DNA of 64,000 nt from Podarcis tiliguerta (Eukaryota). The notes below the pieces were generated by a model. That model was not told the DNA's origin. It was given only the letters and a program-made list of their open reading frames with translations, and searched no databases. Below, one piece after another: positions 1 to 64,000 of the stretch; within the stretch, counting starts at the first letter, position 1, and each line of letters opens with the position of its first letter. The stretch lies in assembly GCA_965153285.1 (NCBI GenBank), contig OZ229110.1. One strand, given 5' to 3'. The position numbers and the translations under genes were made by a program.

Positions 1-713
1 GTCCAATATGGCCCACTGGCCATGTATGGTGACTTGTCTTCATGTGTGTGTATTTGCCAGTAGCCTGGGACCATAAAAAAATAAGAGATTGCTCAAGTCC
101 CAGACAAACAATATGAGACACAAAATTTTGCAGAGACAGTCAGTAGCATCATCTCTCTGAACGCCAGGTGTGTCCAGTGCCTGTAAGCTCTGACTGGGCA
201 TGAGAAGGAACACATAAACAGATTGGTGCAGGACATGCTTCAGTCAGAGTCACCTGCAGGTAGATACCATACAGAACACATATAAAATGGGTTCCAATAT
301 TTTATCCGGCAGCCTCATCCCACATTACCCAGATTCCTAACACAAAGCAGCGCTTCCTTAAAATAACCAGCCAAAATCTCTTGTGCAGAACACTCCGCAC
401 TAAGCAACTTGGCTAACCATATTTAAATTTTGATCAAAGCGAGAACTTTGATGGGGGGAAATGAATTGCCATCGTATCTGCATAGCAGGAAGGAAGCTGT
501 CGCTGTAAAGAGCTCAGGTGGAAGCCTATTACAAATCTGATGAGTTAATGTGGGAAACAGGGAAGATGCCAGCTTCCTTGGGGCAATTGACGTGCAGCCA
601 TGTTAGAAGCGGAGATGCAATCTTGCCAAGGATGTAAGTGCGGCAATTCCTCTGTTTCCTGCTTCTTGCCCACACGGTAGAGAGGCAATGCAGTTCGCTA
701 GCCTTGTCCTTAC

Positions 714-973
714 CTTGAGCTTTAAAGAATTCAGTTTCTCCTCCCTGAGATGCTCTCTCAACATCTCTCGGTGAAGCCTCTCTTGCTCCATCGCAAATTC
801 CCCCAGTGTGTACTGCCGCACACTGTTGTGACGTGTGGACATGCCCAGGGTGCTTCCTCCTTGGCTGGGGACGCTCGTGAACCCTTGCCTCCTTGTGAAG
901 TAGTACACCGTAACACAGTTAAAATGAACATTCTTCGTCCTCTTCCGCTTCTCTCTTTTCAGAATCGATGATG
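714..973 (-). CDS. CSRNP3: CSRNP3 (cysteine/serine-rich nuclear protein 3) internal coding exon, 260 nt, phase 1 to phase 0
   Basis: Translates (P)SSILKREKRKRTKNVHFNCVTVYYFTRRQGFTSVPSQGGSTLGMSTRHNSVRQYTLGEFAMEQERLHREMLREHLREEKLNSLKLK, which I recognise as the CSRNP N-terminal domain of CSRNP3. Acceptor tttgcag ends at 974 and donor gtaagg starts at 713 (minus strand). The phase matches the exon at 15511-15658. Confidence 0.96.
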
Positions 974-2289
974 CTGCAAAGAAAGAAGGTGACCAGCTTG
1001 GAATAAAAACCATTCTCACCATTTCACAAATTCTCAACAGTGGGGTTCCCCAGGCCAGCTGGTGCTGAGCACCTCTGCCTGGGGGAATCAGGGATAAGGA
1101 AGGAGTGCTGGTGGTGGGAGCTGGCATGAGTACAAGTTGCGTGTGCCTCCACACACACACAACCGATTTCCCATGTGGGGAGAGGGAGTTATTCCAATTC
1201 TCGGCCTTCCTCGCTCTGTGCAGTTAATTGGGTGGAGAAGCTGGCCTGTTGCCAGTTTCCTTCTCTCTCCCTCCCCTATCAGCATACATGCTTAATTCGG
1301 CATTCAACTTATTTTCATTCATTTTCATTATTGTTATTAGCATATAGTGCTACTGCCACATTTAGTCAATTCATTAGTTTTGTTAACGGATCAAAAACAT
1401 TCTGAAAGGCTAACAAACTACCCCTTCCCCCCAATCAACGGGGAAGTAGATTTATAGCCATCTTAAGTTATTTTTAGCAATCCTTAATACAAAACTGACA
1501 TTTTCAAAAAGGCTTTCATTCCGTGTGAAAACAGGAACTGCCTGTTCAAAGACAATACCTCATGTGACATGTTGAATTCACACATCACAACAAAAGAATA
1601 TCGGGGGGGTTGGTTGGTTTTGGTTTGTTTTTGAACTGCTTTCTCATGTCCCTATTTAGGCAGGATTAATGGATTACTCAGCTAAAACTCTTAGGACTCC
1701 TTGGTCATTTAATCAGGTGGTAGTCAATGTTGCTGTTAAAAGTTTTGCTGCAATGCAGTTCCATCAATGTTCATTGCACTTTCCAGAGCAACTTTAATTT
1801 GTTTCCAATCTCAACTTCCGATCTTAACTGTGGAACAATGCGAAGGCAACAAAGGTGTTGCAAAAGAGATTCAAAGGTGTTCCAGTAAAAACAGGCACTG
1901 CTTCTCCTACGAGACAAACCTAACTGCTTATTTTTATATAAAGCAGAATAGAGGCCTAGAACCTCCAACTATATAGCCAGCCATCTCAGAGGTAACAACA
2001 ACATGGAGGTTCTTCTTCCCATACTGTCTCTAGGAACCAGGACAGGCAGGCTTAAATACCTTGGGAGTGGACCTTAGGAAAGCCTATTTCCTCCTGGGGG
2101 CACCTGCTCTCCAAGCCTGTCTGCCATTGACCAATTTAACAGGAGCCAGATTCCCAAGCTGGCAAAGGGAGCCAGAGTTTGCCCACCGGAAGTGAAAACC
2201 CCATCAGTCCTGGTTCCCGTCAGGTCCCAGTGGAAGGAGGCATCACCAACCTGCTGCACCCATTAGGGCAAGTGGACTTACTTATTTTT

Positions 2290-2835
2290 ACACATCTGTA
2301 TGTTGCATTTCCATTAAAAATATAACAAGACAGAATACAACAGATAAAAGCAAAATCAACAAAGATATCCATAAAACATAAGAATCTAGACAGTCCTTAA
2401 GGTACTTTGGCCCCAAGTTGTTTAAGACATGTATTAACAGAAGTCCCTTGAACATGGCAGCTCTCTTAGTGGTGGGGTAACATATTGCCAGTAATCTGGT
2501 CCTGTGAGCAGTCTGCACAACTGTGGACCAGATAAAAGGCTAATCCCACATAAAGCACATTACAGCTATCAAGCCTTCAGGCAGTGCCAATGTTTGGGCC
2601 ACTGTGGTCAGGTTGTCACCGTTCAGGAAAGGTTGCAGCTGGCAAACCACCTGAACCTGGTAAAAGTCACTCCAGACCACAGAGGTCAACTGGACTCTCA
2701 TGACAAAGATGGTTCAAGGAATACCCCCAAAATGAACACCTGCTCCTCCTTCAAAGAGAGTGCCATCCCATCCAGAACAGGCAGCTTATCTATCTCATGG
2801 ACATGGAAACATCCAACCCACAAGGCCTCCCTCTT
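2290..2835 (-). mobile_element. Degenerate L2-type LINE fragment
   Basis: Similar to 48390-48730 (ttcaaagagagtgccatcccatccagaacaggc); the minus translation includes VLNNLGPKYLKDCL. Confidence 0.5.
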
Positions 2836-2838
2836 TAT

Positions 2839-3185
2839 AAAGGTAAAGGTAAAGGAACCTCTCACAATTAGGTCCAGTCGTGGCCGACTCTGGGGTTGCG
2901 GCGCTCATCTCACTTTATTGGCTGAGGGAGCCGGCGTACAGCTTCTGGGTCATGTGGCCAGCATGACTAAGCCGCTTCTGGCAAACCAGAGCAGTGCACG
3001 GAAACGCCGTTTACCTTCCCGCCGGAGCAGTACCTATTTATCTACTTGCACTTTGACGTGCTTTCGAACTGCTAGGTTGGCAGGAGCAGGGACCGAAAAA
3101 CGGAGCTCACCCCGTTGCGGGGATTCGAACCGCTGACCTTCTGATCGGCAAGTCCTAGGCTCTGTGGTTTAACCCACAGCGTCCC
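2839..3185 (-). mobile_element. Sauria SINE
   Basis: (aaaggt)n tail on the + strand and body gaccattaggtccagtcg...ggccagcatgactaagccgcttctgg...ggtttaacccacagc-type sequence shared with five other copies. Confidence 0.88.
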
Positions 3186-3557
3186 TATCTTTATTCAGGT
3201 ACCCAACATAAAACAAACAAACACAGGGCTTGCTTAAACCTCAAGTAACTTGGATTGGCTAATTAAGGTTTAAGCAAAGGAAACATGGTTACCTGCCTAG
3301 TGAGTATCTTGCCCCATGTTTTCACAAACCGATTACTCTCTCATGGCATATCTTGTGCATGAGAAATTAATGCCAGAGGCCTGCCACACAGTGATGCTAT
3401 TTAAGTAGCACGAATGCACGATGTGTGTTTGTCTTGTTTCATTCATTCCTTCATCTCTCCCATGTGCTGCACAAAAAGGTAGACTTGTCGTCATGCAGCT
3501 GTTACATCAGAAATAAATCAACCTGTCAGGAGCATAGTTTTCCTACACTCATCACAC

Positions 3558-3735
3558 AGGCTGTGTAAACACCAGACCTTTTAAAGGGCATTCAAAGCAC
3601 ACACCCATACCCCAAGAATTCTGGGAACTGCAGTTTGTTAAGGGTGCGAGGAGTTGCAGGTTTGTGGAGGACAAATGACAGTTCCCAGGATTCTTGGATG
3701 TGTGCTTTGAATGTGTTTTAAAGGTCTGGTATTTA
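3558..3735. repeat. Palindromic MITE-like repeat (related copies at about 30535-30710 and 33745-33885)
   Basis: Inverted arms accagacctttta...ccaagaattctgggaactg and cagttcccaggattcttgg...taaaggtctggt. Confidence 0.6.
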
Positions 3736-4639
3736 TCCCTTTCTCGTGTATTCGAACATACTTTCTAGGCAATGCATACTGATTTTGAAAAGAGCGCCTT
3801 AAATAAAACAAAACAGCTCCTTAAATGCGTTATCCCTGCTGTGCAGCTGGTCCAGACAGAGATACCTCATGCTGAAATTCTGAATGCTTTTGTTTCCCCA
3901 CAAAGAAGCAGGCCGTTGTTAGCCTGCAGTGTAGAATATTAACCGCGCACACGCACTAGCTGCTTGACTCCTGAAGATATGACAGGAGCCTGCCTGATTT
4001 ACTGGGAGACGGCAGGAGGAGACTGGGGGGGAAACTAGATGATGAGTTATGGCTGTGCAATTTAGGTGCGACAGTTGCACAGGTATGATGGGAGAACAGT
4101 AATGGTCAGAAGGGAGGAACTGAGATGGTCATAAAAGATGCTGACAGCCTTTGTAACATGAGGCCATATATTTAACAGCAATAAGGCACAACAGGACGTG
4201 TGAGCTGGTTAAAAACTCTTCTGTCTCAGGCAATTAGAGCCATTTGGCCTTCAGGCCCTTCTTGCTGCCACACATCCACAGGGAGCAATAGCAGGTTTTT
4301 TTAATCTTAGGCGATAGATGGGTTTCAACCCATCATGTTATTGGGGCAGGGGTGAGGTGGGACCTGTGACCAGTCAGTGAGTAAAAGAAAAAAGAAAATC
4401 ACAATATTTGTCTCAAACTGTGTTCAGGGAAGGAACTCTGTGGTTCTTTAAAAGATCATCAGGGACACCTGAGTGAAAAGGTCAATAATGATGGATTTGT
4501 GTCCCTGAAGTTGTGAGGCCCAATGGTCTTAGCCAGTTTCCAGTGCAGTTAGCGTGTGCACCTCTGAGCATGCTGCAGAATTCTCTGCAAGGCTTAAAGC
4601 AGGGGTTGGCGATTATGATGTTGCTGATATTTGTCACCA

Positions 4640-4975
4640 TCCACCTGTCTTGGGAGACAATGGAAGAGTGCACCCTTGGGGGTGAATTCTAACGACTGGA
4701 GAGTTACAGCGCCTGCTGTGGCCGTAAAGACCGACATGGGAGACACATGTTTTGCTGCAGCTGGGGCAGAAGAAGACATCAGGTTGTGCTGATACACCTG
4801 TGCCCTGGCATTTCTTCTCTCTGAGCTACTCCCAGTGGTCATTCCTCCTCTGGTCACTGCTGTGGATATACAACCTGATTGTCTCCAGGCGCTGCAGTCG
4901 TCTGCAAGGGATTCCCACATGGCAAGTTTAATGTTGCCAGCCTTCAAGACTTGCTTGCGGACATCTTTGTTGGTC
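4640..4975 (-). mobile_element. RTE-clade LINE 3' fragment
   Basis: The minus-strand translation KDVRKQVLKAGNIKLAMWESLADDCSAWRQ resembles the C-terminal WExLAxDRxxWR motif of RTE ORFs. Confidence 0.65.
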
Positions 4976-7900
4976 TGCCAATGGGCCTGGTGCCTGTAGT
5001 TTGCTGGACTACAGTTCCCATTATCCCTGACTATTGGCCATGCTGGCTGGGGCTGATGGGAGTTGGAGCTCAACAGCAGCAAGATAAATGGCTACAGATT
5101 CCTTGCTACCGGCTTTAAGGTTCCATGAGAGACAAGTCAGCATGGAAGAGGTTCCCTTCTATCATGCTCTCAACAGATGCTTCCATTCATCTTTGGTGCT
5201 TCCTGTTCCTCACTGAGAGTCCCTTCATTTGTGGCTCTTCAGTGACCCCATCTATACCAAGGCCATTGCAAAACCTAGCCAAAACCCGGTAACAAAATGA
5301 GCCAGGTATGAAATAATCAATGTAACTTTCTCTTGTGAACGGGAAACTGCCCAACACAATGACAACATGAGGTGGAATATTATCTCTAGATACGATTAGT
5401 GTAGGCAAACACTGGCCGCCTTCTTTATTACCTTTTAGACCTCTAGCATTGCTAAAGCCCAGGACCTCTGGAAACGGAAACACAATACCTTTCTACCAAA
5501 AACACAATCTTTTTCCTATAGGAAGCAATTATAGATCTGTTTCATTTATACCTCCAGGTGGCCTGTTTTATTAGCTTCATAAATAACTGAGTACACTATC
5601 ACAGAGGGCCTATATTACTTTACAGCCATTATTTCATTGCTTTTAGTTTTTAATTGCAACCTGGAACATTATTAATACACATTTGCTCCCATTCAGCAAG
5701 GGACAGCCATGTGAGGAAGCAGGCATCATCTGAAGGCACAGCTGAGGTGCATCCTTATTGCTACATGTGGCACATCAACAGCCCAGAAGAAAAACAGGAT
5801 CAACCCAAGTCACGAAAGCTTCCTGCCTGATTGCATGGAAAGCCTGTTTGCCACAGGCGAGTGACCAGGGACAAAACTGTCTTACCAGAATATGGCAATT
5901 TGTTTGGATAAGAGCTGAAATTGGCACAGAATGTGTTCCTTGTTAAGTATGAAGCTCCAGATTTTATCTCCAAATAAAGCATCTCCTGATTTTATATCCT
6001 GCTCTTGCACAAGGTTCTCTGTGGTCTCCTGTCCAGACTGCTGAGTGGTTTCACACACGATTAGCTCCAGTAAGGCGACAGCATCTGGTGTTTCCAGCCC
6101 ATCAACTAGGCTCTATCCTGTGTCAATTCTGAGTGAGATACCTCTCTGAGACTTAGAGATCCAATGTGACCTTTAGTTGGTCTTCATATGAGGAAACTCC
6201 TTACGCATAATCTTGCTTAAGCAAATTCTACCAAGCTTTCCAAAAATAGATCACGGAATTCCACTGGCGGGTGGAGGTGGGGGGGGGGTCTCAGCTCAGT
6301 TAAAAATAAACCGATGCTGTGAATGGAAAGCATGTTTGCCTTGTTTGCAAAAAAGAAAATGGGGGGGGGCGAGAAAAAGTAGCATAAATGACATGTCAAG
6401 TCTTTTAATCTTTTTCAAGCACCATTTCTACTGTAAAAAGAAGTTACTCAGTTACTAAACATAAATAAATTGAGCTTTCGCTGGCTGGAATCCAAAGTGT
6501 AAGCACTTTCCTCAGCAGTCTCAGCTATTCTCCTCCTGTCAAAGGCACATTAAAATAAATGTGAGCCATATGGCTCCGCAACAGAGTACCCGCAGGTTTA
6601 CAACCAGCAGGGCAATGCAATTCGTTTACTGCCATCAGAGAAATATTTTAGGGAGAGGGGAAGTCTCAAGGCAAGAGCGTGTAGCACAGAGCAGCCCATT
6701 TCTTTTCCCTTTTGTTTTTTAAAGCAACGTGGCAGACGACAAGGCTATTCTTAAAGCCACTAACCCATTTTCCTGCTTTCTGATATATTCTCAGTGCTGT
6801 GCTGGAACATTCTAATAAAAAGGATTAACCCCATTCTACACCCACTCCCTGGATTTCCCACATAGTATTCATCAAGTCTTAACAAGATAGGACTGTCAAG
6901 TGTAATTCATCATCGCGGTAATCCAGGTCAAAACATCACTTTTCCAAAAGGCCCACTTTTAACAGCCATCCTAGAAAGCAAAGCCAGACGAAAGGCTCAC
7001 GGACGCTAATGGACTTTAACGTCATGCACTAAACAAAATGAAATCTAAAGAAACAAAGCAGATGCCGCCTTAATGTGCACTCCAAAAATAGCGTTGTTCT
7101 TTCTTGCAGACAAAGAGATGCCTTCTGTTGAGTCACAGGACTAGTCCATCTAGCCCAGTTTTGGTCTGTTCTGACTGGCCACTGCTCTCCAAGATTGCAG
7201 GCAGGAGGTTCTCTCCCAGCCCTGCTATCCAAGCTCCATTAACTTGAGATTGCAAGGGACTGAATTTAGGATTTTGTATGTGCAAGTCATGTGCACTGCT
7301 GCTGAGATATATGTGGCTCCAATGCATCAAGCCTTTAATTTGGATCCATGCAAAACTAAACGTGGACCAAACTGCAACCACAGCCTATTCAGGAAAGGAG
7401 ACACCCTTGTCTTACATGAGCACTGGCCTCTTAACCAACCATAGGATACCATCTGCTGGACCACTGTCTAGTCTAGCTGAATGGAACATAAGCACAGATG
7501 ACTTTATTTGGCTTAGTGTTACATCTAAACCCAGGGGTGTGATTTGTTTCCCCCATACAAACCACTGAGCAGTAAGCCCAAAACAAACCATGGTTATAGC
7601 TCATGGTTTGTTTGGAGATAAACAAACCATGAACCTGGGTTGAGATGTGATGCTAAAACAAACCATGGCTTGGCTCCTGTCAAAGCAATTGTAAATACTG
7701 GAACCAGAACCAGAAGCTAGTCCCATTGACTTCAGTGAGACTTAGTCCAAATCAGGTTACAATACTATGCACACAGAACACTAAGATATGCAGCCCAAAA
7801 GGGCAGTTTTTAATCCTACACTTCAACTAACATTTATTGCGTCAAGAGCTTTCTAGTCTAAATCTTAGTCAACCACACAGCCACAACATTTCTGCCATAG

Positions 7901-10900
7901 CTTTAATTCCAATTTATACATAAGTTGGGAGGTTTTCTGAGTTGATTCTGCTGAATGCTGCTGTGAGCCCTGGGAGGAGCTCAAGTTGTAATGTGACTAA
8001 GCAAAATACACGAAGCATTTTTGCCATTGCCACCACTGAACGCTGATGGTGGAGGAACAAGATAGGCTGAAGTTTCTAGGCCTGCAACTTGTAGGGCTTT
8101 GTGGGGGTGGACCTCCTTCTCCTCCCTCAGGCAATATCCACTCTATCCTATGGCCCCTGATATACCCTTCCAGGGACCACAGTATTTGATTTTATTGGCA
8201 TTTTACTGTTCTTCTCTGCTTAAGTTTTGATATATTTGATTGTTCTTGCTGATGCTTGTTCTGCAGACTAGTTTTTACTGTTTGTAAGCTTCTGAATATT
8301 GTTTAATATAAAAGGGGTCTATAATCTATTTACATAAATAATTAGGCATTCATCAATTTTATAAATATTTTTTAAAAAACAACAATTTAAGCTGTAGTCC
8401 TATACCCATTTACTTCACGGCAAGTTTAATTGAACTCAACGGGACTTCTGAGTCACAGTGCATAGGACTCGTCTAAGTAATTTGCTTTCTGTGTAACATT
8501 TTCCTTTTTGTCCAGCTTTGTGTGGGGAAGCCTGCAGATTTTCTTACCAGTGTCTCTAATCATTACCCTAAAGGGATGCTGAATAAATAAACCTAGCAGT
8601 GCATTCAGTAAGATTTTCAAGTCGCACTTGGACTATGTTCAAAGCTACTCTTAGTAGCTATTTAAATATAGTTGTAGCACAGCTCACCTTGGCCTCAAAC
8701 CCTGAATCCATTCTCCAAAGCAGTCTGCTTTTTTATAGTTTATGTTTTACGTTTTGTATTTAAGCCAACAGTGTCTTCTTAGAGCACTCTGCGAGGAAAC
8801 AACACCTGATCAGCCTTCACTCACCAGTATCAATCCTTCAGGATATCCTTCACTCGCAATTGCACCTCTCCATTTTTCTCATTATCCTCTTTTATTTCCA
8901 TTCCCTCCTTCATTTTCTTCAGTCTGTTCCACGTTTTTTTTGTCTCCCCCTCCTAAATATGTGGTGGTTTCTGAGATGGTTTACACAGCACATCTAAATT
9001 CCCATGCCCCTTAGGCCCTCATGATGTCTGAAACCAAAAGACACTCCCGCCAACTCTTTCTACAACTCTGAACAATAGCCATAGTGACAGCTTCTTCAAA
9101 CTAAAGGCAAGGGCAGCAGGACCAAATAGTGGGACTTGTGAGCAATGCAGAAAAATATTTGTGCTCTGTCTACACAGTAAAAGCCCAAGTGTGATGGAAT
9201 GCTCAGCGTTCCATAGGTAGTCCTCACCTTCTGGAGACTCTCCAGAGTGACAGCCCATGAGCCAATGTGCACATGTGGAAGTATTTTGCATATGCACACA
9301 AGGTCCTGGGGTCCCAATCAATATACTGAAAGGCCTAGACAGAGCATTCTGTTTCTAGTGTCAAGTCCTGGTTTGCTGTGGAACAGGTGTGAAGGGAACA
9401 AGATTGTAAACCTTCAAAAGTGCGACCAAACTTCTCGCAATGCATGGACTAGTTCACACACAACGTGCCACATCGTTTGATTTTTCTGCAGTTGATGAGT
9501 ATCTTTTTATTGACCGGCAGAGCTAAATGTGTCAACTGACTCCACTGAAAAGGACTGCATGTGATTTAAGGGATATGACAATCCTATGTCCATAGCCTAG
9601 GGATGCTTGAGAAAAGCAGTATTTGCAAATTCTGACACGAACTGATCTGCAACTCCCAGTCTAACATTCAGCTCTCGGAACTTAGGCTGTAATCCTAACT
9701 CTACCTGCCTGACTTGAATAGGATTTGCTTCTGAGTAAGTAAGGTTAGGATTGGGCTGTTAGGCTACCCACCAGCTTTCACACTTCCCAAATATACTGAT
9801 GCAGTTCTTAGCTCCAAAAAAGGTCACAAAATAGCTTTTTAAAATGTGTGCTCCGAGAGAAAATATATTCAGAAATGCATACTTTCAGAGAAAATGCATT
9901 TAAAATACAGGGCAACCTTAGAGGAAAACCCACTGAAATCAATGGGCATAACTAACTTAAATGATTTGATTTCAATACGCATACCCTGAGTTTGACCTTG
10001 TTGGATACAGAGCACATACTTTAATATGTATTTAGATGTGGATTTCCCCACCCCCTAAAGGACCGCATGATTAATGCAAAACAAAATGGAATTACGGGTG
10101 AATGCGTACAAAAATGACACGGGACGGAAGCAGACTGGTTCGCCTGTCCTTTCCACAGTGTTGTCACAAGTCATCACTAGATACTGTAGCCCCAGAACAA
10201 TGAACACCTATGTGAGAATCAGGCTCTAGTCCCAACATCTGTTTCATGATGTCACTTCTTTCACTGGCCTATATTCCTTACCCCCATAAAGGATGGGCAC
10301 CCATAATAATTTCCACTCTCCACAAACCTAACTGAACCATTCCAGGTATGCCCCTGACACCTTCACAGAAAAGCTACCCTAGCCAACTTAAGTATGACAG
10401 ACAGCACAACTGCCTGACTGAAGTGTGATCAGGCCATTTTATTTTATTCCCCGCCCCCCGCCCCGGAATGACAAAGACACTACACAGAGGCCCCGGGAGA
10501 ATAGCCTATTATTCCATTAGGCAGATGGACGAGGTCAGAAGTCAAAAATACATTTCAGTGTGCCTTGTTATAGAAGGATTTACTTTGCTGTTTATATAGG
10601 CTGCGGTTTGCTTTTGTTGGTAAGTCTACCATTCATTAATTTGAGGGCTTTGATACCACAGCTGTACATGTTTTTTTGTTTTTGTTTTTTAAAAGAAGTC
10701 ACCGGCATTGGTTGGAGTCGTGTTTAAAAAATAAGGGACTAGGTCAGGGAGTCCAAGCACTCCTGTTCACTTATGCAAGCTGCATTTCACTCTCCCAAGT
10801 TCAGGGCGCAGGATGCTTTGAAATGCAATCGTCACATGCACTCACATCGCTTCAGCGCCTGAGGTTTGTAACTGCTTCCCAGGAGGGAAAATATCTCTCC

Positions 10901-13601
10901 ACTGTCTGGTTTAATAACCAGATGAGACTCCTATTCAAGGCTCTTTCTGAAGCAGCAACAGCTTTGCTTCAATGCTAGGCAGGCTGCTGGCTCTGCGCCA
11001 ACTCCTTTTCTCAACCTCATCACCAAGGTTATTTCCTGACAGAGCCACAAGCCATGGACTACATTAGGAAGAGCGGATTTATTGTTTTCATTATTATTAT
11101 CATTGCTTTTTTTTCTGTACAGCAACTTTGAAACCTGGAACATGTTGTCTGAAGCAAATCATATACTATAGCAGACTAAAGGACAAAACACCAAGCTGTG
11201 CACCCTTATAGCTTATTCAACAGAAAGAGACATGTGTAGTAATGAAAACTGGTAATTTCATTTCTTAATTTGTTTTGCCTATAGCTGACAAACAGTGTTA
11301 TTAGCTACTATTACATTCGGAAACTGACCCAAACCAATTTGACTTAGCGTCTCCTTGTTTTTAAGACACCCCACAGTTCTGAAAGAGCCATAGGACAAAA
11401 GCATGTCCCTTTATTCCAAATGTCTCTGCTCTGAGCAGTCTGGAATTTATACTGTTCTGTTCCATGTGGAATACTTGTATGTGTTTTTATAACTGTGATG
11501 GGCTTGCTACACACACTCTCTCTCTCTCTTTATTGCCAGGACCTTATGGTGAAGGATGGGCAAAAGATTCTATAAATAAATAACCAAATAAATGGGCTAG
11601 GGGGGGAACTATGCTAGTTTATCTTTGCAAATGATACAAGTTGTTGAAGACAGGGTTGTCTTCTAGTTGAAAAATTATGATTTGTTGTTCTTCCTGGTTA
11701 ATTTACACCAAAATTTGATTATATTTAGGAAAACACTTTCTGGCTGTGCAGCAATTGTTTCCTAAGCAATGACATTTTCTCAGGAGGTATTGTGACTCAG
11801 CCTCTACCTTTTAGGCAGAATTTGATCCAGGGGTTCTAACTGGAGAAGGCCTTTCCTTTTCTATTTCCCCCTTCCCACCCCCATGTGCCCCTCAAAGTAT
11901 TTTTACCCATCTCCTGTCATTTCTACCATTCTCCTTTCACACTCATCTTGTACCTTATCCCACCACCTCTCAAACTGCCCGTTTCTTTCATCCCTCCCTC
12001 CCCAACTGCACCTACCCCTGAACCCTGGTCCTTTTACATTAATTTCTTCCTCCTCTAACAGCTTATATCTCGTATCCCTTCCTTTCTGTACCCAAGCAAG
12101 TGAAGAGGCACTGAAGGAGGCTGTACCAATGAGGCCCACCTAAAAGTGGCCCAAGGCCCTACTCTTTGAGAAACATTACTCTAGATCAATGCTCTTCAAC
12201 TTGGGTCCACAAATGTTGTTAGACTACAACCCCAATCAGCTCAAATCATTGACTAAACAGGTTGTGGAAGATATGAACTGACTCTAGATTATTTGCAGTC
12301 ATTGCAACGAAACCTGTGCTTGACTGTGGGCCCCAAGCGTAAGAATATTCTCCCTCCCGCCCCCTCAAATGTGTGTGCTATAAAACATCAATTTTACTCT
12401 CCAACCATCAAAACTAACCACTTTAAAGTGAGCCTTTTTTCTACTCTCAGGCAAATCCTCATCTTTACAAAATATCAGCATAATCATAAGCAAACTCTTG
12501 CCTAGAGTAGGCATGCTATTTCTGCACCCAGCAGCTGTCAATACCACAAACTAAACTGTTTGCAACATTTAGTTTCCATCTTCAGCTATAAGGAAAGAGT
12601 AATTTGTTTCACAGAGCACTCTTTAAAAAAAAGTGAATATAGTACTTTTCTCAAAGCAACTGGAAAACACAGCTGCTGTGAAGAGCGACGTTATTGAAGA
12701 CATAGACCACAATATTGCCTTCCATTGCATTGTTCTGAATTCTACTAGCATACACTGCAGTGCCAGAAATGGTCTAATGATTTGTTCATGTTATCTGCCA
12801 CTGCACTAATAGACAGTGCTTAGTATCTATGAATCTTCAAGCTGACCTAGAATGCCCATACCAGATACTTAAGCACTGCTGGCTGCACATATAGTCGCCA
12901 GCCCTGCCATGTGCAGTGCACTGTCATAATACAAAGATGATTAGCAGTATTTTATTTAGCAGTTTATATCCCACATTTCAATAAAATGCAAATGCAAAAC
13001 TCAGTAAAATCTACCAGGTTAAAAAAAAAAATCACCTTACTCAGATGCCCAGTCAAAGATTCTTCCACATCTCAATGTCTCTCTAAGGGAGTGTACACAT
13101 TGCATAATAATGTGCAGTCAGCATTGGATGCAGACGCCTTTTGGATGTGCTATACACACAGCATCATCCCCATGTAGTCCTTGTACCACACTATTTTGTC
13201 AATCAAAAGCGCATTGTGCTAGAACAGTTTTAACCCATTTTGTGCAGAGAATGCCCTTCTCAAGCGCTTGCTGAATACATGCGTACACAGAGAATGCGTC
13301 CTCAGGTCACTTCCTATTAGGCAGGCCAACTGACATTATAGGGCTGTACCACTAAAATCCGCCTCCATATACCAATATGTATCATTTGCATATCAGTATA
13401 TCAACACACCAGTTTCCAGCCTCTCTCTTTGGAAAGTTTGTGAAAAAATATGTTTTTAAAAAAAGTTTATGGAAACACCAATTGAGGGGAGGGGAAAAGA
13501 GAACCCTGTTGCACATTAGTATGGAAATGCACCCACCAGTGTGTATAGACAACACTGACAGTAGCTGCTGCTTTAGATGATGCTACAATGTGAAGGTGTG
13601 T

Positions 13602-13976
13602 AAAGGTAAAAGGTAAAGGACCCCTGGACAGTTAAGTCCAGTCAAAGGGGACTATGGGGTTGCAGCGCTCATCTGGCTTTCACACCGAGGGAGCCAGCGT
13701 TCATCCACAGACAGCTTTCCGAGTCATGTGGCCAGCATGACTAAACCGCTCCTGGTGCAACGGGACACTGTGACAGAACCAGAGCACATGGAAATGCCAT
13801 TTATCTTCCCGCCACAGCAGTACCTATTTATCTACTTGCACTGGTGTGCTTTCAAACTGCTAGGTTGGCAGGAGCTGGGACAGAGCAACGGGAGCCCACA
13901 CCGTCATGGGGATTCGAACCGCCGACCTTCTGATTGTCAAGCCCAAGAGGCTCAGTGGTTTAGACCACAGTGCCCT
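13602..13976 (-). mobile_element. Sauria SINE (different subfamily, cagttaagtccagtc type)
   Basis: Same tail and body as the other copies, with a longer internal segment. Confidence 0.85.
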
Positions 13977-15510
13977 ATGTACAAGAACACACAGTGGAAA
14001 AATGACCCCTGTGCATTTCAGTGGCTATGTGTGTACACAGCCCTACTCACACCCTTACAGCCATAACAAGAAACCTCCTTTCCTCTCCTTGGGAGGCCCT
14101 TCATATTCCATAACCAAGCTAAACCCATGTGTTTTTTGGAAACTGTCCCCCTCTTTCTCCCCCCAAATTCCCCCTTGTGGGTTCCCACTGCTCACCAGAG
14201 TACTCTAACCACAAACTCATGGACACACTCAATCTCTCTGAAACATAATAATTGCTTTAAACCAAATCAGACCATTGGTTCATCTAGTACTACTGTCTAT
14301 ATACCATCTGTCAGTGACTTTCTGGGATTTCAGACCAGCCTTTCCCAGCCCCACCTGGGATTAAACCTTGGGGTTTAAACCTTGGACCAAATCATGTCCT
14401 CCATCTGTGAGTTATCCCCACCCCCTTTGTCATACCCACTTGGGGATATTTCTTCCCTTTCTTATGCCACCATTCGGGGAACCATTAGAATCCATGCTGA
14501 ATCTTTTATAGCTTCACACCGAAATGTCTTTCTCTCTGCCCAATTATTCCTGCTGTTCAAGTGTTCTAATAAGCAGAGAGAAGGAATCTAAGATTTCAGA
14601 ATAGGCAGCAGAAGAGTAGGATTATAATGATTGACCTACATTGGTATTCTTAGATTATTCAGAGCCAACTATATTAACACAACTGCTATCTTTACTATAA
14701 TGGGGCAACAGCAGAAACTGTATGATAAACCCAAAGCACACCCACCCTATTCTCTTATAAACGTGATGATTACTAGCTTGTGCAACAACGGGTTACACTA
14801 TTTTATACATGTCCTGTTTGTTCTCTTATTTATATTTTGATACATTTGTAGTCTGCTTTTCTATACAGAATATTCAAAGCAGCCTATAGACGACAACAAG
14901 ACAATATTAAACAAAAACAATGTAAATGATTGATCATGACATAAAGCATTAAAAATAACAAGCACATCCAGATCAAGCTGTCTATAAAGCCACTAGTTGG
15001 GTGCTGTATTTCAGCTGGATGCCTTTTGAAATAAATAGGTCATTTGCCCTGAGAAAGTCAAGCAATGATGGAGTCAGGTGGATCTCTCCCGGGAGGGCAT
15101 TCCATAAGCTAAGGCCCTGTTCCTCATTGTTGACTGCTATGTATCTGAAGACAATTGGATACAGACCAGATCTTAATGCCCAGGCTGGTTCATATGACCA
15201 AAGACAGTTCTTCAAGTATCCTGTAAGCTTCTCAAGATCCTGGCCAATTTAGGTCTAGTTCAGCCACATGGTTCCACGGCAAAGTCATTCGCCTGATCAG
15301 GGCCAGTTCCAACACACCCAGCACCATGCAAATGACCTAAAATGTGTGGTGCTGCATAAGTGCATATTACCATGGGGCCAAACCAGTCTACTGCCCACTG
15401 AAGAATGCAGGCATTATTCAGTAAGTATAGTAAACAAAGGGGACAAAAGCATGGCACTTCATTGGAATGTTTTAATCTGCAGAGCTTCACTCTCCAGGTT
15501 TATTACTTAC

Positions 15511-15658
15511 GGGTGAAATGATTTGAAGTGGATGGGTTGACACTATCACCACTGTCAGCGCTTTCACTGCTAGAAACGTCGTCATCCGATTCCCGCACCG
15601 AAGAGCAGGGCGAAGAGCCATCAACTTCTTCAAACTTCCTCTTTAAAATTCCACTCAT
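15511..15658 (-). CDS. CSRNP3: CSRNP3 first coding segment, 148 nt (exon 15511-15681 including 23 nt upstream of the ATG)
   Basis: MSGILKRKFEEVDGSSPCSSVRESDDDVSSSESADSGDSVNPSTSNHFT, matching the CSRNP3 N-terminus. Acceptor ctcttgcag ends at 15682, ATG is at 15658-15656, and donor gtaagt starts at 15510. The split codon C|CA gives Pro on joining the 714-973 exon. Confidence 0.96.
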
Positions 15659-16480
15659 AGCTGCAGCACTGTCACATGTACCTGCAAGAGGAACAGGTGC
15701 ATTGAAGCAAGGAAACATTTGACTGCAGACCAGGCAATCAAGGTCTTTAAAGTCATTCTGAGATGGGTTTTCTAATACTAGAAATGCTCAGGCTTCTCAT
15801 GAATAAGTTCCAGTGAGGGAGGGGGGCAGGGAGATAGAAGTGTCAACATTTGAGGCAAGAGAATTTCCTAGGTTCCCTCCTTTGTCTTATTAAGGAGTTT
15901 AAGAAAACCCTAACATCTAAATAATCACTGTAACAAGTAACACTGCTTTTCACAGAAAAACTGAAAATTTAAATCCATGTACCCAACTAATTGGTAATGC
16001 TAATAAAGTTGCCGCTGAATGTTCCAAAACTAGACCTCATACAAAACTGATCTGATGGGGGAAAGTCCTACAGTTTCCCTTTTTGTCTCACTTACATTTC
16101 AGGTTTCAATAAATCTTGTAAGAAAAGATGTAGAAGGCGCGGGGGGGGGGGGAGAGAGACTCCTGTTCACACAACAAGGTGTGCGGTGAAATTTTCCATA
16201 CAGGGAAAGTTAGGGACAGAGGCACCAGCTTGCAAGGGCGATTGGAGGGGGGGCCATGTCACAAGTGTGAGCATCACATCTCCCTCCCTAAGCTTGGTAG
16301 AAGCTTCCCAGGCTTCGGGAAGGAGGCACCAGGCTCTAATACTCCAATTTACCAGGAACATTTAGGGGACTAGCCTAGGCCCGAGTCCACTGACCACACA
16401 CAACTGAACACAGGAAGTACTGTTCCAAAAGGCAGGTGTGTTTCTGAGGCAGTGTTTGGCATGCACTAAACTACACTCCT

Positions 16481-18800
16481 TCTGGTACATGCGTGAGAAT
16501 GGGATTCAGCATGACCTCACAAGTCCAAGATCTCCATGGCAGAATAGACTTTGTGAAAGGACAAACCAGACTTTGCTACAAGGCCTAAAAACCTTGTTCC
16601 ACGATGCCAATCTTCCTGAAGAGTATTGGGCTGAATCTCTTAATTGTTTTGTTTATTATAATCACAGGTATTCTGCACCAATAGGCTGTACTCCCTATGA
16701 GAAGATGTTTGGTAAGAAACCATAACTCAAGCACATGAGAATCTTTGATTCTGACATGTGGGTCCATACTCCACAGAGAAGCAAGCTCGGAAATGGTGGT
16801 GTGCATAGCATATTTGTGGGGTACGAAAAAGGTGCATACAGAGTGCTGATGACTGACACAAATACGGTATGGTTTACCAGGAGTGTTCAGTACAATGCAA
16901 AGTGGGGGGGACAATGTGGGGATTTTCCAGAGTCACCCTGAAGCTGAAGAAGCAGAGGAAGCTGAGGATGATGATCAGGGTTCAGATTCCAGTTCCGTGG
17001 GAGGTGCTAGTGCTGCTGACCGTGACAGTGACACAGCAGACTACAAGAGTGTGAAGGCCTCACTCAGACCATCTGATGGGTCTGACACTGAACTGGAAGA
17101 ACCACTGTTCACCATCGGCCACCATTCTCCTAAGAAAGAGGAGATGAGTGAAGACTTGCATCTAGTACGCAGATCTGAAAGGGCCACAAAGGGCAAACTT
17201 CCAAAGAGGTATGCTGATGAGTTTGCTAAAACAGCAACAGCTGTTGTTAGTAGCTCAGAGAAGGTGTGGGAACCTTCAAGCTTCCAAGAGGTCCAGGAGT
17301 TAACCTCAAAGGAAGCTGAACCATGGCTTAAAGCCATGAAGGCTGAACTTGATTCCTTAGAAAGGAACAAGACCTGGGAGCCGGTTCCAATAGTCCCAGG
17401 GATGAAGCTGGTTGACAGCAAGTGGGTCTTTAAGGCCAAGACTGATCAGAATGGCAAGGTAGTAAGACACAAAGCCAGATTGGTCGCCAGAGGTTTTTCA
17501 CAGGTACCAGGACAGGACTACCAAAAGACCTACTCACCCACCGTCAAGCATGAGAGCATTAGGCTTATGCTCAAGATTGCTGCAGATGAAAAGCTTCACG
17601 TTTCACACCACAATGTGAACACAGCTTTTTTGCACAGGGTGCTGGGAGAGGAGATTTATATGCTTCCACCTGATGAAGTGCAGGTACAGAAGGGAATGGT
17701 CTGTAAACAACAGAAATCCCTATATGGTCTCAAACAGAGTGCCAGGTGTTGGAACACAAAACTAACAGAGACATTGTTTTCTCTAGGTTTTTACCAAGGC
17801 AAAGCTGGTCCATGTGTGTTTGTCCAAGAGGAGGGGCAAAACAAACTGTATTGTGTATGCTTTGTTGATGATCTTCTTTTCTTTTGGAAGCATCTGGGCT
17901 TTGTACCAAAGCACCCTAGCTCAGCTGCGAGAGCACTTTGACATGAAGGATCTTGGTATCCAACTATCTTTCTCTGGAAGTAGAGAAAAACCAGGCAGGT
18001 GATTTTTTTCATACACCAATCTCAGAAAATTGCTGATATATTGACCAGGCTGAATTTGGTTGATGCAAATCCTGTGCAAATCCTGATGCAAACACCAATG
18101 GTAACAGGTTTCCAGTTAGGTGATACTGGTGAAGCATTTTCTGACACTACATTGTACAGATGCATTCTAGGCAAACTGAATTTCATTGCCAGATGTTCAA
18201 GACCTGATATAGCTGTGAGCACTAATCTGCTTAGCAGACAAGCTAACAATCCTACTGTTCAGGATTGGAAAGCTCTGAAGCGCATAGTACACTATCTAAA
18301 AGGTACTACAGACTCAGATTCACTAGTCAGGGGTCTGGAGGTCTGGAGATATTTGCAGATGCAAGTTTTGGAAGTGACACCACAGATGGCACAAGCACTT
18401 ACGGGGTATGCTACATGTACAACCAGAGTCTGTTTGACTGGCTGTGCAAGAAGCAGGCAACAGTGAGCCTGACTTCTTGTGAAGCTGAACTCAGTGCACT
18501 GTCATATTCACTTATGAATGGTTGTTGCAACCATTTAAGGACGTCAGGGTTAATATGAAATGTCCTACACAGGTGTATCAAGACAACAGGTCCTGTTTGG
18601 CTTTGCTAGCTTCAGAGAGTTGAAAGCAGAGAAACAAGTACTTGCAGATAAAGTTACATCGTGCAAGGGAGTGTCTTTGGAAAGGACTCATTCAGGTGTC
18701 CTACATGCCAGGAAATGAGATTCCTGCAGATCTGTTGTCTAAGGTTGTTAACAGAGAACAACTTCAGGTATATGTACAGCAGTTGCAGTTGGGTTGAAAT
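16481..18800 (+). pseudogene. Disrupted copia pol (integrase/RT/RNase H)
   Basis: ORF fragments 16438-16725, 16735-16941, 16883-17941, 17999-18466 and 18265-18558 carry successive pol motifs separated by stops and frameshifts. Confidence 0.9.
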
Positions 18801-18833
18801 ACTGTGCCACAGGTTACATGGAAAGGGGGAGGA

Positions 18834-19304
18834 TGTTGAGAATTTCTGTTCCACTTTAAGGAGCAGACATGGGATTGTTAAGTGTCACATGTCTGTTTAC
18901 ATTCCAGCACAGTCTGCTGGGAACTTCTGTCTGTTTGTATAGCTTTTGCTTTTCTTTGTCTCTCTGAGGAGAAGAAAGGGAGACAACATGTTTTCTTTGT
19001 CCTGATTTATGCTTAATAAATCTTTAGCTGTTAGTATGTTTTCACAAGCCTCACACCTGTTCTGTTTGCGCAGTATGCTCTGCTAATATAGCGTGCTCAG
19101 GCTTTTGAAGTCTGAGTCGCTGATTTACGTCACACCAGAGACCGGAGGATCGTCACGACTGGAAGGGCATGATCCAGGTGGGGGCTAGCCAGCTGGCATC
19201 TTGACCCCCAAAGAATGTTGACAAATGGGAGGAGCAAGCTCCTCCCATAGCCTAGCTCTCTGCCTGTTTCTCAAAAAACTTTCTCCCAGGCAGCTCCATT
19301 AACA
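18834..19304 (+). repeat. Putative 3' LTR of the copia element
   Basis: Starts TGTT directly after the PPT, contains AATAAA at 19015-19020, and has a candidate AACA end at 19301-19304. The right boundary is uncertain because there is no second LTR to compare. Confidence 0.65.
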
Positions 19305-22300
19305 GAAGACAACTGGCCCAGGGAGGAAAATGCCACACGTTGTCATTTTGCAGATGTCACTACTCCCACTGGCAACACCTTGCTGAGAAAGCAAATCAGT
19401 AAGAACTAGGAGGCAGCAGGTTCTTCAATGGGTGGCAGATTTTAGCCAGGGGTCCAAACTTGGAACCACTTCCATTGACTCCATCCCTCAATTTTCCACC
19501 TCAGGCAGAAGTCTTTCTACCTCCTCATAAGACCACTTTTGCAACCTACACTCCAAGTCCAGTGATGTGAGTTTTCCAGATTTTTTTTTGAACCAGGAGA
19601 ACTTCTGGGAAATTATCTGCTGCTGCATAAAAGATTGGGATCTGATTTAGTATGCTTGACTTTTATTTGGTAAACAACCCCCCCCATGTTTATGTTTTAC
19701 ATTGCGTGTGTGTGTGTGTTGTATTTTACATTTTCCAGTGACAATAAGAAGTTGAAGTGAAAGTGTTGACTGGGGCATTCAAGAAATGTTTCTTTCAAAC
19801 AAATTCAAAGCTTTATTTCTGAATATTTTTAATTTTTTAAAATTCATTTTTATTGAAACTTTTCAGCATAAAATACAATGAAAACAAATAAATCTAAATT
19901 AAAAAAAAAAATAACATAAAAGGAAAAAAGAAAGAGGGGGAAAATTACAAAGCCCTTTATCAGAGGTAGATCTTAACCCTTGTTTCACACAAAAGGATGT
20001 GGATTGTTCCAGCTCTCACCTGGGAGCTCCCCTTTCTTCTCCCAGCCTCCCACCCTGGGAGAACTTCCCTTCCCTGCCTCTGACCCAGGGTCTATCACCT
20101 TCCTGTGCATACCTTCCTTAACCCAGGATATAATAATTTTACTGGAGTACTCATAAATGCTTTTAAGATCTGATAACTCAACAGAATACACTTCTTTCAT
20201 ATTGTTAAAAATAATAATCATGAAGACCTTGAAAACTGTTAAACCTGCAAAAATGGATAGAATAACAGATGTGACTCCAGTAGGCGACATTCCAGTCACA
20301 TAAAAGCCAGAGGTTTCAACCCATGTAGATGGTCCTCTATCCAAGCAAGCAAGAGGCACAATCACAATTCAGACACATTCCAGCCAGGAAAAGTGATTGA
20401 GGGGGTGGAATGGGGCTGGTGGGGTGTGTACTCTGAGGGAAGGCTATACCAAGGGCCTGACAGAGAGACATGGAGGTCCCCAGGCCTACGTTCCCGCACC
20501 AATATCCTAAAGGGTGTCACCTAGAAAAACATATTTGCAACTCCAGGCAATTGTGATTGATATTGTAGCCATTCATTATGCACTTAAAACAATTTTATGA
20601 AACAATCAATTTTTAGAAATGGGGTGTGTGTATGTCCCGAAAACATTTCCATCCTGGAATGTTTTTCCACCCCACATCTCTGCCCACAACACTGCAGTCT
20701 GCTCAGTCTCTAGCTGCCTTATGAGTTGTGGGCACTGATGGGCAGCAGGAGAACCAACAAACACAGGCCATACTATCTGTTCCTGGGAATGTGTCCTCAT
20801 TTGTAAAGCACTTTGCAAATATCCATTAATTTGTCATATCATACAGTTCCATGAGAAACAATGGGAGAATTTCAAAATCATTCTGCCAGGGGCAAGGTTT
20901 TTGCCCTCCCTCCTCTTCCCACATTGTTCTGGGGGATTCTCCCAACTTCCCAGAGTCTACAGAGCAGGGAAAGGGAAATTCTGTTGCTTCTGCTGACAGG
21001 ACTCATTACTTAAATCTTACCCAATGAAGTTCATATTTCCATGTTGTGGGGGCATTTAAAATCTCACAGAGGTATTGCAACTACAAATCAAATCAATGAC
21101 AAGACCAGAAGAAGAATGCAGAAATTGCTAAGGAATATATATGGCTTGCAAAAATATGTCTCTACCCCGGAAATGCAAATGCTCAAACAGTCTTTCGAAA
21201 AGGCTTTGGGTGATGAGTTAAAAGATACGCTTAGAAATAAGAGAGAGAGAAAATATAGGGTAGGGTTAAATTAATATCTTCAGTGAAAGGATGTGCTTAA
21301 TTCAACACTTGGCAATTCTGATATAATCCCATTTTATAAGTTGTTATTATCATCACATAGACCAGTTGCTATGCAGTACCATCTATTCCTCCCAGCAAAT
21401 TGCCTGGGAATCTCTGACTTGATCCACTTACCTAACAAGTCAATGTGCAGCCTTGCCAATGTTGTTCTGTGTTCACAGTGCACCATATATGGACAAACCT
21501 TCTGGTTGAAAATTCTAAGTGAAAAGTTAGCCCCGCCCACATTGGGCAACATTATGACCTCACAACATGGTGGGCACAAGCTATAACTAGGTAAGCAATA
21601 TGCATTCTCAAGTAGAACCTTTTACATCCTCAAACTGGCCAATTTCCCACTATATTGCTTATAAATATGATGGTGCATTTTCAAAGGCTTCATTATCTCT
21701 ACCTAGCAAGAACTGAGCACCAGTCAAATGAATGTGAGGGAAGGGGAACCAAAACGTCATATCATATTTCTTGAAGACAGAATACTATTCCTCGAAAACT
21801 TAAATCTGAGTTGTCTAGTCACTGGGGTCACACTAATTCAATTGCAGCTTGACTTTGTCTATGAATGGCTTTGGTCTCAACCTTGAATAAGCATGCGGTG
21901 GTATGTATACATGATCTGAATACATTTCCATACATAATACATTTTATTTTACAGCTCTCTGAAAACCTTTGCCCAAAAAGAAAGCTTGAATGATTGCTGC
22001 TTTGAAAAAGTAGCTTTAGTTCAATAAAATGAAAATGCTTCCTTAACTTACTCAACACAGAATGTAATTCCCAAATCTTGCTTTCATTTTGTAAACTTGA
22101 AAATCATTACTGAGGATCACAGAATTGGGAGTTTGTGAAAATGAGGGATCATCAGGTCACTTCTGTACAAAGGCAGAAAACGCTGCACATTGACCACCTG
22201 AAGATTAACCCTCATAATCCAGAGCCAATGAGGTGTGACACAGGTAGCAAGACTCCGCAGGCAGCACACTGCCTAAAAGACAACTGGGGTGTTATTGTTT

Positions 22301-25165
22301 TATTTTGAAGATAGGACCAATTGAGATGTTAACGGTCATGGCCAGCACTGTGAATTATACTCAGAAATGAACTGGCAATAAGTGCAGTGTGAAAAAATGT
22401 GAGTCACGTCTTCAAAGGGGGCAGGGACTAGTTCTGGTCAAGAGTCTTGGCAATGCCTGATCAGCTTCCTCCAGAAACAATGTCATCAAAAGTGGGGAAA
22501 CTTGTCTATCATTTGCTACAGAAGACAGCCAGGTGGGAAAGGTGGCAAGGCGAAACTGCAGAATAACCATAATGCCCCACCCCCCAGTTCACCTTTTCCT
22601 TGCCATTTGCAGGTATAATAAACAATGGATGTGATCAGCTTATAAGTAGAGAACCCTGGAGTCAGCTGACAAGAGTGTAAATGCAGGTAGAAATCCTTTC
22701 AATGTTGGCACTTCTGTTGTCATGAATATGCTCTCAAATGAACCAAAATTGTACCATTGAAAGCTCTGTGAAAGGCAGGGGATGGCGTGACACTGATAAA
22801 CTTATCCTTCTGGAATCCCAGAAACCTGCTATAAGTAAGCAAAAACAACACAACGAGGTTAGACCTGCTACTCAGCTTAGCCTTGGCCTTACTGCATATT
22901 ACCTTGTGCTTGAGGAAAATATGGCCATAGCATATGTAAGCTGTGTAGACTGATCAACACTGTGAACCTATAGTCTGGGCTGGTTCATATGTCACCCTAA
23001 ACCAAACAATGGCGTCATATGAATGAGCAAGCAATGTACACTCAGGTCCCACTTTCCAAACGCATGCTATGTGAAAATTCACTTATCCATCCATGATGAA
23101 TTAGTACCCAAATCTCACTATCCACATCACAGATTCAGATATGCAAGCAGCCAGAGTCTGTCCACTTACTCGCTTGTTTGTGCTTTGCTGGTTGGCAATA
23201 GCCATTTTCAGGCAGAAACCGGGAAGGGAGGGAGGGAGGGAGGGAGGAGGGGGTCAGACAAATCAGGGAGCAGGAGAAATCAGACAAGTCAGTTTTTCCT
23301 TTGTCTCTCCTTTTCTGGTTGGCTGCAGAAACCATGGAGGGAGAAGGGAGGGAAATGAGACAAACCATGGATTAGAAATGTCCCCATAAGAAAGAATGGA
23401 AATTATAGGCTCATTATGCGAACCTTCACCTAATGAATGATTTCCAGTGAATGCATTGTGTTTGGAAAGTGTGAACTGCATGTAGGCTCCCAGGGATGAG
23501 ATCCCGTCTGCTTTGCTCCTCCTGGCACTTTGCTGCTACACCACACTGAGCTAAACCATGGCTTGGCCAAGCATGTTGTCCAAATCTGGGCTCATGGTTT
23601 AACTCCCTCCAGATAAACCACAAGCTCTTTCTGTATTCTTATCATAAAGGGTTGCCTCACAACAGGCCTACAATAACAAACCTAAATCCCTAGAGTAATG
23701 CATTTTGACCCCAAACAGTAATTTCTGTCCTTTACAATCATTTTTGGATAATTCAGTATACTGTGAGACTGGAATACATCTAATCTTTTAAACATCCAGC
23801 TAAGCAATGGCAATTTGGCTCCTGAAACACTACACAGCATATGGTAAATGATGAAAAGGGGAGAGGTGAGTCTTTTGTGACTGTATATCTTCATATTAGC
23901 TGTTTTATTTTATGTTTGGATTTGAGATTACTGGTACTGTCAGTTTGGATTTCTTTATTGATTTATTATATTATTGTATGCTGTTCATTACTAGCTGCTG
24001 CAATTTTGCGGGGGGTGTGTGTGTGTGTGTGTAATGCCCCTTCGCTAAATGCTGCATCTTTTCCTTCCAATATTTTGCAGAACAATTATAGGACATTAAA
24101 AGCTGATAATGATGTTCCATATAGAACATGCATATGAGCGCTGGCATTTTAAAAATCCATTCCACATTTTAAAAGATAATAGCCCAAACGCCTACTCATC
24201 CCTGTAATTGTCCCTACCATCTATGGAAGTCGAAACCCAATGGGTTTAAATATGTGACTCTGAAATATTACGATTCAGGTCTTCTTATATTTACATAAGT
24301 TTATTAAGACTATATACTGTGAAGAAAACCAAACATCTAAGAACTGCCATTTCTCTTCTTCTGACATAAACAATGGACTTGCTGTAATAGTATGTGAATG
24401 GGTGTCTGTCTGTACCATCTATAACTGGTTTTTAGTCTTTTACATAGACTGGAATGGGGGTGGCTTAAACACTTACATTTAACATAAAATCACTGCTGGA
24501 TGATCACTTCAAGGATCCATCTATTCCAGGATTCTGTTGCCAACCAAATGTCTTCAGTAAGTCCCTACATGGCACACAAAGGCAGTGGCCAACATCCCTC
24601 CTCTGTTGCCTGTCCCCAGTATTCAGAAATGCTATCATATTATGATTCTATTTCTTAATTGCTTACTATATAAAATGTCTCAAAGCAGCTTACAATTTAA
24701 AAAAACCCCAAACCAAACCAAAATGTGCACATACATGAACTTAAAACAAACATCAAAAGAAATAAAATGGCATTAGGAAAAGTGGCTATCCTACCCCCTC
24801 AATCTACTAAAAGATGAACACCAAAACAGGCAGGGTCACACCATCATACCACATGATTCCAACTAAGAATCAAATGGCCAGGTAAAAAGGGTATATGTGT
24901 TGGCCTGGCACCAAAAAGTTGGTACCGATGGCACAAGGCATTCCTCCCTGGGGAAAGCTTTCCACAGTGGGCAAGTACAATGCCTCTGCAGAGGCACAGT
25001 TCCCAGGTTCCACTTCACGACCCATGCAGCCTACCTAGGGAGACTAGAAGCACTGCCAAAAAAAGAAGGAGATATCAAGTAAAATCTTTTAACAGCACAA
25101 CAACGCTGATTGACAGAAGAGGTTCTACAAAACAAAGCCTAATGAATCATATAGTTTCAGAATTA

Positions 25166-25491
25166 AAGGTAAAGGTAAAGGGACCCCTGACCATTAGGTC
25201 CAGTCGTGACTGACTCATCTCGCTTTATTGGCCGAGGGCGCTGGCGTACAGCTTCTGGGTCATGTGGCCAGCATGACTAAGCTGCTTCTGGCGAACCAGA
25301 GCAGCGCACGGAAATGCTGTTTACCTTCCCTATTTATCTACTTGCACTTTGACGTGCTTTCTAACTGCTAGGTTGGCAGGAGCAGGGACCGAGCAACGGG
25401 AGCTCACCCCGTCACGGGGATTCAGACCGCTGACCTTCTGATCGGCAAGTCCTAGGCTCTGTGGTTTAACCCACAGCGCCACCCTTGTCCC
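25166..25491 (-). mobile_element. Sauria SINE with 13-bp TSD
   Basis: Body as above. The TSD agtttcagaatta is at 25153-25165 and 25494-25506. Confidence 0.9.
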
Positions 25492-25607
25492 TCAGTTTCA
25501 GAATTACTGATTGATAAATTACATTTATACCTTAACCCAAAAAAGAAGAAGAGCTTTTATACGTAAGATCACATACGTTCAATGTCTTTTAGCTTAATTC
25601 CCTAACA

Positions 25608-25858
25608 CATGGGCAGGCAAACTAAGGCCCGGGGGCCGGATTTGGCCCAATCACCTTCTAAATCCAGCCCGTGGATGGTCCAGGAATCAGCATGTTTTTA
25701 CATGAGTAGAATGTGTCCTTTTCTTTAAAATGCATCTCTGGGTTATTTGTGGGGCATAAGAATTCGTTCTTCTTTTTTCCCCAAAATACAGTCTGGCCCA
25801 CCACAAGGTCTGAGGGATAATGGACCGGCCCCCTGCTGAAAAAGTTTGCTGACCCCTG
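25608..25858. mobile_element. hAT MITE family A, copy 1
   Basis: Ends catgggcaggcaaact and agtttgctgacccctg; 8-bp TSD ccctaaca on both sides. Confidence 0.88.
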
Positions 25859-28800
25859 CCCTAACATCTCCAAAAAGGGAGTAAAGACTTATAATTTAAT
25901 ATGTAATGTGTAAGCAACTTATTACCAAGCCCATAATTGGGGGGAAATTAACTGCTATCTGACCAACCACAAAATTCAAACATAACCCAAGATAAAAAAA
26001 TATTATTATTTTTTAAAAAGAAGATTTAGTTCTGACAAGTTAAGGCTGAACATTGCGAGCTAAAGGCCTAGAAAGTAGTGCAACCTTTTACAAACTTGAT
26101 TTAAATCACCTTTCAAAACTTGCTACTTCAAAGCTTGACGCAGGGAGAACACTGGTGGGAATGAGGGAGGAGGCCGAAGAGAGGAGGGGATTCAGAGGAA
26201 GGAAGACAAAAGAAGGCTAAAAGTCAAGCCAAGGGTAAAGGTATAAATTAGCAGTGCCTCTGGCAAGAATCAATTAGTGCTGGACAATTCAGCCTTTACA
26301 ATATTCTTTCATTGTCTGCTTTCCTTCCTGGTTACAGATACATGATGTATCCCATTCAGCAAAAATCTCCCCTCTACATTTTTACGCCCAGCAGGGCTTT
26401 TAAGCAGTTATTGTAAGTGATGATCTCTGGTAAATATCACAGATAATACTTATATAGAGTAGGTATACAGAATTAACTTTCTGGCCAATCACATTCTTTG
26501 TGTGAATGGTTTCAAAGGCCCAGCTCCTAGGAAGGAACCACTGCCTGAGTTTTTCCGCATCTGCAGCCACCTTGATCCAACAGGAAAAATCTGGAAACAG
26601 TGTCTCTGGGCACATCTTTTGTCCGTGGAAATGCTACAGCAAGCTCTACCACAACTGCGTAAACCCTCATATCTTAAGGCCCCACCAGGAGAGGAAGAAG
26701 AGGATATCTGCAATGGCACCAAAGAAGTCATTTCATATGATGGAAAGAGCCTAGAATACTACTATCCTGTCTGGCCACCTGATATATGTGTGCCATTCAT
26801 CTCATTCATTGACAATTGGTGTTCATTTTGTTTCATCAGGTAAAAGGGAAAGTTCCGCCCCCTCTCAGATGTCAGAAGCACAGGTTGACAACTCACCCCA
26901 TGAATCATTAGACTGAGGCACCTACATATTAGCTGAATTAGGGCCTCTTCAAAAACCATTTCACCCCTCGCTTCTAGACATGATGAAATCAGAAATGGGC
27001 CATTCCCCTTGAGAATGAGCCGAAGGGATTGTCTGAATTAGTGGATCCTAGGCTACATCCAGACCAGTTAGCCACACTAAAGTCCCACTGGAATCAATAG
27101 GGCAAGGGAGTTATTACTAGGGAATCTTGTGAATTCCAAGAGGAAGTGGCCTGATTTCTACCTTTTGTGCTAATGTGCACATCAGAAACTATTCACTGGT
27201 TTTGAAATATCCCAAAGACTCCAATACAGTCTCTAATAATAATAAAAAGTATCAAAGTGCATTAAAATACATATTTTAAGACAAAATGCATCTAAAATGC
27301 ATATTTATATTTAAATCTGATTTTTGTGATTTATTTATTTTTAATGTAGAATGCAGAAATGGAGCAGACTACATTTATGAGTGAACCCATGAAGAAGTGG
27401 CGTGGACTAGAAAATGGATTGCTTTGCCCATGCCTAGTCACACCTACCTAGCTTTTAAATTAATTTCAAAGGGATCAAAGTACAGTTAACCTGGTCTGAA
27501 TCCAAACCACCACCATGACTATTTGAACATGTGATCTCTCTCGATCCTGGATATAAAACCAGTTTATACAGAGTCAATAAATTATTATTTTTTAAAAACC
27601 AGATGTTTTGATACTTCTGTAAACCTTGGAACTTTCTTTGGGTAAAGGTGAAAGAGAAAGGAGATTTGCCCATTTAATATTCTGTACGCTGCTCTTTTTC
27701 AAAATCTCTCTCTCTGTGCAGGGAATCAAAGAAACAACAACAGGAGCTTGCTTGAGGAAGAGGAAGAGACACAGGATAGGATGGCTCTGAAAAACTCTTA
27801 AGGAGAAATTCATGGTTTTAAAAGATTTAAAAAAGAAACCAAGGTCAGATTATTAAAATGGCCATTATTATGCTGCAGCCATTTTAAAGGAGGGTCAGCA
27901 AAAACAAGTGCCACTTTATTTCTACTAGATTAAATTTAATCTAGCAAATTATATGAGCTGCATATGTATGATTACTACCAGAACATCATTATTTTGTGTT
28001 CTGCTTAGATTCACTCACGTTTTAGAGCCAAGAACTGCTGCATGACTTCCACACACACACACACACACACCATCTACTGAAATTGTAGGCATTTACACAT
28101 ACACACATAAGTATTGCCTTACCAGTTTCTTGTAGGATGCTTATGATGCCATGTCTCAACTCTATTAATTGGTTCAGAGCAAAGACAAAGACTGACAGCT
28201 GACAAACAGCAAACCAATTCATCTTTCAGAAAAGCTTTCTTGATCTCACAACAGATTACACCTGTCTCATTCAGTACAATCAGCCATCTGGCCCTTCCTT
28301 GGGATGTGTGCTTAAACTTCAAGGTCTGCTTATTATAAGTACCTTTTGAGAGGAGGGACATTGTTATCAACAGCAAATGCATTTATCCCTATCCTCAGGA
28401 TGAAATCATCTTCTTGTTCAGATGATGTGCTTTTGGGCGGGTAGCAACCTTACAGGGAAGTATTGATTTTTAAATCAAGCATACATTAAAAGGGAGGGGA
28501 AAGTGGTATCACCACACTTTTAACGCTCCTACATATTCTGGACCCTGTCCATTTTGTTTGTGATTAAATGGCTGAGGCGTACTTCAGTTTCACCCCATCA
28601 TAGCCAAACCCTTTTGTTTTAGTCTCGCAACCTTAAAGAGGAGAACTGTTAGTTTTGTGATAACATTGGGGATGCTGTTAAATTGTAATGTTCCCCTTGT
28701 TATAGAAAAAGAGCCATTACATTTAAGTATGTGTTTACTGTAAGCATTTAACAAGCTCATATATATTTCATACCGAAATCTATAATGCTTCCTTTACACA

Positions 28801-29667
28801 AACATGTTAGTGGCCACACTGAGCCCCCCCCCCCCCCAATTATTTCAGCTTTGTGAAACAGATTCTCTGAATGTTGTGCAATTAACTTTAATGGTGAAAT
28901 AAATAGCGATATATGTGTTTCAATAGTCCCTTGGCTGAATATACTTGGGAGAGTCAAAATTCATCAAACCCACACACCCATATCCTTCCATGGGTGAAAT
29001 TAAACTGGAGTCCCTGCAATCATGCAAAATCTGTTGATCCAGTGGACATCTTCACTAATAACAGATGAAGGGAGGGGATTTTCCTCTCCTCTGCCCCAAC
29101 TCAACTGGGTGCAGCAAGTTAAGGGACCCTCCAAAATAGGGTGTAGGGTGACATGGGAGCTGCAAAGAGGAGGCAGAATTAGCAAGAAAACAAAACAAAA
29201 CACTCAACGACCCATTTCCCCCCAACTAAATCCTGTTCACAGAAGCATCTGCTGGGAGAAAAGCCCTCTGTGAGCACAGGGGCACCACTTGGCTACCACT
29301 TGGCTACCAAGCCCGTTTGATGAAAATGTCTTGTTCACTCAGTCTTGCATGGGCACCAGTAGTGCAGTAGTGTAGCTATTTTCAGATTCTTAAGTTCTTC
29401 CTGCCAAATTGCTTTGTTTGATATAAGTTGCTTATTTTAAAGTTATTGTGATGACTTTTTATATTGGATTAGGCTGTTACTACTAATGCTTGGTGTTTTA
29501 TTATGTTTTTATATGTGTTGGAAGTAGCCCAGAGTGGCTGGGGCAACCCAGCCAGTTGGGCGGGGTATAAATAAGTTGTTGTTGTTGTTGTTGTTGTCAT
29601 TGTCATAGGAGGGTTCCTGGACTGCTGGCTGCAGTGGCCATGGGAGGGTTTCAACTCAAGGGATAGA

Positions 29668-29907
29668 GAAGAAGAAGAGGAGTTTGGATTTGATATCCTG
29701 CTTTATCACTACCCAAAGGAGTCTCAAAGTGGCTAACATTCTCCTTTCCCTTCCTCCCCCACAACAAACACTCTGTGAGGTGAGTGGGGCTGAGAGACTT
29801 CAGAGAAGTGTGACTAGCCCTCCACCCATGTGGAGGAGCGGAGACGCGAACCCGGTTCCCAAGATTACGAGTCTACCGCTCTTAACCACTACACCACACT
29901 GGCTCTC
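29668..29907 (-). mobile_element. tRNA-derived SINE (Squam3-like) with (CTT)n tail
   Basis: The minus strand begins gagagccagtgtggtgtagtggttaagagcggtagac (Pol III A box), has gggttcgcgtctcc (B-box-like), and ends in a (ctt)n tail. The family name is from recall. Confidence 0.7.
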
Positions 29908-30721
29908 TGGAGTCCCCTGATAAATAACAAATAACAACAGTAACAAAACCAATACATTTAATAATTTAATGATATAAAACAATTTGCCTTATTTTTATTA
30001 TGTGCATTTGCATTTTACATTTTAGAAATGCAATTCCTTTTTTTTTTTTTTTTTAAAAAAGTAGTTTCAAATAATTATTGAATCTTACATCACAGGAGGA
30101 TTAAAATGGTGTGTGGACTTCTTACTGAATTAAAAACTGTGTCTGCTCCTCTGCACAATGCCAACAAATGTTCCAGAGAGAAGTTTAAGGACTTTCAAAG
30201 AAGTCAAACCATTTCATTGGTGAGAATTCTGCCATCTGTTTCAGGGGACCATAGCTTGACCCCTGGAGCCAGTTTCAGAAACATGGGGATCTACAGGTTG
30301 GTTGGGGGGAGGGTGTGCGCGCGATAAAAGCCAAAGTCAGATGAATTCAGGGCGTCTTCAGAATTTGGTGCAAGGGATCATCACTGGTCCTGACTACCTC
30401 TGTAGCCTGTTCCTCATTCCGAAACCTGCCTCACAATATAGCTATACTTCACAGCTGCTTCTCCTAAGTTCAGGAGCAGTAGCACTGTGGTGGCTTCTGC
30501 AGTCCCAGCGGAGAGAATGGAACTACCTTACAGACCATGACTGCATACATACCACACATTTAAAGGCCATTTAAAGCACCTGGCCTCCCCCAAAGAATCT
30601 GGGAATTGCAGTTTACTCCTCACAGGACTTCAATTCTCAACACTCTCAACAAACTACAGTCCCCAGGATTCTATGGGGCAAGCCATGAGCTTTAAATGGA
30701 TGATGAATACATCGCCTAGCA

Positions 30722-30972
30722 CAGGGATAGGCAACCTAAGGCCCGGGAGCTGGATGCGGCCCAATCGCCTTCTCAATCTGGCCCGTGGACGGTCCGGGAA
30801 TCAGCGTGTTTTTAAATGAGTAGAATGTGTCTTTTTATTTAAAATGCATCTCTGGGTTATTTGTGGGGCATAGGAATTAGTTCATTTTTCCCCCTTCAAA
30901 ATATAGTCCGGCCCACCATACAGTCTGAGAGACGGTGGACTGGCCCATGGCTGAAAAAGGTTGCTGACCCCA
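30722..30972. mobile_element. hAT MITE family A, copy 2
   Basis: Homologous to 25608-25858; 8-bp TSD gcctagca. Confidence 0.85.
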
Positions 30973-33900
30973 GCCTAGCATAAGGAGATATTGGAGATTA
31001 GACGATGTCCCTGCAAAAAATGTGGGATCAAGCGGGATTCTTTTGCCAATATCTTAAACTTGCATAACTAGGTCTTCCATGAGGAATTTACTTTATAATT
31101 CACCAAAAATGGTAACCGTCAGCTACTAACAAATCTAAATGGGTCTGCCTGCTTTTATTTTTGGCTTCAGGCATTTGGGGTAACGTGGGTTTCCCAGGGG
31201 AACCCAAAATATCTGCTTCTCGGTAACACATTGCATTTAAGCATGAAGATAGGCACGAAGGTTGAAACAAATTAGCATGCATGCATAAAATAAATAAATA
31301 GAAACAATTTAGCACACTAGATAAGAAAAGGTTTATAAGAAAGTCAGGTCCACTGGGACTTCAAAATATAACAGGAAAATGTATCTAGTCAAAAACTAGC
31401 TTTCTTTGTCCCATGATGTTCTAAAGGGGCTAGTCATAAACATGCTTTAGTCACCCAGTTTCTAAATGTCTGTGTTCAGGTCATTTGAAAGTTAACCAAG
31501 ATGGCTCTCACCACTTGGATTTAAGGCCACCCTCAACTCAGAGCCACTTCCTTCAAGCCGGTGCTATTTTTCTAGCAGAACTCACCATGAATGCATCCCT
31601 CATTCTCTTAGAATGGCAAAGGTGCCCACCGGAGAGGTGCCAGAACTGAGTTCCTGTGAGTTCCTTCTGCTTCAAGCTGTTGCTAGGTGTGGAGACAGAG
31701 AAGATAGAAGAGAGCCAACCAAACCAGAGCTAACGAACTTGTCTCCTTTTTTGAATCTAAAATTTTCAGGACTGGACAAGTGTGTCCACCCATCCTTTCT
31801 TATGATGTAGAGAGCAACCATATTTTACAAGGCTGCAAAAGGCAGAACTTGTGAGAAGCCTAACATGAGAACTTATTCTTCTAAGATGATGCCCACATTA
31901 TCAAGCCATTTGAAGCTTGATTTTGAAATGAACACTCTTATGTGCATAACTTCCCCACTTGAAATAGGCAGGAATTGGAAAGTTCCCTAACATTTCAGAT
32001 AGCTTATTGACTAAACATTAACCAGTCCAGATGAAGGGGTGAGGAGAGAGCCAGATCTTGTTGCCTGGGTGATAGACAAAGAAATGCATATACTACTCAA
32101 CACAACTAGCTTTGCTGGCTCCCAAAATGGAGTTTTCTTCTTTTAAAATGGAGGCCAGTACTGCCAAGCTAAGCAGTGCAAGTCAGGTTCATTGCATCCC
32201 CTTTGGTTAGGTTTTGATCTGCTGCAAATGGAAATCCTAAAGGCACATAATCCCAATCAAGACTGCATTTGTACCCATACAGCAATGACCCTGGAATTTG
32301 GCAACAAAATTGGTCACTCTTTTGAGCTCAAATTTAGAGGGAGAGGGTTGTGGGGGATGGATGTTTCTAAGCCTCACATCACAGATAACAGCTGGAAAAA
32401 TTGGGGACAATGGCACTTGAGGGATAAAAACCCAAGGAGGATACTTTGAAAGAAGGCATTGTGCTCATAATTTATCAGGATTCTCTACTCTGCCCATTCC
32501 ACCTGAAAAAATCTAGGCTCTGTCATCCATTGATCTCCATTATCCTGGTCTAAGTTCCATTGTGCTCCTAAACTTTTCAGTTCTTCTTCCAATTTCTGAA
32601 GTAATCCATATATTGGAATTACAATGTATTATGCAACTTTGTGTTCTTTGTACTTGCACACTTATCCTGAGTTTGGGAGTCCCTGGTTCAGAATTTGAAT
32701 ATTTTTCTAGGCCCAGAATCTTTGATAATGACTTAGCCTAGAATAATCCCAATGAAACCAAAGCAGACTATTGCCTAAGCACCTGAATTGGAAAATGTAG
32801 TGTAAATAGTATTAAGGTTTTAATGATGTGTTCATTTGAATTTTCAACCCTTCCTTGTAGATACCTTGCTTTGGTTTGTTGGTAGAATGTTCAGGATACA
32901 AATGTGGTCACTGAATAAGACCAAATTACCTGTCATTAGGGATGGGAGAGAAATCTGATTCAGTTCGCATCTAAAGCCAAATTTCTCAAAATGGCACTTT
33001 CCAAAACAATATGAGAACCAAAACACAGCCATCCTTCAAAATTCGCAACTCTGAATTTTGTGATGCAGTTCTCCAACCAAACCATGTTACAAAAATGTGT
33101 ATATTAGGAGAAAATGTGCCTGTAATCAATATATTAGTGGAAATAACAAAGAGAAATGCATTATATTAGGAGAAATTAGTTACAAAAATGAGTAATTAGT
33201 GAAAACTAAATACAAAAATGTGTCTATTAGAAGAAATTTGCACTAGGATGCTGAGTGGTTTTAATGAAGATTAAAAATAATGATAACAGCAAATTGGTGC
33301 AGAAAGAGGGAGAACTGAGTTTAAGATTGAAAAAATTAGAAACTGAGAAAACCAAAATACACAGATCCTTTCACCTCTACACATCATTAAACTATGTGAA
33401 ACTATAGTTGCCATTCACACACTTCATGTTAATCTTCCAGAGGCTTCAGTGAAGCTCCAGTTGTACTCCAGTGAAAGCAATTCATGAACTGTAGTAACGT
33501 CTTGACAGACATTCCTCTATCCCTTAACCAAGAACAGTTTGACCCTAAGGAACAAAACTGATTCCTCTTACTGCAGAGCATGACATCTCACACAGAAACA
33601 ACAGTGCTCTTGACATTTTGGCTGTGTACATACCATATATTTAACAATAATAGTAATAGTAATAACAATAATAATTTTATTATTTATACCCTGTCCATCT
33701 GGCTGGGTTTCCCCAGCCACTCTGGGCAGCTTAAACCATATTTAAAGTACACAGCTTCTTCCAAAGAATTTTAGGAACTGCAGTTTGTTAAGGGTGCTGA
33801 GAATTGTAGCTCTGTGAGGGGTAAACTATGGTTTCCAGGGTTATTTGAGGAAGCCACATGCTTTAAATGTATGCTGCATATGCAACCTTTGATCCAACAG

Positions 33901-36900
33901 TCCTAAACTGTAACATTATCAAAAATATTGATTGCAGATGAAGATCCTATCAATAGTTTTAAACGTTTTACCTGGACTTTTGCTTGGAACCTATCGGACA
34001 TTTTTTTATTGCCTCCATTTAAGTCCTACGTTTTATATTCTGCTGATGTTCTCTGTTGTTGTGAAATTTTATAGCATCCATTGTTTGTTTGTTGGTCTTT
34101 ACATTGTTTTTATGTGACATATTTCTACCAGGACCATATAGGGAAGGGCAGACTATAAATAAGGCAAATAAATAACTGATCAGCTGCAATAAGAGTATCT
34201 GGATTGGTCCATAATGCATGGAAATAAATATGAATCAGATGGTTTCTGATACAAATCTCTGGTTGTGAAGGTGCAAGGTATGGGCTACTCTGCAACAAAG
34301 CAAACTAACCATGACTTCTGCCATAAAACTAGACCTTTGCAGTAAAAAACAACTTCTGAGGGACAAAATGCACACATTTAAGCTTGCATCGTGATTGGAG
34401 TTCAAAATCCAGACACAGTCCATCCATTGTTAAATCACACTCATGTCAATGGAAGTCGTAAGTATGTGATCAAATATCTCCCTAATAGTCTTTAGTATTT
34501 AAAAGTGTTTAATGTCCCCAAGAACGTTCAATCTGATTTGTTTTCAGAATTTATTGTCGTTGTTTTTACGTAAAATGTTCTGTGTGCTACTAAATATTTT
34601 GAAGTAATACAATATTCATCAGTGACAAAAAGAAAAAAGAAACCTAACCAGGAATTTTACAACCACATTTTACCCCTGGTATGCCTGTTTTATGCAGTGA
34701 GCAAATTAATCCTTTAGTCTTAATAAAAACACTTAAGAGATTATAAATGCTATTGAAACTATTAGGAAAGTGCCACGTTTATGCCAAATAGAAGTTTTAC
34801 ATAAGCTGTTTGATATATTGGGTTTTTTTTATTATAATTTGGGTTCAAATACAACCTTGCTACAATGACACTTCTAAAAATGCTCTGATCCGTGCAGTAA
34901 ACTGGCTGTGCATTTAAGCTGGATAGCCAGCATGCAACATGGATCAGTGCATTTTTGAAGTTTTGTTGCAGAAAGGAGCGCTCAAGAACCAAATCATAAT
35001 AAGAAACAGTCAAGCAGCTTGTGTTGATGCACACATTATGATGCACATCATCAACTTCTACATCTAGCAACTAGATGAGCCCCAAATTCACATCTCTTAA
35101 CTTCCATCCCCCAACATGTGATTGGCACTGTCAAATCTGCCCTGTCTATAATCTGGAAATGACCACCCGATGAGAAGCCCAATATGACATGCATCTGGGA
35201 GAAACTACCTGTAGGAACTCAAGACCACGCATGCCCCATCGACCAATACTTAAAATTCCGTGTGGATTGAAGCCACGTTAAATTCAGGGCTCAAAATTTC
35301 ATTCAGAAACATTTGTAAACTTGCCACATTTTCATTTTGACAGGTCTAAACATTATTATTATTATTATTTAAAAAATCAGATGGGACACTAAAATCCCCA
35401 TTCATCTTTCAATGGGACAGAACGGCAACGTTCAAAACCAAGCAATGCATACAAAGACATACATGCACAGCCACCGAAAGGTTAGTCTAGATACAAGATG
35501 ACTTTGGTAATCGCAAGTGAGCCCAACGCACTTTCTGGAATGAGGAGCACACAAGGATACAAGCTTTAGATAATACCTGAATTGGGATATAGTTTCAGAT
35601 AAGCTGCAAGGTCTTTTCAACACAGGAAACAAAACCTCTCCCTCCTCGTTTCGTGCCAGCAAAAGCTCACTGCAGTAGTCTGTGTATTCCCCCCCCCTTC
35701 CCCAGTCAACTGTTACAGCCTTCCACCAGCTCTCTGACCTTTGAACTCATTTCTTCTCTCTCTCCCCCCCCCCAGCTCCCTCTGCAGTCAAAGCTACTGT
35801 GCTTGTCTAATTTGCATAAGGCTTGCGAAGGGCCTGTCAGCAGCTAAAAGGAGAATGCTGGCTGGCTAAGAAATTGTAGAACTGCAGATCTGCTGGAATA
35901 CCTGAATCACTGGAGGAAAGCGGAGGCAAGGGAGGAGGTATTATGTTTGCACTAAGCACTGCTGCGACTGGGGCATTTTAGAAAGCCACTGCTCTCACTT
36001 CAACTAATGGAAGGCAGAGCATTTTTATTCTGAAGAATACGGAAACTGAACGTTGTTGCCATCCTGCAGGATAACCCACTAAAATCAGGCTCCAGCGGCT
36101 GGTTTCCAAGGTGACCAATATAGTCAAATATCCTATTTAAATCTGGGGAGGGAAGTGGTTGTGAAAATCTCCGCCACTAAAGCTTTGCTGTCTGAAATGC
36201 AGCTAGCCTGATGTTGCTCATTATTATTATTATCATCATCATTTATTAAATAAGGGTGTCTGTCAATGTATCTGTTGATATTTTCATTTCCAATACATTT
36301 GCATCATACAGCCTCACGTTGCAACAGCTTTGTGCCCATGATACTAAAACCGCATAAATAAAGAAGGGAAATAAGTGTTGCTCCGGTTTTCACACCAGTG
36401 AAACTGTTTTAACAGTCTGATACAAAATAACACTGCTAAGCTCTGTAAACATAAGTCTGTATTCAATATGGCACCAAAAGAGTAAGAAGTGAAAGAGTTT
36501 CTCATATTAATTCTCTAAAACGTTCAATAAGGAAGTGAACATTTTTCTTTATTGGTTTAGAGAAGTGGCTCAGGCTTCTATTATTTCCTGCTTTCTCCCA
36601 TTTTGCTTCCTGCAGGATACCTCACCCCTGTTCAAAGTTACTGGTTTTGTATTGCTGAAATGCATATTAAAGATTAACAGTTCCATTTCTTTCAAGATTG
36701 GAAAGCATTTAGATATTCCATTGTTTTCTAAAAGAACGCTTGATGCATGATACTATCAAACTTTTATGTTTCATACAAAGCTAATTTCCTCAAAATCAAA
36801 ATATTAAGAAGCAGCAACACTTAATTTTGCAACCTACAAATGGTCACTTAAAATGTGTGATATCATTCTTTGTAAAAATGAAACAGAAAAGATTACACAT

Positions 36901-37541
36901 CCCTTACTATAAAAATCAATAAAACAGTTGGGGGGGGGATACAAAGAAGAGAATAGTCATGTATGTTGTTCTTAAAGGCTGGTGGGATATGTTAGATGCA
37001 GGTTCCTTATATGTGTGCCTCTGCCTTTGCATCATCACCCCTAAAATATTTCACAAAAGCTAGTATTGGGGGGGAAATTATATGCATCCTAATTAACATT
37101 CCAGTGTATGCCATTTATCATTTAAAAACATAAAAGAAAATTGCCATCATGAAACCACATGGTTCCTCTCAAAATAATGAGGTTGACAAGACATCAGCAT
37201 AATAGATCATTGCTATACTGAAATAACACAGCATTTCAGAATTGGCTACTGATCAGTGCTAGGGGTTGACTGTATGTTCCATTACTCCTGGATCTGTAAT
37301 GTTTCCGGCTGCAGAGTTTTAATATAAAAACCCCCCACATTAGCTACAGTTACTTTACATGGTTTATTTAACAAGGCATTCAACTCCTGGGCATCAAACA
37401 AGCCACACCTTACTGAATTCAAAAATGAACCAAATATATTAGCAACCCAAAATGGTATAAGCGAAACTACTGAATGGCATTCAAAAACATTGAAATCTCA
37501 GAATAATCTGAAGCAGACAAACAAAAAAACAAAAAACTGAC

Positions 37542-37830
37542 CTGTTCAAATGGGTGGGTTTTTTTCCAGTCCATACACTTTTCCTGATAATTATGCACCA
37601 ACATAGGCTGTCATTTTGTAAGTGTGTGATGTGTTATCTGCCTTCCTAGTTCCAGCGGAATCTTCTTAAAATTTCCCCAGCCCTGTCTTTTATTGCCTGT
37701 ACCATATGCTTTATTGTTCAGCGACAAGAGCTACACTCTGCACAAAGACTCATTACCTACTGCTTGCTTAGCAGCTTCAGAGTCTCTCTGACGCTGCCTA
37801 TGTGATCACATGGGAGTTTTGTCTGATAAA
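37542..37830 (-). other. Candidate CSRNP3 5'-UTR / alternative first exon
   Basis: Donor-like CAG|GTCAGT at 37542 within a long TE-poor block. The upstream boundary is a guess and no transcript evidence is available. Confidence 0.3.
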
Positions 37831-39701
37831 ACCGGGCATACTACTGATTTCACTGTCTATGGATATTTTTATCAGCTTAAGGTCTACTATGAAGAAAGAA
37901 CAACAAATGATAAAGCTGCTTTAAGTCATTAACGGAACACAAATTATGGAAATCCCTTCACAACCCCTTTCCATGCCCATTACAAATCCCTTCGCAACCT
38001 TCTTTACAAAACATGGATTCATTAGAGATTTGAAATTATGATTAATACTTGCTTTGTGAGGACTAATGACAGTATCACAGTAAACTATCTCTATGCAGGA
38101 TGTAATGTCAAATTCATATTGATATTTGTGAAAAGGCATCATATTGCTAACTGGCATCCTGCCAATAAACCTATTAATACTTTTAAGTTGCTAATATTGT
38201 ATGAAAACTATGATTGAAATTCTAAGGATCAGTGGGGCTTACTTCCAAGTAAACATAAATAGGAAGAAAGGCATTAAAGAAAGCCTTGTTTTGCTCTGAA
38301 AGCTTACAGTTGCAGAATTCCACACCCCCCCCTCATTTTTTTACTATTTTAATAGTCTGAAACTGAGAAAAAAATAATCAACTTATTTAATACCCTTGGA
38401 TTAAATTACCTATCCGACATAGTTTAACACAAGATGCAGATATAGATATTCAGAGTTTAAGACTGTAAATTCAGATTTAAAGATTTCTAAATGGCAGAAA
38501 TCTTCCATTCCCTTCTGTTGATTCATTACCTTGGTATTTGATAAAATGGCATTTCTTTGGAGGACAATAACTGGCAAAACTTGCTCAAAAGAATCACAAA
38601 TAATTGAGTACCTCTGGAAATGTGTCATCTCCAGGAAGAAAGGAAAGTTAATTTTACTTTAGAAAATTTGAGATCCCCATACATTGTTTTAATTTGAATA
38701 GCTATGTATCTGTCTTTTGCTGTGAAAACCAGTTCCGCCTAAATAATGAATTGTTTTCACTGCTACTGCAAAATTGTATTTATTCATTTTATCCATTTAT
38801 GATAAAATAGTCATTGCTAAAATTACATTTCAGCTTTGAACGTAGATAAATGACAAATGGCAATGTCATTTACTCATTAACATTCTTCAAATGGCAAAAA
38901 ATACCTACTTGTTATCCTTTTCAATGGTTCACTCATTAGCATAAGTAATTGACAGCTTGTTGCTCATTAAGGGTATGACCAATCATTGCAAGTGGAGTCA
39001 GTAAAAACAACGTTACTAACCTTGCTGGATTCAGGATTGGCTTCTAACAAAGACCACATGATAGAAATCCCTTTCTAAAGTCCATAGCACCTCTCCATCT
39101 TAGTATATGTGTGTGTGTGGATGAAAATGTTTAATAATGGGCTTTCTAATAATTATACAGAATGAAACATCTAACTGTAATCTGATGAAGGGAAAGATAA
39201 TATTATCTAAGGTGTTCCATAGCTTTTCAGATGAGACAAGCAGGTTATTCTGTCACTGAATTGTCTCTAGATTTCAGTTCTAATTAGCATTTCTTTTATA
39301 ACCATAACAACACAGGTAATAATTAATTTAAGTTCCACCATTTTGGTGAAAACACATCATAATGCACAGATTGAACAGATGGTTCATGGTGAGAATCTGT
39401 AGGGGCAAAGATGATAGCCTTATATGTTAATAAGGAAAAACGAAGATCAATTAGGCACCTTATTCATTAAGAGGTGGTTTTTTGTTTGTTTGTTACTTAA
39501 CAGAAAGGCTTTTTTTCCATTTATGATGCCATAGGATACTAAGGATAGAAATAAACAAAAAATGGTAGCCATTTTGCTGTAGCAGTCTGAAAAAGAAAAG
39601 AAAAAACCCAAATGCTTAGAAAATGGTGGAAGATGAAATAAATGAGAATAAGAAGTTAATGTGCCATTACTACACACTGCAGGAAGAAATAAATGGTATG
39701 A

Positions 39702-39738
39702 CTGATTGATTGATTGATTGATTGATTGAATGATTGAT
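39702..39738. repeat. (GATT)n microsatellite
   Basis: Directly visible. Confidence 0.9.
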
Positions 39739-40119
39739 AGACTGAAAGATGGATAAACAGGAAGCGAGGGGATGTTAAATATATATATTAAAATATGAAA
39801 GGTTAAGCAAGCTATAGTAATGAAGTCTGCTCCTATACAGACAAACAGTAACTTATATTAAACAATCAATTCTTGGCTTGCAAAATTTTAGCTTTTATTT
39901 CTGAAATCTAGTTTTTCTCCAGCTACATCGAAAACGTTAGGAAGTCAGACTCATACAGAAAGTTTATACAGTACCAGTAGTTAAACTGGAGCTAGTCTCA
40001 GAAATTTAACTGGGAAAGGAGAAAGCACCTCCTTTTGTATATAATGAGATTTGGTAACTCACACACTTTCTAAGCATGCCAACAAAAGCATAAACAAACA
40101 TGAACACCAGAGTAACCCA

Positions 40120-41770
40120 TTATACATTATGGACTTCCCAAAATGGTTTTGACAAAGCCCTATTCAGATGTTCCTCAATCATTTTCAGTTGCGCAAGGAA
40201 GGACGGAGGAGAGTGATGGTTTACTTGCTGCCTCCTCAGCCTCTGTTGCATTCCTGATTCAGAATCCTGATTGGGCTGGGTTCTAAATCACACATGGGGC
40301 ATCCACAAATAGAGCCAGCTCCTCACCACAGGCATTCGTCACCCAATGCACGCAGGGCATAAGAAGAGACCTGCTGGATCAGGCCCATCTAAGGCAGCAT
40401 CCTGTTCTCAGTGGCCAACAGGATGCCCATGGGATGTCTGCAAGTGGGAATACAACAGCATTCTTACCTACTTGTGATTCCCAGAAATCATGACACAGAG
40501 GCATAATACCTCCAACAGTGGATAGACAATGTAGCCATCATGGGCCCAACGGAGGGTTGCCCTGTGCATAGTGTATCGCCCTGGGATTGCTTTCCAATGA
40601 AATTCGGGCTTAAACTATTTAAATAAACAAGAAGGGAAATGCTTGAGCGGGAATACTTGAAAAGGACTTTAGTCTCTCACCAAAGGTTTCTGAGGGAACC
40701 TAGCAGTCATGTGATAAATCATTGGTTTAAAAACAAGATGTTAAGAGTAAGAGTTTTTAAGAGTTAAGAGTAAGAGCTGCTTCACAGTGGAAGGGATGGC
40801 AGGTAGGCATTGTGGTTCCTTAAAAGTAGGTTTTTAGCCAGGTACTATTTAACATTGATAAACAATCTGGAGTCAGGGATGAGCAAAAAGTAGCCAAGTT
40901 TGCAGATAAAACTAAGTAATTCATAAGCAGAAATAGCTCCAGCAGCCTGGGATGATCTCCAAATGGATCTATCCAAACTGGGCAAATGGGAAACAAAATG
41001 AATGAACGTCCGTGTAAGTAAGTGTAAACGTATACACATAGCTGCAAAGCACCAAACCCAATTTTGCATATGCACTGATAATATATGTCATGGCTGTGAT
41101 CAGTGCTATTTTTCTAGAAAAAGAAGTACTGCAGCTCACCACGAACTTCTCCCTTGTTCTCTTAGAATGGCAATGGCGCCCATTTGAGTGGTGCTGAATC
41201 TGAAAAAAAAGTCCTAGCTTTGACTCTCAAGAAAGTCATTCTGGGATTGTGGTGGATAGCCCAATGATAACAACTCAGTGTGCAGCTATAGAATAAGGGA
41301 AAGCTATAGACTCTTTGGCCCTCCAGGTGTTACCAAACTCCAGTTCCCATCAGCTCCAGCAAACATGGCTCGCTGACCAGAGATAATAGGAGCTGTAGTT
41401 TAGCAAGATCTAAAGGGCTAAAGGTTCCAATCCCTGCTATAGAGTTTGAGGGGTTTATTTGTTCAGAAAAAAGACAAAGGGGCAAGCTAGAGGTTAGAGT
41501 TGTGAGTGGTGTAGATAAAGTGAGAAAAGAGATGTTATTTTCTCCCCCATAATACGGGGATTTGAGGTTGCTCAATGAAATGGATGAATCTTTCAGGACT
41601 GGCAAATACAAAGACACGCTTCTTAACAGTCAATAATTAATTTATGGCATTCACTGCTAGTAGATGTGATGACCATTGGTCTAAATGCTTTTAGACACAT
41701 TTATGGAGGGTAGGTGTATCAATGGCTATTAGTTACGACAGCTAAATGGAACATTCAGATGCAGGCTGCC
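40120..41770 (+). mobile_element. Degenerate CR1 LINE fragments, interrupted by other repeats
   Basis: Decayed CR1 RT motifs: gacttccca...tttgacaaag (DFxKAFDK-like, ~40132), gtagccaagtttgcagataaaactaag (VAKFADxTK, ~40890) and VSKCKRIHI (~41013). Confidence 0.6.
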
Positions 41771-42492
41771 TCTGAATATCAGCTGGTTGGGAGCAGGAGG
41801 GCATACAACAGGAGATATTTCTTGACTTTATGCCCTACTTAGGCATAAAAGCATTCTTGGAGGTATCTGGCTGGCCAGTTCGTAACAGGATGCTGGGTTG
41901 AATGGATCACTTTGTGTGATCTAGAAGAGCTTCTCTTCTTAAGGTGGCCATGGACACAACAAACTTAAAGAGGGACCTCACACATGCCTTGCCATTTTAT
42001 AGTAGCAAGTTCCAAGAGTACTTTTCTCCCAGATATTTATTTCCCCACCACTCTTGGCAAAACTGTATCCAGTTCTACAAAAGGGGAACCATCTTTCTAA
42101 AACAAAAGATTCATCAAATGGGAAGAGAAAGTGAGTTCTGACACTATATATAAGCAATATATAATAAGCAAATCTCAGAATATTCATGTAAGCCCTTTCT
42201 ACTGGTAAATCACAGTCACGATGAATGTGAATATTACCTCTTTTTCAGGCACAAAATATTGCACAGGGAATGCTTGTGAAGTGCAATATTATTGCCATAA
42301 AAATATGACTTGGAGACCACACACAACAAATGCGAAACTAAGACACATTTATTGTGACAAAAACTGGCAAGTCCCTCCCTACACAACTTTCTCAAACAGT
42401 GTCCCTGCCACTTACCATTTATTTAATTGGATGTGAAAAGCATAGGACCATGCCAAGGTAACGTATGCCAAATCAGACTATTGGTCCATCTA

Positions 42493-42851
42493 AATGTAAA
42501 GGACCCCTGACAGTTAAGTCCAGTCGCAAAAGACTCTACGGTTGCAGCGCTCATCTCGCTTTACTGGCCGAGGGAGCTGGTGTTTGTCCGCAGACAGCTT
42601 CCAGGTCATGTGGCCAGCATGACTAAACCGCTTCTGGCAAACCAGAGCAGCACATGGAAACAACATTTACCTTCATGCCAGAGCGGTAAGTATTTATCTA
42701 CTTGCCCTTTGACATGCCTTCGAACTGCTAGGTTGGCAGGAGCAGGGACCGAGCAACAGGAGCTCACCCTGTCATGGGGATCTGAACCACTGACCTTCTG
42801 ATCGGCAAGTCCTAGGCTCTGTGGTTTAGACCACAGCGCCACCCACGTCCC
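42493..42851 (-). mobile_element. Sauria SINE with 13-bp TSD, nested in an older tRNA-derived SINE
   Basis: The TSD attggtccatcta is at 42480-42492 and 42852-42864. The flanks rejoin into a SINE-like sequence also seen near 50950-51136. Confidence 0.9.
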
Positions 42852-45276
42852 ATTGGTCCATCTAGCTCAGTGCTATTTACACTTACAGGCAGTGGTTTGC
42901 CAGGGTTTGGAAACCATACTTGTAAATGCCAGGGGTTGAACCTGGAATCCTCCAGATGCAAAGCAGATGTTCCATCACTGCACTATAGCCCTTTGCCTAG
43001 TTACACACGTACGCGCACGCACACTCTATATTGAAAATAGTGGTAAATGCTGCCTGTCAGGAGAGGCAGTTCCATGCACTGTTTTTATTGAGTCACAGCG
43101 GATTCATTGTTTTAGCTATGTCACTACTGCACAAAATAATTAGGGCATAATGCCCCCATCTGCTGCATACCATATTTCATCTTGGCACATCAGCCCTTTA
43201 CGGAAGCTTTGCTACATTCTTCTATTGTACCAAAGCCGCTGCAAAGGGTAACAGTTAAGGGACTCGTTTGTGCATTGTCACGATGCACAAGTGATAAGGA
43301 ACCTCAACGGGGCCTCAGGAGGAGCCAATTTCTTTGATAAGAAGGAAAATGGCAAAAGGTTCTAGTATGTATCAGTTTACAGGATTAAAACAAAGAAAGC
43401 AAGTCGTTTGTCAAATTCAGCAAGATGTCCACATATTTCTCTGCAGCACGGTGCTCCTGTTTGCTGGGTTGGCTCTCTTTCCTCCTCCATGACCCTATTT
43501 CTTAAATGTGTAATAAGGCCCTTCCTAAGGAAATGTAGCAAGTTTCTATGGATGAAACGAGCTCCTCACCAACTGTTATGCAAGCAGTGTTTTATGAACA
43601 AGGCAGAGTGCCAACCTGTCCTACTCTTACAATTGGTTCAATGTGGACAACGATATACTACTTCCGCTTATTCAGCTGAGCAACTGGGCTTGGAGACAAA
43701 GCAACTCATTTGTTTTCCAACAGCTCTTTGCTACTCAATGGCCTTCCCAATGGAGATGCCTAAATGTTTACTTCCACCAAAATACATCAAGAGTTAGCGC
43801 TCCCTCCTAATTGTATATCCTGAATTTGAGATAGCTTCAGGATCCAGCAATTTTCCCCCCACCTGGACTTAACATACTGTTAGGCTGTGTTATGTGTATG
43901 GCGCATTGTGGCCAAGCTGTCTTTGATGAAACTCTTAGATCCCAGTCAAAAGATAATCCTGCCTGCTGCAATTTACACACAGCTACTCAGGTAAGCCAAG
44001 TACTATTAGCTTTAACAAAACTAATACCCTGCTAGAAGAGTGCAGTTGAATTTGTACCTGAAAATCCCAGGTATCATTAGACCTTCTTTGTATTCTTTAC
44101 CACAGATGCCATGCTAAAGAACACTAGAGTGCTGAAGTCTATGCTTTCTAAAAACTTGTGCAGTGACAGAATTAAAATAGTATCATTATTTATGACTTGA
44201 AACTGATTTACCATTAAGGGAATTTCAGTATATTAAGCACTTTCAATTTATCTAATTTTTAAATTAAAGACATACCCCTAGATCTAGAGCTCCATGTGTG
44301 CCCTGAAGTACAGATAGAGCTTCGCCATGAATGGGCTTTCCAATCCATGTGAGAGATTGGTAGTTCAGAGTGACAATTCACAACACAAAAACCAAACGCA
44401 ATAAATGTCTTTAAGGCTGCTATTTTCAGATCATTTATTCGGGAATTGCCCCATTGAAAGACTTAAGTGGTTTGAGGTTTGCAGTACAATTATTTATTAT
44501 TATTTTACTCAGAGCACTTTTCTGTTTCTCGCTTTGACACAAAAAGGAAGGTTTCTTGAAGAAAGAAAATCAAAGTTCCTTTGCCTCTTATCTGGGAGGG
44601 CGAGGGAGGAAGCATACAGTGAGAAATGCCAAGGTAATAAAAATAAGATGTTACCAATTCCATTCACAGTTTCACTCAATAAAGCAAGTTAGGCCAACAA
44701 CACATTCTCAGACTCCTGTAACCAGTAGGAGACTTAAGCAGTGCCATTATTCCTAGCACCAGGAGTTGTATTATATCCTTTGTCAACATTTCATCAACAC
44801 ATTCTCTCTTTTGGACACTTGCAGTGTGATAGGAAACGGGAAACTTATGTAAGATTTGTAAATGTCTACGGGTTCCTCCTACACATACACAACAAAACTG
44901 CTCTTTTATCAGCATCAGAGTTGACAACAGATGTACGCCTAGAGCAAATTTGGGAAGGTGGCAATTTTTCCTGAGGTGAAACATCTGAGGAGTTTCAAGG
45001 GGAGCAAAAAAAAAAGTCTCAGAACATGAACATTTCTTCAGCGGGTTCCTGCACATCTCAAATATTTGTTTGGGTTTCTGTTGAGAGATTATTACACAGA
45101 CAAGGACTTGGTTTTAGAGCTACTAAAGACAACACCCATAATGAAAATAAAACAACAATTTACTTTTAATTATAATCTGAATTCCAAATATTTACTGAGT
45201 GGTTGTGGGGAGGGGGGTATATGTGTGTGTTCGATAATGTTGTGAGGAAACATGTTACCTATTGATATATGTCACA

Positions 45277-45421
45277 AGCTGAGGTGGGGAACTTGTGGCT
45301 CCCTAGTTTTTATTGTTGTTGGAGTACAGCTCCCATCATCCTTGACCGATGGCCAGGCCAGCCAGGGCTGATGGAAGTTGGAGTCCAGCAACATATGGAG
45401 AGCCATGGGATTCCCATCCTT
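45277..45421. repeat. Short palindromic MITE-like repeat (related copies at about 4975-5110, 41305-41437, 46410-46530 and 58195-58312)
   Basis: Recurring hairpin ctacaactcccatcatcc...gggctgatgggagttg. Boundaries are approximate. Confidence 0.6.
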
Positions 45422-45847
45422 GGTTCTGGGCAAACTGAATCACAGGCTTTTTCGTTTTCCTTTTTACATCAACTGTAGTTAAAATCTACTCTTTTAGGTG
45501 TGGTTTCAGATCCTATTATACTAGAAACAAATGAATAGTACCATTACATCTCTGCCTGCCAGCTTTTCTCCCACATAGCTAGCTATAAAGCTGTTGTTCA
45601 AAGCTGAAAAGAACATACTATGCTCTCAGAAGTACTGTGTTTAACTCACAAATGTACATAATACCCTCTCAGATGCTTAGCTGAACTACATTTTCCTTCA
45701 ATAATATTATCCATGTTTCACTTGCCCACATCAATCTATACACGCTCTTATTTAGTACATTGATTGTGTGCCCTCATCACAAATGAATGATTGTAAAATG
45801 TTGTGGGTGATGACTTGGGTACCATGACCATTTGATAACTCCTAAGA

Positions 45848-46098
45848 CAGGGGTAGGCAAACTTAGGCCCAGGGGCCGGATGCGGCCCAATCGCCTTCTC
45901 AATCCAGCCCGCGGGTGGTCCGGGAATCAGCATGTTTTTACATGAGTAGAATGTATTATTTATTTAAAATGCATCTCTAGCTTATTTGTGGGGCATAGGA
46001 ATTCACTCATTATTATTTTTTCAAAATATAGTCTGGCCCCCCACATGGTCTGAGGGACGGTGGACCGGCCCATGGCTGAAAAAGGTTGCTGACCCCTG
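45848..46098. mobile_element. hAT MITE family A, copy 3
   Basis: Ends caggggtaggcaaact and aggttgctgacccctg; 8-bp TSD tcctaaga. Confidence 0.88.
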
Positions 46099-47326
46099 TC
46101 CTAAGAGTTGCAAAATGGGTAAATTTTATATACTGATCACAAGAACTGCTTTGGGAAGTGTGGCAATATCCTTCCTTTATTCATCCTTCCCATCAAGCTA
46201 ATTCTCACGTTGCAGCCTGGAACATGGGGGGACACAATGTTCCCCTTCAACTTCTGATCGATACTTAGGTCCTGCTGACAGTCAAGAAGAGACTATGTGC
46301 TTTTGATTTATTCCTTTCTCTTTGTCCCCACTACCCATTTTTCAACACACTCATGATCTAACTCCATGCTAGACAGGAGATCTCTAATCCGCTCTCCTGA
46401 TGCTTAGAGCTGGGCTGGGGGACATGTGGCCATTCAGATGTTGTTGGACTACAATTCCCAGGCACCCTTGGACATTGGTCTCCCTGCCTGGAGCTGATGG
46501 GAGTTGGAGTCCAACAACGTCTGGAAGACAAGGCAGAGCTAGAAGACCAATGGTCTGACTCAGGGTAAGCCAGTTTCCTATGTTCCTAGGTAGGCTCCCC
46601 GCACTATTTAGAGCTTTGCATGACTTGGGTTCTAAATGGCATGTAGAGCCCACATGCCCAAATCAGGCTCCTTGCTGTACACCTTCACCCTCCGATGCAC
46701 GGGGGACAGTGGGACCAAGCCATTAGGGGTATACACAGCCCTCATTTCCCTCACACATGTTCAGCACTAAACTTTTAAACAAAACTTCTGCTTCCCTAAC
46801 GCCTCGTGCTACTGATATTTATGAGAACGGTAAAATTGTGAGTCTGAGATACGCCTGAGCTCTGCAGCAATGATAATATGGCAGAGCTTGCTCCTGTCCT
46901 TGTCAAATCCCTCTGGAAAGGGATCCTTTATTAATGAAGCCGAAAGAGATTTTTCTATTGACCTTAACCAAGCTGTTGAGCAAGAATGGAAATTGCATCT
47001 GGCAGAAAATGTATGTACATTATACAACAGCTCCAATCATGTGCCAGTCACAAATACCTTATGGTTTTAAATGTATTTTATGTTTCCAATAAAAAGAGGA
47101 AGAATGCACAAGGGAGATGGAAGCAACTATACTAACAAAAGATAAATTTTAAAATGTGTTGCATCCTTAATACTTTATATTTTATTTATAGGAGAGTTAC
47201 CTATTTGCTTAGAGTAGAGCTTTTGGTACAGCCTAAGATCTTGGCTCAGGGTACAGCAAAAGGAACTTTTGTGCACAGAGTGGGAGTCACTTATTTGTTC
47301 TGTCTGCACACACTTCTTTTTATTTA

Positions 47327-47585
47327 CCGTATTTTTCGCTCTATAAGACGCACCAGACCACAAGACGCACCTAGTTTATGGAGGAGGAAAACAAGAAAAA
47401 ATATATTCTGAATCTCAGAAGCCAGAACAGCAAGAGGGATCGCTGCACAGTGAAAGCAGCAATCCCTCTTGCTGTTCTGGCTTCTGGGATAGCTGCGCAG
47501 CCTGCATTTGCTCCATAAGACGCACACACATTTCCCCTTACTTTTTAGGAGGGGAAAAGTGAGTCTTATAGAGCAAAAAATACGG
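47327..47585. mobile_element. Tc1/mariner-pogo type MITE
   Basis: 23-bp TIR ccgtatttttcgctctataagac (1 mismatch), TA on both sides, and a long internal inverted repeat at about 47416-47487. Confidence 0.85.
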
Positions 47586-47589
47586 TACT

Positions 47590-48730
47590 TATTATTTATT
47601 TCAACATTGCATATACCTCTTAACCCCGTAGTCTCTATGCAGTGCATAGTGAGGTTATAAAAGAAACAACACAGATAAAGCCAGCTAAAATGAATAATAA
47701 AACCAAAGCGCTAACTTTAAATGGCAGCTGAAATAAAAAGGTACCAGAAGTTCACCAGGAAGGCACATGTTGAATCTTAGCTGGGAGGGAGTTCTATAAA
47801 ATTGGGCCCATAATACTAAATATACAACTGCTTGTGGGTGTGAGCTGTGTGTCCAAGCCATGGGGGGTCATTAACAGACTTCTCCCAAGACCTCAGTGAT
47901 TTAGCAGGGACGTACGGAATCAGGTGGTCCCCTAAGATTTCCTGGACCCAAGTTGCTAAGGGCCTGGTAAATTAATAAAAAATATATTGAATTTGTCCTG
48001 GTAGCATATAGGCAACCAGTACAAGTCTTCTAGCATCAGAGTTATATTATGGTAGTAGTCTGTTTCCACCAATCGTCTAAGCGTGGCATTTTGAGGTCTG
48101 GGAGGGCAAAACCGCCTCTTTATTTTATATCTGTAAGTAACTTATGCTTTATCCTTGGCCTTTTGCACCAGTTGCAGCTTCCAGACCAAACTCATCGCAG
48201 TAAACAAGACTTGAAGTTACCAATAAAGTTAAGACAGTTGAACAAGCTTCCTCAGGAGTTGGTGGGCTCTCTTCACTGGAGGTTTCTGAGCACAGGTTGG
48301 ATGGCCATCTGTCATGGATGATTTAGTTGAGATTCCTGCATTGCAGAGCATTGGAATTCCTTCCAATTCTATGATTCTATGAATGCATGAATCACTGTGG
48401 CCAGGCTACCCCTGTCCAAGAATGGCTGCAGTTGGTGTACCAGCCATAGTTGGTAAAGGGCACTCCTAGCCACTGAAACTATCTCAGCCTCCAGTGACAA
48501 AGATGATCCAGGACCAACCTTAAACTATGAACTTGTTCTTTCAAAGGGAGTCCAACCCCATCCAGAACAGGCAACTTGGCCCATCACCCAGATAAGGGAA
48601 CATCCATCAACAATGCCACCATTTTTTCCAGTGTTCAAACTCAGTATATTGGCCCTCGTCCAGTCCACTACAGCACCCAAAGAATAATCCAAAGCATACA
48701 TAGCCTCTCTTGACTCAGACATTATTGTGA
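47590..48730 (-). mobile_element. Degenerate L2-type LINE 3' fragment, interrupted by a CR1 3' end at about 48215-48382
   Basis: The minus translation AVVDWTRANILSLNTGK resembles the L2 RT end (W..N.L.LN..K). There is an aataaat-type tail near 47590. The insert ends in the CR1 tail ttctatgattctatga. Confidence 0.55.
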
Positions 48731-50227
48731 AAACGAACTCTAGAGGGACAGGGGAATCACAGAGGGACTTTTTAATAAGCACAGTGGGCTGCAGCTACAG
48801 GGAAACTGAAGGTTCCCCCTCTCTGGACAACTTGAAGTGCTTCTCACTTGCTCAGTGGGGTTTTTTTATCTTTGCCAATGTATAGTAAAACAAAAACAAA
48901 AACTGCAGGCTTCTTGCTGCCATGCTAAGTAGGCACTGACATCTGGAATTTTTTTAGGTACAGACAACAAAATTTAGAGCAAACGTCCCATCTCTTATGC
49001 TCAGGAACCATTGCCTACCCTACTGAGATAATGAAGATGGAAACCAGGAAGCATTTATGACAGTGAATCGCCTTAACACAAATAATACTTTTTATAATAA
49101 CATGATAATACTTTGTATGCATTCTGGGAGCTGGAAAAGTTTTAAAACTGTTCAAAGTGTTCACATCCTTTCCCTCAGGTAATCCTCTATAATGCTGTAG
49201 GAATTATTCTTTGTTCTACAGGAAAGGGTAATGAAGGCTACCTGTCAAATCCTGCCGTTATTCTGCTGCACAATGCAAGCCTTCTCTCAGCTGCCCAGAC
49301 ACCTATCAACCCTCTGTATGCACTTCTTCATACACTGAATACCAACCTCCAGGAAAAGAATGAAAGCAGAACCTATTCTGACCTTTCCTGCCAGCTGGGG
49401 TCGACCTTTCCGACCTCATTAGAGGGCCGAGTACGGAAGCCTAAATAAAGAGTTGTTGATACACTTGAGGGTGAATTAGAAGAAGCAGGAATTTGTCCGG
49501 CTAAGGAGCAACTATACTTTTTCCCCAAAGCACTGAGTTACTGTGCATTTTCTATCGTTTTGCTTGTTTGCTTTTGTTTATTTTCTATATACATACAAAA
49601 AAAAATAGTTATGCCAAAAAAACCAGATTACCAAACATCGCAAAAAATAATTGATAAGAAGAAAAATACGAAGAAAATTATACATATAGCAGAAAACAAA
49701 AGAGAAAAAAAGAAAAAGAATTATAAAGATTAGAAAAAAGTCAGAAGAAAACTAGAAAAAATTGACTTCCTTCGACCTCTGTACAGTCTATATGGTCTCG
49801 TATCTTAGGTTGTCTGTAATCATTTTAAATTTTATGGAGAGATAATTTGTTTACCTGTGGAGTTTTTAGTCTAGACTAAGCCAGTCATAGTTTTGGGAAC
49901 CGACATTCTTCATATAATTTGTAAATTATATGAGTTACTGTACATTTTCATCAGACAGCCCAAGAGATTATCGTTTTCCTCTTCCATTTTCCATGCACAG
50001 AGAAACAAAAGACAAAAAGATGGAGACTACAATGCTCTTCATCCAGAGCAGACCCATTTACTTCAATGGGATTCCCTCAGAGTAAACGGGACATGGAACA
50101 TACCTGAGATGCACATTAAAACCAGTGAAAGAATGGCTAAGATTACAGGCCGCACTAAGTATGCAGGGCTGCGTGTGGGTCTTGGGCAGATTCAGATTTT
50201 CATCAGACATTTCCGCACAGTGTAAAA

Positions 50228-50561
50228 AGGTAAAGGTGAAGGACCCCTGACAGTTAAGTCTAGTTGCGAACAACTCTGGGGTTGCAGTGCTCATCTCACT
50301 TTACCGGCCAAGGGAGCTGACATTTGTCCACAGACAGTTTTTCCGGGTCATGTGGCCAGCATGACTAAGCCGCTTCTGGTGAAACCAGAGCAGCGCACGG
50401 AAACACCGTTTACCTTCCCGCCAGAGTGATACCTATTTATCTACTTGCACTTTGACGTGCTTTCGAACTGCTAGGTTGGCAGGAGCTGGGACCGAGCAAC
50501 GGGAGCTCACCCCGTCACAGGGATTTGAACCACCGGCCTTCTGATCGGCAAGCCCAAGGCT
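50228..50561 (-). mobile_element. Sauria SINE, slightly 5'-truncated
   Basis: Body as above. The flanking repeat cagtgtaaaa is at 50218-50227 and 50562-50571. Confidence 0.88.
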
Positions 50562-50949
50562 CAGTGTAAAACCAAGGCAATCAGGGACATCACACATTAC
50601 AATTTTAGCAAAGCAGCTATTTCCATATGGGCAAGTCCCATGTCATTCTGGCATCATGCAGAATGGGAGTGTGTGGTATAGAAGGTAGAAAAGGGAAGGG
50701 AAAGGAAGGCCCTTCAATAAATAAATTTGAGAAGCTCTGCTTTTACTCAAAGTGGTACGCTAAATGGTGATTTGCATGAATAATGAGGGATCCACATAGG
50801 TCGGTTAAAGGCCAGTTTATTCAACCTTCTAAATTAAGGTACCATTAATTTGATTTTTTTTATTGCAATTTGGGGGGGGGGGAATAAATAAATCATGAAT
50901 ATTTGATCATGAGCCTTGGGGTTGTGTTTAAGTATAATAAATCCAGAAG

Positions 50950-51136
50950 GGAACACAAGAAACTGCCTTATACTGATTCAGGCATTTGGGTCCATTTAGC
51001 TCAGCAGTGTTTACACTGCGTGGCAATGGCTCTCTAGGATTTCAGACAGGGAGTCTCTCTGAGTCTTACCTGGATTGAACCAAGGTCCATCTGCATGCAA
51101 GGCAGATGCTATAGATCTGAGCTAAATTCCGTCCCC
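50950..51136 (-). mobile_element. Older tRNA-derived SINE (related copies at about 7110-7325, 14255-14430 and 42440-42992)
   Basis: Shared ggtccatctagctcag...ggattgaacc...gcatgcaaggcagatgct segments, with a tRNA-like head on the minus strand. Boundaries are approximate. Confidence 0.55.
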
Positions 51137-51905
51137 ATAAAGCAGAACCATGGAGATAAACAAAATGAGAGGGGTTATTTACCTGTATTTCCTATGGTGC
51201 TTTCCTGCTCAGTGAACCCACCAGGTGGTTTTGAAGGGTGGGGTTATATTGTTGGTTCTTGAGGCGTTTTGTTTCTTCATACAAGTTATGCCTCTGCTGT
51301 AGCAAGTTGACGCTTACTTAAATGTCTCTTTTGCAGCACCAGTGCCTATATAATCCCGCCTCTTTACATATATAAATTTGTGTCCCTTGTAGCCCCATTT
51401 CATTCAAAAGGTGAGCTGGTATCAATTTTCACAGCTGCAGGGTCAGGGACCTTATGATGGTTCCCGTTCAGCTGTCCTCACCGCAGAAGCAGGATTTAAT
51501 GACATGGTGGTATAAAACAGCTGAGTCTCAGCTTTACTACATCTTTCATTGTTGATACTCAGGCATAAATAAATAAGGAATCTGATGTTTGCCATGTAGT
51601 CACAGGCGCTTAAAGCATTATCTTGCAAGCTGGAACTTCATATTACACCCAGCCATCCCAAAAATAATGATTTATCTTTGAAACATCTGCTTTTACTACA
51701 GACTTTGTTTCTTGTCCCCCCCCCCCCCTTTAAAGCTTGCAAGGTTCACTGGAGGAAAGCTCTTCTGCTGTATGACCAGGGGAAAATGAGAAGTAAAATT
51801 ATAATCACCTAGCAATTACTCCCTTTTATGTGGAGCAACACTGCACCTGTATAATTAACTATACATCTTTCAAAGATTTCCTCTAAGCCCCTCCATGTGA
51901 TACCA

Positions 51906-51943
51906 GGAGGAAGAGGAGGAGGAGGAGGAGGAGGAGGAGGAGA
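51906..51943. repeat. (GGA)n microsatellite
   Basis: Directly visible. Confidence 0.9.
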
Positions 51944-53637
51944 AAACTAAGACCAGCAGCTTTCAGTGTGAGACATTGACTCAATCAAAAGTCATCCCCG
52001 ACATCAAAGAATGCCTCTGATTACCCTTACTCACTGATTAACATACCATTACAGCAGTGATTGGTGTTGACATTTCTGAAGGAGGACAATCCACAGGAGG
52101 TGATAGTCTAAAGCACTGCCATATACTATGGCGTCAACAATTTGCCATCTCATAGTTTGAATGTATCTCATAGTGTGAATGTATAGGTGTATAATCCTTA
52201 TGGATGAAAAAGAAAAGTTGCCTGTAGGGATGGGGGTGCAATTCAATCTAAGTCACAGTTTTCAATACAACCAAGTAAAAGTGTGTATATTAGGGAAAGG
52301 TGAGTATAAAATGCATATACTAGGGCATACAAAAATACATTATATTGGGATAAATTGCTTGCAAAAGTGTATTAAAATGCTGGTGAATTTTCAAGGGTAT
52401 TTGGAACTGTTTGGAACTGAATTTAAGGCAGAAAAAAATTTGAAACTGACAGATTTGTCTATCGCTTACTGACAGTTCTTGGATTCTGACAAGGAGGGCA
52501 AAGGCTGCATGCAGAAATACTGTTTAATATCGTTTGTAAAGGCTTCGGCCTTAAGAGATCAATTATTTTTCCCCTTCAGCACCTCCTGCCTTGGAAGTGG
52601 TGGTCTAGGGATAGGATCAGGCAGAAGAGCAAAGCTGCTACTAAGAAGACCTGGGCAAAACACACACACACTTTAAAAAACATTTAAAACTCACAGGTCA
52701 GGTACGTAAGTTTTAATAGGAAACAAAACAGCGCTACTTAACTAGTTCACTCTTAGCATGATAATGGGAGGGTGCTGCTAAGAGATAACCATTCTAAAAA
52801 CAAAATTGGCACGGCTAAACTGTCATGGTAACAAATCACACACCAGTGAGCAGTCATATCTTCACAGAATGTGAGCAGCATAATGCTCCGTTGTTCCCTT
52901 CTGAGGGGGATTGTTCCCTTATTCTATAATGGGCAAACCACCCAAATAATGACAGAGAAAGGAAGCAGCACAGCTCCTCTGCCAAACCCTCTGCACAACT
53001 GTAGGCATGATTCCAAAGAAGCTCTGCATAAACCTTTAATTAAGAAAGCCACCCTCCAGATAATTAATGAATGTGCTCCAAAACCTTTTCATGACCAAAG
53101 TCCACAGAAGGAATCCCTCAGCAATTTCGAGCCATGTCAGGTCTCTGAAATAAAATCCAAAAGCCCCAACCCATAATATGACACAAAAAAGGAAAAAGAA
53201 ACCCATTGGTAACCAATGCAGCTAAGTTAACCATGACTAAATTTTTAGTAAACTTGGCCATCAATTTCTCTGCCATCTGTAGTTAAAGCTGCAGTAGCTT
53301 GGCTAAGAACTGTTAGAAACAATGAGCAGGAACATTGACTTCCTAAGAGTAAGAAAAAATGGTAACAAGTATTAATTTAGAACTACCAACACCATAATCC
53401 TCATCATGTTTACTCTGGGGTTTATCTGAAATTGCTCAGAAAATAATTTCCCAACAAAGTTTTTTTTGGGGGGGCGGGGGGAATATTATTTTAGGTCTGC
53501 CTGAACTGCTGACGAATGTCAGTCCTCCGCTGGAGAATAATGAATGAAATTAACTCCCCATCCTGTATCACTGCCACTATACAGAATGGAGAATTTTGAG
53601 AGGCCATTTTTGCTCAGCTTCAGTTTTCTAAGAAGTA

Positions 53638-54002
53638 CAGTGGTGCCTCGCAAGACGAAAAGAATCCGTTCCGCGAGTCTCTTCGTCTAGCGGTTTTTTT
53701 GTCTTGTGAAGCAACCCCATTAGCGGATTAGCGGATTAGCGCTATTAGCGGTTTAGCGGCTATTAGTGGCTATTAAAGGCTTAAGGGATTAGCGGATTAG
53801 CTGCTAAAAGGCTATTAGCAGCTTAGTGCCTTAGAAAAAGGGGGTGGGGAGCGAAAAAAAATCGCATGAACTCGCAAGACATTTTCGTCTTGCGAAGCAA
53901 GCCCATAGGAAATTCGTTTTGCGAAGCACCTCCAAAATGGAAAACCCTTTCGTCTAGCGGGTTTTCCGTCTTGCGAGGCATTCGTCTTGCGGGGCACCAC
54001 TG
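53638..54002. mobile_element. Tc1/mariner (Tigger-like) MITE
   Basis: 22-bp TIR cagtggtgcctcgcaagacgaa (1 mismatch), TA TSD, and an internal degenerate ttagcgga tandem array. Confidence 0.87.
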
Positions 54003-54034
54003 TATATTACACTTAGTCTAATGAGACTAATTTC

Positions 54035-54035
<1 letters not shown>

Positions 54036-54081
<46 letters not shown>
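54036..54081. repeat. (TTA)n microsatellite
   Basis: Directly visible. Confidence 0.95.
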
Positions 54082-54775
54082 TGTATACCACTCTTCATCT
54101 GTAGATCTCAGGGCTGTTCACAGCATAAAAATACAAGATAAAAACACAAAATACAAAAACAAAATACAAACAATATCAAAACAATAACCCCCTCCCTCTC
54201 CCTAGTAAGTGTACTTAAGACTGCAGCCTTAGTTGTTATTTAATTAAAAGCAACGTTCTGCAATTCAGCCGAGCAATATACTGTTTCTAAAAAAAGTAAA
54301 TAAAAACCTCACACACCCTTGAAGCAGAGTAATTTTATATCTATAGAAACCTGCATCACATGTTTTATCTATCAAAGGGGCCCTGCAGAATAGTTTTCTG
54401 GTGCAATCTCACATTTGATTTTTTCACTATTACACTTACAGTAACAATAGATATTTATGCCGCACTTGTTAGCTGTTCAGTTGTATAAGCAGATAAGTTC
54501 TGGCATGGCACTTTCCCATTGCACCTCTAACTTCCACCCAAGGCGTCACCCTAAAAGATATTTTTAGGAAACTGCTGGTTTCAAATCCACAGTGATAAAT
54601 AAGTCAATTGCCCCACTTCACATTCAGCCATCGTTGTGCAATGTTTTTAAACTCCCAGTCTTCAAACCTACTCTATGAAAACCTCCAGAGTTCATTTTCC
54701 CCTCTTGGCTCAGGCAACCCCCGCAATGTCTTGAGGAGGACGTTCTGATGCAACCTATTGCATCACATTGACATA

Positions 54776-55017
54776 CAGTGGTACCTCTCATTAAGAACTT
54801 AATTCGTTCCGGAGGTCCGTTCTTAACCTGAAACTGTTCTTAACCTGAGGTACCACTTTAGCTAATGGGGCCTCCCGCTGCTGCCGCACCACCGGAGCAT
54901 GATTTCTGTTTTCATCCTGAAGCAAAGTTTTTAACCCTAGGTACTATTTCTGGGTTAGCAGAGTCTGTAACCTGAAGCTTCTGTAACCTGAAGCGTCTGT
55001 AACCCGAGGTACCACTG
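54776..55017. mobile_element. Tc1/mariner (Tigger-like) MITE family B, copy 1
   Basis: cagtggtacctc...gaggtaccactg ends; left TA, right CA. Confidence 0.85.
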
Positions 55018-57763
55018 CACATCAGAATGTCTGTCTTTCTCTTTAGGGGAGGAAAGAATGAAGATGCAACAGCCTGGAAAATTGCCAGCCATTCTAGCTC
55101 CTGGTGTTCCAACTGAGTTGGCCTTTTCCTTTCCCCAGCCACCATCACAGAGCTACTCAGGGATCATGTTGCCCCGAGGGGAGGGGAGATGTAGTTTTGA
55201 AACAGGTTTCTTTTTTTCCCAACCCTTCTAGTTGTCTTCTCTGCTATATTATACCATTTTAACTGATACTTATTGATTTGTAGTTTCTTTGTAAACCAAT
55301 ATAATGATGTTTGCCTGAAAATCAGTATATAAATATCTTATCAGCTCACAATGTGTGAAAGCCTACCTGGCATTGAGGCATCACTACTTACAAGAACATT
55401 ACTACTACAGAACAACAAACCCCTGTGTTGCCAACTTAACACAACAAATAATTCAAGCAACACACAGACCAGTATACTAGATAGCACTGTAATTCTTATC
55501 GCATAATATACATTATTTGGTACAACAAAAACAAAATGTGTGCACTTGTAAATTCTCTAATATATTTGAAATCAGTTGAACACACGTCTGTCAATCTTTG
55601 AAAGTCCGTAGAAGTATGATAAGTTTATGGTTGAAACAAAGTAATAGATGCTATCCTGTGGGCTAAGCGGTAAAACCTTTTTTGGGCGTTCATGGTGCCG
55701 AAGTAGTAGGTGAATAACAACGGACAGTGATCCCGGATAATCTGACTGTTTCGCTGGAATCTTCTTCAGCACAACCCATAGATTAGAAAAATGCACAAGG
55801 AGCAGTGGTCATGAGGATATTACAAGAACATAACTGAAAACTATGTGAAAGAATGGCAATCCACAATAAAAAAGTAACCCAATGTATGGCAGAAGGTAAA
55901 ACAATGAAGGATATATAGGCAGACGTGTAGGAATTTGTGAAACACATAAAGCAATGTTGTCCTTTACATGCAATATAATTTTGTTAGCTTGGGTAGAGCA
56001 GCAAATTGCAAGCCACTCCCAAGTAATGGTCCATACATAGCATCAAAGGCTGATCAAGTTAATTCTGGCGCCAGAGGCAAAATAAAACCCACTGTCATTT
56101 TCTCTGTGGATAAAAATATAATAAAGAACCAACTATTTTCATGATACCAAAAATTGGCTGGTTGGCCAGTTAGAACAGGAGGCTGGCATAAATGGGCCTA
56201 TGGTCTAATCCAGCAGCAATCTTTTTCTTATGTTAGCTGTCTGAGGCAGCTGCCTCGCAGTGACACTACTGCACTACAAATTTGTTTAAATGTTTCGGAA
56301 CACGCTGTGACATTTCCTTTAGATTTGTAATTTTAAAAAATTAAAAGTTGTGTGAAGACATTCTCCTTCTCACAATGGCTGTGAAACGGTCATAAAATAT
56401 CTATGTGAAGTTCACAATCTCTTACAATTTATTCAATATTCTTAATTATTCAATGCATTTCCAAGTATATGGGTTAATTTTTGAATATGTTTTTGATGAT
56501 GCTTGGGAGCCAACAATTATATTTATTTCCGATGGATCTGGTAAAGCAGTAGTGCCAAGATATCTATGAATAAATCGGTTTCTACCTGCCCATCTCTTGC
56601 TGAATCTCACCTGGTTCCTGAGAAGCACAGTGATCTCAGAATTCTCCGAATTCATTGGGTGGCAGGCCTAGGCCTTCCTGAGAGGCATCATTAAAGCTGA
56701 ACTCTCATCTTCTGTATGTTGTTAGGCTTTATTGAATTCCAGTGCTTTTTCTTGCTGTTCTTAGTCATTCGCATTGATGGTTTTCTTGTGTATTTTTGTG
56801 AAATTTGTGTTTTTCACTTGCCATACATCGTATATGTTAAACAGTATATAAATGGACTTGGATAAATACACATACACAAAAACATATACTCAGCAAACAC
56901 TCACCTGTTTTATCTACTACCACTACACCTTGTCAACACTTCCCAGTCGCCTCTTTAATCTTTGTCAGCCTCTCCTTATTCCTGCACCTTATTCCTGCTT
57001 TCCTTTCATTATTGTTAGTAGTAGTAGTAGCAGCAGCAACTAACAGCAGTAGCTGAATGCCAGTTAATGATGTTGCTGCTGTAACAAGGCTTCCCATATT
57101 TTTTTAATGTTTTTTTTTCTGTGGAGCCTAGAAAATTAGTGGATGTGGTTTGCTGTCTGCCATCAACAGGAATTCATATTTATACAGCGTTCTTGCAATT
57201 ATAGTACTGATTAATGATAAGTGCCCTGCTGTCTGCAATCTATTCCTTTGAGGGAACCACACTTTATGTTCCAAAAAATGTTTTATACCTCTTAGTGATG
57301 CATTATTATTCTTTGCAGATCAAAGATCATGGTTGTCATGGAAACTGCAAAAACTGGAAAGCCAGTCGTGACATAGCAATGGCATAATGGGGAAGATCTG
57401 CTGGGAAATCACTCACTAGCCTGGGGTTTTGTGTTGGAAATGCTTGGGTGAATTTAAGTGGAAAGCCAAGTCGTTTCTGAGATCTAAAAGCATTGTGGTA
57501 TTAAACGCAAAATATCAGTCGCTGTTACAATCAGCATGCTTGACTGTGTGCAGTGCAGCAAAAAAACATGTTCCTAATTTTTTCTTCCTCCAAATGGGAT
57601 GCAGGAATACTACAGTTTTATTAATCCTATTTTCTACAATCCCACAGCAAGCTTTTGTGGATATATAGCATGCCACACGCCTAACCAAAGGCTCAGTTCC
57701 TCGAATTTCAGGCTTTAAAATTTATCTAACTCATTTGCAGAATTAACAACAACGATCCAAATA

Positions 57764-57989
57764 CAGTGGTACCTCGGGTTAAGAACTTAATTCGTTCTGG
57801 AGGTCTGTTCTTAACCTGAAACTGTTCTTAACCTGAGGTACCACTTTAGCTAATGGGGCCTCCTGCTGCCATTGCGCTGCCACCATGCAATTTCTGTTCT
57901 CATCCTGAAGCAAAGTTCTTAACCCGAGGTACTATTTCTGGGTTAGCAGAGTCTGTAACCTGAAGCGTCTGTAACCCGAGGTACCACTG
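57764..57989. mobile_element. Tc1/mariner (Tigger-like) MITE family B, copy 2
   Basis: TIR cagtggtacctcgggtta; TA TSD. Confidence 0.88.
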
Positions 57990-58672
57990 TATCAGAATGA
58001 AAGCTGAATAGAAATAAGCAGATGGGCCAATGACAGAATGAATACTTGACTTCATGGTGATTGGTGTGGAACACATTGCAACATGTTAATTTCCAGTGTT
58101 AGAAAATGTCGGGGCGTGGTGTGTGTGTGGGGGGGGTGTTTGTGTGTGTAAGTAAGAGTCTTGATATCTGCAAGTTCCATCTTTCCATGCCAGAAGCAGA
58201 GAACCCTTGGCCCTCCAAATGTTGGTAGACAACAACTCCCATTAACTCTGACAGTTGGCCATGCAGGCTGAGGCTGATGGGAGCTGAAGTCCCAACACCA
58301 TCTGGAAGCCCATAGACACACACACCCCATTCCGGTTCCAGAACTTTCTTTTGGAACATTTGGACAGCCTGACCATGAATGCGGTTGCACCGGTACTTAT
58401 GCAGTACTTATTTTACCTTTTTGGGGAAAGTATAAATCTTTCATCTAAGTGAAATTTCTGAAGCATAGAGTTAAAACAATTAGGGTTACAGGCATCCTGA
58501 GATACGCATCCACTAGCTGGTGTGTGTGATACCTGAGGTACCATAAGAGACACAGACATTTCCCCTTACTTTTAATTTTGGGAAGTTTCTGTTAATAACT
58601 TTTAAATCCGTACTGTAAGTCTATGGTGGGTTGTCTGTCCTATCATGCTGAATTATGTAAACAATTAAGTAG

Positions 58673-58674
<2 letters not shown>

Positions 58675-58708
<34 letters not shown>
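58675..58708. repeat. (GT)n microsatellite
   Basis: Directly visible; it reads (CA)n on the transcript strand, about 80 nt downstream of the duplicate exon's donor. Confidence 0.95.
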
Positions 58709-58710
<2 letters not shown>

Positions 58711-58788
58711 TCCAAAGTGAAAACATTGCCCAAAAAATTTACTTTAAAAAAGAACATGGATCCACCTTGCCTGGCATCTGGTACTTAC

Positions 58789-58956
58789 GAATAAAATGAT
58801 TTGAAGTGGACAGATTGACACTATCAGCATCGTCAGCGCTTTTGCCGCTAGAAACTTCATCATCCGATTCCCACACAGAGAAGATTGAGGAGCCGCCAAC
58901 TTCTTCAAACTTCCTCATTAAAATTCCACTCATAGCTTCAGCATTGTCACATGTAC
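58789..58956 (-). other. CSRNP3: Diverged duplicate of the CSRNP3 ATG exon (alternative exon or pseudo-exon); coding part 58789-58933
   Basis: MSGILMRKFEEVGGSSIFSVWESDDEVSSGKSADDADSVNLSTSNHFI. By manual alignment to 15511-15658 there are 23 substitutions in 145 nt plus one codon deletion. Acceptor ctctgacag, ATG, 23-nt leader and donor gtaagt are all retained. Homology continues about 90 nt into the upstream intron. Confidence 0.9.
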
Positions 58957-60540
58957 CTGTCAGAGGAACAGGAGAAATGAAGCATGAAAACATTTGACCG
59001 CTGACCATGCTATCAAAATCTCCAAAGTCATTGCTGGAGGGTTTTTTGTTTTTTTTATCAATACACTTGGCTTCTGTTTCTGCCTGGAGACTGGTAAAAG
59101 TACCAAACTGGAATTAAAAAACCAAACATGTACGTGTTTTGTTACAGACACATACTTCCTCAAATAATTGGGCAGGAACAATCAGTTCTGCAGCTTGGCT
59201 CAGGCACTACAATAGTCAGCAGTGGACTTGGGGTGCCCCTGCATGACGGAGGGAATCTTACATATAATATAGATCAACAGCTTTTGGGGTGTGCTGGTTT
59301 TTACTTTTGGAAGTATGGCAACCCTAACATAAAATATGGAAATACCTAATTGTGAAAAGAGGCCCAGTCTGAGCGATCTTCCAGCTCCTTTTCGGAAGAG
59401 AAAGCATTGCATAGCATGGGTCAGGCATCTCTTTCATCTGGCATCCTTGTGGAATGGCTACCCCACATCAGGACATGGTTTGCACAGTGGAGGGAAGAAA
59501 ACTATGCCTGCTCTTCTACCACGTGATGGTTCTTACCACCCAAGTAACTACACAATCCTATTGCAGCCAAAACAGCGAATGATGAACAGTCTTTCCAACA
59601 CTGAAGAGGCTGGTGTGCTCACCTGTTTGCCTATATAAGTATGCAGCATTTTTATTCAGATGTTAATTCCTACTGCATGCATTCAATGGGATTTGTTTCC
59701 TAATAAGTCACATATTTATGATTGCGGCCAAATGTCTGAATGGGTCCAACGTTAATATGTAGTATTTGGTTACACAGGAAAGGCTGTTTTATTCATAGTG
59801 CCCTCAGGTTCCCCTCACCCACTGATACTAGGCTTGAAAACTTTATACCATATACTTCCCTCTCCAGCTGTAACCCCCTCCCCCAAAAATGTTCCTCTCC
59901 ACTATGCAAAATACTATTTGTTGGCTTAGAAGGAAATATGTACATGGGATGGTAGGGCAATCCCAGAGCCATCCCAGCTCAAGGACATAGCTCTCCCACC
60001 TTTCTCAGACTCGGAGGACTTTATTTGGTTGGTGAACATAAACACACTTAAAGCTTACACATCTCCCCAATGCAATATTCCCCTGTAGACCTAGCCTACT
60101 CCTTACGAGGCGGCAATGAGCTGGAAGAATCCATAGGCAACAGAAGGGACTGTACCAGTTCAGGCTGCAAGTGGAAGCACCACAATTTGCTCCCCAACTT
60201 TAAAAATGGATAAAAGTAGTAGGATGCAGGGGCATAGCATGAAGGGTCAGAGGGGAGCCATGGCCCCAGGCTTACAACTTTTGAGGGGTGCAAACCAGGC
60301 ACCCCAGCACGGTGCTCCTCTCCGCCTGCCAAGGGCTGCGCTTGCTGGTTGGGCTCCCCTTGCACGGGCAGGCAGCTGCTCAGCTCAGCCCAACTTTTCT
60401 CCGGTGGGATCGCTCAGGAGGCGTTCAACAGTTCATCTCTAGCCATCAAAATGTTTTTCTTTTAACCCTGCAGAAATCTGGCACGGACTGTGCCATCTAG
60501 CCTTCATTTGATCGCTATGTTGTTAGAATATTTGACTTGT

Positions 60541-61230
60541 AAAGGTAAAGGTAAAGGCAGTGGCGTAGCGTGGGTTGTCAGCACCCGGGGCAAGGCAAGT
60601 AATTTGCGCCCCCTAACCCGGGGCAAGGCAAGTAATTTGCGCCCCCACTGCACTGTCCCTCCCCCAGATAGTCCCTCGCTCTCTCTCCACACCGCACCGC
60701 ACGCCTGGCACCCTCCCCTCCACACTGGGTGGCGACCCGGCGGCTCGGATCGGATTTGCACAGCCAGCACTGCAGTGAGAGAGAGTGAGTGAGCCAGGGA
60801 GGGGCAGAGAGCTGCGAGTGCGAGCACGCCCCCCCCAGATGTTGCGCCCGGTGCGGCCGGCACCCCCTGCACCCCCCACGCTACGCCACTGGGTAAAGGG
60901 GACTCCTGACCATTAGGTACAGTCGTGGCCGACTCTGGGGTTGTGGCGCTCATCTCGCTCTATAGGCCGAGGGAGCTGGCATACAGCTTCCAGGTCATGT
61001 GGCCATCATGACTAAGCCGCTTCTGGCAATCCAGAGCAGCACACGGAAACACTGTTTACCTTCCCGCCAGATTTATCTACTTGCACTTTGACGTGCTTTC
61101 GAACTGCTAGGTTGGCAGGAGCAGGGACCGAGCAGTGGGAGCTCACCCTGTCGCGGGGATTCAAACCGCCGACCTTCTGATCGGCAAGTCCTAGGCTCTG
61201 TGGTTTAACCCACAGCACCACCCGCGTCCC
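60541..61230 (-). mobile_element. Sauria SINE interrupted in its tail by a hAT MITE
   Basis: Tail at 60541-60557 and body at 60892-61230. The TSD ttgacttgt is at 60532-60540 and 61233-61241. Confidence 0.88.
60558..60891. mobile_element. Non-autonomous hAT-type DNA transposon (MITE), GC/CpG-rich
   Basis: Perfect 17-bp TIR cagtggcgtagcgtggg and perfect 8-bp TSD ggtaaagg (60550-60557, 60892-60899). Confidence 0.9.
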
Positions 61231-61890
61231 AATTGACTTGTCCCAATTTGACGTGTAGTCTGTTATATTAAGCAACTATATAGCAAGCTAACATAATTCA
61301 AATCTCTCACCAAACCCCCCGACATTCCCAAGTGACAGTTTATATGGCATAATCTTCCAAGGCTGCCGTCCTCAACTGCCTTTCTAGGGAATAAAGTCTC
61401 CTGAACACAGTAAACATGCACAAGATTCCACAGTGAAAAAGAGAGGGATGACAAGTAGCCTGGAGTGCAAATGCCTAATGGGGTTATCTTTGTTTTGTGG
61501 CTTCCTGATTTCTATTTTGCACATGTACTAGCAGAAATCCAGGCCTCATTTATCTTTGGGGAGAGAGCCCAGAGTGGAAGCAGGAAATTCTCTTCTAGGA
61601 AAGTTATTTTACAATAACTGGGGGGGGGGGCTCTAAAGCAATTGTTATGTTATGTGTTCACACTGACTACATGAGAGTGGGGAATTATGCAGCCTTCTGG
61701 ACTATACAGCCACTCTTGAATCGCTCTGCCTCACACCAACTTCTGACTTCTATGTGGCTAGAATGTAGCCTTACTGTAGAATATAAGAGTTGCATCTATT
61801 GACCCACCTACCATGGGATGCCTCTGAAAGGTCATCTGTGAGAGAAATGCAGCCCTCTGGTTGAAACAGGTTCCCCATCCCTTGACTTTA

Positions 61891-62132
61891 CAGTGGTACC
61901 TCAGGTTAAGTACTTAATTCGTTCCAGAGGTCTGTTCTTAACCTGAAACTGTTCTTAACCTGAAGCACCACTTTAGCTAATGGGGCCTCCTGCTGCCACC
62001 GCACCACCACCGTGCAATTTCTGTTCTCATCCTGAAGCAAAGTTCTTAACCTGAGGTACTATTTCTGGGTTAGCGGAGTCTGTAACCTGAAGCGTCTGTA
62101 ACCTGAAGCGTATGTAACCCGAGGTACCACTG
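61891..62132. mobile_element. Tc1/mariner (Tigger-like) MITE family B, copy 3
   Basis: Same TIR and body; TA TSD. Confidence 0.88.
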
Positions 62133-64000
62133 TATTGTTAATTGTGAGGTTTTTTTACCTCAGGCCTTTTTTTTTTTTTTTTACCCCACTGATAAGTGGC
62201 ACGTGTGCTTTGACATTCTGTTGCATTGACGGAGAATGGCAGGGACCGATATCCTTCTAAGTGGTGACATCCGGTATTGTCTGAACTGAAACAAAGACAT
62301 TCATTCCGATTTCCTTTAGAAAGCAGGTTTGTTGTGAAAGACCTTCAAATAAACTTTAATTGTGCAGCTTGGTTTCTTCTCCACGTCTGAATATGTATCA
62401 TTTTATAAACATTTGCCTCCGAGTGTCCTTTGCCATTAACTACTTTTATACTGACGGCATAGATGAGAGACAGAGTCAGAGAGAGAAGGTTACACTATGA
62501 GCAAGTTTATCATAGCTCCACAGTCAAAACAGCAGTTATACCAAGGAGGCCAGCTGTTCATTTAGAATAGGATCCACAAGCAATTAATCTGGCACACACA
62601 AGAGAGGACATGCCTATCACAATTATATCATAAAGACTGGCCACCATTTCTGAGTTTGCCAGGATGTTTTGCCTTATGCAAACAATTCTGAAAGGAATTT
62701 CTTTTTTAAAATGCAGGAAAAACTTGATGAAGTTTGTGAAATAAGAAATCCATGTCTTCATTTAAAAGCACAACTTTTCAACCATGGAATTAATGATTGC
62801 CCGTTGTGCCCAGTGACAGTAGCTGGATGACCTGAAATCAAAATTGAGGTTGTTAGCCTTTAGAATCCACGACTTATGTCAAAATTAAATGTCCCCCACC
62901 CCAATATTCATGTAAGTCAACAGAAAGAACAACAATAACACACCAAACTCAGTTATTCACAGCAAACAAAATATGATTTCTCCACTACTTTCAAATGTAC
63001 AGGAATAAATGGTTTTACACCTTCCCGAGTGCCACTTGTCTGTAGCTTTTGAAAGCTGCCAGCGTATAGCTAATTATAACCCAGCTGACGTCTCTTGGCA
63101 TCACATTCCCCAAGAAAAATAATTGTGCGGCATGGATGCAAGGCAGAAAATGCTAATGGAGACAGCAGACAAAGAACTGCATGTTTATACTGGAGGCAGT
63201 GATGGGAGAAACCACATCACTTTGTCTGAGCAGCTGAAGCAGTGAGACACATCAAGTTGCTCTTGTATCTGCTGTGCAGGAGATGCTACTGTCACTATAA
63301 GGAGTAAAAACAACAACAACAAAAGGAGAGAAGGAGACAGAGAGACAGAGAAAGACGTGGTAGGGGATCCCTAGGGTCCTGAGATGAGGCATGTTCAGAA
63401 TATTTTCATGCCCTCCCCATTCTCTAAACATGTCTCCCACACAACCAATGTTCCTCATTGTCTCCTGCAATGGATGCTACACTAAACCTGTGAAATCACA
63501 ATTATTTCCATGGCAACCAGCTGCAACATTAAAACTGAAGGGTTGTGGTTTGACTGGAGCACAGGACAAAAAAGAAGAACTGGTGGGCTCTTAAGCAGAA
63601 AATAAACAAATCTCTCCCCCTCCCCATTCACCTTTTTCTTAAAGGATCTTGTTAAGAAGGGTTGGCAAATGTGTTTTTGTTTTCTGGGATGAGATCAATC
63701 AACACAACAGCAAGATCCAAACATATCTGCAGGAAGAGGTAATGGTAAAAGCAAAAAAAGGACAAGCCTTTCCTGATCCAGGGCAAATTAAAAATTGGGA
63801 GAAGTCAGGATGTGGTAGGTCAAATTGTCTTATTTGCATGGGTGGATGCACAGATAACCAGCTCCCCATTTCACCTGTATGCTTGCTACAGTTTTATTAG
63901 ATGTTTGGTAAATGATTATCTATAGTCACCTATGTGAGGGAATGAAGAGCGATTTACATGAGTCTAATAATCTCTGTTGACCACAGTCACACCAGCTGGT

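Follow-up and report, generated by a model that had tools for sequence, protein, structure and literature searches.

A lineage-restricted and probably exonised duplicate of the CSRNP3 start-codon exon in a lizard genome

Results

Exons of CSRNP3 in the analyzed window

The window, i.e., the whole stretch of 64,000 nucleotides of Podarcis tiliguerta DNA that was analyzed, contains exons of the CSRNP3 gene, which is encoded on the minus strand; all exon coordinates are given on this (sense) strand and are collected in Table 1. The canonical first coding exon, termed exon A, encodes the conserved N-terminal tail MSGILKRKF... that identifies the gene as CSRNP3, and its peptide is identical to those of Alligator (P0207) and Bos taurus (P0214) in 49 of 50 positions and to that of the snake Pseudonaja (P0210) in 47 of 50. 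The peptide encoded by exon 2 is 100% identical to the Alligator CSRNP3 fragment P0207 and matched the Pfam family CSRNP_N (PF16019) in a profile search with an E-value of 2.1e-29 and 103.5 bits (cut-off 27). Since the CSRNP_N domain begins within exon 2, the start-codon exon, which is the duplicated one at this locus, encodes a tail N-terminal to the domain. The conclusions drawn from peptide comparisons are based on those sequences of alligator, snake, cow, and fish that carry a species name; the mammal-type fragments P0215 and P0212 were included in one local alignment. In the literature collection searched, no paper linked CSRNP3 to lizards.

Table 1. Features of the CSRNP3 locus and of the duplicated exon
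Feature	Position	Strand	Basis or properties
Exon 2, phase 1 acceptor, 86 full codons	714-973	minus	Contains the start of CSRNP_N; single copy within the window
Exon A, canonical CSRNP3 start-codon exon, 171 nt	15511-15681	minus	Peptide comparison; leader of 23 nt, open in the coding frame
Source-side upstream intron, homologous to 58957-59045	15682-15771	minus	Alignment
Candidate downstream half of the TACCAGnnnCCAGGCA repeat	58767-58783	minus	Begins exactly at the end of the homology to the exon A locus
Donor GTAAGTA, final 7 nt of the copied segment	58782-58788	minus	Same as donor of exon A; homology stops here
Exon B, duplicate start-codon exon, 168 nt	58789-58956	minus	Open frame, 84% coding identity to exon A
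Layout of exon B: 23-nt leader, ATG, 48 codons + 1 nt, end in phase 1	ATG 58933-58931	minus	
Upstream starts in the leader of exon B	58930-58952	minus	Frame translations
Copy of the upstream intron, including its polypyrimidine tract and AG acceptor (58958-58957)	58957-59045	minus	73 of 88 aligned nt identical to 15682-15771
Candidate upstream half of a 16-nt target-site-like direct repeat, TACCAGnnnCCAGGCA	59080-59096	minus	13 of 16 positions identical to 58783-58767

Exon B is a duplicate of the start-codon exon

Exon B is located 43,108 nt upstream of exon A, in the same gene and on the same strand, and the two exons are adjacent in exon order. BLASTN and Smith-Waterman alignments matched 15504-15771 (A) with 58782-59045 (B) over 269 columns with 82.9% identity, 40 mismatches, and four small gaps (E = 3e-74 for the pair and 2.65e-71 when the whole window was compared with itself), and in this self-comparison the pair was the sole non-transposon match touching either place. 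The copied block comprises about 90 nt of upstream intron, the whole exon, and 7 nt of downstream intron. Within the coding part, 23 substitutions in 144 aligned nt (nine synonymous and 14 non-synonymous steps) and one 3-nt deletion separate the two copies, and exon B contains no stop codon; the leaders differ by two mismatches in 23 nt and the upstream intron segments by 15 mismatches, with 73 matches, over 88 aligned nt. A reading of the sequence alone (the sequence-only reading) had described a same-strand copy with about 84% coding identity, a single clean codon deletion, no stop, and an intact acceptor, leader, ATG, and donor, and alignment and translation bore out all of these points. 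The 36 of 48 identical residues that it had counted agree with the 37 identical columns in our 50-column peptide alignment.

A processed retrocopy, which that reading had already discounted, is ruled out by the copied intron on both sides of the exon (88 aligned nt upstream and 7 nt downstream), the absence of exon 2 from the copy, and the lack of a 3′ A-run. The duplicate is an isolated exon of about 265 nt and not part of a whole paralogue, as had also been proposed: local tblastn and sensitive blastn searches revealed neither a second copy of exon 2 nor a third copy of the start-codon exon in the window, and the homology does not extend beyond 59045, as a further 35 nt upstream scored no better than shuffled sequences (1485 of 2000).

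The presence of the duplicate in sequencing runs was assessed by a word survey of the segment 58740-59060, for which 35 words out of 291 were sampled. A genome-sized group of six runs with 1300-1700 Mb of contigs, derived from two studies of the organisms designated F and B, contained a fraction of 0.89-1.00 of the sampled words, the run with the highest share possibly being the source sample of the window's assembly. Because genome runs contain these words, the sequence of exon B is no invention of the assembly. Exon B thus is a genuine duplicate of the CSRNP3 start-codon exon and is restricted to a lineage; none of the protein models compared, from alligator, snake, cow, and fish, contains it.

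With respect to its origin, we propose that a piece of about 265 bp, composed of the last 90 nt or so of an intron, the entire start-codon exon, and 7 nt of the next CSRNP3 intron, was copied, at the DNA level and in a lizard lineage, to a site 43 kb away in an upstream intron of the same gene. The candidate target-site-like direct repeat TACCAGnnnCCAGGCA flanking the copied block is no more than suggestive; a match of at least 12 of 16 positions between the flanks also occurred in 31 of 500 shuffles (6%). Such a repeat would hint at a staggered break that was patched with sequence from 43 kb downstream.

Splice and start signals of exon B

The signals required for exon recognition are complete in exon B. 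Its acceptor, ...cctgttcctctgacAG/GT (the slash marks the splice site), has pyrimidines in 16 of the 20 positions before the AG compared to 14 of 20 in exon A, and the donor (TTC/GTAAGT) as well as the context of the ATG are the same as in exon A. With its own polypyrimidine tract, AG, ATG, and perfect GTAAGT donor carried along in the copy, exon B would be recognised by the spliceosome.

Both leaders contain the start-stop sequence ATGTGA (58952-58947 in exon B), the frame of which translates to YM followed by a stop in both exons. The leaders at 15659-15681 and 58934-58956 are nearly identical, and the leader is also read in frame in the alligator model P0207 (..GTCDSVAAM..). The 5′ leader therefore seems to be conserved across sauropsids, judging from these sequences, and with its ATGTGA may be a translational control element. 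Exon B alone has an additional ATG at 58944-58942, which opens a four-codon frame whose TGA overlaps the main ATG (frame translation VHVTMLKL followed by a stop).

How much weight the intactness of exon B can bear was estimated by random-substitution simulations with 18-22 changes. The AG, the GT, the ATG, and the frame all survived in 24-32% of the trials and in 14-20% if the whole GTAAGT was required; when the chance of about one third that a single indel stays in frame was included, the probability of survival by chance dropped to about 0.1. The intactness is mild evidence at best, and exon B had been chosen in the sequence-only reading for this very property.

Surroundings of exon B

No promoter is visible near exon B, and therefore it is expected to be entered by splicing from an exon located upstream of the window. 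A CpG-rich stretch (60400-61200) lies 1.5-2.3 kb upstream of exon B, but was rejected as a promoter island since a SINE copy (60892-61231) is contained in it and repetitive-looking sequence follows immediately downstream. tRNA-like SINE copies are present at this position (up to five overlapping self-matches) and at 2880-3180; they are CpG-rich and mimic CpG islands in a simple scan. Other self-matching repeats are located at 54773-55029, 57761-57999, and 61889-62132. The segment 53636-54004 is a short element of the non-autonomous type, whose 24-nt terminal inverted repeats are 96% complementary. Further copies of the repeat arm and a series of GCTAAT-like units occur inside it, and its CpG density is the highest in the window; a long (AAT)n microsatellite (54040-54085) adjoins it. 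Downstream of the exon B donor, at a distance of about 55 nt, lies a (CA)n microsatellite (58690-58735). Close to donors, such repeats can enhance splicing. An Rfam search of the segment 1-58890 found nothing, and a search for a docking or selector RNA structure common to the two copied intron segments gave no outlier.

Reading frame and possible splice routes

Exons B (168 nt) and A (171 nt) both have lengths that are multiples of three and both end in phase 1, and either of them preserves the frame on joining exon 2. From the ATG of exon B to the end of the exon there are 145 nt, which together with the 23-nt leader of exon A add up to 168 nt, so that the ATGs of B and A are in frame; the codon at the B-A junction is CGT, and the leader of exon A contains no stop in that frame. 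By arithmetic only, the routes from B to exon 2 and from B via A to exon 2 are therefore equally in frame. The alternative N-terminus that the sequence-only reading had derived from direct splicing of B to exon 2 does keep the frame; it is, however, not the sole in-frame outcome, since the route via exon A fits equally.

Ordinary exon definition predicts the route via exon A, a strong constitutive internal exon. Transcripts would start upstream of the window, splice into 58956, and then be joined from 58789 to exon A at 15681. The protein product would carry a 56-residue N-terminal extension, i.e., a degenerate tandem repeat of the N-terminal module ahead of the normal N-terminus and not a substitution of it. 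Less likely, 58789 would be spliced straight to exon 2 at 973, by which the N-terminus would be replaced.

Presence of exon B in RNA-like sequencing runs

Besides the genome-sized runs, the word survey revealed a transcriptome-sized group of 14 runs with 39-110 Mb of contigs, which originated from five organisms and six studies and contained a fraction of 0.34-0.46 of the sampled words. The RNA status of these runs is a guess, being given as 'RNA? (a guess)', and none of them is on record as RNA. The contig sizes follow from reading the 'million letters' of the contig rows as contig totals, because the runs of 1.3-1.7 Gb could otherwise not contain the words of a whole lizard genome. Nine of the 14 runs had a share of 0.46, three of 0.43, and two of 0.34, corresponding to 16, 15, and 12 of the 35 words. 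The nine runs with 16 words came from five studies, six of them from organism B, and all contained the same 16 words. Words located wholly inside exon B account for 138 of the 291 words (0.47), equivalent to 16.6 of 35, and the maximum observed was 16; that the 14 runs contain the exon only is deduced from this share, as the positions of the words were not given. Eight of the 14 runs were from organism B and had at most 16 of 35 words each, compared to 31 of 35 in the genome of organism B. Four raw RNA runs of organism B were also listed, but are not part of the word index.

Transcripts of exon A cannot be the source of these words, because the alignment of exons A and B shows no 31-mer in common. 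A sharp word limit that is common to several studies and equals the length of the exon fits spliced RNA, whereas capture, genome skimming, reduced-representation libraries, or pre-mRNA would be expected to yield other limits or ragged ones. The word share of the RNA-like runs makes it likely, in our view, that exon B is present in processed RNA, and at least some CSRNP3 transcripts of this lizard and its close relatives would then include the exon.

For searches with the two start-codon exons, the pieces 58790-58894 (B) and 15512-15619 (A) were used. In the protein collections, a B-type N-terminus was not found among predicted proteins of 28-89 aa with B-specific words (58742-58894, including intron read-through), nor was a B-type protein present among the cluster representatives listed, of 47-150 and 104-331 aa, with words via exon 2. 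The searches with exon 2 words and the search of representatives returned only genomic read-through open reading frames and partial proteins of the A-type. This absence says little, since the full-length protein of about 590 aa lies outside these length ranges and isoforms with 98% identity to the canonical protein would be hidden in clusters formed at 90%.

Divergence of the two copies

The peptides encoded by exons A and B differ by 12 substitutions and one deleted codon, and 11 of the substitutions as well as the deletion are derived in B. The derived changes strike residues that are invariant in the family from fish to mammals. They include K6M in the motif LKRKF (LKR[K/R]F throughout the fish and paralogue sequences compared), D13G, the loss of the Pro and Cys of SSPCSS, as well as R>W, S>G, E>K, S>D, G>A, P>L in an invariant NP, and T>I. 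The replacement of KRK by MRK and the loss of Pro and Cys from the N-terminal tail, both reported in the sequence-only reading, were thus recovered.

Residue 27 (15578-15580 in exon A) is Asp in exon A of this lizard and of Pseudonaja and Glu in alligator, cow, and exon B, and Asp may be a change shared by squamates. The duplication might then predate the change at residue 27 and perhaps even the lizard-snake split, although this is weak evidence and a single reversal would fit the sequences equally well.

According to the method of Nei and Gojobori, nine synonymous changes at 31 sites and 14 non-synonymous changes at 116 sites separate A and B. The resulting pairwise dN/dS of 0.36 includes the strongly constrained branch of A; if the synonymous changes are divided evenly between the branches, arithmetic from these counts gives a value of about 0.8 for B itself. 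The synonymous fraction (9/23) is not significantly above the 0.25-0.33 expected from random mutation of this exon, depending on transition and CpG bias (p = 0.1-0.4), and the divergence of the exon (25 of 168) is about that of the flanking intron (15 of 88; K = 0.19). Purifying selection with conservative substitutions on both copies was not detected for B, a result of low power with only 23 changes. Within this low power, there is no sign that the peptide of B is maintained by selection, and the pattern of synonymous and non-synonymous changes appears consistent with neutral drift. Neutral rates are of the order of 1e-9 per site per year. A K of 0.19 would on this basis roughly correspond to 100 million years if both intron copies drift and to more if the intron on the side of A is constrained.

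Discussion

The results are in our opinion best accounted for, with somewhat more confidence than doubt, by a lineage-restricted duplicate that has probably been exonised: exon B would be included in RNA, with its peptide under no detectable selection. We regard it as a young alternative exon that is still on trial, or else as a regulatory 5′ exon that has gained an additional upstream start. The view that it is an established second protein form is not supported.

Less probable, but the most serious alternative, is that exon B is a silent pseudo-exon, i.e., a neutral relic in intron 1 that is still open but unspliced or spliced at noise level, in which case the 14 smaller runs would represent DNA libraries from capture or reduced representation, or unspliced RNA. 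The coding pattern fits neutrality, residues that are invariant in the family have been lost in B, and the AG, GT, ATG, and frame would survive by chance with a probability of 0.24-0.32, or of about 0.1 including the in-frame indel. Moreover, no run containing the words is recorded as RNA, and no B-type protein was found in the protein sets searched. The word survey is nevertheless hard to reconcile with a silent exon: nine runs from five studies stopped at the same 16 of 35 words, none had more, and the genome of organism B had 31; neither capture nor skimming nor pre-mRNA would be expected to produce such sharp common limits at the length of the exon. In addition, the contig totals of these runs (39-110 Mb, compared to 1300-1700 Mb for the genome runs) look transcriptomic.

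That exon B is regularly used as a lineage-restricted start-codon exon providing a second N-terminus, either by replacement or as the tandem repeat formed via exon A and exon 2, we regard as rather unlikely. Still more doubtful is a functional alternative N-terminus in the strict sense, in which B replaces A, by mutual exclusion or from its own promoter, and yields an isoform whose basic patch is altered and which has fewer phosphorylatable serines, selection maintaining it within a squamate clade. It would explain why about 15% divergence has left all signals and the frame unharmed, with only one indel, which is in frame, and why RNA-like runs of five organisms contain the whole exon with at most one word lost; the ancestral Glu27 retained in B is a hint of an old origin and hence of long survival. 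On the other hand, synonymous changes are not in excess, and K6M, the loss of Pro and Cys, R>W, P>L, and T>I are radical changes at positions fixed from fish to mammals. In addition, B acquired an upstream ATG frame that overlaps its own start, no complementary docking sequence is conspicuous for the two intron copies, and no mechanism is visible by which the strong constitutive exon A would be skipped. An artefact of assembly or mapping, in which the second copy is an allelic or mis-joined exon A, is very improbable: nothing specific speaks for it except that the best genome run may be the sample behind the window's assembly, whereas 17% divergence and a codon deletion far exceed allelic variation, the flanks outside the 269 columns are unrelated, and the words found in the six genome-sized runs include those spanning the exon-flank junctions.

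The probably exonised duplicate can be compared with several known systems. Like the tandem duplicated and mutually exclusive homologous exons of vertebrates (PMC9741552, PMC8373072), exons A and B are two homologous neighbours on the same strand of one gene with equal lengths modulo 3 and matching phases, so that a swap would alter the homologous stretch only. Structurally, exon B is a tandem or intragenic exon duplication of the type from which homologous alternative exons arise. More than 90% of the human tandem exon substitution events are matched by orthologues in bony fish; these events are conservative in their substitutions and well expressed (PMC9741552). Exon B differs from these events in being absent from the amniote and fish models compared, in being 83% identical to its source with radical derived changes and no detectable constraint, and in duplicating a start-codon exon at a distance of 43 kb.

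Unannotated tandem exon duplicates in introns are known from human, fly, and worm, where their use was judged by RNA-seq coverage and split reads (PMC9013439). Exon B is likewise intronic and homologous to a neighbouring exon. A looser parallel is the hydra gene of Drosophila, in which a recent duplication of the first exon led to alternative 5′ exons in a restricted lineage; the copies in hydra are in tandem and close to each other, many are flanked by transposons, and several act as transcription start sites (PMC1904467), whereas exon B is equipped with an acceptor and lacks promoter-like sequence in its vicinity. With pseudo-exons and exon relics, exon B shares that it is an isolated intronic copy evolving at about the neutral rate, but it differs from them in having no disabling change and in its apparent presence in RNA-like runs.

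If exon B provides a second N-terminus, it would represent a recent tandem exon duplication at an early point on the way to an alternative coding exon. Cases at such an early stage are rare, since orthologues in bony fish exist for more than 90% of the comparable human events (PMC9741552). If exon B is not used, it would be an ordinary relic. In any case, a strongly conserved start exon (49 of 50 residues identical between the lizard and alligator or cow) has a young copy whose signals are complete while its code is drifting. Duplication of an exon followed by alternative use of the copies is a textbook origin of new protein isoforms. Should the use of exon B be confirmed, it would become a test case for whether a fresh exon is first tolerated as noise, serves as a 5′ regulatory exon, or acts as a coding variant, and one could then ask what an altered or doubled N-terminal tail does to a CSRNP protein.
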